Of a DNA stretch of 64,000 nucleotides, positions 1 to 64,000 are shown piece after piece. The number at the start of each line of letters is the position of its first letter. The stretch's first letter is position 1. The translations under genes and the position numbers were made by a program. The DNA comes from Thermodesulfobacteriota bacterium (GTDB lineage Bacteria > Desulfobacterota > Binatia > Bin18): positions 3,360,001 to 3,424,000 of the forward strand of contig OZ219926.1 in the NCBI GenBank assembly GCA_964291405.2, in the 5' to 3' direction. The notes beneath the pieces are model-generated. The model worked only from the letters and a program-made list of their open reading frames with translations, was not told where the DNA came from and ran no database searches.

Positions 1-348
1 GGCGCCCGCGCCGGCTGCGGCGCCGTTCACCGCCGCAATAATGGGCTGGGGCATGCGCCGCAGCAACTGGACGACCTGGCTGCCAAGGGCCATGCGCTGC
101 TCAAGGACCTCGGTCGTGTTGTCGTCCTGGAGCTTGGCCATGCTGGCGATATCACCGCCGGCGCAGAAGGCTCTGCCCGCTCCGGTAATGATAATGCAGC
201 GGACGCTCCGATCCGTTGCAAACCGTTCGAGCTGCTTGAGAAGCTGGCCGCGCATGGCGTCAGAGAATGCGTTCATGACCTCAGGCCGATTCAGCGTCAG
301 TATGCCAATATGATCGCTCACCGCGGTGAGCACTTGGTTTTCGCTCAT
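1..348 (-). CDS. Enoyl-CoA hydratase/isomerase (crotonase) family protein, partial (runs off the left edge)
   Basis: Hand translation MSENQVLTAVSDHIGILTLNRPEVMNAFS...IIITGAGRAFCAGGDI...PQPIIAAVNGAAAGAG shows crotonase motifs; GGAGG RBS upstream; absent from the ORF track because it is truncated. Confidence 0.92.
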   Translation of the reverse strand, partial: MSENQVLTAVSDHIGILTLNRPEVMNAFSDAMRGQLLKQLERFATDRSVRCIIITGAGRAFCAGGDIASMAKLQDDNTTEVLEQRMALGSQVVQLLRRMPQPIIAAVNGAAAGAGA

Positions 349-378
349 GCTGTCCTCCGGGACTGTTCGTTGATGATA

Positions 379-1737
379 TCACCCAATCAGCGTCATAAGC
401 TGGGCAATCTGAGAGGCATCCAGGGTTTCCAGCCGTTCAACAAGCTGAATACATTGCTGTGTGTGCTCTTCGGTCAGGTGGACACCGAGGCAGTCTCGAA
501 TCTTGACTATATGGTCGTCCCACGCTAGAGGCGGTCGGCCCCAAAAGCCTTGCGGGCCATCACACCGAGCCGTCAGGCGCCGGTCGTCCTGGAGTTCGAC
601 CGCAACGTCTACCCACATTTCTTCCAACACGCCGGGAATCGTCCCGTCCTGGGTCAGGCGAGTCCGAGACAGGAGGGCTGCCAGAGCGGGCCGCGCGCAA
701 TAGTCGTCCGAGAAGGTCCGAATCGACACCTCGCCGTCGAGCAGGGCGGCGGCAACCGTATACTGGAAGCTGAATTTCCCGTCCAGACCACTGTGAGGAG
801 TCGGCCGATCGACATAGGGCATGACCGGGGCGGTAATATGGATGGCCCGAATAGAGTCGGGACTGGCGATTTGCTGGCGGAGTTCCAGCGCGGCCAATAT
901 TCCGAAATGCGTGCCGTACTGACACGGAAACATCTTCATCACAAAGCCCGGATCGACCATGCGGTACGACTGCCCCAGGCGTAGCAATTCATCATACTGA
1001 AACTGCTCGCCAAAGAAGTGCTCGACATAACCGTTCGGCGCTTCAAAAATCGTTGGGTTGCCGGTAAAGCCGTGGAATGCCAATAAGGCCGCATCCAAAC
1101 CGGATAAGGCCGCCCAGCCACAGTGGGTCGCCTTGGCCATAGTCCCGACATTGGCCATTAACCCACCGGCGCGAGATGCGCTGATCCCCAGGGCGTGCTG
1201 AAGCTGTTCTTGGCTGAGTCCCAGCAGGTGGGCGGCGGCCGCAGCCGCGCCCATGAGGCCGACGCTGCTTGGCGGATGGACGCTAAACTCCGCGGGCGCG
1301 TATTGGTGGGAGGCCAGCCGGATATGTCCCTGGAGCTCGCAGCCTTTGACAAAGGCCGTGATGATTTCCCGACCCGGAGCCTGTCGATCTTCGGCCAAGG
1401 CGAGAATGGCCGGCAGCGTTGGCGATGTGGCGTGGGTGGGAGGACTCCACATCGGCTCATAGTCCAGGACGTGCATGGCAATGCCGTTGGCGTACGCTGC
1501 CAGAACGGGCGAGGTGCGAAAGCCATGACCAATAACAGTCGCCGTTTCTTTTCCGCCTTGACTGTTGACATGGGTGGCGGCAATGGTCGGCCCCGGCTCT
1601 CTGGCTCCAGCCACCGCAACGGCAATGCCGTCGAGAATGACCCGCTTGGCCACCGCAATAATTTCGTCTGGGAGCGACGCAAAAGTCATCCGGGTCAGGG
1701 TATGACAGAGCTCAGCCGTGGCTTGGCGGGTAGGCAT
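379..1737 (-). CDS. MmgE/PrpD family protein, close to the ACOD1/IRG1 (cis-aconitate decarboxylase) / IDS-epimerase branch
   Basis: 452 aa; AAYANGIAMHVLDY..W.PPTH, HPPSSVG, KATH, KMFPC, PYVDRP, KFSFQY motifs. Confidence 0.9.
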   Translation of the reverse strand: MPTRQATAELCHTLTRMTFASLPDEIIAVAKRVILDGIAVAVAGAREPGPTIAATHVNSQGGKETATVIGHGFRTSPVLAAYANGIAMHVLDYEPMWSPPTHATSPTLPAILALAEDRQAPGREIITAFVKGCELQGHIRLASHQYAPAEFSVHPPSSVGLMGAAAAAAHLLGLSQEQLQHALGISASRAGGLMANVGTMAKATHCGWAALSGLDAALLAFHGFTGNPTIFEAPNGYVEHFFGEQFQYDELLRLGQSYRMVDPGFVMKMFPCQYGTHFGILAALELRQQIASPDSIRAIHITAPVMPYVDRPTPHSGLDGKFSFQYTVAAALLDGEVSIRTFSDDYCARPALAALLSRTRLTQDGTIPGVLEEMWVDVAVELQDDRRLTARCDGPQGFWGRPPLAWDDHIVKIRDCLGVHLTEEHTQQCIQLVERLETLDASQIAQLMTLIG

Positions 1738-1778
1738 CCTTCTAGGCTCGTGCTTCCGTTAACTCTCTCTGGATTTGC

Positions 1779-2186
1779 TTACGGGTGGAAAATCCGAAGC
1801 TGGAAGGGGATAAGGTGGCGTATTGTGATGAAGTGGCGATCCGCCGTCAGTAGCAGGGCACCCGTATAGCGAGCTGTCAGGGCGAGGAGAAGATCATTTT
1901 GGAGTCTGGCTAAGCCTATTGCCTCATGGTCCGGGAAAATTTTTGGTAAGAGTCTCCCCGTCTCAACCCAACAGCGTCTCCAGGACGGTGGTTCTAAGGG
2001 AACCAACTGGCCGACAAACCGCTCAATGCTGCGTCGGCCATGATCGGGGACGCCTCGGAGTAACTCGCTGGCGACCACCGGAGATAACCGGACAGGGGCG
2101 TTTCCAATCTCGTACAGGACCATGTCCCAGGTCAAAAGACCGGACAGTAGTGAGATATGGATGTTGGTATCAAAGAAGGCGATCAT
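1779..2186 (-). CDS. PIN-domain (VapC-like) toxin
   Basis: MIAFFDTNIHI...SPVVASELLRG...NDLLLALTA...LLTADRHF carries the PIN acidic residues; start placed at ATG 2186, overlapping the antitoxin. Confidence 0.85.
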   Translation of the reverse strand: MIAFFDTNIHISLLSGLLTWDMVLYEIGNAPVRLSPVVASELLRGVPDHGRRSIERFVGQLVPLEPPSWRRCWVETGRLLPKIFPDHEAIGLARLQNDLLLALTARYTGALLLTADRHFITIRHLIPFQLRIFHP

Positions 2187-2370
2187 TGATATCAGAGGAT
2201 GAAATGACTCCGACAGTCTCACGTAAGACCTTATGGGAATGAAGCCGCTCTTCTTCTTCAGCCAACAGCGTATTAATTAACTCTGATTGGGTTTTTGCTT
2301 TACGGGCTCGCATGAGTCTCCGAAGCCGGGTCTCAGGAACTCGGACGGTCAGGGCCTTTCGCGTATCCAT
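2170..2370 (-). CDS. Putative ribbon-helix-helix antitoxin (VapB-like)
   Basis: 66 aa MDTRKALTVRVPETRLRRLMRARKAKTQSELINTLL; directly upstream of and overlapping the PIN gene. Confidence 0.7.
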   Translation of the reverse strand: MDTRKALTVRVPETRLRRLMRARKAKTQSELINTLLAEEEERLHSHKVLRETVGVISSSDINDRLL

Positions 2371-2381
2371 GGGCGTTCCTC

Positions 2382-2417
2382 TTATGTATGACGAAATATA
2401 ATATTTGTCATACATAA
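2382..2417. promoter_or_regulatory. Palindromic operator upstream of the vapBC-like module
   Basis: TTATGTATGAC-gaaatataatattt-GTCATACATAA: perfect 11-bp inverted repeat, AT-rich, just upstream of the antitoxin start. Confidence 0.7.
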
Positions 2418-2461
2418 CACGGCGACGCTAGGGATAACAACCCTCTGTGCTCTTTACTCTT

Positions 2462-3385
2462 TCAGAAAACGTTCCGGCGCTTCTGAGGTGAGGGGGGTCT
2501 TTCTTCGTCCTGACCCTTCAGAAACCTGTACTGCAAGGCTTGCGCTTCAGCCAGGCCAATCAGCTCTTCTCGTTCGGCAAAAGAGGCCATGTCCTCCGCC
2601 ATTGCTGCCGTATGGCCGTGGGTACGGATTTCGGCGGCGGCCCGCTGCATGGCCCGAATAGCAGCACGTTGCAGGTCTGACGGAACAATCATGATCCGGT
2701 ACCCGAGGGTAGCGAGCTGCTCGGCCGGAACCAGCGGGGTTTTACCACCCCAGAACATGTTGATCACGAGTGGTGCTTTGACCTCCAGGGCTATCCGCTC
2801 AATCTCATCGATCGATTGCGGCGCTTCCACAAAAATCATGTCCGCCCCTGCCTCAGCATAGGTATTCCCCCGTTCAATCGCCGCGTCCAGCCCAAGAACG
2901 GCCCGAGCGTCGGTCCGGGCGATAATGACCAGTCCGCTGTCGCCACACGCTTCTACCGCGGCCTGGATTTTCTGGACCATCTCCGTGCTAGCGACCACCT
3001 GTTTGCCCTCATAATGGCCGCAGCGTTTGGGTTCGACCTGATCCTCAATATGCAGGGCTGCCGCGCCGGAACGCGCATACGTCCGAATCGTCCGAATGAC
3101 GTTCAGCGCATTCCCATAGCCCGTGTCGGCATCCACAATAAGCGGCAGGGCGGTGACCGCGCGAATCTCTTCCAGCCGCTTTTGCATTTCCGTGAGGGTA
3201 ACCAGGCCAATATCGGGATAGCCCATACTGCGCGCGATAGCGCCACCGCTCACATACAACACCGCCACACCCGCGGCTTCGGCAATCTTGGCTGACAGCC
3301 CATCGTATACGCCCGGAGCCGTGATCAGGTTCTCTTGGGCGAGTAGCGCTCTGAACTGGGTCGGACCTTGGGTCGTTTGCAACAC
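2462..3385 (-). CDS. Isocitrate lyase/PEP mutase superfamily C-C lyase (PrpB/2,3-dimethylmalate lyase-like)
   Basis: DADTGYG, IEDQ..PKRCGH and IIARTDA motifs. Confidence 0.9.
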   Translation of the reverse strand: MLQTTQGPTQFRALLAQENLITAPGVYDGLSAKIAEAAGVAVLYVSGGAIARSMGYPDIGLVTLTEMQKRLEEIRAVTALPLIVDADTGYGNALNVIRTIRTYARSGAAALHIEDQVEPKRCGHYEGKQVVASTEMVQKIQAAVEACGDSGLVIIARTDARAVLGLDAAIERGNTYAEAGADMIFVEAPQSIDEIERIALEVKAPLVINMFWGGKTPLVPAEQLATLGYRIMIVPSDLQRAAIRAMQRAAAEIRTHGHTAAMAEDMASFAEREELIGLAEAQALQYRFLKGQDEERPPSPQKRRNVF

Positions 3386-3389
3386 CGCG

Positions 3390-4910
3390 CTATTCTCCTC
3401 GTGCCCAGCGTGCGGCGTGCGTACCGGCTAGCCGGCCGAAAACCGCGCCACGCATCAGCCCGGAGCCGCCCGGATAATTACGATAGAAAAAACCACCGGT
3501 CATTTCGCCGGTTGCGAACAGGCCGGGGATGGGCCGGTCCAAGTGATCGACGACCGCCGCATCGGTGTTGATCCGTAGACCGCCAAAGGTGAAGGTGATC
3601 CCGAGCGAGACCGGATAGGCGTAAAAGGGTGGCTGGTCGAGCCGGGTCGCCCAGTTGGTTTTTTCCGGTCGCAGACCACGCGTCCGCTTGCCATCTTTTC
3701 GGTCAGGGTCGAAGGGGCCGTCTTGAACTGCGTTGTTATAGGCCTCAAGCGTGGACAGGAAAGCATCTCGGCGAAAATCCAAAGCCGCGTAGCGCTCCTC
3801 GATGTGATCTGCCAAATCGGCCAGACTGTCGGCGCTAATGGGTGTACCGGTATTATAGCGCGTCTCCAATAGCGAGACGGTCTGCTGGTCAAAGACCTGA
3901 AAGATGGTTGCGCTACGTTGCTGCAAAATATCCCGCCCCATTCTGGCGTAGGTGTACAAATTAAAATCCTCGCCCTCGTCAACAAAGCGCTCACCGTCCA
4001 GATTGACCATGACCGAGAACGGATAGGATAGCCGGTTGGTCTTATCGGTGAGCCGCAGGTCGCCATAGGTCGGGGCGTCGGCATCAATCGGCGTGGCATG
4101 ACAACCCGCCCATTCGCCATAACTCTGAGCCCCAACCGACAAGGCCGCACGCGTCATCTCGCCGGTATTAAAACGGCTGCCTCTGACCTTGACTACGCTC
4201 CAACTCGGACCGAGATAAGCCGTGCGCATTTCCGGGTTGGCCTGGAATCCACCGCTGGCCAGAACCAGGGCTTGACACTCGACAGTATACAGGCCGCTGG
4301 GCTTACGTATGGCAAGACCGGTCACGCGACCATCCTCGGCCGTGAGAATTTGCTGGGCCTGGGCTTCGTACCAGACTGGAATGCCCGCCTCAGACGCAAG
4401 GCGAAACAGAGTGCTGGACAGCAGGACGCCTTCGCCTTTGGCACGGAGCGCGCCTCCGCGGGCGAGTTTGATCTTTTGAGCGCCGGCAACCCTGACCGGA
4501 CCAACGGCGCGGTTAAACTCCCAGGCCACGCCCAGGTCGGCCATCCAGCACACCGTATCATACGAGCGTGTGATCAAGGTGTGGGTCAACGCCGGGTCGG
4601 CCTGCCCTCCGGTGACGCGGTTGATGTCGTGCTGAAAGTCCTCGGGGGTATAGGGATCAACCATAACATCGCTCGGATCGTCGTTGTCCCTAATCAGCGC
4701 CATCAAATCGTCGATACCGTTATAGGTGCAGCGGAACAGGCCGCCGGTAAAACGTGTATTGCCGCCGCGTAATTTCTGCGTGGCCTTTTCGAGGACAACG
4801 ACCCGGGCGCCTTCAGCCCGAGCGGCCAGCGCGGCAGTAAATGCGGCATTGCCCGCCCCGACAACGATTACGTCAAACGTCTCTGGTGTGTGCTGAGCCG
4901 AGTCTGCCAA
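3390..4910 (-). CDS. FAD-dependent tricarballylate dehydrogenase TcuA/CobZ-like flavoprotein
   Basis: VVGAGNAA dinucleotide fold, RGGNTRFTGG, LASGGFQAN, GERFVDEG, GITFTFGGL, NYPGGSGL..GAVFGR. Confidence 0.85.
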   Translation of the reverse strand: MADSAQHTPETFDVIVVGAGNAAFTAALAARAEGARVVVLEKATQKLRGGNTRFTGGLFRCTYNGIDDLMALIRDNDDPSDVMVDPYTPEDFQHDINRVTGGQADPALTHTLITRSYDTVCWMADLGVAWEFNRAVGPVRVAGAQKIKLARGGALRAKGEGVLLSSTLFRLASEAGIPVWYEAQAQQILTAEDGRVTGLAIRKPSGLYTVECQALVLASGGFQANPEMRTAYLGPSWSVVKVRGSRFNTGEMTRAALSVGAQSYGEWAGCHATPIDADAPTYGDLRLTDKTNRLSYPFSVMVNLDGERFVDEGEDFNLYTYARMGRDILQQRSATIFQVFDQQTVSLLETRYNTGTPISADSLADLADHIEERYAALDFRRDAFLSTLEAYNNAVQDGPFDPDRKDGKRTRGLRPEKTNWATRLDQPPFYAYPVSLGITFTFGGLRINTDAAVVDHLDRPIPGLFATGEMTGGFFYRNYPGGSGLMRGAVFGRLAGTHAARWARGE

Positions 4911-5077
4911 TGCCCTCTCCTCTCTGTGGTCGTCACTATAGCGCTTCTGGCCGGAGCGTGAATCCCCTTACTTTTTCGTGGCTGTCTCTTGACCCCAGGA
5001 TTCCTCCTGACATAGACAGGAAGAAAACAACACCGGCTGTGCCGCTCTGCGAGACATAGCCAAAGAGGAGGGATGAT

Positions 5078-5569
5078 ATGAACCCACGTGGGATGTCCCA
5101 TGTCGCGCTGTGCACCAACGATTTTGAGCGCTCCATGCATTTCTATCGGGATTTGCTTGGATTCAAGGTGGCCCAGCAGGGAACCACTGTTGAAGAGGGA
5201 GAATATCAGCAGGGGATTTACAAGAAGAAAAACCAACAGGTGAAGTTTGCCATTCTGCGCCACGGCAAAAAGAAAGCCACCCCGTACGGTCTCAACGAAG
5301 ACGCCCCGGTGATTGCCCTGCTGGCGCCAACGCAGAGCAAAGCGACCGGGAAGCCGATCTTGGTAGACCAGATTGGCATTTCCCACTTCGGGATATGGGT
5401 CAAAGGCTTGAACAGAGTCCACAAAGACCTGGAGAGTAAAGGGGTGGAATTTGTCGCCCCGCCGCACGTCTTGGCCAAGACCAAAGAGGGTACGATTCGC
5501 AGTGCCTTTGTCAAAGACCCGGATGGGATCATTATCCAGTTGGACGAAATGATCCCGGCTCGGGCGTAG
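5078..5569 (+). CDS. VOC (glyoxalase/bleomycin resistance) family protein
   Basis: SHVALCTNDFERSMHFYRDLLGF, GISHFGIWV, AFVKDPDGIIIQL; RBS GGAGG. Confidence 0.88.
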   Translation: MNPRGMSHVALCTNDFERSMHFYRDLLGFKVAQQGTTVEEGEYQQGIYKKKNQQVKFAILRHGKKKATPYGLNEDAPVIALLAPTQSKATGKPILVDQIGISHFGIWVKGLNRVHKDLESKGVEFVAPPHVLAKTKEGTIRSAFVKDPDGIIIQLDEMIPARA

Positions 5570-5579
5570 ACTTTCGTTT

Positions 5580-5613
5580 CCCTCTCCCCCTGGGAGAGGG
5601 CTAGGGGGAGGGC
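5580..5613. repeat. REP-like palindrome (CCCTCTCCCnnnGGGAGAGGG type) between convergent genes
   Basis: ccctctccc-cct-gggagaggg followed by ctagggggagggc. Confidence 0.6.
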
Positions 5614-5623
5614 ACCCTCTCCC

Positions 5624-6400
5624 CTAATGCCCGACCTCTGTCGGCTGTGGCTGAGCCTGTTTGGTTCGGATGGTTTTGGCCCGAGCGGCCATCTCTTCAG
5701 CCTCGTCCTCGCGACTGAGCTTTTGCAGCAAATCGACATATTTTTCGAGGACAACGGCCACTGCCGGATGGTCCGTGCCGAGCTTCTCTTCGCGGATCTC
5801 AAGCGCTTGCTGAAAGAGTGGCTCGGCCTCTGCATACTTGCCCTGGGCAATGGCCAACTCGGCCAGTCCGCTGAGGCTGGTCGAGACGGCGGGGTGAGTC
5901 GGCCCAAGTGCCTGCTGTCTGATTGTCAGCGACCGCTGAAAATACGACTCCGCCTCGGTGTAGCGTTCTTGGCTCATATAGACGGCGGCCAGATTGTTGA
6001 GACAATTGGTGATGCGGTAGTGCGTGGGGCCGACCAGGGCCTCGGCGATTTTCAGCGCGCGCTGAAGAAAGGTCTCGGCTTCATCGTAGCGGCCGAGTTC
6101 TCGGTACAGCGAGGCTAGGTTATTCAGACTCTGCGCCACCCATGGATGGTGGGGCCCATAGTGCGCCTCCCGGATAGACAATGCCCGCTCATAATAGCTG
6201 GCGGCTTCAGCTCGTTTGCCCTGATTATGCGATAAGCTCCCCAGGTTGTTCAGGACAACGGCGACGCGGGAGTCCTGGGGACCAAACTTTTCTGCCTCCT
6301 GGAGGGCCGCGCGGAGTTGTTGCTCGGCTTCGATATAATGACCTTTTTGATACAGCCGTGCGCCCGCTTCGTTTGCCGTCTCCCAGGTGGTGTCACTCAT
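5624..6400 (-). CDS. Tetratricopeptide repeat protein (kinesin-light-chain-like TPR)
   Basis: Repeated ~42-aa units LNNLA.LY...G.Y.EAE...QRAL.I.E...GP.HP. Confidence 0.9.
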   Translation of the reverse strand: MSDTTWETANEAGARLYQKGHYIEAEQQLRAALQEAEKFGPQDSRVAVVLNNLGSLSHNQGKRAEAASYYERALSIREAHYGPHHPWVAQSLNNLASLYRELGRYDEAETFLQRALKIAEALVGPTHYRITNCLNNLAAVYMSQERYTEAESYFQRSLTIRQQALGPTHPAVSTSLSGLAELAIAQGKYAEAEPLFQQALEIREEKLGTDHPAVAVVLEKYVDLLQKLSREDEAEEMAARAKTIRTKQAQPQPTEVGH

Positions 6401-6480
6401 AGCGTCCCCTTTTGCCCAGCGGTCTGAACACGCCCATGTGTAGCAGCCCTTGTAAAAAACTGCGAGACATTGGTGGAGAC

Positions 6481-6966
6481 TTACACTGATAAAACCATCC
6501 CGATGACTGGCAGTAACACGTCGTTCCTGCGGACTGTTGATCGTTCAACCTCGACAAATCCAGCCTTTTTATAGAAGCCCTGAGCATTGAGAGTCGATGC
6601 CAAAGAGACATCTCTTTGAGACCCGGCTCGTGCGGCTGTCAGAGCCCGTTCAAGGAGTAAAATACCAACGCCTTGTTTGGCGTATTCAGGGGCAACATAG
6701 ATGGCGTGAATCTCTCCGGGGATAGCCTGCCCGAAACCGAGGATGGAGAGGCCGTCGGTAGCGACAAACATTTCCCCTCTTCCAATGCCCGGAAGATAGC
6801 CTTGTGGAGAACGATTTTTCAGCCAGCCTGCAAGCTGCTCAGACGAGTAATGTCCTTTGCACAGGATTTTGACCGACTGGGTATGAATTTCATGAATCCG
6901 ACCAGCATCATCGACCGTTGCTTGGCGGATTCCTAATCCCTGCTGCACGAGACTCTCTTGGGACAC
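6481..6966 (-). CDS. GNAT family N-acetyltransferase
   Basis: IRQATVDDA, IYVAPEYAKQGVGILLL acetyl-CoA motif, NAQGFYKKAGF; start moved to GTG 6966 to avoid overlap with the P450. Confidence 0.85.
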   Translation of the reverse strand: MSQESLVQQGLGIRQATVDDAGRIHEIHTQSVKILCKGHYSSEQLAGWLKNRSPQGYLPGIGRGEMFVATDGLSILGFGQAIPGEIHAIYVAPEYAKQGVGILLLERALTAARAGSQRDVSLASTLNAQGFYKKAGFVEVERSTVRRNDVLLPVIGMVLSV

Positions 6967-6973
6967 CTGAGCT

Positions 6974-8308
6974 TTACGCCACTTCCCGAATGACCGGCAT
7001 GCCGTCTGATGGAGCAAACGTAATACTCCGCCGGACAACACGCACGGTATGTCCCGGAACTGGCCGGAGTGCGACCCGAGACAATATCTGGGCCAGGACG
7101 ATTTTCATCTCGTATGTGGCAAAGGCTGCACCCAGACAGTGACGGACTCCTCCGCCAAAAGGAAAAAAAGTATAGGGATCAACGCGTTTCCCAACAAACC
7201 GGTCAGGGTTAAACGTCTCGGGCTCGGGCCACAATTCCGGCCGCCGGTGGGTGAGGTAAATACACGGCGCGGCCACACAGTCCGCAGGTATTTCGTACGC
7301 TCCGATCTGGGTTGGCTGTTCGAGATAGCGGGCCACGACCGGGACAATGGGATTGAGTCGGGCCGTCTCTTTGATGGTCGCATCGAGATACTCAAGCTCG
7401 GAAATGTGCTCGGCTTGTATGGGACTCCCTCCGACCACGCGCTGGAGCTCGGCGCGAACTTTTTCGAGAACGTCCGGATTTTGTAATAGGCGGTGAACGA
7501 CCCAGGACAGCGAAGTAGCAGTGGTCTCATGTCCGGCCAGCAGCATGGTGATCATCTCATCGCGTAGCTCTTGATCGCTCATGGGCTGACCATCTTCGTC
7601 TCGGGCTTCAATGAGCATGGCCATGATATCGGCGCGTCCGTTTTGGGCTGCGGCCTTGCGTTGGGTAATCTGCTCGTACAGTACTGTATCGATTTCGCGA
7701 CTGAGTTGACCGATGCGTTGCCACGCGGTGAGCGGCCCCAGGTTGACTTGCAGCCAACGGATTAAGAGGAGAGGGCTGTTCCCTACGAGCCTGAGAAACT
7801 CAATCAGCAAGGACCGCAGTTTCTGGAGCAGTGCACCTTCGTCCACGCCAAAGACGGTCCGTAGAATGATGTCAAGCGTGATGGCCTGCATACGTTCGTG
7901 AATGGGGAAGGGCTGTTCCACCGGCCAGTTGTCAATCGACCGATCTGCGGCCTTACGCATGATCTCGCCATAGAGGCGCATGCGTTCGCCATGAAACGGC
8001 GGCATGAGCAATTTGCGCTCCCGTTTATGGCGTGCGCCATCAAGCAACAGGATTGAGTTCTCACCTAAAATCGGTTTGAGAACCACATTCCCCCGACCCG
8101 CCAGGGCGCGCTCGGGTGATGCGGTAAAGATCTGTTTAATGGCAACCGGGTTGCTGAAGAACGCGATCGGCGGCGTATTGAGCCAACGCATGGTGAAACA
8201 CTCACCATACTCTTGGACATATTTCCGCATGATGGGTATGGGCCTGCGAACCCAGTTCAGAGTCTGGAACAGCCGCGGGAGCCTCGGACCGGGGGGAAGG
8301 GAGCTCAT
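6974..8308 (-). CDS. Cytochrome P450
   Basis: AGHETT I-helix, ETAR (ExxR), FFPFGGGVRHCLG heme-thiolate motif. Confidence 0.96.
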   Translation of the reverse strand: MSSLPPGPRLPRLFQTLNWVRRPIPIMRKYVQEYGECFTMRWLNTPPIAFFSNPVAIKQIFTASPERALAGRGNVVLKPILGENSILLLDGARHKRERKLLMPPFHGERMRLYGEIMRKAADRSIDNWPVEQPFPIHERMQAITLDIILRTVFGVDEGALLQKLRSLLIEFLRLVGNSPLLLIRWLQVNLGPLTAWQRIGQLSREIDTVLYEQITQRKAAAQNGRADIMAMLIEARDEDGQPMSDQELRDEMITMLLAGHETTATSLSWVVHRLLQNPDVLEKVRAELQRVVGGSPIQAEHISELEYLDATIKETARLNPIVPVVARYLEQPTQIGAYEIPADCVAAPCIYLTHRRPELWPEPETFNPDRFVGKRVDPYTFFPFGGGVRHCLGAAFATYEMKIVLAQILSRVALRPVPGHTVRVVRRSITFAPSDGMPVIREVA

Positions 8309-8354
8309 AAAAAAAATCTACGAGACTCTGAGGCGAAGGGCAAGCTGTAGAATA

Positions 8355-9550
8355 CTAAATCACCCCGTCCTCTTTGAGTACCTGAATTTCAGCCTCGGAC
8401 AAGCCCAGCAATTTGCTGTACACCAGTTCGTTATGCTCTTCGGACTTGGGGTGTCGTTGGGAGGCTGCTGGTCGTTAAAACGCCAGGGTGCACCGAGCAC
8501 GGTGACAGGACCGGCGGTGGGATGATCGATATCCTTGAGGATGCCGCGTTCGCGCAGGTGGGGGTCGTTGAGGACTTCTTCGACGGTCTGGACCGCCCCA
8601 CAGGTGATATCCGCCTCGCCACACAGGCGCATGATCTCGTGTTTTGGATGACGTGAGGTCCAGGCGCTGACAATCGCATCCACTTCATCCGCGTGTTTGG
8701 AGCGGGCTCTATTGGTCGCGAATTTTTCGTCCCGGGCGATATCCTCACGTCCCATGAGGGTACACAGCGCCTGCCAGCGCTGATTGTCCGAGGTCAACAA
8801 TAAGACGTAGCCGTCACTGGCGGGATAACAATTATACGGAGAGAAGGCGCGGTTCGGCGCCCGGTTGCCGGCGCGCTCATAGCTGCCACCTTGGGCGCGG
8901 TAGGCCGATATCTGGGCGGTCAGCGGTCCGATGGCCGACTCGAACAGCGAGGTTTCTACTTCGAGCCCCTCTCCGGTGCGGTCGCGTTGATGCAGGGCCG
9001 CCAGTATGCCGGCCGCAAAATGGATGCCTGCCATAATGTCCATAATCGGTGGCCCGGCCTTCATCGGTGGGCCGGCCGGATCGCCCGTTGTGCTCATGAT
9101 ACCGGACAGGGCTTGGACAATGGAGTCAAACGCGGGGTAGGCGCTGTACGGGCCGGTCTTGCCATAGCCCGAGCTTGACGCGTAAATGATACGCGGGTTG
9201 AGGCGCTTCAAGTCCTGATAGCCCAGCCCCAACTTGTCCATGGTCCCGGCGGTAAAGTTCTCGACGACAATATCGGCGTGTGTCACAAACTGTTTGAACA
9301 GCTCTTTGCCGCGTTCGGATTTGAGATTGAGCGTGATGCCTTTTTTGTTCGAGTTGAGCATCACAAAGGGATAACTCTGCTTTTCGGTGTCCGGAATGGG
9401 AAAAATGCTGCGCGCGCGCTCACCGTAGGGACGCGGCTCGATCTTAATGACTTCGGCTCCGAGCAGCGCTAACACCTGGGCGGCATAGGGACCGTTAAAG
9501 ACGTGGGTGAGATCAAGAACGCGGATATCATCGAGTGCTCGCATAGACAC
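8355..9550 (-). CDS. Class III CoA-transferase (CaiB/BaiF), frameshifted near the C-terminus
   Basis: RVLDLTHVFNGP, GAEVIKIE, NSNKKGITLNLK, AFD; the family tail EHNELVYSKLLGLSEAEIQVLKEDGVI* continues in another frame from ~8438 to a stop at 8355. Confidence 0.88.
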
Positions 9551-9666
9551 TTCCCTTCATCAGCGGTCAGCTATCAGTCGATGCAGGGAAAGGCAAGCAA
9601 GAGAGGGGATTTTCTGAGAGGAGAAGAAAGGAGTACAAAGAGGAGGAAACACTCGGGAGGTGGACT

Positions 9667-11103
9667 ATGCTGGATCTCATCATTAGCGGGGGAACTGTTG
9701 TGACGCCCCACACCACGGCGGAACTGGATGTAGGCATTGCCGGGGAGCATATCGTTGCCGTGGGCCAACCGGGAACTCTGAATGCCTCTGCCGGACGGGT
9801 GATCGATGCAACGGGAAAAATCGTCCTGCCGGGCGGGATTGAGCCGCATGCCCATATTGGCATTCCCGTCCCGCCGGACTGGACCGGCCAGCCGGACGTG
9901 ATGACCCAGCCTCCCGAGGCGGCCAGTCGGGCGGCCGCGTTCGGTGGGGTGACGACCATTATCGATTTTGCCGGCGACCTGTCCCGCAAGGCGCTCCGCG
10001 GAGAACGGCGCCGCCCGCTGCTTGAGGTGCTTGAGCGCCGGCGGGCTGTCTTTCGCGACCACTGCTACACGGACTTCGCCTTTCACTACATGCTTGCCGG
10101 GGAATGCGGACACCAGGCCGCGGGCCAGATTGCCGAGGCACTACAAGAGGGCGTAGGCAGCTTCAAGATTTTTACCACCACGGAGGTGCGCATCCCGTAC
10201 GGACATCTGTGGGAGATTTTTGCCGAAGTGGCCAAACACGGCGGTATGATGGCCGTTCACGCGGAAGAGGACGAGATTGTGAATTATATGCTTGAGAAGC
10301 TTAAGCGTGAAGGCCGCGACCAAGCCTATAATATGCACCTCGTCCACAACAATCTGTCCGAAGACTTGGCCTTTCGGACGATCATTCGTCTGGCCGAGCA
10401 CACCGGCACCGGGGTGTATTTCGTCCATACCACGGCCAAAGAAGGCGTGCGTGCCATTGCCGAAGCGCGCCAGTCCGGACAGCCCGTATACGGCGAGGCC
10501 CTGCATCACTATCTGCACTTCACCTGTGAAGATTATAAGAAGCCGGACGGCATGGCGATTCATACCTATCCGGCGCTGAAATTCGCCGACGACCGAGAGG
10601 CTCTGGTGGACGGGTTACTCGACGGACGCCTGTGCACCACGGCCACGGACGAGTATACGACCTATAAAGGCCCCAAACTGTTCAGCGATCGTATCGAATC
10701 CATCTGCGGTGGGCATAACGGCATCGAGACGCGTATTCCGGTGGCGTTCACGAAATGTGTGGTCGAACGGGATATGCCGCTCCAGCGCTTTGCCGACATC
10801 ATCGCTACCAACGCAGCCAAGATTCTGGGTCTGTATCCGCAAAAGGGTGCCATTCAGCCGGGCAGTGATGCGGATATTGTCCTGCTCGACCCTCAGTTGA
10901 TCAAAACGCTGGAGGTAGAGGACCTACACGCCGACTCCGACTACAGCATTTGGGAAGGATTTACCTGCCAGGGTTATCCGGTGATGACGCTCTTGCGTGG
11001 GAAGGTGATTGTCGAAGACGGCAAGCTCGTCGGCCACTCGACGGGCGGGCGCTGGCTGAAGCGCAAGATCGGGGGGGATGTTTTGGTTCGGCCCGCTCTT
11101 TGA
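9667..11103 (+). CDS. Dihydropyrimidinase/D-hydantoinase-like cyclic amidohydrolase
   Basis: PGGIEPHAH, GGVTTIIDF, SFKIF, VHAE, ATD, YPQKGAIQPGSDADIV. Confidence 0.88.
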   Translation: MLDLIISGGTVVTPHTTAELDVGIAGEHIVAVGQPGTLNASAGRVIDATGKIVLPGGIEPHAHIGIPVPPDWTGQPDVMTQPPEAASRAAAFGGVTTIIDFAGDLSRKALRGERRRPLLEVLERRRAVFRDHCYTDFAFHYMLAGECGHQAAGQIAEALQEGVGSFKIFTTTEVRIPYGHLWEIFAEVAKHGGMMAVHAEEDEIVNYMLEKLKREGRDQAYNMHLVHNNLSEDLAFRTIIRLAEHTGTGVYFVHTTAKEGVRAIAEARQSGQPVYGEALHHYLHFTCEDYKKPDGMAIHTYPALKFADDREALVDGLLDGRLCTTATDEYTTYKGPKLFSDRIESICGGHNGIETRIPVAFTKCVVERDMPLQRFADIIATNAAKILGLYPQKGAIQPGSDADIVLLDPQLIKTLEVEDLHADSDYSIWEGFTCQGYPVMTLLRGKVIVEDGKLVGHSTGGRWLKRKIGGDVLVRPAL

Positions 11104-11126
11104 TGCTATTGTCCGTCTAACAGGCC

Positions 11127-11184
11127 ATGACTACGTGGGACCCACAACAATATCAGCGCTTTCAAAAGGAACGCGCCCAGCCGT
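11127..11184 (+). repeat. Direct-repeat copy of the first 58 nt of tam (orphan 5' fragment; reads MTTWDPQQYQRFQKERAQPSVHA* to 11198)
   Basis: 54/58 nt identical to 12839-12896, no indels. Confidence 0.93.
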
Positions 11185-11390
11185 CGGTCCATGCCTGACT
11201 TTTTGCGGCACCAGCATGTCCTATTATACAGGTGCATCTGAAATATTTGAGGCTTCTCGCACGAGGTCAATTCGTGAGAGTTTGTCTGAAGGAGGAAATC
11301 CTTAACTGGAAAAATAGAGCAATATCGGGTATATACTCCAGAGCTTCTTGCGCGGTTTCACCGAAGCGAGGCTGGCTGCTCTGGGGATAC

Positions 11391-11933
11391 GTGTTGGTAA
11401 AAATAAAAGAATTTTCTGCGGCATTGTATGTACCAGTATTGTTGTCATTGGCCGTGCTTTCGCATCATCTCATTCGAACCTCCCGCTACGATCTTTCGAC
11501 GTGGAAGGGAGGCGGGATGGGGATGTTTTCGACCCAGGATGATCACGACACACGCTTTGTATCGATTTGGCTGGAGACCGAAGCGGGTGAGTTTGTCGCC
11601 GCAAGGAGGAATATCGGGAAGCCCCTAGACCGCTATGTGGCCGAACCCACCGCCTCCAATTTGCAGGCCCTCTGCCGGCATCTCGGCGAGGTCGTCTGGA
11701 TTGACGCAAGACAGAGCAAAACCCCTATTCACACCACCGAAAGCGCCAAGCCGGTTCCAGTGGCTATGGTTCAACGTGTGGCATCCGCCGCAGGTGAGCC
11801 CCTCATTACTCGTCGTATTCGCGTGATTGGTTTTAAGCTCGTTGTGGACGTAGCCAGCGGAGAGCTGCACCACCAAACTCTTGGAACCCTCAGTTGCGAA
11901 GCGAACGCAGCGAGCGGTGATGGACGCGGTTGA
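11391..11933 (+). CDS. Hypothetical membrane-anchored protein, possible SdpA-like partner of the downstream HTTM protein
   Basis: One N-terminal hydrophobic helix followed by YDLSTWKGGGMGMFST; GTG start at 11391 preferred; 14-bp overlap with the next gene. Confidence 0.6.
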   Translation: MLVKIKEFSAALYVPVLLSLAVLSHHLIRTSRYDLSTWKGGGMGMFSTQDDHDTRFVSIWLETEAGEFVAARRNIGKPLDRYVAEPTASNLQALCRHLGEVVWIDARQSKTPIHTTESAKPVPVAMVQRVASAAGEPLITRRIRVIGFKLVVDVASGELHHQTLGTLSCEANAASGDGRG

Positions 11934-12816
11934 TCGTCTTCGCAGCCACCCTGTGGTGGGACAATTGGCCGGCGCGACACCGCGCGATTCTTTTACTGTC
12001 ATCACTTCTCTCACCCTTGGTATTCTTGTCTTTCGCGGCTACCGTCACGACTATTTTGAAATTCCCTTTCAGTTGCTCTTTGTCGCATTCTTGCTTGTTC
12101 CCAGGCTCCGCACCCAGGCCCTCTTCTGGTTTTTGATTGCCTGTTTCAGTGGCGCGGCCTTGTGGCTCGACTGGCGGTCTGCCGACAACCACAAATACCT
12201 GCTGTTCTACTGGCTCGTGACCGTCTTTCTTGTCTGCAAACAGGGCGAACAGGAGCGACCTCTTATGGTCAAAAAGGTCGCCCGCTATCTGCTGTGCTTC
12301 ACCATGACGCTTGCCGTGGCGCAAAAATCTCTCTCACCTGACTATTTGAGTGGTGATTTTTTTCAATTTGTCCTTATGACAGATGAACGCTTTAGCGCCA
12401 TGGCTGCTCTATTCTGTGGCATTGCTCCCGAGGTTCTTGAAGCAAATCGGGTACTGTACCGCCAAGCCTCGGACCCGGTGAACCTGAACGCCACCTTTCC
12501 ACTCCTTTTCAGGAATGAAAAACTGGTATTGCTTGCCGGCGTCATGACGTGGCTCAACTACCTGATCGAGACCGCCATTGCTGTGCTTGTTCTGCTTCCG
12601 CTGTCAGTCCGTTGGTCAATCACCATGCATCTGCTGTTAATCGGCTTTATCACTGCCGTCTATGCTGTGGCTCCGGTCCTTGGCTTCGGCTGGCTGCTGA
12701 TTATTTGGGGCTATTGTCTCGCGCCCAACGAACTTGTCGCACTCCGCCTCAGTTATATTGCCTTATTTTTGCTTCTGTGTGTGTATGAAGCCCCGTGGTT
12801 GAGCTTGTTGGTGTGA
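11920..12816 (+). CDS. Polytopic membrane protein, HTTM / vitamin K-dependent gamma-carboxylase-like (SdpB-like)
   Basis: Many TM segments; ADNHKYLL and AVAQKSLSPDYLSG resemble the NH-x-YL and K...D[WY]..G motifs of the HTTM/VKGC family. Confidence 0.6.
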   Translation: MDAVDRLRSHPVVGQLAGATPRDSFTVITSLTLGILVFRGYRHDYFEIPFQLLFVAFLLVPRLRTQALFWFLIACFSGAALWLDWRSADNHKYLLFYWLVTVFLVCKQGEQERPLMVKKVARYLLCFTMTLAVAQKSLSPDYLSGDFFQFVLMTDERFSAMAALFCGIAPEVLEANRVLYRQASDPVNLNATFPLLFRNEKLVLLAGVMTWLNYLIETAIAVLVLLPLSVRWSITMHLLLIGFITAVYAVAPVLGFGWLLIIWGYCLAPNELVALRLSYIALFLLLCVYEAPWLSLLV

Positions 12817-12838
12817 AACTCTCTCATTCAGTGTTTTT

Positions 12839-13630
12839 ATGGCTATGTGGGACCCGCAACAATATCAGCGCTTTCAAAAGGAGCGCGCCCAGCCGTTCTT
12901 TGATTTAGTGAATCGTCTGCCGGATGGCGAGGTAAAAACGGCTGCCGATTTGGGCTGCGGACCGGGCGCGCTCACGGCGACTCTGACCGAACGCTGGCCC
13001 CATGCAACCGTGTGGGGGGTGGATAACTCGCCCCAGATGTTGGCCAAGGCCAGGGCGCTGCCGGCTCAGCCCCGGCTGCATTTTGTGGAAGCGGATATTG
13101 CCGAGTGGTCCCCGCCTCAACGGCTGGACCGCATCATCTCGAACGCGGCTCTGCACTGGGTGCCCGAGCATCAGACCGTTTTACAGCGCCTGGTCGGCCT
13201 GCTAACTCCACGCGGCGTGCTGGCGGTACAGGTGCCGAACAATCATGCGGAGGCCGCCCACCGGATTCTGCGTGAGTCAACGCAGCAAGAGCCGTGGAGG
13301 TCGCCGCTGGCCGGCTCGGAGGAGCGCTTTACGATACAGACCCCCCGCTGGTATGCCCAAACGCTCCACAGCCTCGGGTGTACAGTCCAGGTATGGGAGA
13401 CGATTTATTACCAGCTCTTGTCCGGTGAGAATGCGGTCCTGGAATGGATGAAAGGTACGGCCCTACGACCGACGCTTGAGCGCCTGGGTCAACGCCTCGG
13501 TCAGGATGGGCAGACCGCATTTCTGGATATGTACGGTCAGAAGCTCGCCCAGGCCTATCCGGTCGGTCCGAACGGGACGCTGTTTCCTTTTCGCCGCCTG
13601 TTCTTTATTGCGCAGCACGATGAGCCCTGA
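12839..13630 (+). CDS. tam: Trans-aconitate 2-methyltransferase
   Basis: WDPQQYQRF..ER.QPF, DLGCGPG, SNAALHWVPEH, LAVQVPNN, W.KGTALRP, LFPFRRLF. Confidence 0.9.
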   Translation: MAMWDPQQYQRFQKERAQPFFDLVNRLPDGEVKTAADLGCGPGALTATLTERWPHATVWGVDNSPQMLAKARALPAQPRLHFVEADIAEWSPPQRLDRIISNAALHWVPEHQTVLQRLVGLLTPRGVLAVQVPNNHAEAAHRILRESTQQEPWRSPLAGSEERFTIQTPRWYAQTLHSLGCTVQVWETIYYQLLSGENAVLEWMKGTALRPTLERLGQRLGQDGQTAFLDMYGQKLAQAYPVGPNGTLFPFRRLFFIAQHDEP

Positions 13631-13724
13631 TAACACTCCGGGCCATCTTGCCACTCACGGAGTCGGCTGAGTCTAAAAGCCAATCGAGAGGGCAATCCAC
13701 CACCAGCGGTGTTGAGAGATTGTT

Positions 13725-14954
13725 GTGTCAAACAGCACGCACAAACGCGCGATCTTCATTCTGGCCGGGGCGGTGTTTGCCACCATGCTGGGAAACGGTA
13801 TGGTGATGCCCTTCATTCCCGTGTATGTCGCGCAATTCGGCTTGGGCGGCCTGGGAGCAGGCTTGCTGTTCAGCGTCCATGCCGCCACCCGGACCGTGTT
13901 GTTGCCGTTCATCGGACGCGCGTCCGACCGCTGGGGCAGGCGTGGCTTTCTGCTGGTCGGGGTGCTGTTCTACGCCTTGGCCTCCCTGGCCTATCCCCTG
14001 GCCGACCGGGTCGCGGCCTTTGTCGGCATTATGGCGGTCCACGGCACGGGCATGGCCATCGTTCATCTGGTTTCCATGGCCTATGTCGGCGACTTGGCAC
14101 CCCGGGGTGAGGAGGGCCGCTACAGCGGCTATATGAATACCGCCCTCCTGGGTGGAATTGCCAGCGGACCTGTTTTGGGAGGAGTCATCCGCGACCTCTC
14201 TTCCATGTCGGTCAATTTTCTGGTGATGAGCATCCTGAGCGGGGTATCCCTTTTCTTGCTGGCGGTCCTGCTGCCTCCCGTCGAGTCCATCCGGACCGGA
14301 CCGAAAAACCCCAAGCCAGCTTCTACCACGCCCTGGCAATTACTCTCCTGTCGTCCGGTCGTCGGGGTGGCGAGTTTTCGTCTCGCCTATGCCTGCACGA
14401 ATGCCTTGATCTGGATATTCCTGCCGGTCCTGGCCGCCCAGCTATGGACCTTGTCCACGACGCAGATCGGGGTGCTAATCTCCGTCAACGTGATGGTCAG
14501 CACCGTACTGCAAGCCCCCTGCGGCCGGCTGGCCGACCGGAAGCGAAAGGCCGTGCTGATTGCCCTGGGTGGAGTCGGCAGCGCGCTGGCCCTGGCCGCC
14601 GTTCCGTTTGCGACCGCGTTCTGGCAGGTGCTGGCCCTCAATATCTGTATAGGTGCCTGCTATGGTTTGGCCTTCCCGGCCCATACCGCGGTCGGCATGG
14701 AGAACGCCGGCCCGTACGGCATGGCCACCGTCATGAGCCTGCTGATGATGGCGCACGGTGCCGGCATGATGGTCGGGCCGCTGCTATTCGGCGCCATTGC
14801 GGATCAGCTGAGTCTGGCCTGGGCGTTCTGGGCCGGGGGGCTGATCAACCTCGGCCTGGTCATCGCATGTTGGCTGTTGCTGGTCGGAGCGCCGACCAAG
14901 CTGGAAGTCGAACCACTCCGGCCCGTGAACACCGACCCCGTTGAGGCGGAGTGA
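13725..14954 (+). CDS. MFS transporter
   Basis: About 12 hydrophobic segments; motif A GRASDRWGRR and GRLADRKRK. Confidence 0.92.
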   Translation: MSNSTHKRAIFILAGAVFATMLGNGMVMPFIPVYVAQFGLGGLGAGLLFSVHAATRTVLLPFIGRASDRWGRRGFLLVGVLFYALASLAYPLADRVAAFVGIMAVHGTGMAIVHLVSMAYVGDLAPRGEEGRYSGYMNTALLGGIASGPVLGGVIRDLSSMSVNFLVMSILSGVSLFLLAVLLPPVESIRTGPKNPKPASTTPWQLLSCRPVVGVASFRLAYACTNALIWIFLPVLAAQLWTLSTTQIGVLISVNVMVSTVLQAPCGRLADRKRKAVLIALGGVGSALALAAVPFATAFWQVLALNICIGACYGLAFPAHTAVGMENAGPYGMATVMSLLMMAHGAGMMVGPLLFGAIADQLSLAWAFWAGGLINLGLVIACWLLLVGAPTKLEVEPLRPVNTDPVEAE

Positions 14955-14989
14955 AGGCTTTCCAGAGGCGTCCTGCGTGGGATTAGAGG

Positions 14990-15372
14990 TTATGGGCACA
15001 GATCGTTGCGAAGAAGGCGTTTATGGGCACTGGTCTGATAAATTTTGCCTCTGACGATTGTCTTGAAGTCGGAGTGCAGATTTTCGTCGTTTGAGACCAG
15101 CAACTTCACTCCAGAAACCTGAGCCAAAGCGATAATATCCGGGTCGTCCGTCTGTTTCCTGCTCAACGGCAGGAAAGGTCCTGAGTTTTCCGGCCCTGCT
15201 GTATTGCTCAAACCGGCTTCTCACATTTGGAGACTTCTCTAATTCGATCTTCATCTTGCCCTGGTGAATAGGCAATCTTACCGCTCTTGTCGTCCACCCA
15301 CTTCCTTACGGGTTTCATGTCTTCATTATTTGGATCAAGAAAGAGGCTATTCGTGTCCAGGATTAAGCACAT
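14990..15372 (-). pseudogene. Frameshifted PIN-like nuclease gene
   Basis: Three frames join to MCLILDTN...KIAYSP/GKMKIELEK...VEQE/DDPDIIALAQVSGVKLLVSNDENLHSDFK...; AAGGA RBS upstream. Confidence 0.7.
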
Positions 15373-15381
15373 GGTTTATCC

Positions 15382-15893
15382 TTAACCAAAACCAAGCAAT
15401 TTGTCGGATTCTCTAAGAAAGAATTCCCTATAGCTGCCCGGCGCACCCAGCAGGTTCGCTTGCTCGTCAAATTGGATATTGTGAACTTTGACACTATTAC
15501 CCGTCGGCTCCAGATAAAGGAGCGAAACATCTTCTGGCGAGATTCTTTTCTTCATGATCTCAATACGAGCACGGCCATGTGGTCGCTGTGTGTTTCATGA
15601 TGCTTCATCTGTCTGGCGAGATGATAGAGATGACAACTTGGATGCAGGTGCTGGCTGGCATTAAAAACGTTACTCTCGGAGGTGCGTTGAACACGCGTAC
15701 CTCACGCCGTAACCTACATCTATCATATTGGCTTTGGTCCTTTGACTTTGATTTGCAGGAAAGGGGTCACCCATCGATCTTCCGAGTCTCCTAACATCGA
15801 TGTCTGCGAATAATCCTGAAGCTACGCCGAATTTGACCAATCTCCCTTTGAGGCCTTTTCGTTTGCTCTAAACATATTCATAAGGACCATTGG
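15382..15893 (-). pseudogene. Degraded C-terminal half of an ABC/AAA-type ATPase (AAA_21/DUF3696-like)
   Basis: Fragments across frames: PMVLMNMF, LVKFGVASGLFADIDVRRLG, ANMIDVGYGV (ABC signature region), FLM.QP..HLHP, ETHSDHM, RARIEI...GAPGSYREFFLRESDKLLGFG*. Confidence 0.72.
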
Positions 15894-16045
15894 GCTGATC
15901 AACCTCGGCCTGATCATAATCGCCTGAAACTATGCGCTATTGCTGGTAGGAGCTGATAAATTCTTTCGTCCTTCGACGCGAGATGGAAGGGCGAACCGCT
16001 CCGCAGCCTGTTCTGAAAAATTGATACCGATCTGCTGTTGAGGCG
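15892..16045 (+). repeat. Degenerate copy of the MFS gene 3' end (14838-14948)
   Basis: 21-bp exact match gggctgatcaacctcggcctg, then collinear blocks ct[g/a]ttgctggt[c/a]ggagc, tggaag..cgaacc.ctccg, accga, gttgaggcg separated by small insertions. Confidence 0.75.
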
Positions 16046-16252
16046 ACCTCGCTACTAGTCGCCTTCTGTGCCTGAACAATGGGTTCAGACCTTTTTCTTT
16101 TTCTGTCAGCGCTTAACCTTTTCCTTCCGTTTCCGGGCTGTCCCCCAATGTGATAATACGGCTCGACGGGGGACACTCGTAAAACGATGGGAGAATTCTT
16201 GCCTGTGCCTCGCCGCCTGCGGTTCATAGGATGGTCTGGGACCGGACTCGGA

Positions 16253-17350
16253 CTAAAAGAACTTGATGACGCTGCGGGCCACGCCACTGCCCTCTTTCAG
16301 CAGATCGTAGGCTTCGTTGACCTGTTCGAGCTGGAAGGTCTTGGAGACCAATTCGTCGATCTTGATCTTTTTATCCATATACATATCGAGCAGGCGGGGC
16401 ATATCGACGCGGGGACGGGTCGAGCCGTAGTACGAGCCCTGAATCCGCTTTTCCATTAAACAGAAAATGTTCGGGTTGAGCGAGATGCGCGAACCGTCGG
16501 GCGACACGCCGACCACCGTACACACGCCCCCGCGGCCCGTCATCTTGAACGCCAGCTCGATCGTCTTGGGCGTGCTGATGACCTCGAAGGCATAGTCGGC
16601 CCCGCGTCCGCCGGTCAGCTCCATAACCGCCTTGAAAGCGTCGTCCTGGCCGGGGTTGATGGTATGGGTCGCGCCAAAGGTCTTGGCAAACTCCAGTTTC
16701 GAGTCGAGCAGATCGACCGCAATAACCTGCCGCGCCCCTGCCAGGGCACAGCCCTGAATGACGTTGAGGCCCACCCCGCCACAGCCGACGACCACGGTCG
16801 ATGAGCCGGGCTGGACGTTGGCGGTGTTGACGGCCGCCCCCACCCCGGTCATGGTTCCGCAGCCCACAAAGCAGGCCCGGTCGAGCGGAATATCTTCCCG
16901 GATTTTGATGGCGCAGCTCTCATGGACAACGGCCTCTTCCGCGAACGAGGCCGTGTACGCGAAGTGGAAAACCTCCTCATTGTTCTTGCGCAGGCGCGTT
17001 GTCCCGTCCAGGAGCGTGCCGAGGGCTCTGGGCCGGGTTTCACACAGATGCGGTTGTCCTTGGGTACAATAGTGGCAGGTGCCACAGACCGGATTGAAAG
17101 ACAACACGACATGGTCGCCCTCTTTGACCGAGGTCACGCCGGCGCCAACCTCGGCCACCACCCCGGCGCCCTCATGACCCAGCACCATGGGCAGCGGCAT
17201 CCGCATATCGCCGGTCATGACGTGCAGATCACTATGGCAGGCACCGTTGGCCGCTACCTTGACCTTGACCTCCCCGGTTTTTGGCGGGTCGATGTGTAAA
17301 TCTTCAATCACGAGTGGTTTGTTCGGCTCATATAACACAGCAGCTTTCAT
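16253..17350 (-). CDS. Zn-dependent alcohol dehydrogenase (class III-like MDR)
   Basis: CHSD, GHEGAG, CGTCHYC..G...LC structural Zn site, GCGGVG. Confidence 0.93.
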   Translation of the reverse strand: MKAAVLYEPNKPLVIEDLHIDPPKTGEVKVKVAANGACHSDLHVMTGDMRMPLPMVLGHEGAGVVAEVGAGVTSVKEGDHVVLSFNPVCGTCHYCTQGQPHLCETRPRALGTLLDGTTRLRKNNEEVFHFAYTASFAEEAVVHESCAIKIREDIPLDRACFVGCGTMTGVGAAVNTANVQPGSSTVVVGCGGVGLNVIQGCALAGARQVIAVDLLDSKLEFAKTFGATHTINPGQDDAFKAVMELTGGRGADYAFEVISTPKTIELAFKMTGRGGVCTVVGVSPDGSRISLNPNIFCLMEKRIQGSYYGSTRPRVDMPRLLDMYMDKKIKIDELVSKTFQLEQVNEAYDLLKEGSGVARSVIKFF

Positions 17351-17499
17351 GGACCTTCCCTCCTATTGATACAAAATGCCCTGTAGGAGATTGGAATGAT
17401 AAACGGCTCGGGGAGCGCTGTCCAGGAAGCCTCACTCGGTTCGATGACCTCAAGGGCAAATTAAGAAGGTGTGTGGGCCTTCCATTCTTCTGAGAAAAA

Positions 17500-19749
17500 A
17501 TGAATAACCCTGGTATGAAATTCCAGCGAAGTCGGTGTGGAGGAGTGCTGTCCTGGGTGGTGTTGCTGTGCGCCGCTACGCTGCTGCCGTCTGGCGTGCT
17601 TGCCCAGCCGCAGCACACACTTGAAGACATTACGGTCACCGCTCGCAAGCAGGAGCAGCGCGCGTTCGACGTACCGCTATCGCTGTCCGTACTTCAGGAC
17701 GAGGGGCTCGACCGGTTGCGCTCGTCAGGTATGGACGTGCGTTTTCTGAACAACCGTGTGCCCAGCCTGCAAGCCGAGTCGTCCTTTGGGCGCTTCTTTC
17801 CCCGATTCTATATACGCGGCTTGGGCAATACCGACTTTGATATGAATGCGTCCCAGCCGGTCTCGGTGATGTACGACGGGATTGTGTTGGAAAATTCCCA
17901 ACTCAAGAGCACCCCGGTTTTTGATATCGAGCGTATCGAGGTGTTGCGCGGACCGCAGGGGACGCTCTTTGGGCGTAACACCACCGCCGGTGTCATCAAG
18001 ATCGAGTCGGCCCGTCCGACCTGGGACTGGGAGGGCTATGGCCGGTTGTCCTATGGACGATTCAACAGCGTGAATTTTGAGGGGGCGCTGTCCGGGCCGC
18101 TGATTCCGTCCGTTCTGGCGGCGCGGGCCTCGGTACTGGTCCAGCGTCGGAGCGACTGGGTAGACAATACCCACACTGGCGAGGACGACGCCCTAGGCGG
18201 CTATCGCGATGTGGCCGGGCGGATTCAGTTTTTATTGACGCCGACCGAAAATCTGTCCGGGCGGTTCAAGGTGCATATTCGCGACTTCGGCGGCACGCCC
18301 CGCCTCTTCCGGGCGAATGTGCTGAAGCCGGGCCATGCCGACCTGGTTTCGGGCTTCCGGCGCGACAAAATCGCCCATGACGCCGACAGTGACGCCGGGG
18401 TGAGCGGCCACGGCTTCGCTTCCGAGTTGCACTACACGCTTGGGCCTGTCCGGTTGATCTCGCTGACTGGTGGGGAATGGCTCGACAGCTTCGCAAGGGG
18501 TGATATCGACGGTGGCTATGGTGCGGTCTGGAGTCCGCCCAGCGGGCCGGGCCTGATTCCGTTTCCGGCCGAGACTGAGGACGGGATATCGGCTCTGCGT
18601 CAGTTAAGCCAGGAGGTTCGTGTGGAACACACGGCCTGGCAGCGCCTGGACTGGCGGGTGGGCTTTTTTTACTTTCACGAGGAACTCGACATGTTCGGCC
18701 TCAACTACGATACCCTGGCCGGGAATGTCGTGAATGGCCGTATCCGCCATGAGCAACGGACAGAGGCGTGGGCCGTGTTTGCCGGGGCAACGCTGAGCCT
18801 CACCGACAATCTCGAAGTCGCCGCCGGCGTGCGCGTCTCTGAAGACGACAAGGAATACCGTATCGAACGGCTGCAGTCGCCCATCGGAGCCGGCCCGCTG
18901 GGCCCGCTCCACAAGGCCCCCCGCGACCTGGTGCCGAGTTGGGACCTGAGCCTGCGCTACCAGCTACGGCCCGGCGTCCAGCCCTACGTCCGCGTGGCCA
19001 GCAGCTTTCGGGCACCCAGCATCCAGGGCCGGTTGCTGTTCAGCGACGAGGTGACTGTGGCCGACACTGAAGACATCATCTCGGTCGAGATCGGTCTGAA
19101 GACGCGTCTGTGGCAGCAGCGGCTCCACCTTGATCTGGCGGCCTATCATTTCTGGATGAACGATCAACAACTTACCGCGGTGGGCGGCGATGCCAATGTC
19201 GCCCGCCTGGTGAATGCCGACCGTACCATCGGACGAGGGGTTGAGGCTGAGCTGGCGCTGGTCCTGGCCCGTGGCCTGCGCTTTACCGCCGGTGCAAGTT
19301 ACAATTATACGCGGCTTGACGACTCGGGTCTGTTCATCCCCCCGTGCGGTGCGGACTGCACCGTCCTGGACCCGCCCGGCCCGGTTCCCGGTACAGTATC
19401 GATTGACGGCAACCGGCTATACCAGGCACCACGCTGGATTGTAAATTTCAGTCTGGACTATACCCGCGTGCTTGCCGGTGGCTCGACCCTAGTTATGTCC
19501 ACCGATTGGGCCTACCGCAGCCGTATCAACTTTTTTCTGTACGATTCGCGAGAATTCCGTGACGATCACCGGCTTGAGGGCGGGGCGCGCGTGGCCTGGG
19601 TCTCGCCCTCCGGTGTCCTGGAAGTCGCGGCCTTTGGTCGTAATATTCTGAACGATACCTCTCCCGCCGGCGGCATCGACTTCAACAACCTGACCGCCTA
19701 CATCAACCAACCGTCCTACTGGGGTGTTGAAGGGGTCGTACGTTTCTAA
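17500..19749 (+). CDS. TonB-dependent outer membrane receptor (copy 1)
   Basis: Signal peptide, LEDITVTARK, plug motif IERIEVLRGPQGTLFGRN, C-terminal Phe. Confidence 0.93.
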   Translation: MNNPGMKFQRSRCGGVLSWVVLLCAATLLPSGVLAQPQHTLEDITVTARKQEQRAFDVPLSLSVLQDEGLDRLRSSGMDVRFLNNRVPSLQAESSFGRFFPRFYIRGLGNTDFDMNASQPVSVMYDGIVLENSQLKSTPVFDIERIEVLRGPQGTLFGRNTTAGVIKIESARPTWDWEGYGRLSYGRFNSVNFEGALSGPLIPSVLAARASVLVQRRSDWVDNTHTGEDDALGGYRDVAGRIQFLLTPTENLSGRFKVHIRDFGGTPRLFRANVLKPGHADLVSGFRRDKIAHDADSDAGVSGHGFASELHYTLGPVRLISLTGGEWLDSFARGDIDGGYGAVWSPPSGPGLIPFPAETEDGISALRQLSQEVRVEHTAWQRLDWRVGFFYFHEELDMFGLNYDTLAGNVVNGRIRHEQRTEAWAVFAGATLSLTDNLEVAAGVRVSEDDKEYRIERLQSPIGAGPLGPLHKAPRDLVPSWDLSLRYQLRPGVQPYVRVASSFRAPSIQGRLLFSDEVTVADTEDIISVEIGLKTRLWQQRLHLDLAAYHFWMNDQQLTAVGGDANVARLVNADRTIGRGVEAELALVLARGLRFTAGASYNYTRLDDSGLFIPPCGADCTVLDPPGPVPGTVSIDGNRLYQAPRWIVNFSLDYTRVLAGGSTLVMSTDWAYRSRINFFLYDSREFRDDHRLEGGARVAWVSPSGVLEVAAFGRNILNDTSPAGGIDFNNLTAYINQPSYWGVEGVVRF

Positions 19750-19783
19750 CGACAGATGAGAATCGGACCGGAGCCGCGGCACC

Positions 19784-22091
19784 ATGAGAGAGAATACGAT
19801 GCCACTGCGCGACTCTACCTGGAACCTCGCGTCACTGATGATCAGATCGGCGGTGACAGACTGCGCGCGCCGGCTTGGCGGGTGGGTCGTGGCAGTATGG
19901 GCTGTGTTGCTGCCGTCTCCCGTGTTCGCTCAGCCGCAGCACGCGCTCGAAGATATTACGGTCACCGCCCGCAAGCAGGAACAACGCGCCTTTGACGTGC
20001 CGTTGTCGCTGTCTGTGCTCCAGGGCGAGGGGCTCGACCGGCTACGTGCCTCGGGTATGGATGTACGTTTTCTGACCAATCGAACGCCCAGCCTCCAGGT
20101 CATGTCAGGCTTCGGACGTATCTATCCATATTTCTTTATCCGTGGTCTGGGCAATACGGACTTCGACATGAATGCCTCCCAGCCGGTGTCGATCATGCAC
20201 GACGGCATTGTGCTGGAAAACCCGTGGCTCAAGGGTCATCCCATCTTTGATGTTGAGCGGGTTGAGGTGCTGCGCGGCCCGCAGGGCACGCTGTTTGGGC
20301 GGAATACGCCGGCCGGCATTGTGAAGGTCGAATCGGCCCGGCCGACCTGGGAGTGGGAGGGCTACGGTCGGCTGTCCTACGGACGGTTCGACAGTGTCAA
20401 TTTCGAGGGGGCGCTGTCTGGTCCGCTGATCCCGTCCGTCCTGGCGGCGCGCGCCTCTCTGTTGGTACAGCGCCGGAGCGACTGGATAGACAACACCTAT
20501 ACCGGCAAGACCCATACCCGTAAGAGTAAGGCCCTGGGTGGCTACGATGATATTGCCGGGCGCGTCCAGTTTGTGTGGACACCGGTGGAGAATTTTTCCG
20601 GGCGGTTCAAGGTTCATGTCCGGGACTTTGACAGCAATGCCCGGGTCTTCCGGGCGAATATATTCAGGCCGGGCCGCACCGGTCTACGCCCAGGGCTACG
20701 GCGCGACAAAACTGCCCAGGACGCTGGCAATCCGCAGTACCTGGCGAGCCACGGGTTTGCCACCGAGCTGCACTATACTCTGGGTGAGTTCCGCCTGATC
20801 TCGCTGACCGGTGGGGACTGGCTGGACGGCCGGTCGCGCGGCGACGTGGACGGTGGCTTTGGCGCGGTCTGGAGTCCGCCCAGCGGGCCGGGTCTGATTC
20901 CGTTTCCAACCGAGACGGCCGACGGCCTCTCGGCTCTGCGCCAGTTGAGCCAGGAGTTTCGTCTGGAACACACGGCTTGGCAGCGCCTGGACTGGCGGGT
21001 GGGCTTCTTTTACTTCCACGAGGAACTCGACATCGAGGGTTTCAGCTATGACACCCTGGCCGGGAGTGTACTGAACGGCCGCATCCGCCAGGATCAACGC
21101 ACCGAAGCCTGGGCCGTGTTTGCCGCCGCTATCTTTACCTTAACCGAGAACATCGAAATCGCCGCCGGTGTGCGTGTCTCCGAGGATGACAAGGAATACG
21201 CGAGCGAGCGTCTTCAGTCGCCCATCGGTGCCGGTCCACTTGGCCCGATCCATAGGACTCCCCGCGACCTGGTACCGAGCTGGGACCTGAGCCTGCGTTA
21301 CCAGGCGATGCCCGGCGTTCAGCCCTATGTGCGGGTGGCCAGCAGCTTTCGGGCGCCCAGCATCCAGGGCCGGTTGCTGTTCGGCGACGAGGTAACCGTG
21401 GCCGACACCGAGGACATCATCTCGGTCGAGCTTGGTCTGAAGCTGCGTGTGTGGCAGCAGCGTGTCCATTTGGACCTGGCGGCCTATCATTTCTGGATGC
21501 ACGATCAGCAGCTTACCGCGGGGAGCGGTGTGGACAATGCCAACCGGCTGCTGAACGCCGACCGCACCATCGGACGGGGCATCGAGGCGGAGGGGACCGT
21601 GGCCTTGGGCTATGGGCTGCGCCTGACGGCCGGCCTGAGCTATAACTACACCCGGCTCGATGACTCAGGTCTGTTCGTTCAGCCGTGCGGTTCGGACTGT
21701 ACGGTCCTTGACCCGCCCGGCCCGGTTCCAGGTACGGTCTCCATTGACGGCAACCGCCTGCCTCAAGCCCCCCGCTGGATCGCCAACCTGAACCTGAGCT
21801 ATACGCGCGTGTTACCCGGCGGCGCGGCCTTGATCCTGGCGACCGACTGGGCGTATCGCAGCCGCATCAATTTTTTTCTGTACGAGTCGCGCGAGTTTCG
21901 CGACAATCATCTGCTTGAGGGCGGCCTGCGCCTGTCCTGGCTGTCGGCCTCAGGCGGTCTGGAAGTGGCCGCCTTTGGCCGCAACATCTCTGAACAACAT
22001 CTCGCCCACCGGCGGTCTCGACTTCAACAATCTGGCCGGTTTCGTCAACGCGCCACCGGTGTGGGGCATCGAAGCGGCAGTGCGCTTGTGA
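19784..22091 (+). CDS. TonB-dependent outer membrane receptor (copy 2), +1 frameshift near the 3' end
   Basis: Paralog of copy 1; an extra base at ~21989 diverts the frame; the homologous end LNNISPTGGLDFNNLAGFVNAPPVWGIEAAVRL* stops at 22091. Confidence 0.88.
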
Positions 22092-22182
22092 CGGGCGGTT
22101 GGCCTGGCATTTGCGGTGTTGCCAAACGGTTCGGGCTCAGGCAAAACGGAGCATATCTTACGGAAGGAAAAGGAGGCAAAGC

Positions 22183-22464
22183 ATGATTGCATTGGTCGCA
22201 AAGCTGACGGTTCGCGAAGGCAAGGAGCAGGATTTTATTGATGCCATGAAGGATGTCGTCCCGGCCGTGCGTGAAGAGCCCGGCAACAGCGCCTACGTGA
22301 TGAACCGTTCAAAAGAAAATCCGAGCATGTTTGTGTTCTACGAAGAGTATACGGACCAGGCCGCTTTTGATGCCCATCGTAAGCATCTCGGCGAACTCGG
22401 GGTGGACCTGAGGGCCATCCTCGCCGGCGCGCCGACGCTCGAATTCTATGAGAAGATATACTAG
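22183..22464 (+). CDS. Antibiotic biosynthesis monooxygenase (ABM/YgiN-like) protein
   Basis: MIALVAKLTVREGKEQDF...EEPGN..Y...FVFYEEY.DQAAFDAH; AGGAGG RBS. Confidence 0.85.
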   Translation: MIALVAKLTVREGKEQDFIDAMKDVVPAVREEPGNSAYVMNRSKENPSMFVFYEEYTDQAAFDAHRKHLGELGVDLRAILAGAPTLEFYEKIY

Positions 22465-22497
22465 GGTGCGTTTCCCGTTGAAGTAGCCTAACTATCG

Positions 22498-22530
22498 AAG
22501 AGGGACACGGCATATCGTGTCCCTCTTTTT
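22498..22530 (+). terminator. Rho-independent terminator
   Basis: aagagggacacg-gcatat-cgtgtccctctt followed by a T run. Confidence 0.8.
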
Positions 22531-22596
22531 GTTTGCGCGTATGGGAATGCTTGCGTAGTGTTGAGGTGAAAAGTCACACTCAGAACGAGGACCCTC

Positions 22597-23052
22597 ATGA
22601 TGCTCGAAATTGACCCGGAGGCTAAACAAGGCGTCCAACTCGGTCCGGTGACGGTGACCGCCGAGGATATTCAATCCTTTGCCGAGGCAATGGGCGACCT
22701 GAACCCGCTGTATACAGACGTTGAGGCGGCGCGCGCCGCCGGCTACCCGGACGTTATTGCCCCCCCGATGTTTTGTATGCGGATGCGCGGCGGCAGATTG
22801 CTGCCCGAGGTCCCGCTCCCGTCCGGCTTTATGAGCCTGCACGCAGGACAGGAAATCGAATTCCACGACGAGATTATTGCCGGGCAGACGTATACCATTA
22901 CCTCACGTGTGGCCAATGTGTATGAAAAAACAGGCCGGAGCGGTCCCATGGAGATCATTGTCCGGGAGTCGACGATTACGAATGCCGAGGGGCGAACCAT
23001 TGTGACGATCCGCGAGCGCCAAATCGTGCGCTCCCCGGAAAAGAAAATCTAG
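22597..23052 (+). CDS. MaoC/FAS1-like hotdog dehydratase subunit
   Basis: FAEAMGDLNPLYTD.EAARAAGYPDVIAPP, LHAGQEIEF, YEKTGRSG. Confidence 0.85.
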   Translation: MMLEIDPEAKQGVQLGPVTVTAEDIQSFAEAMGDLNPLYTDVEAARAAGYPDVIAPPMFCMRMRGGRLLPEVPLPSGFMSLHAGQEIEFHDEIIAGQTYTITSRVANVYEKTGRSGPMEIIVRESTITNAEGRTIVTIRERQIVRSPEKKI

Positions 23053-23065
23053 GCACAGAGGACCA

Positions 23066-24040
23066 ATGCGTATCAGTCTGGATCCCTGGGGGGGCGATTA
23101 CGGCAGCCAGATTTCGACGCCACAGGCGGTCGATGCAGAACAGCTCTCCGCGCAAGTGACGGGTCAGCAGGTTGAGGCTGGTCCGTGGCAGCCCCGGACA
23201 CCAGCTCCCGAGCAGATGCCGAACATGACCGCGGTGATTGACGGCGTCATGCGGGTCGATGCGCCTGCGGTCCTAAGTGACGACGACACGCGCTTTCTGG
23301 CCCTGTTCGGGTCGTACGCGGCTGGGGCGGTCGTTATTGACCGCCGGGTTGAGATTATCGAGGAACAGCTCGACCGCCTCTTTATTGTTGGCGGGGGGCA
23401 ATCCGGACAGGATGTGCTGGTCGCGGCCGGAACGGGTGGAAAGATTCCCATGCGCTACCGGAGCATGAGCGTGTCGGACCTCACCCCGGATTCCTTACGT
23501 GAAAGCCTCTTGACTGCAATGCGGCAGGCCGAGGTTGATTTGGCCCGAAAGCTGTCTGGGAACGAACGTCTCATACTTGCGGACGGTAATCTGACCTTTT
23601 TAGGCGATAGCTCCTCAGTTGTTGGGGTCATCAAGACGATTCAACGTATGTACCTTGCGCCCAAAGAGGCAAAAATTCTCGAACAGCTTCAACCGGGGGA
23701 ACGAACACCGCTGTTCCAATTCTCTGGCAGTAGCAGGCGAAAAAGTTTTGAGGTGTTCACCTGTTATCTACGTCTGGCGAATCCGCGACCGATCGAGCAT
23801 CCATTTACCGGACTGGTGCGCTTAGAAGTGAAGCTTGGACTTGGTATTCAGCAGGCGGTCATACTGTTAGATCAAGCCGCACGCGCTGTTTCGGCTCTGG
23901 CCTCCCGCGCGCCAAAAGACCCCCGCGCCCCTCAAAACTTGATTCCCATCGGCGGACTAGAGCGACGGCTGCGGCACCGGCTGGGTGACCCCAAGCTGGT
24001 CCGGCGGTGTATTGAGAAGGCCCTCCTGAACCAGGTATAG
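23066..24040 (+). CDS. nurA: NurA-family 5'-3' nuclease
   Basis: MRISLDPW, VIDGVMR and LADGNL acidic motifs, VGVIKT, PGERTPLF, GLVRLE, DPRAPQNL.PI..LE..LRH.LG; lies directly upstream of herA. Confidence 0.82.
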   Translation: MRISLDPWGGDYGSQISTPQAVDAEQLSAQVTGQQVEAGPWQPRTPAPEQMPNMTAVIDGVMRVDAPAVLSDDDTRFLALFGSYAAGAVVIDRRVEIIEEQLDRLFIVGGGQSGQDVLVAAGTGGKIPMRYRSMSVSDLTPDSLRESLLTAMRQAEVDLARKLSGNERLILADGNLTFLGDSSSVVGVIKTIQRMYLAPKEAKILEQLQPGERTPLFQFSGSSRRKSFEVFTCYLRLANPRPIEHPFTGLVRLEVKLGLGIQQAVILLDQAARAVSALASRAPKDPRAPQNLIPIGGLERRLRHRLGDPKLVRRCIEKALLNQV

Positions 24041-24060
24041 CCAAACGGAAAGGAGAACGC

Positions 24061-25755
24061 ATGGGGAGAGTCATCGGCACGCAAGACGCCACCCCGCTCG
24101 AATTCTGGGTGTGGCTCGAAGAAGGCGAAGCGATCCAGGTTGATGATGCCATCGTGGTTGAGACCGACTCGCCAAACGGACCGCTGAAATTATTCGGCAT
24201 GGTCGATATCGTCCGGGCACGCCATCAGGGCTCGACGTTTGACTCCGACGTGGTTGAGGCGGAACGCGGTCTGCCCGTTGAACTCTCTATCGCCGCGCAC
24301 GTTAAAGTGACTCGTTTGATGCCGGAGTATTATTATCCGCCGATGCCGGGTGACCAGGTCCGTACGGTCGAGGATGAAGAATTCGCGCAAGCCCTGTTCA
24401 TGGACAAGATGGAGCGCAAGTTCCCGATCGGCCTGTCCCTGTCCGGCAAGGATGTTGTGTACGGCAACCTGGATTTTCTGAACGGCCGCAAGGGCGCGCA
24501 TATGAATATCAGCGGCGTGTCCGGTATTGCCACCAAGACGACCTACTCCACCTTCCTGCTCCACAGCCTGCTGCACTGCGGGCATCTGACGGACGCGAAA
24601 AACACGCACGCGATTATTTTTAATGTCAAAGGCGAAGACCTGCTGTTCCTGGACAAGGCCAGTAACGTCATGCCCGTAGAAGAAGAAGCCCTCTACGCTC
24701 AACTGGGCTTGCCGGCGGAGCCGTTTGATTCGGTTCAATTCTACGTCCCGCCCACGGAAAACGCGCGCGGTCCGATCATGCCTAAGGTCAGCTCCCGCAA
24801 GGCAGATGAGGTTACGCCATACTTTTGGACGGTCCGGGATTTTTGTCGGCAACGCCTGCTGCGCTACCTGTTTTCTGAAGGCGGGGAAGACGCCTCTTTG
24901 CTGTCAGCCCTGACCTATCAGGTGGAACGCAAACTCCTTGAAGCAGCCGAAGACGCCGAGAAAGATGGTCCGGGTCCGGGTGTGTTGCTCCCCTTGGGAG
25001 AGGATCTGGCAGAGGACGACAGTTCAGCCCCTCCGACCGAGGTTCGCGATTTTCCGACCCTCCTCCGAGCGATGGAGGCCATTGCCAGTAATACCAACCA
25101 TTCGCCCGGTACGGTCGGCGCGTTTATGCGTCGTCTGTACAGCGCGGAAGACAAGGTCGCGTATCTTATCCGTGACCCTGCGGACTCCGACGCGGCCCGG
25201 CACGCGATCAGCTGGCGCAACAAGCAGGTAACCGTGGTCAGCCTGAGCGGACTGTACGAAGTTGGAAAGAGCTTTGTGGTGGGATCGGTGTTGCAACAGA
25301 TTCAGGAAGAAAAAGAAGCGACCGGATCGGCGGAACCCCTGTGTTTTATCGTTGTGGACGAACTGAACCGCTACGCGCCCCGTGACGGCTGGTCTCCGAT
25401 TCGAGAGCGGCTGCTTGAGATTGCCGAGCGGGGGCGATCCAGCGGCACGATTCTGATTGGTGCGCAGCAGACCGCTTCCGAAGTGGAGCGGCGGATTGTT
25501 GCCAATCCTGCCTTTCGGATCGTCGGCCGGCTGGATGCCGCCGAAGCCGAACGGGCCGAATATGGTTTTCTACCGCCAACCCTGCGCAAGCGGGCCGCCA
25601 TTTTAACGTCAGGGCGGATGATTGTGTCTCAACCCGACATCCCCACTCCGGTCCCGATTAAGTTTCCCATGCCGGCCTGGGCGACCCGGGCGGACGAACA
25701 GAAATTGCCGCCACCTGCTTTGAAGCTGTCCCGAGTCCGAGAAAGCGAGTATTAA
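24061..25755 (+). CDS. herA: HerA-family helicase/translocase ATPase (bacterial clade)
   Basis: N-terminal HAS-barrel-like region, HMNISGVSGIATKT P-loop, FNVKGED, Walker B IVVDELN, AERGRS arginine finger, GAQQ. Confidence 0.87.
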   Translation: MGRVIGTQDATPLEFWVWLEEGEAIQVDDAIVVETDSPNGPLKLFGMVDIVRARHQGSTFDSDVVEAERGLPVELSIAAHVKVTRLMPEYYYPPMPGDQVRTVEDEEFAQALFMDKMERKFPIGLSLSGKDVVYGNLDFLNGRKGAHMNISGVSGIATKTTYSTFLLHSLLHCGHLTDAKNTHAIIFNVKGEDLLFLDKASNVMPVEEEALYAQLGLPAEPFDSVQFYVPPTENARGPIMPKVSSRKADEVTPYFWTVRDFCRQRLLRYLFSEGGEDASLLSALTYQVERKLLEAAEDAEKDGPGPGVLLPLGEDLAEDDSSAPPTEVRDFPTLLRAMEAIASNTNHSPGTVGAFMRRLYSAEDKVAYLIRDPADSDAARHAISWRNKQVTVVSLSGLYEVGKSFVVGSVLQQIQEEKEATGSAEPLCFIVVDELNRYAPRDGWSPIRERLLEIAERGRSSGTILIGAQQTASEVERRIVANPAFRIVGRLDAAEAERAEYGFLPPTLRKRAAILTSGRMIVSQPDIPTPVPIKFPMPAWATRADEQKLPPPALKLSRVRESEY

Positions 25756-25765
25756 GGATACGGGC

Positions 25766-26944
25766 ATGAGGTTCCTTCACACCTCGGACTGGCACGTGGG
25801 CCGGACTATCCGTAATCGCTCGCGGATGGATGAGCACCGGGCGGTCTTTGCAGAGATTGTTGATATCGCTAAGCGCGAGCAAGTTGATGCTGTCCTGGTG
25901 ACCGGTGACGTCTTTCACGAGCGACGCCCGCCGCTTGCTGCCGAGGAACTGGTGGCGCAAACCCTGGCGCAACTCGCCCGTGACAATATCGTCTCTGTCG
26001 TCATTCCCGGTAACCACGATGACGCCGCCCGCCTGCGCACCCTGAAACCGCTGGGCGATTTGCTCCAAGTGCATATGGTGACGGATATGAGTGAAACCCC
26101 GTCGGACCTCATCGTTTCCATTCCCCAGCGAACCGGAGGAGAGCGGGCGCTAGTGAGTTGTCTGCCCTATCTGCATCCTCACCGCGTCCTGACTGCGGCA
26201 GAAGGAACCGACAAAAGCGAGAACGAACGTCTGAGTGCGTATCAGAGCATGGTGCAGGACTATCTCCGTGCCCTGGAAGAGTCGATGCTGCAAATGGACC
26301 CCAACGCGGTGTCTATCCTGCTCGCTCACGCTCATGTTTCCGGGACGGAGTTTGGAGGGGGCGAATGGCGCTCAAGCGTCTTTCCTGTCGATCCGGGGAT
26401 ATTTCCCAGTCAGGTACACTATGTAGCCCTGGGGCATATGCATCAGCCCCAAAAGGTGGGCGGGACACGGGCGCAGGCTTACTACGCCGGATCGATCTTA
26501 CAGATGGATTTTGGTGAGCGGGACCAACAAAAAAGCGTGTATCTGATTGAGGCGCATCCGGGGAAACCGGCGGAAGTCTCACTGATTGCGCTGACCGCAG
26601 GCAAAGCCCTGCTGCGCCGGACGGGAAGCGCCGAAGAAATACTGTTGCAGGCGGAAGAATTCACCAATGCGTGGGGTGAGGTCGTCTTAAAGCCGGAAGG
26701 CCAAACGTCTGAGATGATCGAACAAATCCGAGCGTTGCCGGGCATAGTCTCGCTCCGGTTTGAAGAGACGCAGGTCAGCGATTCCAGCGGCGAAACGGCC
26801 CACAATCCAAAGGAGCGACCCGCGGCGGAACTTTTCACCGACTACTACAAGTCAAAACGTGGCGCGGCTCCCGAGCCTCAGCTTGTAGCCCTGTTTGAGC
26901 GGCTGTATCAGGAGGTCAGCACCGCGCGTGACGAGCCCGTATAA
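25766..26944 (+). CDS. sbcD: SbcD/Mre11 metallophosphoesterase nuclease
   Basis: LHTSDWHVG, TGDVF, PGNHD, AH, YVALGHMH, YAGS..QMDFGE. Confidence 0.95.
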   Translation: MRFLHTSDWHVGRTIRNRSRMDEHRAVFAEIVDIAKREQVDAVLVTGDVFHERRPPLAAEELVAQTLAQLARDNIVSVVIPGNHDDAARLRTLKPLGDLLQVHMVTDMSETPSDLIVSIPQRTGGERALVSCLPYLHPHRVLTAAEGTDKSENERLSAYQSMVQDYLRALEESMLQMDPNAVSILLAHAHVSGTEFGGGEWRSSVFPVDPGIFPSQVHYVALGHMHQPQKVGGTRAQAYYAGSILQMDFGERDQQKSVYLIEAHPGKPAEVSLIALTAGKALLRRTGSAEEILLQAEEFTNAWGEVVLKPEGQTSEMIEQIRALPGIVSLRFEETQVSDSSGETAHNPKERPAAELFTDYYKSKRGAAPEPQLVALFERLYQEVSTARDEPV

Positions 26945-26991
26945 GTATTCGCCTAGCTCCAACCCCGAACCCCAAGTCCCCCATTAACGCC

Positions 26992-29900
26992 ATGCGCCCA
27001 CAAAAACTCAGCCTCAAGAATTTCATGCCCTTTCGGGCGACAGGTGATCAGGAGCACGAAGTCGACTTTTCGCAACTCGACCTGTTCTCCATTACCGGCC
27101 CGATGGCCAGCGGCAAGTCAGCGCTCATCGACGCTATGGTCTGGTGCCTGTATGGCCGCACCGCACGCTACGGTACGGATTCAAAAGGGGTGATCTCGAC
27201 CGGTGAGCAGACGTGTGAGGTCGCGCTCGACTTTACGCTTGGATCGCGCTGGTTTCGGGCCGTAAGACGAACGGGGAAAATCACAGACTCCGGTCTCAGC
27301 GAACGCGAAGGGGAAGAGTGGATACAGGATGCCTCCGGGTCTGCGCGGCTTACCAGACGGATTGAAGAGCTCCTGGGCCTCGATTTTGACAGCTTCACCA
27401 AAACCGTCATCCTTCCCCAAGGCCGGTATGCCGAATTTCTCACCAGCGAGCCAAAAAAACGGCGCGAGTTACTGGCAAAAATCCTGGAGCTTGGCGTGTA
27501 TTCTCGGGTGGCCGACCGGGCCAAACTTGTGGCTGACCGGGAAAAAACTCGGGCGGAAACGCTGCGTGAAACTCTGGCTCAATACGCCGGTTTGAGTCAG
27601 GAGCATATTGCGCTTCAGAAAGAAGAACTTTCCAAGCTCAGCCAGCGCATTGAACAGGTTTCTCAGCAGGAGCAACGCTTGCGCGATGTGGCCCAACACG
27701 CCGATCAAATAGCAGGCTTGCGAAGTCGCGTGACCGAGCTTCAGACCGAAGTGCAGACGCGTACTCGGGAGAAAGGGCTGGCGCAAAAAAAAGCCGATGA
27801 GGCGATCGCCCAGGTTGCCAGTCTGACCGGTGAATTGGCAAAGATTGGTCAGGAGCGAGAAGCGCTGGGATACGACGCGGCACGCCACGAAGTCGTCAAA
27901 CGTGCGGCTGTCCACCTCAAAGAATGGGCGAGCGTCCGCGAGGAAGCAGAACGGAAAAAGATAGAACGGACCGCTATCCAGGGAGAAGTTGATGCTCTTG
28001 TACAACAGATCGCAGACCACACACAGCAGGTCGAGCAGGCGCAGTCTCAATATCAGACCCACACCTCCACGTTTGAGCAGCTTATTGCCGAAGCAGGCGA
28101 CGTGGCTGCGCTGACGGAAAAGCTCAGTGCAGCAAGACGCTGGAAGGAGCTGCAACAGGAACAACAGCGACTAACCTTTCGGATAGAGACTCTGCGCCGG
28201 GACCACACCGCGACCCAACACCGTCTGGATGACCTGAAGCGACAAGACGCGAGTCATGAGCAGAACGTCCGAGAACTAAAAGACAAGCTCGAAGGAGCAA
28301 AAGAAGATGAGCGGCAGAAGCGCCAGTTGATGGCTGAAGCCGAACGCCTGGGCCGAGAATTGCAAGAGGCGGCTGAGGCGGAAGAACGAGTCAGAGCTGA
28401 ACTTGAGACTGCCCGTGCTGAGCTGACCAGGGCCGTTAACGCCGCCCAGCAGGCTCAGCAGGAGTTCGCTCAAGCCGAAGAGCAGGAGCACGCGGCCCGC
28501 ACCGCGCTTGAAGACAAGCAACGCCAGCACGAAGCCGCCCACCTGCGGGCTACGCTTCACGTTGGCGACCCCTGTCCCGTATGTCAGACTACCGTCAGCC
28601 AGATCCCCGTTGCTCAAGAAGCTGGGGACGACCTCAAGATGCTTCAGACTCAAATGGAACACGTCATACAGGCCGCTCAACAAAAACGCACAGAAGCGCA
28701 GGAAGCAAACACCACGGTGGCCACACGCCGGGCGAGACTTGATGCTGCGGAGCAGGGGTTGAAGGAACGCGAACGCCTCAGACAAGAAGTCCGGAACAGC
28801 TTTGTGTCACGGTTCCCCGGTTATGCGTCTCCTTCCGAAGCTCTTCAGGCTATACGGACCCAGCAAGAAGAGATGAGCGCAGCGCTCAGAGACATGGAAG
28901 CTCAGGTCGTATCCGCCGAGCAGGAAAAAGCGAGACTGTCAGGCCAACGTGAAGCCGCGCAACAAGGAGAGGCAACGCTGGGTGGAGAGTTGCGCGTGAC
29001 AACCGAAAGGCTGGAGGTCGATACACGCGAATTAGGAGTGCTCGGACGTGGGCTTGCTGCATTTTTCGCTACTAATGGCGACCCTGAGCAGAGTGTGGCA
29101 CAACGCCGGACTACGGTGATACAGGCTGAGCAACGGATGAAAGAGGCGGAGAAAGCCTTGCGTCAACTCGAATCGGTGCTCAACTCGTTGAAAACAACCC
29201 AGGTCCAAAAGGATGGCGACCTCAAATTGTTCGCCTCCGAGTACAAAGGCGCATTGCTTCGAGCCGAGCGCGAAGCACAGGCCGTGCGTACCTGCCTTGG
29301 TCTGGCGGAAGACGCGGTGCTGCCACAGACTGAAGACGTAGAAAATGAACTCAACGCGCTGTCGGACAAGCAAACCCGGTACGCCGACTTGTTGCAGCGT
29401 GAAGAAAACGCACGAGCGAGGCGAGAACAGGCTGAACGCCAAGCCACCGAGTCACAGGCCGACCTTCAAGCCCGAACGCATATGCTGGAGGAGTCACACA
29501 AGAAGCGGCAACAGGCATCCAACACGATTGCAGAGGAGCGGGAAAAGCTTCGTGGGCTGATCGAGCAACACAACCTCACCGACGCAGGCGAAGACGGAGA
29601 GCAGATCAAACCCCAACTTGAAACGGTTCGGGGACAGATGATGTCTCTCCAAGAACAACGCGGGCGTTTAGAGGCCGAACATGCCGAAGCCAAACGTCGT
29701 TGGCAGGAGAAAGAGCAAGAAGAAGAAAAGCTGCACGCCGCACAGAGTGAAGAACGTCTGGCCTCGGACCTGCGTAAGCTCCTGGGTTCGGAATTTACCG
29801 ATTTCTTGTCGCGGGGAGCCATAGAGGCTCTGATGCGCGATGCGTCCGCTCACCTGCAACGCCTCACCCACGGGCGGTATGCGTTTGATATTGCGTATCG

Positions 29901-30273
29901 GGGGCGGGCGATCACACTCCAAATTGTCGACCACGAAGATCAGCGCCGTGCCCGGCCTACCCATTCGCTGTCGGGCGGAGAAACGTTTTTAGCCTCGCTC
30001 GCTATTGCGCTCGCGCTCTCACAAGGATTTCGGACCGTGGCGACCGGTCGGGCGGCACAGACCTCAACCGAATGCCTGATTCTGGATGAGGGGTTCGGGA
30101 CGCTGGACCGGGAAGGGGTACAGATGGTCACGGAAACCCTGCAAGAGTTGCGGGGCGAAGAAGGTCGGATGGTAGGCATTATTACCCATGTCGAAGAAGT
30201 CGCTGCGGCCATGCCCATGCGCATAGAAGTACGCAAAGGTGGCAGGACGAGCGAGATTACGGTATCAGGCTAA
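26992..30273 (+). CDS. sbcC: SbcC/Rad50 SMC-family ATPase
   Basis: Walker A GPMASGKS, Q-loop LPQG, long coiled coil with central CPVC zinc hook (residue 528 of 1093), LSGGE, LDEGFGTLD, IITH. Confidence 0.95.
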   Translation: MRPQKLSLKNFMPFRATGDQEHEVDFSQLDLFSITGPMASGKSALIDAMVWCLYGRTARYGTDSKGVISTGEQTCEVALDFTLGSRWFRAVRRTGKITDSGLSEREGEEWIQDASGSARLTRRIEELLGLDFDSFTKTVILPQGRYAEFLTSEPKKRRELLAKILELGVYSRVADRAKLVADREKTRAETLRETLAQYAGLSQEHIALQKEELSKLSQRIEQVSQQEQRLRDVAQHADQIAGLRSRVTELQTEVQTRTREKGLAQKKADEAIAQVASLTGELAKIGQEREALGYDAARHEVVKRAAVHLKEWASVREEAERKKIERTAIQGEVDALVQQIADHTQQVEQAQSQYQTHTSTFEQLIAEAGDVAALTEKLSAARRWKELQQEQQRLTFRIETLRRDHTATQHRLDDLKRQDASHEQNVRELKDKLEGAKEDERQKRQLMAEAERLGRELQEAAEAEERVRAELETARAELTRAVNAAQQAQQEFAQAEEQEHAARTALEDKQRQHEAAHLRATLHVGDPCPVCQTTVSQIPVAQEAGDDLKMLQTQMEHVIQAAQQKRTEAQEANTTVATRRARLDAAEQGLKERERLRQEVRNSFVSRFPGYASPSEALQAIRTQQEEMSAALRDMEAQVVSAEQEKARLSGQREAAQQGEATLGGELRVTTERLEVDTRELGVLGRGLAAFFATNGDPEQSVAQRRTTVIQAEQRMKEAEKALRQLESVLNSLKTTQVQKDGDLKLFASEYKGALLRAEREAQAVRTCLGLAEDAVLPQTEDVENELNALSDKQTRYADLLQREENARARREQAERQATESQADLQARTHMLEESHKKRQQASNTIAEEREKLRGLIEQHNLTDAGEDGEQIKPQLETVRGQMMSLQEQRGRLEAEHAEAKRRWQEKEQEEEKLHAAQSEERLASDLRKLLGSEFTDFLSRGAIEALMRDASAHLQRLTHGRYAFDIAYRGRAITLQIVDHEDQRRARPTHSLSGGETFLASLAIALALSQGFRTVATGRAAQTSTECLILDEGFGTLDREGVQMVTETLQELRGEEGRMVGIITHVEEVAAAMPMRIEVRKGGRTSEITVSG

Positions 30274-30313
30274 GGCATTCACTCTCTGGAAGAGACCGTT
30301 AAGGAGGAGGGTC

Positions 30314-31183
30314 ATGGCACTGCATTCAGCAACAGTCGGCTCTGTTGGACAACCGTTTGTCAGCGAAATCGATGCGCGTTGGGTCATGTCGTACGCGGCC
30401 GGACTCGACGATTATTTACCCTGTTATATGGACACCTGCCGACCGGACGGGATCGTTGCTCACCCGCTCTTTCCGGTCTGTATTGAGTGGCCGGTCATGC
30501 TCGCCATGCGAGACAGTGCCCTGAAACGGAAAGAGGCTCTGCGGGGCGTTCATGCCACACACGATCTGGTGATTCACCGTCTTATCCGGGCGGGCGAAAA
30601 GCTGACAACGCAGGCCACGGTGGCCGGTGTTGAACAGCGCAAGCCGGGGGCCTATCAGACCGTCCGTTTTGATACTCGGGACGCCAATGGCCAGCCGGTC
30701 TGTTCGACCTGGTACGGAACGCTCTTTCGTGGGGTTGACGTCGAGGGGGAGAACATCCCGGTCTCCGACCTGCCGACCCCATTGGAACCGCTCGATGCAG
30801 CAACAGGAGCGGAAGCGGAAATCCCGGTGACGATTTCGGCCGGCGCGGCCCATGTCTACACCGAGTGCGCGCGTATCTGGAACCCAATTCATACCGATCC
30901 GGCGGTGGCCGAGCAGTATGGATTACCGGGGCTGATCCTGCACGGTACCGCAACGCTGGCGCAGGGTATCTCCTGTGTCGTTGCCCAGGAAACCAGCGGC
31001 CATCCGGAACGGGTCAAACGGATCACCGGTCGTTTTGGCGCCATGGTGTTCATGCCTTCGCGCCTGACCGTACGGATCGTGTCGCGGGAGGCGAGCGCGG
31101 AGGGCGACGTGGTGCGGTTTGAGATACGGACTGAGGAGGGCAAGCCCGCGGTGCGGGATGGGGCCATTATTTTGGGAGAATAG
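30314..31183 (+). CDS. MaoC-family double-hotdog (R)-enoyl-CoA hydratase-like protein
   Basis: WNPIHTD...A...GLPGLILHG hydratase-2 motif; GGAGG RBS before ATG 30314. Confidence 0.85.
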   Translation: MALHSATVGSVGQPFVSEIDARWVMSYAAGLDDYLPCYMDTCRPDGIVAHPLFPVCIEWPVMLAMRDSALKRKEALRGVHATHDLVIHRLIRAGEKLTTQATVAGVEQRKPGAYQTVRFDTRDANGQPVCSTWYGTLFRGVDVEGENIPVSDLPTPLEPLDAATGAEAEIPVTISAGAAHVYTECARIWNPIHTDPAVAEQYGLPGLILHGTATLAQGISCVVAQETSGHPERVKRITGRFGAMVFMPSRLTVRIVSREASAEGDVVRFEIRTEEGKPAVRDGAIILGE

Positions 31184-31240
31184 AGTTGTGGGTAAATAAG
31201 AGTTTAGCCAATAAGGGCACGGAGAAGGAGAGATAGGTGT

Positions 31241-32248
31241 ATGCAACGTGGACTGATTTTTCCCGGAGGTGGCATGTCGCAGCGCGACATGATGGTTGTG
31301 GCCAAAGAAGCCGAAGCGGCCGGTTTTGATTCTCTGTATGTCACCGAAGCCTGGCGTAGCGCCTTCGTGCCGTTGACCGCGCTTGCCCTGGCAACCGAAC
31401 GGATCCGGATTGGTTCCTACGTGCTGAACGCCTACGGCCGCAGCCCTTTTATTGCGGGTATGAGTGCGGTCGATGTGGATGAGCTTTCCGGTGGACGGCT
31501 GCTGCTCGGGGTTGGCAGCGGCAACCGGCATATTAACGCCGAGTGGCAGGGTGTTCCGCATGAGAAACCCTACCAGAAAATGACCGAGTATATTGAAAAC
31601 CTCAAACAAATCGTCCAGACTCCAGCCGGCTCGCGCGTCTCATACCAGGGCGAAATTCATACCATGGACTGGGTGCCGGCGGTGACGCCTGTTCGCGAGA
31701 GCATTCCCATATACATCTCTGCCATTTTCCCCCGTATGGTCCGCGTCGCCGGCCGGGTCGCGGACGGTATAGCCATGGGCGCGATATTATCCGCACCGTA
31801 CGCGCGCGAGGTGATTCAACCTGCGGCCCGAAAATCTGCGGAAGAGGCTGATCGCGACCCGCGCGCCCTCGGTTTTCTGATGGGCTCGTTTGTCTCGGTG
31901 CATGAGGAGCGTGAAGTTGCCCGCCAGGCCGCGCGTGAAGCGATCTGTCGTCTCTTCTCTCCGCTGCCGCATCCGTACTACGAGTATATGCTGCGGGAGC
32001 AGGGTTTCTCGCCTGCCGCGGACGCAGCGTTGAAGCACGTACCTGAGGGAAATATTCAAAAAGCAGCAGAGGCTATGACCGACGAAGTGGTCGATACCGT
32101 TACCATCGCCGGGACCCCCGAAGAATGCCGCCGCCGTCTGGCCGAGTATGAAGGCGTGGTGGACGAGGTGATTTTCGTCAACGTGTCCTACGCGTCGGGA
32201 GCGGGCGCGGGCATGATGGAGGGGTATCGGAAACTCATTCAGCTGTAG
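31241..32248 (+). CDS. LLM-class flavin/F420-dependent oxidoreductase
   Basis: AEAAGFDSLYVTE, ATERIRIGS, ELSGGRLLLGVG, AGRVADG, IAGTPEEC. Confidence 0.9.
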   Translation: MQRGLIFPGGGMSQRDMMVVAKEAEAAGFDSLYVTEAWRSAFVPLTALALATERIRIGSYVLNAYGRSPFIAGMSAVDVDELSGGRLLLGVGSGNRHINAEWQGVPHEKPYQKMTEYIENLKQIVQTPAGSRVSYQGEIHTMDWVPAVTPVRESIPIYISAIFPRMVRVAGRVADGIAMGAILSAPYAREVIQPAARKSAEEADRDPRALGFLMGSFVSVHEEREVARQAAREAICRLFSPLPHPYYEYMLREQGFSPAADAALKHVPEGNIQKAAEAMTDEVVDTVTIAGTPEECRRRLAEYEGVVDEVIFVNVSYASGAGAGMMEGYRKLIQL

Positions 32249-32319
32249 TATCTCTTCTGCCGACTCAAGGCTTTTACAGCTACAGCCTCTGCGACGTCCC
32301 AGCCTGGAGGCGCGTGGAT

Positions 32320-33057
32320 TTACATATCCGTGGCCAGGCTGGCCAAAGAGCCGGAGCGGGGGAGGGCGATCCAACCTTCCCGTTTGGCGGCCGCCATATG
32401 TTTCCGCGGAATGGGTTCGATCTGATCTGTGGCCGCAGCCCGAGCGACAAGAGCGGCCACGACCGCATCAAAAGTGTCGTCGCTTTTCTCGCACGCCCGT
32501 TGCGCGTCAACCGGCCAGTCCAGCCAGGTTTTTGTGGCGGTAATCAAACGGCGCGTCACCACGTGTCGTTTTTCCTCGCCCGGTTTCTTCTTGTAGCCGG
32601 TGGAAGGGAAACCCCAGATATGCAGAGCGGCGGCGGGATACACCTCAACAAAGCGACCACGGCCACTGCGATCGATCCGTCCGTTCTCAGAGAGTAAGCG
32701 GGCGGCGCGCATAGCCGTGACGCCGATCAGGTCCGATGACACGCTCAACGGCCAGCGCTTGATGCGCTCACGCACAATGTGATCCGTCGTCCGGTATCTG
32801 AGCGAAGCGGTAGAGACGGCGGGCCACACGTTCCGACGCTGGTGCGCATAAACGGCATCCGCGAATGCGGTCGGCCAGCCGAACGGGGCGTCAATGCCGA
32901 TCTTGTCCGAGCGGCCAAACATCTCCAGCAGGACCGCGTCGTCCGCTCCACAATGAAGCTCAATGATCCGAGCTTTCGGCTTGACCCATTTGATGAGGCA
33001 ATACGCCGTGTTCTCCGGCTGCGCCGCCAAATCGACGCCGAGCGTCGTGTGTGGCAT
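32320..33057 (-). CDS. DUF429-family protein (predicted RNase H-fold nuclease)
   Basis: LGVDLAA, IGIDAPFGWP, VEVYPAAAL, D..DA.VAALVA, EGWIALP. Confidence 0.8.
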   Translation of the reverse strand: MPHTTLGVDLAAQPENTAYCLIKWVKPKARIIELHCGADDAVLLEMFGRSDKIGIDAPFGWPTAFADAVYAHQRRNVWPAVSTASLRYRTTDHIVRERIKRWPLSVSSDLIGVTAMRAARLLSENGRIDRSGRGRFVEVYPAAALHIWGFPSTGYKKKPGEEKRHVVTRRLITATKTWLDWPVDAQRACEKSDDTFDAVVAALVARAAATDQIEPIPRKHMAAAKREGWIALPRSGSLASLATDM

Positions 33058-33096
33058 TCGGACACCTCTCGAAAACGTACTTCAGCGACGCGGCGA

Positions 33097-33384
33097 CTAC
33101 TCTTTCGTTCGTATGGCGCGAAGATACGTTTGCCTGGAGCAACGCCTGATATACGCGACCTCTACCGTGTCGTCCGAAACGATCCGATAGATAACCCGGT
33201 ATCTGTTCTTTGCTACCAAGAGTGCTCGGTACCCTTCAAAGGCATCGAACATAGCCGGGCCCATGAAGGGGAATTCTCCGAGGAGTTCCAGCTTATTGAT
33301 GATCTGGTTCTGGATCGGAGAAGGCAGGGCTTCGAGTTCTTTGACGGCGCGGGGAAGAAGTTTAACCTTTCTGTCCACTCCCAC
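33097..33384 (-). CDS. RelE/ParE family toxin
   Basis: 95 aa KVKLLPRAVKELEALP...LGEFPFMG...YRVIYRI; overlaps the antitoxin 3' end. Confidence 0.85.
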   Translation of the reverse strand: MGVDRKVKLLPRAVKELEALPSPIQNQIINKLELLGEFPFMGPAMFDAFEGYRALLVAKNRYRVIYRIVSDDTVEVAYIRRCSRQTYLRAIRTKE

Positions 33385-33658
33385 GCTCTTTTCTGGTCCG
33401 TCGTGTTTTGAATTCAGCGAGGTCTATACTCTTACCGGCCTGAGAGTCGCGTTCGGCTTCCGCCAGCCGTTCCCGCCAGTCAGGTTGGCTCATCTCCTCT
33501 AACGTTGCAACCATCCCGGCGTAGTCTTCGTAGTTGACGAGCAAGGCCGCAGGCCGGCCTCTTTGCGTAATCACGACCGGATCCCGTGTATTCTTCACGC
33601 GCTCAACAATTTTCTTGGCCTGACTCTGGAGGTCCGAGATCGGAACGATTGTTTCCAT
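33362..33658 (-). CDS. Phd/YefM family antitoxin
   Basis: METIVPISDLQSQAKKIVERV...PVVITQRGRPAALLV. Confidence 0.9.
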   Translation of the reverse strand: METIVPISDLQSQAKKIVERVKNTRDPVVITQRGRPAALLVNYEDYAGMVATLEEMSQPDWRERLAEAERDSQAGKSIDLAEFKTRRTRKERGSGQKG

Positions 33659-33667
33659 GAGGATATT

Positions 33668-33697
33668 TATAGGCTTATATATATGGATAAGTCTATA
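33668..33697. promoter_or_regulatory. Inverted-repeat operator upstream of phd/relE
   Basis: TATAGGCTTAT...ATAAGTCTATA (10/11 inverted match) in an AT-rich patch just upstream of the antitoxin start. Confidence 0.6.
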
Positions 33698-33726
33698 GCC
33701 AAGTAAATGGATATTCTGGAGAAAAG

Positions 33727-33755
33727 TCGGCAAGGGGCTCCGAGCCCCTTGCCGA
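33727..33755 (-). terminator. Strong hairpin downstream of the CMD gene
   Basis: tcggcaaggggct-ccg-agccccttgccga, with a T run on the minus strand. Confidence 0.7.
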
Positions 33756-33761
33756 TGCCCG

Positions 33762-34142
33762 CTACTCGCTCTTGGCTTTCTTCTCGTCGATGCTGTCGAA
33801 CACCTGTTTGGCGATGCGCAGGCCGTTAACGCCGACCGGCCAGCCGCCGTAGTGGGCCAGATGGATCATGATCTCGTTGATCTTGTCCCGGCTGATGCCG
33901 ATGTTGAGCGCGCCGCGGATGTGAACCTTGAGTTCCGGGTCACGGCCCAGCACGGTCAGGGCGGCCATGGTAATCATTGAGCGCTCTTGAATGGCCAAGC
34001 CGTCCCGACCCCAAATATCGCCGAACAGATTCTTTACTGTGATATCCAAAAAATCTTCGTGCATGCTGCCCGGTCGGGGTTCCACACCGAAGAGTTCCTT
34101 CATCTTTGCCGCACCTTTTTGATAGCGTTCGGAATCTGCCAT
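33762..34142 (-). CDS. Carboxymuconolactone decarboxylase (PcaC/AhpD-like) family protein
   Basis: FGDIWGRDGL...ERSMIT, ELKVHIRGALNIG, HLAHYGGWP. Confidence 0.88.
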   Translation of the reverse strand: MADSERYQKGAAKMKELFGVEPRPGSMHEDFLDITVKNLFGDIWGRDGLAIQERSMITMAALTVLGRDPELKVHIRGALNIGISRDKINEIMIHLAHYGGWPVGVNGLRIAKQVFDSIDEKKAKSE

Positions 34143-34260
34143 ATTCGCCTCCTTCTCCTGTAAGATGTACCTGCTGGACCCTTGCCCGGCAGGGGTCCGT
34201 TGTCTAGTATCAGACCGGCTGTTCTGTCGTCAAAACAGCACGACTGAAAGATAGTGTCTG

Positions 34261-34581
34261 ATGTCTCTCGAAATCACCGTTTACGAACTCCAGGCGAAGC
34301 GAAACGCAGGTGAAGACTTTGTGCTGCTCGATGTCCGCGAAGCCGAAGAAGTGGCGCTGGTGCAGCTCCCGCACTCGGTCCATATCCCAATGGGCGATAT
34401 CCCCAGCCGTTTGCCCGAACTCGACCCTGAGGCCGAGATTGTGGTCTACTGCCACCACGGGGTGCGGAGTCTGCGCGTAGTCCACTTCCTGCGCCAACAC
34501 GACTTCGCGCGGGCCGTCAATCTGGCGGGCGGGATAGACGCCTGGGCCAACGAGATCGACCCCCGTATGGCCCGATACTAA
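34261..34581 (+). CDS. Rhodanese-like sulfurtransferase
   Basis: LLDVRE..E, VVYCHHGVRS, NLAGGIDAW. Confidence 0.92.
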   Translation: MSLEITVYELQAKRNAGEDFVLLDVREAEEVALVQLPHSVHIPMGDIPSRLPELDPEAEIVVYCHHGVRSLRVVHFLRQHDFARAVNLAGGIDAWANEIDPRMARY

Positions 34582-34604
34582 ATCTGTAGTGAGATAGGAA
34601 CACT

Positions 34605-35840
34605 ATGAGCGAACATCCTTCCTCCATGCCTGATCCCCAGGCCCCAGGCCCCCTGCATGGTATCCGCGTGGTTGAATGTGGTCATATGGTCGCGGCTGCG
34701 TATGCGGGCAAGCTGATGGCTGACCTTGGCGCGGAGGTAATCAAAGTCGAAGAACCGGGCGGCGACCTCGCCCGGCAGCGCGGACCCTATCCAGGGAATA
34801 CCCCCCATCCCGAAAAGAGCGGGCTGTTTCTGTATCTGAATACGAATAAGCGCGGGGTGACGCTGGACCTGGAGACGGCAAAAGGCCGAGAGTTGTTCCA
34901 GCGACTGATCAAGGACGCGGATGTCGTGGTCCATAATTATCATCCCACCCAGATCGCCTCCCTTGGTTTGGAGTATGAGGCCCTGGCCCAGCACAATCCC
35001 GAGTTAGTGGTGACCTCGATTTCACCCTTTGGGCAAACCGGCCCGCACCGGGAGTACACCGCGCACGACTTAACCATGTGGACTGCGGGTGGCATTGCCT
35101 TTCTGGGTGGAGCGGGCGGACGACCGGACCTGCCGCCCCTCAAGGCCGCCGGTCAACAGGCGGGATTCCAGGCCGGGGTCAACGCCGGTATCGCCTCGCT
35201 GGGGGCCCTGTACGCCCGACTCGGGACGGGCAGGGGCCAGCACATCGACATCTCGGTCCAAGAGTGTCTGGTCGCCATTATGGAGAATAACTATATTGCC
35301 TGGCCGTACGATCAGACGACGCCGTCGCGGCTGGGCTTTCGGTTGATTCCCCAGGACGTCCTGCCCTGCCGCGACGGCTATATTTATGTGCTCGCGGTCG
35401 AAGAGCATCAGTGGCAGAACGCGGTTGAGTTGATGGGCAATCCAGAATGGGCGGACACCGAGCTCTTCCAGGATTTTTTGGCTCGCTCGGTCAACTGGGA
35501 CGCCCTGAAAGCGTTGCTGGAAGACTGGTTGCAGGACAAGTCGGTCCAAGAGGTCTACCACGGAGCGCAGAAACGGCGCGTGCCTTTTGCGCCGGTTTCG
35601 ACCATGGGCGACCTGCTCAAATCCGACCATCTCAACGCGCGGGGCTTTTTTGTCGAGATCGGGCATCCAGAAGCCGGCTCTCTTCGCTATCCGGGGTCGC
35701 CGTTCAAATTTGCCGCCTCGCCGTGGACCCTGCGCAGTCCGGCCCCGTGCCTGGGCCAGCACAATGAGGAGGTCTACGGCGGGCAACTCGGGATTGCGCC
35801 GGAAGAATTGCAGTCGTTGCAAGAAACGCAGGTGATTTGA
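34605..35840 (+). CDS. Class III CoA-transferase (CaiB/BaiF), first of a tandem pair
   Basis: GAEVIKVEEPGGD, LNTNKRGVTLDL, APCLGQHNEEV. Confidence 0.9.
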   Translation: MSEHPSSMPDPQAPGPLHGIRVVECGHMVAAAYAGKLMADLGAEVIKVEEPGGDLARQRGPYPGNTPHPEKSGLFLYLNTNKRGVTLDLETAKGRELFQRLIKDADVVVHNYHPTQIASLGLEYEALAQHNPELVVTSISPFGQTGPHREYTAHDLTMWTAGGIAFLGGAGGRPDLPPLKAAGQQAGFQAGVNAGIASLGALYARLGTGRGQHIDISVQECLVAIMENNYIAWPYDQTTPSRLGFRLIPQDVLPCRDGYIYVLAVEEHQWQNAVELMGNPEWADTELFQDFLARSVNWDALKALLEDWLQDKSVQEVYHGAQKRRVPFAPVSTMGDLLKSDHLNARGFFVEIGHPEAGSLRYPGSPFKFAASPWTLRSPAPCLGQHNEEVYGGQLGIAPEELQSLQETQVI

Positions 35841-35922
35841 TTTGGGGATTGGGAACTGGGGATTGGCAAGGAGACGTTCCCCGGATCTCTCACTAAGAAG
35901 CGTATGTACGAAGGTATGAAGA

Positions 35923-37143
35923 ATGATGTCTGAGCAATTACCGTTATCGGGTGTTCGTGTTGCCGATTTTACCTGGGTGTGGGCTGGGCCGTTCTGTACC
36001 TTGCAACTGGCCCATCTGGGAGCCGAGGTCATTCGGATCGAGTCGGAGAGCCGCCTGTGTGTCACGCGGCGTATTCCACCGGTTGCCGACGGGGAAGCCG
36101 GGCCGAACCGCTGTGGGTATTTTAATCAGTACAACCAGGGCAAACACTCGATATGCCTCAATCTCAAAAAGCCGGAGGGTCTGGAGGTCGCAAAAAAGCT
36201 GGTTGCAGCCAGCGATATCGTTGCTGAGAATTTTGCCGCGGGTGTAATGGACCGGATGGGCCTGGGATACGAAACCCTCAAAACGATAAAGCCCGATATC
36301 ATCATGATTGCGCTCTCCGGCTATGGCGCGACCGGACCGGAAAGCCCGTATGTATCCTATGGTCCGGCCCAGGTGCCGATGAGCGGGCTGGCCTCCCTGA
36401 CGGGCTTTCCCGACTCCCCCCCGATGAGCGTCGGGTTTTCTTATGGCGACCCGAACGGCGGGCTGCACGGCGCTTTTGCCGTGTTGGCCGCGATGATGCA
36501 TCGCGCCCGGACTGGGGAGGGGCAGTATATTGACATGTCGCAGTGGGAGACCTCGGTGGCTCTCGTGGGCGAAGGGATCATGGCCCAGGAAATGAACGGC
36601 GCCGCACCCCAGCGGATGGGCAATCGCGACCCGTATATGGCTCCGCATGGCCTGTTCCGCTGTCAGGGGGAAGACCGCTGGGTCAGTATTGTGGCGGCGA
36701 ACGACGACGAGTGGCAGCGGCTGTGTGCGGTCATGGAGAAGCCGGACCTGGCCAGTGATGCTCGGTTTGCGACGCTGGCAGATCGGAAGGACAACGAAGA
36801 TGCCCTCGAATCCGCTGTCACGGACTGGACTGCCACGCGGTCTGCGGAAGAGGTCACCCGCACGCTCCAGGCGGCGGGTTTGGCCGCCTTTCCGGCCGTG
36901 ACCAATAAGGAATTGGCCGAAGACGAGCACCTGCGCTCCCGCCCCTTCTTTGCCGAGCTTGAGCACCCGGAGGTCGGTGTGCGGCAACATGCCGGCATCC
37001 CGTGGCACTTCTCGTATACTCCGTGTCAGGTCCGCCGGCCCGCACCCTGTTTTGGCCAGGATACCGAGAGTGTGTTACAGCGCGTGCTGGGGTATTCAGT
37101 AGACGAAGTCGCCACCCTCAAGGACAACGGGGTCTTAAGCTGA
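35923..37143 (+). CDS. Class III CoA-transferase (CaiB/BaiF), second of a tandem pair
   Basis: RVADFTWVWAGP, LGAEVIRIE, NQGKHSICLNL, APCFGQDT. Confidence 0.9.
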   Translation: MMSEQLPLSGVRVADFTWVWAGPFCTLQLAHLGAEVIRIESESRLCVTRRIPPVADGEAGPNRCGYFNQYNQGKHSICLNLKKPEGLEVAKKLVAASDIVAENFAAGVMDRMGLGYETLKTIKPDIIMIALSGYGATGPESPYVSYGPAQVPMSGLASLTGFPDSPPMSVGFSYGDPNGGLHGAFAVLAAMMHRARTGEGQYIDMSQWETSVALVGEGIMAQEMNGAAPQRMGNRDPYMAPHGLFRCQGEDRWVSIVAANDDEWQRLCAVMEKPDLASDARFATLADRKDNEDALESAVTDWTATRSAEEVTRTLQAAGLAAFPAVTNKELAEDEHLRSRPFFAELEHPEVGVRQHAGIPWHFSYTPCQVRRPAPCFGQDTESVLQRVLGYSVDEVATLKDNGVLS

Positions 37144-37174
37144 GGGCGATTGGTTTCCTCTGAAGGACCATCCT

Positions 37175-37597
37175 ATGCGCTTTCCTCTCCGTCTTCTCTT
37201 TTTTCTGGTTGGATTTCTCCTGATGCACGGGGGAGGTCCGATCCACGCCCAGCATGGTGGTCTGGCTATGGAGCTGTACGGGACGATCAGCTTGGCGCCG
37301 GGCAGTCAGGTCGTGACGCTGGCTGTAGGAAAAGGAGAGACGCTGCGGTTTCGGGTCCAGGATATAGAGAGCCGCTATACTGATTTCTCGGTAATCAATT
37401 TTCTGTCCGAAATTCGTCATCGTGAGCCGAGTCTATATATCAAGGGTCCGGCGCATTATGTGGACCTGTTACGCAAGGAAGAGCCCGAAAAACGTCTGCT
37501 TCGGCTCACCGGCTTATACTATTCGAGCGCTCGCAATTTCGTGCTGAGCCGGGTGCGGCCGGTCCGGCCGGGCGAGCAAAACGAGCGAAACTTCTAA
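37175..37597 (+). CDS. Hypothetical exported protein
   Basis: 140 aa with signal-peptide-like N-terminus; AAGGA RBS; fills the gap between co-oriented genes. Confidence 0.6.
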   Translation: MRFPLRLLFFLVGFLLMHGGGPIHAQHGGLAMELYGTISLAPGSQVVTLAVGKGETLRFRVQDIESRYTDFSVINFLSEIRHREPSLYIKGPAHYVDLLRKEEPEKRLLRLTGLYYSSARNFVLSRVRPVRPGEQNERNF

Positions 37598-37688
37598 GCC
37601 TCGATATCAGAGGACTACACGATATTAGCGAGATATCGAAGCGCGGCGTCCCCTGTTTGCTATGCCACTGATGAAGGAGGGCGGTCGG

Positions 37689-38426
37689 ATGGGCGAACAA
37701 AAGAAAGCGATTGTGGTCGGCGTCGGAGCCGAAGTCGGGGTTGGCGGGGCGGTCTGCCACCGCTTGGCGCGTGAGGGCCTGCACGTGTTTATTGCAGGGC
37801 GCACTCAGGAAAGGCTGGAGCAGCTCGCGCGGAACATTCGGGCTAGGGGTGGAGTCGCAACCGGAGTGGTGACGGATACCACGCAGGAGCCTGATGTCCT
37901 CCGCTTGTTTGATACTGTGGAAAACCAGGGCGACGGTGTACTGGACTGCGTGGTGTATAACGCGGGCAATAATTTCCCTAAGCCGCTACTGGAGACCGAA
38001 GCCGAGTTCTTTGAGATGGTCTGGCGGGTGGGCTGCTTGGGGGGCTTTCTGGTCGGTCGGGAAGCTGGTCGGCGCATGATCCCCCGCGGACGGGGAACTA
38101 TTATCTTTACCGGTGCGACCGCCTCGATTAAGGGCCGCCCGCCGTTCGGTTCTTTTGCATCAGCCAAAGCGGCCCTGCGTTCTCTGTCGCAAACCATGGC
38201 GCGCGACTGGGGACCGCAGGGGATACATGTGGCACATGTGATTATCGATGGCGGTATTAACGGCGACCTGCTGAACACCCGTCGCCCGCAGCTCAAAGAG
38301 CAGCGCGGGGAAGACGGTCTGTTGGACGTTGACGCTATTGCCGATACCTATTGGCATCTCTATACCCAGGATAAAACCGCCTGGGCTCAGGAAATCGACC
38401 TACGACCGTATAAAGAGACGTTCTAA
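37689..38426 (+). CDS. Short-chain dehydrogenase/reductase
   Basis: IVVGVG..VGVG, YNAG, FTGATAS, FASAK, HVAHVIIDG, EIDLRP; start at ATG 37689 after AAGGAGG. Confidence 0.9.
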   Translation: MGEQKKAIVVGVGAEVGVGGAVCHRLAREGLHVFIAGRTQERLEQLARNIRARGGVATGVVTDTTQEPDVLRLFDTVENQGDGVLDCVVYNAGNNFPKPLLETEAEFFEMVWRVGCLGGFLVGREAGRRMIPRGRGTIIFTGATASIKGRPPFGSFASAKAALRSLSQTMARDWGPQGIHVAHVIIDGGINGDLLNTRRPQLKEQRGEDGLLDVDAIADTYWHLYTQDKTAWAQEIDLRPYKETF

Positions 38427-38461
38427 GCGTGGGTCGGTCGGGGCCGAAAGAAGGGGAACGT

Positions 38462-39499
38462 ATGGATTTTGGGTTACTGTTGCCGTTTCGAAATCCGAAA
38501 CAATGGGAAGTGCCGTTTCCGCAGCTATACCAGGAGCATATCGAGCAGGCGGTCCTGGCCGAGGAGTTGGGCTACGATCATATCTGGACGACCGAGCATC
38601 ATTTTGCGGACGACGCCTGGTCGCCCTCCCTGCTGCCGATCCTGTCCGCCATGGCTATGAAAACCAGCCGCATTCGGCTTGGGACCTATATTATCGTCCT
38701 GCCCCTGCATAACCCGGTTCGGGTCGCGGAAGATGCAGCAACCGTTGACATCCTCTCCAACGGTCGGCTTGACCTGGGTCTCGGCCAGGGCTACTGGCTG
38801 AGCGAATTCGCCAGCTTCGGTATTCCGCGCAAAGAGCGCGCGGCACGACTCGAAGAAGGAACCGAGATTATCCGGCGTTGCTTTACCGAGGACAGCTTCT
38901 CTTTTGAAGGTAAGCACTACAATCTGCGCGAAGTGATCCTGGCTCCCAAGCCCGTACAAAAACCCCACCCGCCGATCTGGATCGCGGCGATGGCGGAGAA
39001 ATCAGTCGCCCGGGCCGCGAGACTGGGCTATCACCTGGGCGGCAGTGGCGGGGCTGACTTGCAGCAAATGTATGATTCCGGACTCCAGCAGCATGGCCGC
39101 AATACGGACGATTATCATATTGCCCAACTGCGGGCGGTCTATGTGGCCGAGAGTCGAGAGCAGGCCTGGGACGACGTGGAACCGCATCTGTACTATATGA
39201 TGAGTTCCTATGACCGGCGCTTTAAGGAGGCTGACGACCTGCCCTGGAGCGACTCGGTCATGTCCACCCCCACGGTGCCACCGGTGGGTGAGTTGCGTCA
39301 CGTCAAGGACCTGTCTTTTTTCCAAGCGCCGCTCATTGTCGGTACTCCGGACGACGCCATTCAGGAGATTAAGCGCTACAGCGCGGAAACACGCGTCACC
39401 CATCTGGTGATGTGGATGCAGATGGCGGGGCTTGATCCGAAAAAATCACAGCGTTCAATGGAGCTGTTTGCCAAAGAGGTCATGCCGCATTTTCGGTAG
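38462..39499 (+). CDS. LLM-class flavin-dependent oxidoreductase
   Basis: AEELGYDHIWTTEHHF, DILSNGRLDLGLG, PKPVQKPHPPIW. Confidence 0.92.
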   Translation: MDFGLLLPFRNPKQWEVPFPQLYQEHIEQAVLAEELGYDHIWTTEHHFADDAWSPSLLPILSAMAMKTSRIRLGTYIIVLPLHNPVRVAEDAATVDILSNGRLDLGLGQGYWLSEFASFGIPRKERAARLEEGTEIIRRCFTEDSFSFEGKHYNLREVILAPKPVQKPHPPIWIAAMAEKSVARAARLGYHLGGSGGADLQQMYDSGLQQHGRNTDDYHIAQLRAVYVAESREQAWDDVEPHLYYMMSSYDRRFKEADDLPWSDSVMSTPTVPPVGELRHVKDLSFFQAPLIVGTPDDAIQEIKRYSAETRVTHLVMWMQMAGLDPKKSQRSMELFAKEVMPHFR

Positions 39500-39514
39500 G
39501 AGGGGGTCCGTCTT

Positions 39515-40663
39515 ATGCCGTCCATCGCACGTGTCGCCGGTTTCTGTGATCCGGCATTCAAGGCCGTCCGCGAGGCGCTTGAGCAAAACTTGGCCGATGG
39601 CAAGGAAATTGGCGAGTGTGTGGCCGTTGTCGTGAATGGGAAGACGGTTGTTGATCTGTGGGGTGGGTATAAGGATCGAGCACGGACGCAGTCCTGGGAG
39701 CGGGATACCCTCGTGTGCATGTTCTCGGTCGGAAAGCCGCTCTCCATCCTGCCGGTGTTGATCCTCGCCGATCAGGGTCGGATTGACCTGGGCCAGCCCG
39801 TCTCCCGCTACTGGCCAGAGTTTGGTCAAGCGGGCAAAGAGCACATTACCGTCAACCACGTGATTTCCCACCAGGCGGCTATCCCCGGTGCGCTCAAGGC
39901 TCGAAAAGGCGATGCCTACCATTGGGGAAACATGGTCCGGGCTGTCGAGGAACAAGAGCCGTTATGGGAGCCCGGCACGAGTGGGTGCTATCATACGGTT
40001 AGCCTGGGCTATCTGACCGGCGAGTTGGTGCGACGCGTCACCGGAAGGACCATCGGCCAATTCTGGCGTGAGGAAATAGGTCTGCCGCTCAACATCGACT
40101 ATCATTTTGGTCTGTCTGCGGCGGATCAGCAGCGTTGTGCGGAAATCTACGAAGCTCCTCACGGACCGTTTATGGATGCGATCCGGGATACGAACACCCT
40201 CCTCGGTAAATGCTGGGTTCCATTGCCGTTACAGGACCACGAAGAGGATTTTAACAGCGAATTATACCGGGCTACGGAGATGCCGTCTTTTAACGGCCAG
40301 GGTGTCGCCCGTGGCGTTGCCCGATTGTTTTGCATCCTGGCCTGTGGCGGCGAACTTGAGGGCTCGCGTCTGCTCAGCCAGGCTCTGGTTGACCATGCCA
40401 TGACCGAGGCGTGGTATCAGACCGACGCGCTTGGGCTAACGTGCCGGATGTCCAACGGTGGCTTTATGCTGCGCAACTCCGAGTTGACCTCGTATAACCA
40501 CAATCCCAGATCGTTTGGGCATCTAGGTCTGGGTGGTGCCATCGCCTTTGGCGACCCGGACGCCAAACTGGGCTTTAGCTTTTGTGGTAATCGCATGGCG
40601 CCAATAGGCGACCTTGGGCCGTATGCGAGCCGGTTGCTACAGGCGACAGCAGCCTCACTGTGA
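39515..40663 (+). CDS. Serine hydrolase, beta-lactamase/class VIII esterase family
   Basis: VDLWGG, FSVGK (SxxK), YWPEFGQAGK, PLWEPG...YH, FGHLGLGG. Confidence 0.9.
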   Translation: MPSIARVAGFCDPAFKAVREALEQNLADGKEIGECVAVVVNGKTVVDLWGGYKDRARTQSWERDTLVCMFSVGKPLSILPVLILADQGRIDLGQPVSRYWPEFGQAGKEHITVNHVISHQAAIPGALKARKGDAYHWGNMVRAVEEQEPLWEPGTSGCYHTVSLGYLTGELVRRVTGRTIGQFWREEIGLPLNIDYHFGLSAADQQRCAEIYEAPHGPFMDAIRDTNTLLGKCWVPLPLQDHEEDFNSELYRATEMPSFNGQGVARGVARLFCILACGGELEGSRLLSQALVDHAMTEAWYQTDALGLTCRMSNGGFMLRNSELTSYNHNPRSFGHLGLGGAIAFGDPDAKLGFSFCGNRMAPIGDLGPYASRLLQATAASL

Positions 40664-40672
40664 GGCTGCTGT
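40646..40672. terminator. Hairpin overlapping the hydrolase stop codon, between convergent genes
   Basis: acagcagcctca-ctg-tgaggctgctgt perfect stem. Confidence 0.55.
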
Positions 40673-40728
40673 GAGAGAGGAGCGAGAGCCCGGATAGGGA
40701 TCAGCTCCGGTCATTCTTTTTCGGTCGT

Positions 40729-42129
40729 CTATAACTCCGGGTGCTGCTTATGCCACTCGGTGGCCTGCTCATACGCATAGCCAACCTGACAGATGGTCTG
40801 CTCGTCAAACGGCTTGCCGGCAATCTGAAGGCCGACAGGTAAACCATCCGTATCAAAGCCACACGGCACCTGAATGGCCGGTAGGCCGGTGAAATTGAAA
40901 ATCGGGGTGTAGACGCTGAAGTCTGCGGAAACGATGCTCAGGCCGGGCGAGCCTTCGGCAATGGGGTTCACCTGAAAGCCTGCGGTGGGCAGCATCAGGA
41001 CATCGACGTTAGTGTCGAGGGCGTTGAGGAGATCGTCCCGTACCTGGGCGCGGACCTGGGCCCCCATCAGGTATTGCGCTCCGCTGACCAGGAGACCGTA
41101 GGCCACAAAGAGTTTGGCATGGGGATTATACTTATCCCCACAGTTGCGCACATTGTCCACGTGGATGGCCGCGCACTCGGAAAATAATCCCGGCCACTCA
41201 ATGGCCTGGAGTTGGCTCAGCGTAATGGAAGGAACATCAACGATTTCCGCTCCGAGGCGCTCGAATTGCTGGACCGCCTGGTTATAGGGTCCGAGCAGCT
41301 TAGGGTCACAGTTGTCTTCATAAATGGAATGTAGCAGCCCGATCCGCATGCCCGTAATGTCCTGACCGATCTTCTCGGTAAAGTCCGGCACAGGTATATC
41401 TGCCGAGGCCGGGTCCAACGGGTCATAGCCGGCACAGCCTTGCAGCATGAGGGCTGCGTCGGTCACGGTTCGGGCGAGTGGGCCGGTGTGGTCGAGGCTC
41501 CACGAGAGCGGATACACGCCCGCTCGACTGACGCGGCCATAGGTCGCTTTGAGCCCGACAATGCCGCAGCACTGGGCCGGCCAACGGATGGAGCCGCCCG
41601 TACACGATCCCATACCGGCATAGGCCATCCCCGCGGCGGTCGAAGCCGCAGTGCCGCTGCTCGACCCGCCGGCATCATGAGCCAAGTTCCAGGGATTATG
41701 CGTTGGCTGGTAATAGGACTGTTTGGTGGGAAAACCATAGGCAAACTCATAGGTCGCGGTCTTGCCCAAGACCAGCGCGCCGGCTTCCTTGAGTTTTGCA
41801 ACCGAGGTGCAGTCCTTTTCGGCCACATAATGTTCCAGCGATTGGGAGCCGCAGGTGGTTGGCCCGCATTCATAGATGTCTTTAATGCCGATGGGGACGC
41901 CGTGCAGGGGGCTGCGATAGGTCCCGCGCTGAATCTCGGCCTCAGCCGCATGGGCCGCTTCCATCACTTCATCTCTGAAAACCGTATTAAAGGCATGGAG
42001 CTGAGGTTCGAGTTGTTCTACTCGATCGAGCATGGCCTGGGTGACCTCGACCGGGGAAACGTCTTTTCGCTGAATGTTCCCGGCCAATTCCTCAATCGAC
42101 ATATAAGCGAGTTCTCGGGCAGCCGTCAT
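40729..42129 (-). CDS. Amidase-signature family amidase (GatA/AtzE-like)
   Basis: GVPIGIKD, GKT, NPWN..HDAGGSSSG, GSCTGGSIRWPA, GLPVGLQI. Confidence 0.92.
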   Translation of the reverse strand: MTAARELAYMSIEELAGNIQRKDVSPVEVTQAMLDRVEQLEPQLHAFNTVFRDEVMEAAHAAEAEIQRGTYRSPLHGVPIGIKDIYECGPTTCGSQSLEHYVAEKDCTSVAKLKEAGALVLGKTATYEFAYGFPTKQSYYQPTHNPWNLAHDAGGSSSGTAASTAAGMAYAGMGSCTGGSIRWPAQCCGIVGLKATYGRVSRAGVYPLSWSLDHTGPLARTVTDAALMLQGCAGYDPLDPASADIPVPDFTEKIGQDITGMRIGLLHSIYEDNCDPKLLGPYNQAVQQFERLGAEIVDVPSITLSQLQAIEWPGLFSECAAIHVDNVRNCGDKYNPHAKLFVAYGLLVSGAQYLMGAQVRAQVRDDLLNALDTNVDVLMLPTAGFQVNPIAEGSPGLSIVSADFSVYTPIFNFTGLPAIQVPCGFDTDGLPVGLQIAGKPFDEQTICQVGYAYEQATEWHKQHPEL

Positions 42130-42347
42130 GAGGTCCCCCCTTTCTTATCGAGCGCGTGCACCAGTACGGGCTCGCTCTCCGGCATGCTCATGCCCTCAAC
42201 CAGTTGGCGGGATTGCCGCATATCTTCCACGACCCGCTGCCAGCGCAGGAGGTTTTCATACGGGACCAGCAGCTTATCGAGTTCGGCATCGGTCAGCTCA
42301 AGGTTCCACTCGGCGAGTTTCGCTGCAATGAGGGCTTTTGTGTCCAT
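42126..42347 (-). CDS. Small protein coupled to the amidase (GatC/AtzG-like partner?)
   Basis: 73 aa, ATGA overlap with the amidase start; helical N-half (LELTDAELDKL) and EP near the C-terminus. Confidence 0.6.
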   Translation of the reverse strand: MDTKALIAAKLAEWNLELTDAELDKLLVPYENLLRWQRVVEDMRQSRQLVEGMSMPESEPVLVHALDKKGGTS

Positions 42348-42356
42348 ACTCTTCTC

Positions 42357-42641
42357 CTACTTCAGTTCCGTTTCCACAAAGACGAACTCGTAGTCATTGG
42401 CGTTAATCACATCGTGTTCGACCCCGACATTCCGAAAATAGGGGATGCCCTGGGTCAACTCGGCTTCGTGGTCGCCGTCCGGAGCTTTCAGCAATAACTT
42501 GCCCGTTGTCATGGGTACGACAACATAGTCGTACTCATGCCGATGGTAGCCGGTTGCCGCACGGGGGGCGAAACGCCACTCCGTCACGCGCACGCGCTCA
42601 TTATCGATGAGAACGGTCGAGTGGGCTTGCTCTTGCGACAT
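42357..42641 (-). CDS. Cupin domain protein
   Basis: DNERVRVTEWRFAP..ATGYHRHEYDYVVVP, GVEHDVIN, FVETELK. Confidence 0.88.
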   Translation of the reverse strand: MSQEQAHSTVLIDNERVRVTEWRFAPRAATGYHRHEYDYVVVPMTTGKLLLKAPDGDHEAELTQGIPYFRNVGVEHDVINANDYEFVFVETELK

Positions 42642-42793
42642 ACAACCCTCCTTCCCTGTTGCTGTGGAAAGAGCGTAGCGCAAGAATTTTGAGATGCAAC
42701 TATTTTCGTTGTGACAGGCTGAGTGGCGAAAAAGGCGACCCGACGATAGGGTCGTGTGTCCAGCCGGGCTGGATTACAGATTTTGGCCGGGCC

Positions 42794-43507
42794 CTAGGAG
42801 TGCTCAGCCGCTATCCATTCACGTTGCATCCGGTCCGGCTGGAGGCCCATGCGTGGCTTTCGCTCGGGAATAATCTGATAACAGGTGGACTGAACGGTCC
42901 CGAGTCCGCAGAGCGTCTCATAACCAGCTGACTGCTGCCACCGCTGGCAATCCGTGGTGCTGCTCCAAGAGCTGAGCAGGACGTAATGCACGGCTGCCTG
43001 CTGCGGCACAATGCCGCCGAGCCGGGTAAAGACATAGGGGGTATGGATATGCTCGTTTCTAATCGCCTCATAGGGCAGGATACCAAAGCTCGTAATGTCC
43101 GAGAGTGCAGCGGTGACCTGACCGGACTCTTTGTCTAAAAGCGGTGTGTCCCTGAGCAGCATGGTTTCGTTCAGGATGGTACCAGTCGCCGCTTCGTTGT
43201 CGGCCAGTATCCGTCCTTTGCGTAGATAATAGGCGGTCCACCATTTTTCTCGGGCTTCATCCTGGACCTTTACATGTGCATGGTCACGCTGCCAGTCTTC
43301 CATGGCTTCGAGCGTGTCAAACTTGGCAAAGAAGAGCCACCAGGAAGTACCCGCAATCGGCCCGCCATAGGTTTCCCGAAAGCCCGCCTGTGCTACGGCA
43401 TGGGGCATGAACTGTTCATGGCGTTTGATATAGGCGTCCAAGAATTCCGGACGTGGACGAAAGCCGCCTTCGGCAATGTGCAGGGTAGAGGAGAAATCTT
43501 CAGCCAT
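42794..43507 (-). CDS. ABM/heme-degrading monooxygenase-like protein, probably two ABM-type domains
   Basis: AKFDTLEAMEDWQRDHAHVKVQ..AREKWW..Y in the N-half; LSSWSS..DCQRWQQS in the C-half. Confidence 0.6.
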   Translation of the reverse strand: MAEDFSSTLHIAEGGFRPRPEFLDAYIKRHEQFMPHAVAQAGFRETYGGPIAGTSWWLFFAKFDTLEAMEDWQRDHAHVKVQDEAREKWWTAYYLRKGRILADNEAATGTILNETMLLRDTPLLDKESGQVTAALSDITSFGILPYEAIRNEHIHTPYVFTRLGGIVPQQAAVHYVLLSSWSSTTDCQRWQQSAGYETLCGLGTVQSTCYQIIPERKPRMGLQPDRMQREWIAAEHS

Positions 43508-43596
43508 GGCGTCCTCCCTTTTTCAGCACCAGAAGTATTGAGGCGAGTGTACTCAGCCGCGATTTGATAGGCAAGCTTGTGAGTGAGAATATCTCA

Positions 43597-43727
43597 TCCC
43601 CTCTTGGGAGGGGTGTCGCAACGCGGCGGGGTGGGTTTCAGCCGGTTGAGTAGGCTGCGTCAGGGCGGGGAGGGTCAGGCCGGAGGAACCCACCCCGGCC
43701 CTTCGGGCCACCCCTCCAAGGAGGGGA
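43597..43727. repeat. REP/BIME-like doublet: two inverted 41-bp palindromic units
   Basis: tcccctcttgggaggggtg...ggggtgggtt (43597-43637) and its inverted partner aacccacccc...cacccctccaaggagggga (43687-43727). Confidence 0.8.
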
Positions 43728-43791
43728 GTGGGTTATAGAAGGCTTTTGTCCGGCGCGGCAAAGTGCTATGGCGGCAGTGGAGGAGGACGCC

Positions 43792-45258
43792 ATGTCAACA
43801 TCAAAATCTGCTGCAATCCGAGCCAAGCTGGATCACCCGGTGATTGATTCAGATGGCCATATGGTCGAATTTGAACCCGGCTTTCTCGACTATCTCAAGC
43901 GAGAGGGCGGTGCCTCCATGGTCAAGCGCTTTCTCTCACCCGAGCGTAACTCCGGAGGCTGGGGCCGTTTGTTCCGTTGGTATTCCTTGTCGCCCGAAGA
44001 GCGTCTGGACCAACGCGCGACGCGCTCGCCGTGGTGGGCGCTACCGACAAAGAACACCTTGGATCGCGCAACCGCCATGCTGCCCAAGCTCTTGTCCGAA
44101 CGGATGGACGTCATCGGCCTTGACTTTACCGTTCTCTACCCAACGCTGGGCCTACTGTTCCCACATATTGAAAACCCCGAAATGCGCCGGGCAGCCTGCC
44201 GGGCGCTCAATACTTTTCATGCGGAGTATTTCGGCGAGTATGCCAGCCGGATGACCCCGGCGGCCGCTATTCCCATGCACACGCCGCAGGAGGCCATTGA
44301 AGAGCTTGAGTTTGTGGTTCACGAGCTCGGTCTCAAGGCCGTGATGATGGCCGGGCATGTGCAGCGTCCCATTCCGGTAGTCGAACGTGCTGCCCCGGAG
44401 GTTGCCGAACACGCGTTTTGGCTGGATACGTTCTGTTTGGACAGCGCGTATGACTATGACCCGGTCTGGGCTCGCTGTGTCGAGCTGAAGCTCGCGCCGA
44501 CCTTTCACTCGCCGGCCATGGGCTGGGGCAGCCGGACCTCCATCTCGAACTATATGTATAACCACATCGGACATTTTGCCGCCTCGGGCGAAGCGCTGTG
44601 TAAAGCCATGTTCATGAGTGGCGTCACGCGTCGGTTCCCGACGCTCAAGTTCGGCTTCCTGGAAAGTGGGGTTGGCTGGGCGTGTAATCTGTACGCCGAT
44701 ATGATCGGCCACTGGGAGAAGCGCAACGGCACAAAGATGGCCAACTACGATCCGGCCAATCTGAACTCCGAGCAGTTGCTCGATTTGTATCAACGCTACG
44801 GCGGCAAATGGGCCAAGGAATATCCCGGCCGTCTGATCGATGAAAAAAACTTGATGGGCGGTACCCGCGAAGACCCGAACACGCTGGATGACTGGGCGCA
44901 CTGCGGGATTGAAAAAGCCGAAGACATCAAAGGCTTGTTTATTCCTAATTTCTATTTCGGTTGTGAAGCTGATGATCCTATGAATGCCATAGCGTTTAAT
45001 GCCAGGCTGAACCCGTTTGGCGCTCGTCTCAAGGCCATTTTCAGTTCGGATATCGGTCACTGGGACGTGCCCGACATGGAAGAAGTTCTGGAAGAGGCCC
45101 ACGAACTGGTCGAGCACGACGTGATCACCCCAGATGACTTTCGGGATTTTGTCTTCACCAATCCGACCACGCTATGGACGGGGACCAATCCCGACTTTTT
45201 CAAAGGAACGGTGGTGGAGGGGGCCGTGGACAAGCTGCTGGCTCAAGAGGCTGCGTAA
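43792..45258 (+). CDS. Amidohydrolase family 2 protein
   Basis: VIDSDGHMVE, VLYPT, YDPVWARCVEL, GFLESGVGW, FSSDIGHWD. Confidence 0.88.
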   Translation: MSTSKSAAIRAKLDHPVIDSDGHMVEFEPGFLDYLKREGGASMVKRFLSPERNSGGWGRLFRWYSLSPEERLDQRATRSPWWALPTKNTLDRATAMLPKLLSERMDVIGLDFTVLYPTLGLLFPHIENPEMRRAACRALNTFHAEYFGEYASRMTPAAAIPMHTPQEAIEELEFVVHELGLKAVMMAGHVQRPIPVVERAAPEVAEHAFWLDTFCLDSAYDYDPVWARCVELKLAPTFHSPAMGWGSRTSISNYMYNHIGHFAASGEALCKAMFMSGVTRRFPTLKFGFLESGVGWACNLYADMIGHWEKRNGTKMANYDPANLNSEQLLDLYQRYGGKWAKEYPGRLIDEKNLMGGTREDPNTLDDWAHCGIEKAEDIKGLFIPNFYFGCEADDPMNAIAFNARLNPFGARLKAIFSSDIGHWDVPDMEEVLEEAHELVEHDVITPDDFRDFVFTNPTTLWTGTNPDFFKGTVVEGAVDKLLAQEAA

Positions 45259-45282
45259 CTGCGTGGGATAAAGAGGAGAAGC

Positions 45283-46971
45283 ATGGCCTACGATCTGTTG
45301 ATCAAAAACGGAACCGTTGTGGATGGCACGGGTGCGGCCCGCTATCGGGCCGATATTGGGGTGGCGCAGGGCCGGATCGCCGAAATTGCGCCAACCGGGA
45401 CACTCAATGAGAACGCTCTCCGCGTTATTGACGCATCCGATCTGATTGTCGCCCCAGGCTTTATTGACCCTCACACCCACTACGATGCCCAGGTCTGCTG
45501 GGACCCGCTGATTTCCTGTTCTTCGTGGAACGGGGTGACGAGTGTGGTGATGGGAAACTGCGGGGTGGGGCTTGCGCCGTGTCTGCCCGAGAAGCGGGAG
45601 GTGCTGGCCTGGGATCTGGTCAATGTGGAGGGGATGTCCTTTGAGGTGTTATCACAGGGCGTGACCTGGGGGTGGGAGAGCCTGGCGGATTTCATGGCCG
45701 CTCCGTTCCGGACGGGGATGGGAATCAATCTCGGTTTTCTGGTTCCGCTGTCGCCGATTCGATCCTACGTCATCGGGGAAGCCGCCCAGGAACGGGCCGC
45801 AACGCCTGACGAGACCCAGCGGATTGCGACCCTCCTGCGAGAAGGCGTACAGGCCGGGGCGCTCGGCTTTTCCACCACCGTGGCCACGCAACACGTAGGC
45901 TTCAAGGGTCGCCCTCTGGCGTGTCGTCTCGCCAGTCGGGACGAGCTACGGGCGTATGCAAATGTGCTACGCGACCTCGGGCAGGGCGCGATCGAGGTGA
46001 ACCTGGGAGGCGCCGGATCATCTATCCTGCCCTCGGGTAGTCCCGAGCTGATTGATTTCCTGCTGGCCGAAAGCCAGCGTCCGGTCACTTGGCTGTCGGT
46101 GCAAACGCGGAGTGACCAGCCAACCGCGCACCGCGAACTGTTGACCAATACCGATGGACTGATTCAACGCGGAGGGATTCCCCAGGCGAGCTGCCAGCCT
46201 ACAGAGCTCCAGTTCAATCTGCGCAACCCCTTTATCCTGGGCGCGTATGACGTGTGTCACTCCTTGTTTAATTGTACCGCTGAAGAACAGGCACGGATCT
46301 ATGCCGACCCGACCTTCCGGGCGGCGTTCCGGGCGGCGTGTACGGCAACGCCCAAAGCGTTCAGCGGCCAGTGGCAACAGACGCAGGTGTGCAAGGTCGG
46401 CAAACCGGCACATCAGGCGTGGCTGGGGAAAAGCATTGCGGAGCTGAGTCAGCAGGCCGGTACCGACCCCTTTGACACCTTTTTCGATCTGGCCTTGGCC
46501 GATGATCTGGTGACTGAGTTCTCCCTGGCCATGCTGAATTTTGATCTCGACTTGGTTGAGGAAGTCATTACGGACCCGCGTGTGTTGATCGGCTTGTCGG
46601 ACGGCGGGGCGCATGTCGATATGCTGTGTAACGCTGGCTATCCGACCTATCTGCTCGGGACCTGGGTGCGCAGGCGTCAGGCCATGAGTCTGGAACGAGC
46701 GGTGCAGCGCATCACCTCCGAACCGGCCCAGCTTTTTGGTTTGTTGGATCGAGGTGTGATTGCAACAGGTAAAGCTGCGGACTTTGTGGTTTTTGATTCC
46801 TACACGGTTGATGCTGGGGAAAAAGTGATGCTGAACGACCTACCGGGTGGAGAGCGGCGCTTTGTACAACGCGCCGAAGGCATACACCATGTTGTCGTGA
46901 ACGGGGAGATCGTGCTCACTCAGGGCGAGCACTCCGGCGCACTGCCGGGGCAGATGCTGCGTGCGGGTTGA
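45283..46971 (+). CDS. N-acyl-D-amino-acid deacylase family amidohydrolase
   Basis: APGFIDPHTHYDAQ, MGNCGVG, SDGGAH, DRG.I..GKAADFVVFD. Confidence 0.9.
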   Translation: MAYDLLIKNGTVVDGTGAARYRADIGVAQGRIAEIAPTGTLNENALRVIDASDLIVAPGFIDPHTHYDAQVCWDPLISCSSWNGVTSVVMGNCGVGLAPCLPEKREVLAWDLVNVEGMSFEVLSQGVTWGWESLADFMAAPFRTGMGINLGFLVPLSPIRSYVIGEAAQERAATPDETQRIATLLREGVQAGALGFSTTVATQHVGFKGRPLACRLASRDELRAYANVLRDLGQGAIEVNLGGAGSSILPSGSPELIDFLLAESQRPVTWLSVQTRSDQPTAHRELLTNTDGLIQRGGIPQASCQPTELQFNLRNPFILGAYDVCHSLFNCTAEEQARIYADPTFRAAFRAACTATPKAFSGQWQQTQVCKVGKPAHQAWLGKSIAELSQQAGTDPFDTFFDLALADDLVTEFSLAMLNFDLDLVEEVITDPRVLIGLSDGGAHVDMLCNAGYPTYLLGTWVRRRQAMSLERAVQRITSEPAQLFGLLDRGVIATGKAADFVVFDSYTVDAGEKVMLNDLPGGERRFVQRAEGIHHVVVNGEIVLTQGEHSGALPGQMLRAG

Positions 46972-47039
46972 GAGGCGAGCCAGCGCGTTGCCCGGTAATC
47001 ACTCATCGGTGCGTAGCGGGCACGCGGCAAGGAGGGAGC

Positions 47040-48104
47040 ATGAAATTCGCTATTCTCTACAACACCGACTATTACCCCGACATCCACGGCTCGGCCGAGC
47101 AGTATTACAACCAGATTCTGGAACAGGTCGAACTGGAAGAAGAACTCGGATTTGACGCGGTCTGGTTTGGCGAGCACCACTACTCGGGCTATTCGTTTGG
47201 GTCGCCGCCGGTCATGGCTATGGCGGCAGCTGGCCGGACCAAACGCATTCGGCTCGGGACTGGCATCTCCCTGGTACCACTCAATAACCCTATCCGACTG
47301 GCCGAAGAGTACGCCATGGTCGATGTGCTCTCCGGTGGCCGCCTGGAGTACGGCATCGGCAGAGGCTTTCTGAAATACTCGCATAAAATTTTTGGTGTGG
47401 ACGAAGCGGAAAATACCGAGCGCTATCACGAGGGGACGGATATTATCTGTACAGCCTGGACGAGTCCGCAGCCCTTCTCGTATCACGGCAAATTCTGGGA
47501 GCTCGAAGACTACACGTTCTTCCCCAGTCCGCTGCAAAAGCCCCACCCGCCTATCTATGCTTCCGGGGCGATTACGCCCGAGAGTTACCAGTGGGCCGGT
47601 CAGCGGGGCTTTCATTTGGCGACCGCTTTTTTCTTACCCAATCAAGAGCACGTCCAGGAGTGCATCGGCCTCTACCGTCAAGCGCTCCGGGAAAATGGCC
47701 ATGAGCCGGCCGCCCACGATGTCGCCGGCGTGTACCAGATGTATTGTGGCAAATCGAACGAAGAAGCCAGGCGCAACGGAGGTCAGCACGCGCTGACGTA
47801 TTACGCCTTCTTTGGGGCCTTGGCCCAGCGTGGCGCCTTAACCTCTCAGTCGTTTGCCTACCACAAGGGGACGATCTCGCATCTCTTTGCCGGGCTAACC
47901 TTCGAGGATTTGGACAAGCGTAACTTGGTCCTGGTTGGTGATCCCGAGAATCTGGTCGAACGTATCCGCTGGGCTCAAGAGTTCTACGGCACGAACTATT
48001 TGATTCTTGAAATCGCCCAGGGCGGCATGAAGCACGAACACGTCGTGCCCTCGCTCGAACGCTTTGCCAAATATGTCATGCCCGTGTTCCGGGATGAAGC
48101 ATGA
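47040..48104 (+). CDS. LLM-class flavin-dependent oxidoreductase
   Basis: ELGFDAVWFGEHHY, DVLSGGRLEYGIGRG, PLQKPHPPI; start at ATG 47040 after AGGAGG. Confidence 0.92.
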   Translation: MKFAILYNTDYYPDIHGSAEQYYNQILEQVELEEELGFDAVWFGEHHYSGYSFGSPPVMAMAAAGRTKRIRLGTGISLVPLNNPIRLAEEYAMVDVLSGGRLEYGIGRGFLKYSHKIFGVDEAENTERYHEGTDIICTAWTSPQPFSYHGKFWELEDYTFFPSPLQKPHPPIYASGAITPESYQWAGQRGFHLATAFFLPNQEHVQECIGLYRQALRENGHEPAAHDVAGVYQMYCGKSNEEARRNGGQHALTYYAFFGALAQRGALTSQSFAYHKGTISHLFAGLTFEDLDKRNLVLVGDPENLVERIRWAQEFYGTNYLILEIAQGGMKHEHVVPSLERFAKYVMPVFRDEA

Positions 48105-48273
48105 GGTGTCTCCCCCTCGGAGGGCTGTCGTGTGAGTGCTGGGGTGGACTCCCTCTCCTGCCGGTCTCTTGCTATATGTCCCTAAAATATGAAAGAGTCG
48201 GTACATTCGCCTACCAGCGGTACAGGCGGGTCAATCTCAAACCGTAAGAACGAGGAAAAAGGGAGGACTGCAT

Positions 48274-49569
48274 ATGCATATTATGTCTTTCTCGGAACGT
48301 GAATACGTCGATGTCTCCGAGGATGCGATTATCGAAAACGGGAGTAGCTATTTTGGTCTCCCGAACACCATGTTTGACCCCGACCGAGGCGGCCAGCTCA
48401 TGAATGAGTATCTGGACGAGCGGGTCTATGCCGAAGAGCTGGGCTTTGATGGCGTCATGCTCAACGAGCACCACCAGACCCCGTTTTGTGGTGGTGGGGT
48501 TATGGATGTGGAAGCCTCCATTCTGGCCCGTATCACCAAACGGGTGAAAATTGTCCTGCTCGGTAACCCCCTCCCGGTGGGCGATCCGTTGCGACTGGCC
48601 GAAGAGTTGGCCACGATTGATATGATTTCCGGCGGCCGTCTGGTACCGGGTTGGGTGCGTGGTGCGGGTACGGAACAACTCGCCAATAACATCAACCCGG
48701 CCTACAATCGGGAGCGCTTTAACGAAGCCCATGAATTCATTCAACAGGCGTGGACCAAACCGGGACCATGGCGCTACGAGGGTAAACACTACCATTACCG
48801 GAACGTGAATCCCTGGCAGTTGCCGGTGCAGAAGCCGGTGCCGCAACAATGGATTCCGGGGCTGATCAGCCCGGAAACCGTCATCTGGAGTGCCAAACAC
48901 CGCTATCCCTATGTGGCGCTGGGCACTAATGTCGAAGCCACGGTCGAGATGGTGAATCTGTACGCCGATGTTGCCGAGCAGGAAGGCTATCAGGCCGGGC
49001 CGGAAAACTTCGGCTATCTGCAGAACGTGTGTGTAGCCGAGACGGAGGAGAAGGCGCATGAATTGGCCAGGGGCTTTGTCTTTGGCGGTGGATTCGGCTC
49101 GTTTGCCCGCGCTGAATGGATGTTCCCTCCGGGATACAACTCCAAGGCCGCGACCAAGCGTCTGGCGCAAGCTTTGACCGACCCGCGCACCGGCGCCGAA
49201 ATCATCAAGCATACCCAGGGTGAGATTGACGTCGAAGAAATCAAGCGGAGCATTGAGTCGGGTTTCCAGGCCTCTCTTGACAGCGATCTGATTATGGCCG
49301 GTACACCGGAGACGGTGATGAAGAAGCTTCGGAAAATGTGTGAAACCCTCCGACCCGGCATCATGGGTCTATGGTATCACCACGGTCCGATGGATTTTGA
49401 GCAGCGCAAAACCTGCCTGCGTCTGCTTGGCCAGGAAGTCCTGCCGGCCATGCGTGAAATGGCCAAAGAGCTCGATCTGCCTGGGCCGTTTGAGGTGGCG
49501 CCGGGTTCGCGTTCGCTGCCGGCCTCCGGCAAACGCGAACAGATCGTGCCTGATATCGCTGCGGCCTAA
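48274..49569 (+). CDS. LLM-class flavin-dependent oxidoreductase
   Basis: AEELGFDGVMLNEHH, DMISGGRLVPGWVRG, PVQKPVP. Confidence 0.92.
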   Translation: MHIMSFSEREYVDVSEDAIIENGSSYFGLPNTMFDPDRGGQLMNEYLDERVYAEELGFDGVMLNEHHQTPFCGGGVMDVEASILARITKRVKIVLLGNPLPVGDPLRLAEELATIDMISGGRLVPGWVRGAGTEQLANNINPAYNRERFNEAHEFIQQAWTKPGPWRYEGKHYHYRNVNPWQLPVQKPVPQQWIPGLISPETVIWSAKHRYPYVALGTNVEATVEMVNLYADVAEQEGYQAGPENFGYLQNVCVAETEEKAHELARGFVFGGGFGSFARAEWMFPPGYNSKAATKRLAQALTDPRTGAEIIKHTQGEIDVEEIKRSIESGFQASLDSDLIMAGTPETVMKKLRKMCETLRPGIMGLWYHHGPMDFEQRKTCLRLLGQEVLPAMREMAKELDLPGPFEVAPGSRSLPASGKREQIVPDIAAA

Positions 49570-49592
49570 GGCGCGCTTCAGTAAACAACGAA

Positions 49593-49621
49593 ACAGGGGC
49601 GGTCCGTAGAACCGCCCCTGT
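49593..49621. terminator. REP-like hairpin/terminator after the LLM gene
   Basis: acaggggcggt-ccgtaga-accgcccctgt. Confidence 0.65.
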
Positions 49622-49622
49622 C

Positions 49623-49772
49623 ACCCGCCTGCGGGAGATTGCCGCTCGCGACTTTGGTCTCCAGCACATCACGCTCCAGGTGGAGCGGTCGCCGGAAGGG
49701 TGTACCGAACACCACCACGTCGATCACCTGTACGCCCGTACGACCGACGAAGCGCAGGCCGCCATCAGCTAA
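49623..49772 (+). pseudogene. 3' remnant of a cation diffusion facilitator (CzcD/ZitB-like) gene
   Basis: Startless frame TRLREIAARDFGLQHITLQVERSPEGCTEHHHVDHL...* matches the CDF C-terminal FGI.H.TLQ.E plus His-rich tail. Confidence 0.6.
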
Positions 49773-49796
49773 GAAACAGGGACGACAGCCGGGCTC

Positions 49797-51056
49797 TTAG
49801 TGAAAGCCCATGAGATTATGATAATAATCCCAATAGCCACGAATGGCACTCTCGGTTAAGAGATTCTCCTGATTCTCTCTTCCCGTACCACCGAAGGCGA
49901 GCAGGGAGCATTCGTCCTTTTCCCGGGCGATAGCCTGCTGGACCAATTCGGTGGCGTAGCCATCTTCCATGGAAATATAACCGGCCGGGCCGACCAGATT
50001 GGCCTGTTTGATACGGATACGGCGGATTTCTTCGTCATCATCTTCATAGCCAAAGAACGTAAACAACAGTTCAAACTGATCCGGTCCCTTGGGCAGAATA
50101 TGTCGGGTCGCCAGCGTGTTTTGAATCTGCTGGACGACCAGGCACGGAAAAATCATCTGAATGTGGTTGGTTAATTCCACCTCAAATTCTTTGCGTGAAG
50201 TGAGAAGCGAGGGGTCGGCGAGGGTGTAGTCGGTCTGGTAACTGCGGATGTTCTTACCTGTGTAGGCGGCCACCTCTTCTTGCTCCGTCTTTTTATACGC
50301 GCGCAGCATGCTGTGTCGGCCCGACTCATCCATAATCACACCGCCCCCTTGAGATGAACGATAGATACCAAAAGTGGTGTGAAAAAGGTGCAAAAGACTG
50401 GCGTGATAGGGGTCTTTTACATTCTCCGAGTAGAGTTTCCAGTTGGCATGAACGAACTGGCGGGCGTAGCCTAGCACCCGGACCGGTCGGTTGAAGACCC
50501 GGTCGAGCCACGGCCGCATGGCCGGCCCCAGATAGTCGGCCAGCGATTCAGCCTCGGAAGAAAAGGAGGCAAAGATCAGCCCGTTATAGGTATCCACGCG
50601 CAGTTTCCGGAGGGAGTGCTGGGCGGGATCAAAGTCGGTCGGGTACCCGCCCTGACGGCGGATACCGGTACGAAACGGAATGCCGATTAGATCGCCCTGC
50701 TGGTTATAACTCCACTGGTGGTAGATACAGGTATGGGTGGCCCGGTTGCCCCGAGACTCGCGACACACCATTGCCCCGCGATGCGCGCAGCGATTCACAA
50801 AGGCGTGCAGCTTCCCCGCTTTGTCGCGTGACACAACGACGGGCGTGTCGCCGACAAAGGTTGTTCGGAAATCGCCGGGGTTGGCCACCTCCGCTTCGAG
50901 CCCTACATAGCTCCAGGTTGGACCTCTGAAGATGCGTTCCTGTTCCAGGTTGTAGACGGTAGGGTCGCAAAAGACCTGATACGGGACTGAGGTCATCCCC
51001 ACTGGCGTCGGCCAACTCAACGCGACGGGCGCATTGTCCATGGGTGAAAGGCTCAT
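49797..51056 (-). CDS. Rieske aromatic ring-hydroxylating oxygenase alpha subunit (salicylate/anthranilate/terephthalate group)
   Basis: Rieske NRCAHRG...CIYHQW; mononuclear iron NWKLYSEN.KDPYHASLLH; QANLVGPAGYISMEDG. Confidence 0.92.
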   Translation of the reverse strand: MSLSPMDNAPVALSWPTPVGMTSVPYQVFCDPTVYNLEQERIFRGPTWSYVGLEAEVANPGDFRTTFVGDTPVVVSRDKAGKLHAFVNRCAHRGAMVCRESRGNRATHTCIYHQWSYNQQGDLIGIPFRTGIRRQGGYPTDFDPAQHSLRKLRVDTYNGLIFASFSSEAESLADYLGPAMRPWLDRVFNRPVRVLGYARQFVHANWKLYSENVKDPYHASLLHLFHTTFGIYRSSQGGGVIMDESGRHSMLRAYKKTEQEEVAAYTGKNIRSYQTDYTLADPSLLTSRKEFEVELTNHIQMIFPCLVVQQIQNTLATRHILPKGPDQFELLFTFFGYEDDDEEIRRIRIKQANLVGPAGYISMEDGYATELVQQAIAREKDECSLLAFGGTGRENQENLLTESAIRGYWDYYHNLMGFH

Positions 51057-51205
51057 CTGAGCACCTCCTTGATAAGCGCTTTTCTCCTCCCACCTTCTTT
51101 CCCTAGTAGACACCGGTTTGTGTCGATTGACAAGCTATATTTGAGGCGCGTATACGAGGAGCAGGGGGGCTGTCACAACAGGCTCTGAGAGAAGAGGGAG
51201 GACCT

Positions 51206-51463
51206 ATGAGTGCGCAAAGCCTAAACATCATGTTGGTTGACCTGTTCCGATCCGAGACGGAGTTGGCCCAGTACCAGAAAGACCCCGAGGTAATTCTGGC
51301 AAACTACGATGTCACGGACGAAGAGCGGACGCGGCTCAAAGACCCAGACTGGGGGTGGCTCTATACGCACGGGATTCATCCCTACATTCTGGTCCAGTTT
51401 GCCTTAGCCATGGGGGTAGAGATTCCGCAGTATGTGCAGCAGGTGAAAGAAGCGACCGGGTAG
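51206..51463 (+). CDS. LigA-like small subunit of an extradiol ring-cleavage dioxygenase
   Basis: 85 aa DPEVILANYDVTDEERTRL...D.GWLYTHGIHPYIL; directly upstream of the LigB-like gene. Confidence 0.8.
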   Translation: MSAQSLNIMLVDLFRSETELAQYQKDPEVILANYDVTDEERTRLKDPDWGWLYTHGIHPYILVQFALAMGVEIPQYVQQVKEATG

Positions 51464-51509
51464 GGCGGCCAACTCGGAGACCCGTCAAACGAGAAAAAAG
51501 GAGAACCAA

Positions 51510-52331
51510 ATGGCGAATATCGTTGCAGCCATGTCGTCAGTTCACAGTCCCCTGATGATGAGTGCGCCCCAGATGGCGGATGAGGCCACCTGGGGAAGGA
51601 TCAATACGGGTTTCGATACCCTCCGAGAAACCTTTACCTCTGCTGGAGCCGATACGATCGTCGTTATCTCAGACGAACATTTTAATGCGCTTGACCCGCG
51701 TCGCTATCCGTCGTTTGGTGTGGTGACCGCTGAGACGAGCGTCGGCCCAGTGGAAAACTGGCTCGGCGTGCCCTGCAACAGTATCTCGGTCAATTTTGAG
51801 CCGGAGCTGGCTGAAGCGGTCCTCGACGAGGGGGTTCGCCAAGGCTTCGATTTGACGCGGATTGGCGAAGTGGGCTTGGACCATGGATTTCTCACCTGTC
51901 TGAACTTTCTCACGCCGCAGTGGGATATGTCCTATCTGTGGCTGATTCAGAACTGTGTCCTGCCGCCCCTGCCGAGCCTGAAGCGGTGTTATGATTTTGG
52001 GCGGATGGTCGGACAAGCCATCCGGTCGTGGGATAGCTCCCGCCGCGTGGCCCTGCTCGGTACGGGTGGGTTGTCGCATGCGGTTGGCACGCCGGATATG
52101 GGCAAGGTGGACGCGCACTTCGATAGAAAATTCCTCGATCTCCTGTGCCAACAGGACCCGGCCATGCTCGATATCACGGATGCGGAGATTGATGCGATCG
52201 GCAACGGCACGCACGAGATTCGGAACTGGATTGCGGTGGCTGGGGCGGTCGAAGGCGCAAAGGGCGAAGTCGTCATGTATGAAGAAGGAACCATGGTCGT
52301 AGGATTCGGCATGATGCAGTTCCAACTGTAA
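51510..52331 (+). CDS. LigB-like (class III) extradiol ring-cleavage dioxygenase
   Basis: HSP, SDEHF, LDHG, GTGGLSH, NGTHEIRNW. Confidence 0.9.
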   Translation: MANIVAAMSSVHSPLMMSAPQMADEATWGRINTGFDTLRETFTSAGADTIVVISDEHFNALDPRRYPSFGVVTAETSVGPVENWLGVPCNSISVNFEPELAEAVLDEGVRQGFDLTRIGEVGLDHGFLTCLNFLTPQWDMSYLWLIQNCVLPPLPSLKRCYDFGRMVGQAIRSWDSSRRVALLGTGGLSHAVGTPDMGKVDAHFDRKFLDLLCQQDPAMLDITDAEIDAIGNGTHEIRNWIAVAGAVEGAKGEVVMYEEGTMVVGFGMMQFQL

Positions 52332-52374
52332 AGCCCGTTCCGCGAAGAGAAAACGTCTCCAGCATCTCGTCGCT

Positions 52375-53286
52375 ATGGAAGGAGACATTGCCTCTTTAGC
52401 TCGGATGAGTGGAGCCAGGCCGCGTGGAACGCTCGCTGTTCTGGGCGTGGGCATCCTCGCCATCTCGACAGCCGCGCCGCTGATAAAACTTGTCCCCGAC
52501 GTCCCGCCGCTCGTGGTAGCTGCCTTCCGGCTGGGTCTCGCCGCGCTGATATTCACCCCGCTGAGCCTCGTCCGGATCCGAACTGCGGGCAGCTCACCAT
52601 CGCTTCCTGACTTGTTGGTGGTGAGTGTGGCCGGTCTGTGTCTGGCACTCCACTTTGCCGCCTGGATTGCCTCGCTCCGCTACACCTCTGTCGCGAGTTC
52701 CGTGGCACTGGTGACCATGAATCCGCTCCTGCTCGCTATCGCCGGCTATCTCATCTGGCGAGAGCGACTCGTCCGGCGGCAGTGGTGTGGGATAGGCTTG
52801 GCATTACTGGGCAGCCTGTGTATAGGCTGGAACGATTTTCAGCAGGCAGGGCCAGCCCTAGAGTCCGCGCTGTATGGCGATGTCTTAGCCATATGCGGTG
52901 CAGTCATGATCTCTGCCTACCTGCTGTGTGGACGCCTGGCTCGACCGCGTCTCGGCCTGAGCGTGTATGTCGGGCTGGTCTATGGGTGTGCGGCGGTTAC
53001 CTTACTCACCGGCTGTTTTGTCCTCCAACTGCCGTTACTGGGCTATGCCCCACGGGTCTACCTCGTCCTGATCCTGCTTGCCCTTATCCCTCAAGTGTTG
53101 GGCCATACCATTCTGAACTGGGCATTGGCCTATATGTCTCCGACACTGGTCGCACTGGCGATTCTTGGCGAACCTCTTGGAGCTGCCCTGTTGGCCTGGA
53201 TATTTCTTAACGAGTCAGTGAGTCTGCTCCAAGGGATAGGGGCGGTAGGCCTGCTGACGGGGATTGTGCTGGGACAGCAACGTTGA
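52375..53286 (+). CDS. DMT/EamA family transporter
   Basis: About 10 TM; LHFAAWIASLRYTSVASS, GHTILNWAL, LGEP. Confidence 0.9.
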   Translation: MEGDIASLARMSGARPRGTLAVLGVGILAISTAAPLIKLVPDVPPLVVAAFRLGLAALIFTPLSLVRIRTAGSSPSLPDLLVVSVAGLCLALHFAAWIASLRYTSVASSVALVTMNPLLLAIAGYLIWRERLVRRQWCGIGLALLGSLCIGWNDFQQAGPALESALYGDVLAICGAVMISAYLLCGRLARPRLGLSVYVGLVYGCAAVTLLTGCFVLQLPLLGYAPRVYLVLILLALIPQVLGHTILNWALAYMSPTLVALAILGEPLGAALLAWIFLNESVSLLQGIGAVGLLTGIVLGQQR

Positions 53287-53318
53287 CGGAATGGAGATGC
53301 TGAGGAAGCGGCCCGACA

Positions 53319-53343
53319 CAGGGCAACCACACGGGTTGCCCTG
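53319..53343. repeat. REP-like hairpin between convergent genes
   Basis: cagggcaacc-acacg-ggttgccctg. Confidence 0.6.
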
Positions 53344-53347
53344 ATCG

Positions 53348-54055
53348 CTAGTCATCATTCGCCAGGGAGAGCAGAATTTGCAGCAGATACCAGAACATCA
53401 GGGCCACACCGGCAAACAGCGCCAGCGAGGCGGCGACGTGCTGGTCGGGCCGATAGTGGTGAATAATGTTCGAGGTCGTATACAGAATAGACCCGGCGGC
53501 AAAGGCAACCATAATGGTGGAGAAGAACAACCCCAGGCTAAAGCCAAACAGCATGCTGGCCAAGATCACCCCCAGGGCGACAAATCCGCCTACGGTGAGA
53601 ATGCCTCGTAGAAAGGAGAAGTCTTTGCGGGTGGTGAAAGCCGTGAACGTCAGCCCACCAAACAGCAGCAAGGTCATCAGCCCCGCCGTCGGAATCACAT
53701 CCGGCGAGCTATAGTGCGTCGCAATATACAGCATGGGGAGAAAGATGACCGCCTGGGCCACGATATACAGACCCAGTCCCAGGTATTGCATCTGCGGCGA
53801 GGTATCAGACTGCGCCCAGCGGTCGGCCAGCCAGGACACGCCCATGAATGCGGCGAGCACGACGAACCAGCCGTAACCACCAACCATGGTCTGAACCAGA
53901 GCGGGCGCAAACGACGACTGCAATAGGAGATTTTCAACCAGGATAAAGGCCAGTATCGCCAACGCGAGGTGGGTATACGTGCGGCGAATAAACTCCGCGC
54001 GCGCCACCTCGGATGCATAGGCCGCGGGCCGAGAATACGTCATCGTTGAAGCCAT
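53348..54055 (-). CDS. Bax inhibitor-1/YccA family membrane protein
   Basis: FIRRTYTHL, 7 TM, TRKDFSFL, ILYTTSNI, VAASLALF. Confidence 0.88.
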   Translation of the reverse strand: MASTMTYSRPAAYASEVARAEFIRRTYTHLALAILAFILVENLLLQSSFAPALVQTMVGGYGWFVVLAAFMGVSWLADRWAQSDTSPQMQYLGLGLYIVAQAVIFLPMLYIATHYSSPDVIPTAGLMTLLLFGGLTFTAFTTRKDFSFLRGILTVGGFVALGVILASMLFGFSLGLFFSTIMVAFAAGSILYTTSNIIHHYRPDQHVAASLALFAGVALMFWYLLQILLSLANDD

Positions 54056-54153
54056 ACATACCTCCGTGGAGTTGACTATCCTTTTCTCAAGCTAATGCCC
54101 TGACAGGGGACAGTCAATGCCGGACGAGATTGGAAGAAAGAGTTGTAAAAAGA

Positions 54154-54179
54154 AGGGGCAGCCCGGTGTGGCCGCCCCT
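54154..54179. repeat. REP-like hairpin/terminator downstream of the esterase
   Basis: aggggcagcc-cggtgt-ggccgcccct, related to 53319-53343; A run upstream gives a minus-strand T tail. Confidence 0.55.
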
Positions 54180-54223
54180 CTATATTCGACGGTAAAGAAA
54201 TAGGCGCGCAGTCTCGTACGCGT

Positions 54224-55150
54224 TTATTGAGCAAACGCCGCTTTCAGCCCCTCAGCCACTTCCGCTAGCGCTTTCTTCTGGGCATCAAGATGGAAGAAGC
54301 TGAAGAAGCCGTGAATCGTTCCGTCGTAGCGGGATATTGTGATATCCGCACCGGCGTCTTGGAGCTTTTTGCCGTAGGCCTCGCCCTCGTCGCGCAGAGG
54401 ATCAAACTCGGCCGTGATCACCAACCCTGGCGGCGGACTGTTCACGTATTTGGCCAGGAGCGGGGAGGCGTACGGGCTCTTTCCGGCCTCGTCGTTTTCA
54501 AGATAATGGTCCCAGAACCACACCATGGAGTCCTTGGTCAGCAGATAATCTTCCCCGTTCTGCTTGCACGACTCGGTATCAAAGGAATGGTTGGTGACCG
54601 GATAGAGCAGCAGTTGGTAGGCGAGCGAAGGGGCACCACGATCGCCGGACATGAGCGCCACTGCTGCGGCTAGGTTGCCGCCAGCACTGTCACCGCCAAT
54701 CGCCACCCGTTGCGGGTCGCCGCCAATAGAAGCGACATTGAGCACCGCCCATTTGGTCGCTTCGTAACAATCTTCAGGCGCCGCGGGGAATTTGTGCTCC
54801 GGAGCGAGGCGGTAATCGACGGCAATCGTGATGCAACCGGCGGCGTTAGTCAGGGCGCGACAGGTTGCATCGTGGCTTTCGAGGTCGCCGACCACCCAGC
54901 CACCCCCATGAAAAAAGACCAGAACGGGAAGCGGACCGTCTCCCTCGGGCGTATAGATTCGAACCGGCAGGTCACCGTTCGGGGTCGGAATATTCCGATC
55001 TTCAACCTTGGCAACCGGCTCTGGATTCTCAATCTGGAAGAGCTGCTGAATGGCTTGGCGTGCTTCTGCAACCTCCATTTCATTAAAGCCGCGACCACCG
55101 GCGGCCACGAGTTGGTCAATAAAGGCTTGTTCCTGCTGACCTAGGGGCAT
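54224..55150 (-). CDS. Hormone-sensitive-lipase family alpha/beta hydrolase (esterase)
   Basis: [31 protein letters not shown]. Confidence 0.94.
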
Positions 55151-55372
55151 ACTTCCCTCCTTGCTGTGATTCGTGCTGTGCTGTGTCGATAGGTCACGAC
55201 CGGAATGAGATGTTTATCTGGGGTGAGTGGTATTTTTCAAGAGGGCAATCGAGGCAGGCATGCGTACGCGCAGCGTATGGCCGAGGCACGCCCGCCGATA
55301 ACTCTGGCTGACTGTGGGAAGAGGCGCACGATTGAGACTGAACCCGAGGTTCCCTCTTTTTAGCCAGAAATC

Positions 55373-56347
55373 TTAGGGTGTTGACCGGGCGTTCGCCTGC
55401 CCGTTCACCCAGCGGGCAAATTTGTCCGTTTCATTCCGGGCCTGCCGCCACAGGAGTTGAACCGCGCGGTCCGGGTCCCAGCTGCCAGGCCGCTCAATGA
55501 AGTCAAAGCCCAGTTTATCCGGCGAGTCTTTAATGCTCGAACGGAGAAACGGATATTTATCCACCCATGCGGTGACAGGTGAATCGTAAAAATAAGGAAC
55601 GGCTTCGGAAGTAAAGCTTATGGCCCGACCCTGCCGGATGTCTTTCCGTTCACTGCTGATGTAGTCATGCTTATACTGACGGATCGCACGGGCCGTCTCA
55701 TAATAACCAAAGAGGACTCTGGCGCCGGCCACCACGCGCTTTTCTGCATCTCCTTGGCTTTGGCGGCCCAAGGTGCGGATACGATTCCTGGCCTCTCGTA
55801 CGCCCTTTTCGTAGACTGGAAGGGGGCCGGACAGCACGGCCAGCGTTTCCAGTCCGCGCAAGGTGGCGAGGGCCTGGTCGCCTATGGCACCCGTTCTCGC
55901 TTGCATCCCTTCCGGCAACGGTGCCGTCAACATGGTTTGCAGGCCGGCGACCGCCTGTTTCTCCTCTTTCTTCTCTTCTATCCGTTGCCAAATTTCGGGC
56001 TCAAAAAAGATCGGGCGTCGCTTCCCCTTACGGGCGACTAACAGCAGGACAGCCTTTTGCTTTTTCTGAGCATCACGGACTGCCTTGCGATAACTCTTAC
56101 AGTTTTGAATAGGCCAGCTATTCACTTGCTCAAGGACGTCGCCCTTGCGTAACCCAACGCGTGAGCCTGGGGTGAGCTGGGCAATCTCAGCAATAGGGAG
56201 ACCGGGTGCATCTTTTTGCTTGGTTGGATGGAGGGTGAGACCCAGATACTCTTGCGCTTCCTGACAGGGGTTTGCTCTGGCGGGAGACGGCTGAAAAAAG
56301 AAACTCAGTGTGATCACGGTCGCAAAAACAAAAGCAGAATATCTCAC
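55373..56347 (-). CDS. Exported PDZ-domain-containing hypothetical protein
   Basis: Signal peptide; YLGL...PGSRVGLRKGDVLEQVN..PI PDZ pattern; C-terminal part unrecognised. Confidence 0.65.
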   Translation of the reverse strand: MRYSAFVFATVITLSFFFQPSPARANPCQEAQEYLGLTLHPTKQKDAPGLPIAEIAQLTPGSRVGLRKGDVLEQVNSWPIQNCKSYRKAVRDAQKKQKAVLLLVARKGKRRPIFFEPEIWQRIEEKKEEKQAVAGLQTMLTAPLPEGMQARTGAIGDQALATLRGLETLAVLSGPLPVYEKGVREARNRIRTLGRQSQGDAEKRVVAGARVLFGYYETARAIRQYKHDYISSERKDIRQGRAISFTSEAVPYFYDSPVTAWVDKYPFLRSSIKDSPDKLGFDFIERPGSWDPDRAVQLLWRQARNETDKFARWVNGQANARSTP

Positions 56348-56519
56348 GGTGCTCTTCCTTCTCTCTTGGTTACCCGCATTTTATATATGGGAGCCTATCG
56401 AGTCCGGTCAAGGCGCATACCGGACGAAGTATGGTTGAAAGCGAGCCAGGGTTGTCGCTTCTACATCAACGGTAGCTAAGGGATTCGAATCGAAGCCTGA
56501 GGCCGGGCGGACGGTGGAG

Positions 56520-57374
56520 CTATCTCTCCCCCCAGCGAAGTTTGCTGCGCAGGACATCAAAGAAGGTCCGATTGGGGGAGATGATGAGCGGTACGGTCAC
56601 GCGAGAGCGTTGAATACACACGGTGTCCCCACTCTTGAGCGGATGCCCTTCTTGGCCGTCCAGGGTCAGGGTGACGTCCTCATCCGGAGTCTGAACCACA
56701 ACGTTGATATCGGCTTGGTCCGGGAGAATAACCGGGCGATTTGTCAGCGTATGCGGACAGATTGGCGTCAGCACGACAACGCCAAGCGAGGCATCAACAA
56801 TCGGCCCGCCCGCCGCCAGCGAATAGGCGGTCGAGCCGGTTGGGGTGGCGACAATGAGTCCGTCCGCTTTATAGGTACATAAGTGTTTGCCATCTACCCA
56901 GGTGGCAAGATCCATAATACGGGCCAGAGCCCCTTTATTAATGACCGCGTCATTCAGCGCCTGAAAAGTGCCAATCGGCTGCTTGTCGCGGACAAGTGTG
57001 GTCGTGAGCAGGCTGCGCCGGTCGATTGTATAATCGCCAGCGAGGATGCGTGTGAGCGTAGTAAACAGCTCTTCGGTCGTTGTTTCGGTTAAAAAGCCCA
57101 GCCCGCCAAGATTGACGCCAAGAATAGGTGCTTCCCGTGGCGTTGCCCGACGGGCAACGCTGAGCAGCGTCCCGTCACCGCCTAGCACGACAACCAGGTC
57201 GGCCTGGGCCATGATCTCGACTTTACGCCACCCTCGCCCCAGACCGAGCTCTTCACTGGTGCGGTCCTCCGGCAGAATGCTCTTACCGCGCTCTTGCAGC
57301 CAGGCAATTAGGTCGCGACCCAGCGCAATCGCTGCTGGCGTATTGACTTTGATGACCAGACCGATTGTCTGCAT
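56520..57374 (-). CDS. nadK: NAD kinase
   Basis: GGDGT, GVNLGGLGFL, ALND, DGLIVATPTGSTAYSLAAGGP, PICPH. Confidence 0.96.
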   Translation of the reverse strand: MQTIGLVIKVNTPAAIALGRDLIAWLQERGKSILPEDRTSEELGLGRGWRKVEIMAQADLVVVLGGDGTLLSVARRATPREAPILGVNLGGLGFLTETTTEELFTTLTRILAGDYTIDRRSLLTTTLVRDKQPIGTFQALNDAVINKGALARIMDLATWVDGKHLCTYKADGLIVATPTGSTAYSLAAGGPIVDASLGVVVLTPICPHTLTNRPVILPDQADINVVVQTPDEDVTLTLDGQEGHPLKSGDTVCIQRSRVTVPLIISPNRTFFDVLRSKLRWGER

Positions 57375-57436
57375 ATATCGAGCGGGGCGGTGAAGGCGCT
57401 CCCTTTTCTCCGTGTCTCGCGTATAATGGCCTACCT

Positions 57437-58801
57437 ATGGCAATCCGTCAGCCTCACCTGAAGGACCAGCATAATTTATTTGCTCATACTGCCGAAAAGG
57501 AAGTAACCAAGAAAGCCCCTCTGGCCGAGCGCATGCGACCCCAGACGCTGGATACCTATATTGGCCAGATGCATCTCCTCGGGCCGGGTCGCCTCCTGCG
57601 CCAAATGATCGAGCAGAAAACGCTGACGTCTCTGATCCTATGGGGGCCGCCCGGCAGTGGCAAAACGACCCTGGCCCGGGTGCTCGCCCAGGCTGTAGAA
57701 TTGCCATGGGCGAGCTTTTCAGCGGTGCTGTCCGGGGTTAAAGAGCTGCGTCTCATCCTGGCGGATGCGCAGCGGCACCAGCAGCAAACGGGGCAGTCGA
57801 CCGTTGTATTTGTGGACGAAATCCACCGTTTCAATAAAGCCCAACAGGACGCCTTTCTGCCGCATGTAGAACAGGGACTGATTATCCTGATTGGCGCAAC
57901 AACGGAAAATCCATCTTTTGAAGTGATTGCTCCTCTCTTGTCGCGCTCTCGCGTGGTGGTGCTGGAAGCGCTTGAAGCAGAGCATCTCGTCCAGATTCTG
58001 TCTCACGCCTTACAGGACACCGACTGCGGCCTTGGGCAGCATCAGATTGAAGCGGACGAAGCCGTGCTGCGGACCATCGCCGAGTCTGCGCAGGGAGATG
58101 CCAGGGTCGCCTTAAATACCCTTGAGGTGGCAACGACCCTGGCGGTCCAGAAAAAAGCCACATGCCTGGACGTGGCCCTGGTGCAAGAAGCAACCCAGCG
58201 GAAGGCGATCCTGTACGACAAGGCTGGGGAGGAACACTATAATGTCATTTCCGCCTTTATTAAGAGCCTGCGTGGGAGTGATCCCGATGCGGCCTTATAT
58301 TGGATGATGCGCATGCTGGAGGCGGGGGAAGATATTCTCTTTATTGCCAGACGGATGGTCATCTTCGCAGCCGAAGACATTGGCAATGCCGACCCGCAGG
58401 CATTGTCTCTGGCTATAGCGACCAAGGAAGCGGTGCATTTCGTCGGGCTGCCGGAGGCGCGTATTCCATTAGCCCAAGCCGCCACCTATCTTGCGGTCGC
58501 GCCCAAATCGAACGCGTCATATAAAGCCATGACCGCCGCCCAGGCAGATGTGCAGACCCATGGTCCTTTGCCCGTTCCGCTCCATTTGCGGAACGCGCCA
58601 ACAAAACTGATGAAAAACCTGGAGTATGGCAAGGGGTACCAGTATGCGCATGATTACGAAGATGCCGTTGTGACCCAGACTCATTTGCCTGAGAAGCTGA
58701 CCCAACGACGGTATTATCAGCCCAGCGACCGCGGCCATGAAAAAGTCATGGGTGAGAGGCTGAAGGCACGGCGGAAAAGGCGAACGGGCCCTCAGGACTG
58801 A
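57437..58801 (+). CDS. rarA: Replication-associated recombination protein A (MgsA AAA+ ATPase)
   Basis: PLAERMRP, WGPPGSGKTT, DEIHRFNKAQQD, ATTENPSF, SAFIKSLRGSDPD, VPLHLRNAPT. Confidence 0.96.
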   Translation: MAIRQPHLKDQHNLFAHTAEKEVTKKAPLAERMRPQTLDTYIGQMHLLGPGRLLRQMIEQKTLTSLILWGPPGSGKTTLARVLAQAVELPWASFSAVLSGVKELRLILADAQRHQQQTGQSTVVFVDEIHRFNKAQQDAFLPHVEQGLIILIGATTENPSFEVIAPLLSRSRVVVLEALEAEHLVQILSHALQDTDCGLGQHQIEADEAVLRTIAESAQGDARVALNTLEVATTLAVQKKATCLDVALVQEATQRKAILYDKAGEEHYNVISAFIKSLRGSDPDAALYWMMRMLEAGEDILFIARRMVIFAAEDIGNADPQALSLAIATKEAVHFVGLPEARIPLAQAATYLAVAPKSNASYKAMTAAQADVQTHGPLPVPLHLRNAPTKLMKNLEYGKGYQYAHDYEDAVVTQTHLPEKLTQRRYYQPSDRGHEKVMGERLKARRKRRTGPQD

Positions 58802-58875
58802 AACGGAGCGGATACCCGATGCCTGAGGCGGGGCGGCGTCTGCATCCGTGCTGCAATACGGAAGGAGAAATACAC

Positions 58876-60030
58876 ATGGCATACCCACCACCGGAACCTT
58901 TTACGATTGCTATTCCGGATGCGGTGCTGAAGGATCTGGAAAATCGGCTCAGCCGTGTTCGCTGGCCGGGCGAGCTGCCCGATTCAGACTGGGACTACGG
59001 CGCGAATCTTTCCTATATCCAGCAACTCGTTGAATACTGGCGCACTGAGTATGACTGGCGTGCTCAGGAACGGGCGCTGAATCGCTGGAAACATTTCAAA
59101 ACTACTATAGACGGACAGGGGATTCATTTTATCCATGCGCGTGGGAAAGGTCCCGTGCCGCTGCCGCTGATTATTTCGCACGGTTGGCCTGGCTCGTTTT
59201 ATGAGTTTATGGATGTGATTGGGCCGTTGACCGATCCCGCCGCCTATGGTGGTGACCCGGCCGACGCATTCGATGTGGTGGTGCCATCTCTACCGGGCTA
59301 TGGATTTTCCGACCCACCCCAAGAGCGCAAAGTCAATATCAGCCGCATGGCTGAGTGGTTCGCCGTCTTGATGAGAGAGGTCCTTGGCTATGAGCGCTAC
59401 GGTGCCCAGGGGGGCGACTGGGGCTCCATGATTTCGTCCCGGCTAGGCTATGCCTACCCTGAGCAGCTGATCGGTGTGCATCTCAATATGGTCGGGATCG
59501 CGCCCCACCCAGCCAACCGCCAAAACTTGAGCCCTGCGGAAGAGGAATTTCTAAAAGGTATGAGAACCTGGCAACGCGAGGAACGCGGCTACCAGGAAAT
59601 TCAGGGTACCAAGCCTCAGACCTTGGGCTTTGCACTCAACGACTCGCCGGTTGGAGTATGCGCCTGGATCGTTGAAAAGTTTCGGACTTGGAGTGACTGT
59701 GACGGAAATCCAGAAAACTCCTATACCAAAGACCAACTGCTGACCAACGTCATGATTTACTGGGTCACGCAGACCTTCCATGCGGCGTCCCGCATTTATT
59801 ATGAAGAGCGGCACTATCCGTGGCGGCTGGGAAAAGACGAAAAAGTGAGCGCACCCACCGGGATCGCCGCCTTTCCCAAAGAGATTGCCTGCCCGCCGCG
59901 GGAATGGGCCGAGCGGGCGTATAATGTTCAGCACTGGACTGCCATGCCGGCCGGCGGCCATTTTGCGGCCATGGAGCAGCCTGCGTTACTGGTCGAGGAT
60001 ATTCGGGCGTTCTTTCGCAGTCTGCGTTAA
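58876..60030 (+). CDS. Epoxide hydrolase (microsomal type with EHN domain)
   Basis: YDWRAQE, HGWPGSFYEF, PSLPGYGFS, GGDWG, GGHFAAME. Confidence 0.94.
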   Translation: MAYPPPEPFTIAIPDAVLKDLENRLSRVRWPGELPDSDWDYGANLSYIQQLVEYWRTEYDWRAQERALNRWKHFKTTIDGQGIHFIHARGKGPVPLPLIISHGWPGSFYEFMDVIGPLTDPAAYGGDPADAFDVVVPSLPGYGFSDPPQERKVNISRMAEWFAVLMREVLGYERYGAQGGDWGSMISSRLGYAYPEQLIGVHLNMVGIAPHPANRQNLSPAEEEFLKGMRTWQREERGYQEIQGTKPQTLGFALNDSPVGVCAWIVEKFRTWSDCDGNPENSYTKDQLLTNVMIYWVTQTFHAASRIYYEERHYPWRLGKDEKVSAPTGIAAFPKEIACPPREWAERAYNVQHWTAMPAGGHFAAMEQPALLVEDIRAFFRSLR

Positions 60031-60035
60031 GGTCG

Positions 60036-60740
60036 ATGGCCGACCAGCGCAGAATCATTCTCCACGGCTCACGGCGCTCACCTTTTGTGGAGAAGGTCTA
60101 TCGGGGCCTCATGCTCAAACGACTGCCGTTTGAGATACATGAGCCACACACGTTTCAGGACCTGCGGCGGCATAATCCCACGACGGGCAAGATGCCGGCG
60201 CTTGAGTTGGATGGGCGGCTGCTCTTTGATTCGACGTTTATCCTGCGTGCGCTTGACACCTACCAGCCGGACCCGCCACTACTGTCGGCCGATCCCCTGA
60301 TTGCCGCGCAACAACGCTTGATTGAGGATTGGGTGGACGAGTCCTTGTATTGGTATGGCATGGCCCTGCGGTGGACGATCCCGGCCAATGCAAAACGCGC
60401 ACTCCAGATTTTTGTGTCTGCGGCACCGCCGCTGTTGCGTCCTCTCATCAGGATCACGGCGCCACGCCTGATGCGGTCACAGGTTCGGGCTCAAGGGACG
60501 GGCCGTCTGCCCGCAGACATACTGGTACGCGAACTCGATGGGCACTTAGCGGCTTTGGTCAAGATGGTTGGGCGGGGTCCCTTCTTCTTTGGCCTGGACC
60601 AGCCTAGTGTTGCCGACCTGGCGGTCTACGGACAATTATTCTTCCTATACGACAAGGCTACACCCGAGGGCCAGGCAGTCGTTGAGAACTATCCCGCGTT
60701 GACCGACCTCTGTCTGCGTTTGGATGTGATGACCGACTAG
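60036..60740 (+). CDS. Glutathione S-transferase family protein
   Basis: SPFVEKV, NPTTGKMPAL, DSTFI, PSVADLAVY. Confidence 0.85.
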   Translation: MADQRRIILHGSRRSPFVEKVYRGLMLKRLPFEIHEPHTFQDLRRHNPTTGKMPALELDGRLLFDSTFILRALDTYQPDPPLLSADPLIAAQQRLIEDWVDESLYWYGMALRWTIPANAKRALQIFVSAAPPLLRPLIRITAPRLMRSQVRAQGTGRLPADILVRELDGHLAALVKMVGRGPFFFGLDQPSVADLAVYGQLFFLYDKATPEGQAVVENYPALTDLCLRLDVMTD

Positions 60741-60805
60741 GGACGGGACGCTTGGGTGAGCCTGTCTGCACTCACCGCTTTGAAGTCCTGTAAGCAAAGG
60801 AAGTT

Positions 60806-61189
60806 TCAGCCCTGGGCTTGCTGCGGGGTGATCTCAAAAGCGAAAGCCTCTTTATACCAGCCGATCCAGCGAAAGATGCGAGCCCGAAAATATTTGCGAA
60901 AGAAGAGCGGAAAAACAGTATTCCGGACCCGTTTCTCCTCCAGCCAGACTGCAATACCTTGGAAGCGGGTCGCACCTATCTGACAGGTGACGGTCGGCGT
61001 CTGTTTCAGGTTCTTGACCCACTGCGAGTTCGAACCTCGACCGGATGAGACATAAATCTTGTTCTGGGTGGCGACAAACCAGATTTTGACTGTGCGTGGT
61101 GTGCCCGTCTTTCGGCCGACGACGGTCAGTTCAAGGAGCGATTTGCGATTAAGGCTGGCAAGGCTATGTGGGTCGTTTACGTCGGTCAT
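60806..61189 (-). CDS. Deazaflavin (F420)-dependent nitroreductase-like split beta-barrel protein
   Basis: LTVVGRKTGTPRTVKIWF, SQWVKNL..TP.V. Confidence 0.8.
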   Translation of the reverse strand: MTDVNDPHSLASLNRKSLLELTVVGRKTGTPRTVKIWFVATQNKIYVSSGRGSNSQWVKNLKQTPTVTCQIGATRFQGIAVWLEEKRVRNTVFPLFFRKYFRARIFRWIGWYKEAFAFEITPQQAQG

Positions 61190-61199
61190 AGCGCCGCCG

Positions 61200-62297
61200 T
61201 CATTCCAGCGGACCGAAACGCCCCGCCGTGCCCTTGAGGTTCCGAGGCTCGATGATGATCGTCCGCTCCGGAGAGGCGACCGTCGTGCCGAGACGCCAAG
61301 CCTGGACGCCATGATCGGCGGCGATCTGTATCACACGCTCAGCCTCCGCCTCAGCAACCACGACGCAGAAGCCAATCCCCATATTGTAGACTTGGTACAT
61401 TTCCGCGTCAGTGATCTGTCCAACATCCTGTAACACCGTGAAGAGCGGCGGCGGCGGCGGAAGGGTATGAATATGATATCCCACTGCGGCCGCGGTCCGA
61501 GTAAGATTGAAGAAGCCGTCCCCAGTGATGTGAATAAGGGCTTTGAGCTGAACGTCAGCCGCAAACATGGCGGTGATTTCTGGAACATAAATATGGGTTG
61601 GTTCCAGCAGTTCTTCTCCGACGGTGCGTCCAAGTTCCTGCAGATAGCTATCGACCTTGAGTCGGGCATCTTTGAACAGCACCTGTCGGGCCAAGGTTAA
61701 GCCGTTACTATGGATGCCGCTGCTGGCAAGCCCGACCAGCGTATCGCCTGGCTCGACCTCTTTGCCGATAATAATACGGTCAAGCGGAACCGTACCGATG
61801 GCGGTCCCGGCGAGGTCCAGCCCGACGCCGTCCCGAACACCGTGAACCATCTCCCTGAGTTGCGCAATTTCTCCACCCGCAATATTGACCCTGGCCTGCT
61901 CTGCTCCACGATGCAGACCCTGACCTAAGGCGTCGAGCACATCCGGCTGTAAGCTCTCGACCGCAACATAATCAACAAACGAGATCGGGGTCGCGCCAAC
62001 GCACAACAAGTCGTTGACGTTCATGGCGATACAGTCAATGCCAACCGTATCGTATTTCCCCAGCAGCTCTGCCACCAGGAGTTTGGTCCCAACCCCATCG
62101 GTGGTAATGCCAATGCCGAGGCTGAGCGCGTCGAGACGAATGATGTTGGCAAAATATCCAAGAGGCAGAGCGGGCCGAGCAGTGGGGTGAAAAGAGAAGG
62201 TTTGTTCGACCCAGGCACGGAGTCGATTTAAGCCCGCTTCGGCCTGTGTGCTATCGACGCCTGAGGCAGCATACCGTGGGTCTCTCACGTGATCCAT
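61200..62297 (-). CDS. purM: Phosphoribosylformylglycinamidine cyclo-ligase (AIR synthase)
   Basis: YAASGVD, DGVGTK, GID..AM.VND, GGE, SSGIHSNG, LLEPT.IY, HITG, YNMGIGF; start placed at ATG 62297. Confidence 0.95.
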   Translation of the reverse strand: MDHVRDPRYAASGVDSTQAEAGLNRLRAWVEQTFSFHPTARPALPLGYFANIIRLDALSLGIGITTDGVGTKLLVAELLGKYDTVGIDCIAMNVNDLLCVGATPISFVDYVAVESLQPDVLDALGQGLHRGAEQARVNIAGGEIAQLREMVHGVRDGVGLDLAGTAIGTVPLDRIIIGKEVEPGDTLVGLASSGIHSNGLTLARQVLFKDARLKVDSYLQELGRTVGEELLEPTHIYVPEITAMFAADVQLKALIHITGDGFFNLTRTAAAVGYHIHTLPPPPPLFTVLQDVGQITDAEMYQVYNMGIGFCVVVAEAEAERVIQIAADHGVQAWRLGTTVASPERTIIIEPRNLKGTAGRFGPLE

Positions 62298-62417
62298 ATG
62301 CCGCCCCACTCTACCGAATCTCTTATCCGAAGGCAATTGTCTGGCTTTGCCCTTGACTCCATACAGAGCCACGCTCACTATGAAAGAGAGTCTTGCGAGA
62401 CTGTATGTCAGACGCCT

Positions 62418-64000
62418 ATGTATGAAGCCTTTTACGGTTTTCAGGAAAATCCGTTCCGCCTCACCCCAGACCCCCGTTACCTCTTTCTGAGCGCCAATCA
62501 CCAGGAAGCCCTTGGTCATCTCCTATTTGGGGTGAATGAAGGCAATGGCGTGGTGGTCCTGACCGGAGAAATTGGCGCGGGGAAAACGACGCTTCTGCGG
62601 ACCCTGGCAGGCGATCTGGATGCGTCGACAACACTGGCGTATCTCTTTAATCCCGCGCTGTCCGATGTCGAACTCTTGCAAGCGATCAATGCTGACCTGG
62701 GACTATCGGCCGACTCGACGAGCAAAAGAGAGTTAACCGACGAACTCAACCGTTTTCTTCTCGCCCAACAGGCCGCGGGACGACGGGTGGTGGTGATTAT
62801 CGATGAAGCTCAGAATCTGGCAGCATCGGTCTTAGAACAGCTCCGTCTCCTCTCTAACCTTGAGACCGAACGAGAAAAACTGCTGCACATCATTCTTGCC
62901 GGGCAACCAGAGTTGCGCGAAATTCTGGCCCAGCCAGAACTTGCTCAACTCGACCAGCGCGTGACCATACGCTGGCATCTTGAGCCACTGGGCGTAAAAG
63001 AAACCGCAGCCTATGTCCGACACCGCCTCAGCGTTGCCGGAGACGGCCGAGAAGTCCCGCTTTTTTCGCCTGCGGCCCTGCGGCAGGTGTACCGTTTTTC
63101 GCGCGGGATCCCGCGACTCGTCAATATTCTGTGCCACCGTGCGCTATTGGTTGGCTATACTCAAGAAGAATCGTGCATACGGCCAAAGACAATTCGGCAG
63201 GCGATTAGGGAATTGCGTCGTCATACGACTCGTAGCCCGCGCTTTCGCTGGTCACCGGCCACTGCGGCAATCGTACTCGTTGTTGGCGGATTCCTGCTGG
63301 TCTGGGGAAGCTTTGATATTCCTGCAGCGTGGAATCAACTGGATATGTGGGCATCCCGCGAAGATGCACAACGCCCTCCTCTAGCGAACACTTTTTCCGT
63401 ACTGGAAACGCCGCCAGGCGTTTCTCAGGAAGTACAGAAAGGGACGGAAACGCCGCCCTTCACTTTGGAGCCGCGAGTTGGAGACCTTGCCGTTGTAACA
63501 TCCTCCCCTCAGGAATTATTCCACGCGCTCCAGCAGGACGAGACGCTGTCCAGTGCGGTGCGAGCAACACGCGAGCTGATTGCCACGTGGCGGGGGTCGC
63601 CTTTGGAAGAAACTGAGTGGCAGGGCGGGAAACTCGACCTTGCCGCCATTGCCGCCGCTCGTCAGCTTGAGCATCTGCCCGTGCGGAGCGATATTCGCCT
63701 CCTGACCCTGCTGGACCTGCCAGTGATGATCGGTTTGGCCATTCCTCCCTCTCAGCAGATACGCTTTGCTTTGATCCGCCAGATGACAGATACCCACTGC
63801 CGTATCCGGCTTGAGAGAGATTACGTCGTGCCACTCGAAGCGATTACGCAGCGCTGGTTTCGAGAAGCGCACGTCTTTTGGAAAAACTACGAAGAGATCC
63901 GCACAACCCTGGCTATGGGCAGTAGTGGCCCGGCGGTCGGGAAATTACAAACCTTATTGGCCGACGTCCCCACGCCGTCCCATATGGGAACCCTGCTCGT
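62418..64000 (+). CDS. exeA: ExeA/GspA general secretion pathway protein A (AAA ATPase + peptidoglycan-binding domain), partial at the right edge
   Basis: Hand translation MYEAFYGFQENPFRLTPDPRYLF...LTGEIGAGKTT, IIDEAQNL, LRLLSNLET, GQPEL; ends LAMGSSGPAVGKLQTLL (start of a PG-binding domain). Confidence 0.9.
   Translation, partial: MYEAFYGFQENPFRLTPDPRYLFLSANHQEALGHLLFGVNEGNGVVVLTGEIGAGKTTLLRTLAGDLDASTTLAYLFNPALSDVELLQAINADLGLSADSTSKRELTDELNRFLLAQQAAGRRVVVIIDEAQNLAASVLEQLRLLSNLETEREKLLHIILAGQPELREILAQPELAQLDQRVTIRWHLEPLGVKETAAYVRHRLSVAGDGREVPLFSPAALRQVYRFSRGIPRLVNILCHRALLVGYTQEESCIRPKTIRQAIRELRRHTTRSPRFRWSPATAAIVLVVGGFLLVWGSFDIPAAWNQLDMWASREDAQRPPLANTFSVLETPPGVSQEVQKGTETPPFTLEPRVGDLAVVTSSPQELFHALQQDETLSSAVRATRELIATWRGSPLEETEWQGGKLDLAAIAAARQLEHLPVRSDIRLLTLLDLPVMIGLAIPPSQQIRFALIRQMTDTHCRIRLERDYVVPLEAITQRWFREAHVFWKNYEEIRTTLAMGSSGPAVGKLQTLLADVPTPSHMGTLL

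Follow-up and report, generated by a model that had tools for sequence, protein, structure and literature searches.

A probable scar of one old, homology-assisted insertion at the start of a tam-like gene in sponge-associated Candidatus Binatia

Between a hydantoinase-like gene and a tam-like methyltransferase gene of an uncultured, sponge-associated member of Candidatus Binatia lies what is probably the scar of one old insertion, made independently of a recombinase and assisted by homology, either by homology-facilitated illegitimate recombination (HFIR, which PMC3240628 defines by homology at one end, the other end being joined illegitimately) or by a single crossover, and not a live element. 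A sequence-only reading of this locus had likened it to the attL/attR arrangement of integrative elements and had kept homology-facilitated integration as its fallback; the fallback is now the favoured explanation. The window, that is, the whole stretch of DNA that was analysed, is 64,000 nucleotides long, and positions refer to it unless the contig is named; all features described below lie on its forward strand. The host genus consists of uncultured, sponge-associated Candidatus Binatia MAGs, 23 of which could be classified at the site.

The left flank is formed by a gene for a hydantoinase/dihydropyrimidinase-like amidohydrolase (9667–11103; Pfam Amidohydro_1), which is followed by a 23-nt spacer of the empty-allele type (11104–11126); a spacer almost identical to it (TGCTATTGTCCG.CTGACAGGCC) lies ahead of the only tam copy in five empty-site genomes (G010, G001, G006, G041, and G019). 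An orphan copy of tam nt 1–58 then occupies 11127–11184, and its frame, for which the earlier reading MTTWDPQQYQRFQKERAQPSVHA followed by a stop was obtained again, continues to a stop codon at 11196–11198. The left junction opens a non-coding leader of low G+C content (11185–11390), after which come orfA (11391–11933) and orfB (11920–12816), overlapping by 14 nt. The start of orfA is uncertain, the frame being open from 11232 and the conserved part beginning at about 11391, and its stop lies at 11931–11933; orfB runs from an ATG at 11920 to a stop at 12814–12816 and encodes a polytopic membrane protein of 298 amino acids. A 22-nt spacer containing the right junction (12817–12838) leads to the intact tam-like gene (12839–13630; Pfam methyltransferase domains), which begins with the second repeat copy (12839–12896) and is represented by orthologues in 20 further genomes of the genus. 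The right flank is an MFS transporter gene (13725–14954; Pfam MFS_1) that is syntenic in most congeners.

Judging from the family scores, "tam" and "hydantoinase" are best-match names only. The tam-like protein scores 275.6 bits against NF010703 (trans-aconitate 2-methyltransferase; cut-off 320) and 259.2 bits against NF002463 (cut-off 297), and since these NCBIfam models are its best full-length matches and yet lie under their cut-offs, the gene is termed Tam-like; the hydantoinase-like protein reaches 327.5 bits against the NCBIfam model TIGR02033 (dihydropyrimidinase), below the cut-off of 393.25. The insert is richer in A+T than its surroundings, as had been suspected by eye, with a G+C content of 0.46 at 11150–11449 and of 0.50–0.52 across orfB, against 0.55–0.66 in the hydantoinase-like gene and 0.58–0.66 in tam. 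Rfam (E ≤ 1) and tRNA scans gave no RNA gene and no match. One promoter-like site was counted against 1.2 expected, and eight terminator-like sites against 3.4 ± 2.2 expected, from which nothing is concluded; the same holds for a weak hairpin that spans the left junction (11183–11199).

The two tam starts constitute the direct repeat D1 (11127–11184 and 12839–12896; 58 nt, 93% identity, spacing 1712), the runner-up in 9000–15000 being a repeat of 23 nt with 74–78% identity. A repeat search and a position-by-position count confirm that the copies match at 54 of 58 positions, with no indels, and bracket the two overlapping genes. The mismatches fall at repeat positions 4, 8, 18, and 45; two are synonymous (CCA/CCG and GAA/GAG) and two non-synonymous (ACT/GCT and ACG/ATG). 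Both copies begin exactly at the ATG, no similarity between them is seen in the 20 nt beyond either end of D1, and by chance 3.5e-18 matches of at least 54/58 would be expected within the whole 64-kb window. The orphan agrees with the single tam copy of the empty-site genome G010 at 57 of 58 positions.

Comparison within the genus bears out the proposal that DNA was inserted into the 5' end of tam and that relatives retain an empty allele. In ten of the 23 genomes the site is empty, the hydantoinase-like gene being followed directly by one tam (G010, G001, G006, G017, G019, G013, G021, G020, G024, and G041), and these genomes take in the deepest branches of the genus. Six genomes carry the cassette, three hold different genes at the site, and four lack the hydantoinase gene. 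The cassette lies at the same place in its six genomes (G000, G023, G004, G002, G015, and G042) and in one metagenome contig (L094), with an identical left junction in five of these seven carriers and the same right junction in all seven. Because one architecture is found in all carriers and an identical left junction in five of seven, the aligned alleles indicate that the cassette arose by a single insertion event. Different cargo between duplicated tam starts had also been anticipated; other cargo is indeed present, in the form of FA_hydroxylase with or without Flp pilin genes (G007, G018, and G011), but none of it is flanked by a tam duplicate. With at least four allele types within the genus, the interval from the hydantoinase-like gene to tam is a small hotspot of plasticity.

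The junctions differ in character. The left one, CAGCCGT joined to CGGTCC, is common to G000, G004, G042, G015, and L094, and the leader lacks its first 28 nt in G023 and its first 92 nt in G002. At the ILLEGITIMATE left join, the leader (11185–11420) is similar to no non-carrier allele, and no remnants of other alleles were found. On the right, nucleotide homology between an orfB paralogue locus of G006 and the window's orfB region extends to 12833 (ending in ATTCAGTG), so that only TTTTT stands between orfB-native DNA and the tam ATG. The sequence GTGTTTTT followed by ATG is also found upstream of tam in G007, its GTG part being orfB's own flank; beyond the last 8 nt, the right end of the cassette shows no similarity to the tam upstream regions of other alleles (for G007, p 0.83 without those 8 nt). 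The sole microhomology candidate seen is a GTG at the right junction, where the two parts may overlap.

The orphan copy is decaying, as its alignment across carriers indicates. Different deletions have shortened it, leaving about 36 nt in G023 and some 33 nt in G002, an in-frame TAG stands at codon 4 in G004, one codon is lost in L094, and Logan contigs reveal a 1-nt insertion polymorphism after 11175 in the window strain; counted by eye, substitutions are not clearly more numerous in the orphan than in the intact copy, so that the case for decay is drawn from the indels and the stop codon only. The cassette itself is old, given that its sequence differs by 2.6–5.3% between carriers, in a star-like pattern. 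The carrier consensuses of orphan and intact copy differ only at position 4, and possibly at 45, which implies that the founder copies were nearly identical and would have differed at one position, or at two at most. The four mismatches had been attributed to divergence of the incoming DNA; this attribution is abandoned, as three of the four arose later, as changes that are lineage-specific or polymorphic. GCT at codon 2 is confined to the intact copies of six carriers out of seven.

On a tree of the rpoB region, the carriers do not form one clade, and the AU test rejects a tree constrained to unite them (p 3.5e-77), the carrier group having been named after the tree had been seen; the trees were made by a quick method with SH-aLRT support only. 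Mosaic flanks explain why the carriers are scattered. In rpoB, tam, and the MFS gene, the carrier G015 clusters with G018, and from about nt 28 onward its tam hardly differs from that of G018; yet the 2.1 kb or so on the left-hand side of its cassette show only 1–5 differences per 150 nt from the empty-site genome G010, against 5–19 for G018. Such flanks indicate that the allele moves between species by ordinary homologous recombination. Two empty-site genomes, G010 and G041, sit among carriers on the rpoB tree, and their empty alleles could be deletions between the repeats instead of the ancestral state. A recent excision was considered for the pair G004 and G041 and set aside; their flanks differ by 0–14 per 150 nt on both sides, from which no recent event can be read.

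In the favoured explanation, the starting allele would have consisted of the hydantoinase-like gene, the 23-nt spacer, and tam, as in ten congeners, and a foreign segment of 1.65 kb (leader, orfA, and orfB) would have entered along with a copy of the tam start, homology to tam providing one side and an illegitimate join at tam nt 58 the other. The incoming DNA may have been a linear fragment with orfA–orfB beside tam, taken up by HFIR, or a small circle bearing tam nt 1–58, integrated by a single crossover. Either route would leave a truncated orphan start after the hydantoinase-like gene and a complete tam 3' of orfB; the orphan would afterwards decay without function, and the whole allele would be inherited and also passed between species of the genus via homologous recombination in the flanking genes. 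The insert adjoins a recipient-homologous segment on its right (the intact tam), its left border has no homology to non-carrier alleles, and 58 nt of recipient sequence beside the anchor are duplicated. We infer the recombination route, and the intact copy was presumably supplied by the incoming DNA and not by the recipient. A second allele as the source of the intact copy is suggested by three weak clues, namely the start of the repeat at the ATG, the presence of GTGTTTTT in G007 as well, and GCT at codon 2. The expected donor arrangement, with orfA–orfB beside tam and no orphan, was found at none of 92 orfAB loci other than L094, none of which has an adjoining tam-like gene.

The strongest competitor, which we consider unlikely though deserving of attention, is a simple insertion in which 58 nt of the recipient itself were duplicated, through staggered-break repair or fork template switching, with incoming DNA that contained no tam sequence. 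The near-identity of the orphan and intact consensuses speaks in its favour, and founder copies that differ at only 1–2 of 58 positions leave room for a duplication of the recipient's own DNA. It would be necessary, however, for such a duplication to begin precisely at the A of the ATG, and the 5–8 nt that lead into the intact copy differ from those ahead of the orphan and agree with the upstream sequence of the G007 allele type. To our knowledge, the target duplications of known transposition systems are also much shorter than 58 nt.

Less probable again is a non-autonomous site-specific cassette or satellite, in which the two 58-nt copies would be attL and attR, the recombinase would be encoded elsewhere, and a 1.7-kb circle with a replacement tam start could be excised. 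The direct repeats exactly at both borders, the single-copy empty site in relatives, and the regenerated gene are as expected of a site-specific element, as is the scatter of carriers on the rpoB tree, and the genome encodes three tyrosine-recombinase-family proteins; a nearby integrase, conserved repeats, and independent insertions are what the locus lacks. The cassette and its neighbourhood contain no recombinase gene, as had been remarked earlier: no recombinase family was found among the ORFs scanned between positions 379 and 30273, and PF00589 has only three matches in the whole genome, the nearest of which, at 3429582 of the contig, is some 57 kb away from the cassette. Two of the three are 318-aa frames, which from their size we take to be Xer-like.

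The junctions shared among carriers (left in five of seven, right in seven of seven) argue for one event and against site-specific mobility, as do the deletion or mutation of the orphan repeat in several carriers and the absence of a tam duplicate around the other cargo at the site (in G007, G018, and G011), and the scatter of carriers is accounted for by the mosaic flanks. Further islands with the same core had been suggested, but a whole-genome search recovered the 58-nt core only as its two known copies and the cassette once; the orfB paralogue locus of G006 is another locus and lacks the core repeat. Searches for cargo relatives on viral contigs gave 68 pattern matches, none of them confirmed, and two weak relatives (26–30% identity) are encoded on Deinococcus plasmids, 374 and 430 kb in size, that are non-mobilizable. 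With a single event, a decaying orphan, and a core found nowhere else in the genome, the attL/attR-like element or trans-mobilised satellite of the sequence-only reading is not upheld. A joint that skips 11185–12838 was absent from the Logan contigs of three runs, a weak test given that contigs drop rare variants. An integron cassette was rejected, with no attC-like inverted repeat at the borders and no integrase nearby.

A related idea, to which we give slightly less credence still, is that the two-gene module is a reversible, integrase-free cassette whose 58-nt repeats are still substrates of the host's general recombination. If so, it would loop out as a 1.7-kb circle with the tam start and re-enter empty alleles by single crossover, spreading by means of a carried piece of its target gene in place of a recombinase, and the empty alleles of G010 and G041 would be excision products. 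An assembly artefact, whether a chimeric join or a collapsed repeat, is scarcely credible: MAGs can hold chimeric joins, and Logan contigs break near 11015–11229, where two strain variants co-occur, but six species-level genomes, taken from different assemblies, and one metagenome contig show the same architecture, and both junctions are crossed, with over 31 nt to either side, by contigs of three Logan runs, although the best-matching runs could come from the source sample itself, which removes the earlier concern that the copy at 11127 was misassembled.

The cargo of this probable homology-assisted insertion, orfA–orfB, is a conserved, widespread, unnamed two-gene membrane module. An orfA homologue lies directly upstream of an orfB homologue in 65 of 80 metagenome loci (tblastn, E ≤ 1e-3), and the relatives of orfB comprise 25 protein clusters and 394 confirmed metagenome stretches, the closer ones (P0002–P0004) being 69–76% identical. 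Searches of Pfam with orfA, orfB, and 24 orfA homologues, and of NCBIfam with orfA and orfB, assigned no family (for orfB, at E ≤ 0.01 and E ≤ 0.001, respectively), and family scans of the cargo returned only three chance-level matches (E 0.008–0.085). The orfA product is a small protein with one N-terminal membrane helix and, in the alignment, an invariant W-K-G-G-G-x-G-M-F motif; its AlphaFold2 (AF2) model has a pLDDT of 83.8, and a wide PDB structure search gave a best Z of 4.3, with GGCX lying within the noise at Z 3.1, so no fold is assigned.

The AF2 model of orfB (pLDDT 90.2) aligns with five GGCX entries at VIA-align Z 12.7–12.9 (rmsd 3.7–3.9 Å over 214–220 residues, 13–16% identity), a score to which a high threshold applies because orfB is helical and, among helical membrane proteins, a Z below about 13 may mean only a common arrangement. 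The next match has Z 10.5, those after it 5.3 or lower, and Foldseek gave E values of only 0.37–0.96 with a TMq of about 0.5. On this model, the predicted fold of orfB may resemble that of vitamin K-dependent gamma-carboxylase. The orfB protein has D-N-H and K residues that are invariant. A gene for a DCC1-like thiol-disulfide oxidoreductase follows orfB homologues in three sequenced loci, and a literature search on bacterial HTTM proteins found nothing relevant.

If the favoured explanation is right, the locus provides a clean natural example of a gene pair entering a chromosome without mobile-element machinery, in uncultured sponge-associated Binatia, by an insertion that regenerated the gene it interrupted and left a datable scar, the new allele then crossing species boundaries via ordinary homologous recombination. 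It also illustrates that an attL/attR-like duplication around an insert is insufficient to call a mobile element; the discriminating tests are the identity of junctions across carriers, the conservation of the repeats, and the presence of other cargo at the same core. The orfA–orfB module, with its possibly carboxylase-like predicted fold, may merit a study of its own.

Several known systems resemble the locus in part. Integrative elements at gene ends, such as phages and islands with att sites, carry a replacement gene end and leave an orphan fragment at the far border; the regenerated tam and its orphan are alike in this respect, whereas here there is no integrase, the att-like repeats are not conserved, and no sign of repeated or alternative insertion or of excision is seen. 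For the cargo, the comparison is with the GGCX/HTTM membrane domain, which the modelled fold of orfB may resemble (Z 12.7–12.9), although orfB, with 298 aa, lacks the large lumenal domain of GGCX and has no Pfam or NCBIfam match.

The original reports of HFIR, those of de Vries and Wackernagel (2002), Prudhomme et al. (2002), and Meier and Wackernagel (2003), are among the references of PMC5361080. As HFIR is outlined for transformable bacteria and E. coli conjugation, it shares with the present locus one-sided homology, an illegitimate join, and no need for a dedicated recombinase; those are laboratory events, whereas the present case is inferred from products in uncultured genomes, and the outcome predicted in PMC3240628 is a deletion, in contrast to the short duplication found here. 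A Campbell-type single crossover (insertion-duplication) likewise places an insert between direct repeats, with one truncated and one complete gene copy, and single crossovers of circles with part of lacZ in E. coli duplicated 109–950 bp of that gene, according to the same paper (PMC3240628); here just 58 nt are shared, the existence of a circle is hypothetical, and the insert has no plasmid or replicon functions. In the T6SS effector-immunity modules of Vibrio cholerae, successive events build arrays, in contrast to the one event, the 58-nt orphan, and the absence of any sign of serial replacement here, and PMC5361080 proposes an HFIR-like route for displacement and regards plain homologous replacement as the commoner one; the likeness lies in modules that are anchored by a conserved neighbour, displace resident sequence, and leave orphans behind.

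The first 58 nt of a Tam-like methyltransferase gene (tam) occur twice in the window, as a truncated orphan at 11127–11184 and as the start of the complete gene at 12839–12896. The two copies match ungapped at 54 of 58 positions, with mismatches at repeat positions 4, 8, 18, and 45; the sequence and a script count confirm the absence of indels and the two synonymous differences among the four that had been described from the sequence alone. The chance expectation of such a repeat pair is 3.5e-18 for the whole window, and the second-longest direct repeat within 9000–15000 is 23 nt long (74–78%). The similarity starts precisely at the ATG in both copies and stops after CAGCCGT, and no relatedness was found in the 20 nt beyond either end of each copy. 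The 1654 nt between the copies consist of a low-G+C leader (0.46) followed by two frames overlapping by 14 nt, orfA (conserved part from ~11391, stop at 11931–11933) and orfB (ATG at 11920, stop at 12814–12816). The names of the dihydropyrimidinase/hydantoinase-like amidohydrolase gene on the left flank and the Tam-like gene on the right are Pfam/NCBIfam best-hit names only, because both genes fall below the NCBIfam equivalog cut-offs.

The collection covers the genus with 28 species representatives, and ~10 kb around tam was oriented and compared for every genome with an orthologue; none was found in G003, G009, G012, and G016, and the G008 contig was too short to classify. An empty site, with the hydantoinase-like gene followed by a single tam, is present in 10 of the 23 classifiable genomes (G010, G001, G006, G017, G019, G013, G021, G020, G024, and G041; spacer of 1 nt to ~50 nt), as the sequence-only reading had anticipated, and it is therefore not the case that all relatives carry the same two genes and no empty allele. 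The cassette (leader, orfA, and orfB) accompanies the orphan in six genomes (G000, G023, G004, G002, G015, and G042), and a metagenome contig, L094, is a seventh carrier. Three genomes hold other cargo, a fatty-acid-hydroxylase gene (PF04116) on the opposite strand (loci L024, L029, and L034 of G007, G018, and G011, respectively), joined by Flp-pilin genes (PF04964, Flp/Fap pilin) in G007 and G018, and in four (G005, G022, G014, and G043) the interval from the CoA-transferase gene to tam contains no hydantoinase-like gene. With four or more allele types within a single genus, this site is a small hotspot. The different cargo expected at this site does exist, but it is not flanked by tam duplicates and makes no use of the 58-nt core. 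The hydroxylase gene is reduced to fragments in G005, and the search table places one in-frame TAG in each of the tam orthologues of G021, G014, and G008, which may reflect gene disruption or the alignment itself. The host genome of the window measures 4.95 Mb, and most runs with the stretch are labelled sponge metagenome.

The left junction, at which CAGCC(G/A)T meets CGG(T/C)CC, is common to G000, G004, G042, G015, and L094; in G023 and G002, different deletions have taken away the orphan's 3' part together with 28 nt (G023) or 92 nt (G002) of leader sequence. The right junction is identical in 7/7 carriers, and the cassette was inserted in a single event. This insertion is old, as cassette divergence between carriers is star-like, at 2.6–5.3%, and about equal to that of the flanks. 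The orphan is decaying: codon 4 is TAG in G004, one codon is missing from L094, and Logan contigs show the population of the window to be polymorphic for a 1-nt insertion after 11175. The consensus orphan and consensus intact copy differ only at position 4 (A versus G), and perhaps 45, so that three of the four differences in the window are later or polymorphic, and do not measure the divergence of an incoming element, as had been assumed.

The left side, comprising spacer and orphan, is an empty-type allele (57/58 identical to G010), and the left join would be illegitimate because the leader matches nothing in any other allele. On the right, comparison with a G006 paralogue extends the native 3' flank of orfB to ...ATTCAGTG, after which come TTTTT and then ATG. 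The sequence GTGTTTTT plus ATG also stands upstream of tam in G007, empty-type alleles having CAGGCC plus ATG, and the intact copy has GCT as its second codon in 6/7 carriers, a codon found there in no other allele. Together with the repeat start exactly at the ATG, these clues, although weak, suggest that the intact copy entered with the cargo. The similarity to G007 ends at 8 nt, three of which belong to the orfB flank, and the donor arrangement was not found among the other orfAB loci examined; the recipient's own 58 nt may have been duplicated instead. If the intact copy was incoming, its source allele would have had the tam coding sequence, but not the upstream sequence, in common with the recipient, and integration would have relied on tam homology at one border, the other being joined illegitimately at nt 58. 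Homology-facilitated illegitimate recombination of a linear fragment and a single crossover by a circle with tam nt 1–58 would be equivalent routes to this outcome. With its illegitimate left join and tam homology on the right, the insertion is best fitted by homology-facilitated integration, which the sequence-only reading had kept as a fallback.

The alternative that the sequence-only reading favored, a mobile cassette, is not supported, given the single shared junction, the decaying orphan, the absence of machinery, and the other cargo without the core. As had been claimed, no recombinase was found by Pfam in the scanned ORFs (379–30273). A genome-wide search, which had been proposed for an integrase or islands with the same core, returned three PF00589 matches, of which the nearest lies ~57 kb away from the insert; two of the three are 318-aa frames, presumably Xer-like to judge from their size. 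The search located the core only at its two known places; the 1.8-kb stretch occurs once in the genome. The scans found no tRNA or Rfam matches. No orfB relatives were found on viral contigs, and plasmid relatives number only two, both weak, on Deinococcus plasmids (374 and 430 kb) that are non-mobilizable.

A misassembled copy at 11127 is ruled out by Logan contigs that span both junctions, and by the recurrence of the architecture in six species-level genomes as well as a metagenome contig. The Logan contigs come from three sequencing runs and bridge the left junction at 11015–11229 (X18 and X19) and 11156–11344 (X1) and the right at 11200–13600 (X18), 12631–13045 (X19), and 12598–13100 (X1); the best-matching runs possibly represent the source sample. 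The contigs of these runs, in which rare variants are hidden, list no joint that skips the insert. Two variants co-occur in X18 and X19 over 10818–11229 (the end of the hydantoinase-like gene and the orphan region), with 2 versus 14–20 differences per ~220 nt, and both hold the orphan and left junction, which indicates two carrier strains side by side.

Carriers do not form one clade in the rpoB-region tree, which has 20 rows (no match was obtained for G023, G007, G042, G020, and G024, and G005, G008, and G009, being partial, were omitted): G015 groups with G018, G043, and G011 (support 97–100), and G000, G002, and G004 with G010 and G041, both of which have the empty site. An AU test (p 3.5e-77) on 17 rows (G003, G012, and G016 also dropped) rejected a constraint that keeps the four carriers in one group, this group having been named after the tree was seen. 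Allele types are also interleaved in local gene trees built by a quick method with SH-aLRT only. The G015 tam is nearly identical to that of G018 from about nt 28, and the G015 MFS gene on the right flank and distal part of the CoA-transferase gene are likewise G018-like. Over ~2.1 kb, starting in the middle of the CoA-transferase gene and stopping shortly before the hydantoinase-like gene ends, G015 differs from G010 by 1–5 per 150 nt, and from G018 by 5–19. These mosaic flanks show homologous recombination tracts ending at the cassette; the allele has been carried between species via flanking homology, which accounts for its patchy distribution without an excision/integration system.

The cargo has no Pfam or NCBIfam family (11391–12816). 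In the protein collection the unnamed orfB family makes up 25 clusters, among them entries from Alcanivorax, Hyphomonadaceae, and Nannocystis; it is also present as at least 394 confirmed stretches in metagenome contigs and in 18/401 sampled Binatia genomes. An orfA homologue, with an invariant W-K-G-G-G-x-G-M-F motif following one membrane helix, lies directly upstream of orfB in 65 of the 80 loci kept, and the pair forms a conserved two-gene membrane module (loci L095–L173). The AlphaFold2 model of orfB (pLDDT 90.2) aligns best with vitamin K-dependent gamma-carboxylase (Z 12.7–12.9, rmsd 3.7–3.9 Å, 214–220 residues), whereas the hits after these reach Z 10.5 and, below that, no more than 5.3; Foldseek E-values are weak (0.37–0.96), and the orfA model has no fold match. 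Among 50 neighboring proteins from orfB loci scanned against Pfam, a DCC1-like thiol-disulfide oxidoreductase gene lies 3' of orfB in L095, L097, and L102. The module may be an uncharacterized HTTM-like redox membrane system, a lead rather than a membership. The orfB paralogue of G006, whose tam site is empty, is 67–69% identical and stands at a second locus (L050, 6347–7252, minus strand), alone between citrate-synthase-like and 2-hydroxyacid-dehydrogenase-like genes, with neither orfA nor a tam-like repeat.

Elsewhere in the window, two adjacent short frames of 54 and 73 aa (14990–15372, minus strand), in a low-G+C stretch (15000–16000, 0.44–0.49), read in translation as though a frameshift had split one PIN-type nuclease gene, and have no Pfam match at 1e-5. 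Genes at 23066–30273 (plus strand) encode a NurA-domain protein, a 564-aa protein with no Pfam match, a calcineurin-like phosphoesterase (Mre11/SbcD-like), and a 1093-aa SbcC/Rad50-like ATPase, and resemble a DNA-end processing cluster of the NurA–HerA–Mre11–Rad50 type.

The significance of the tam-site insertion is modest. Its kind of event is already known, and single crossovers of this type in E. coli duplicated 109–950 bp of the shared gene (PMC3240628); the new details are this particular occurrence, the way in which flanking recombination has spread it within a symbiont genus, and the family to which the cargo belongs.
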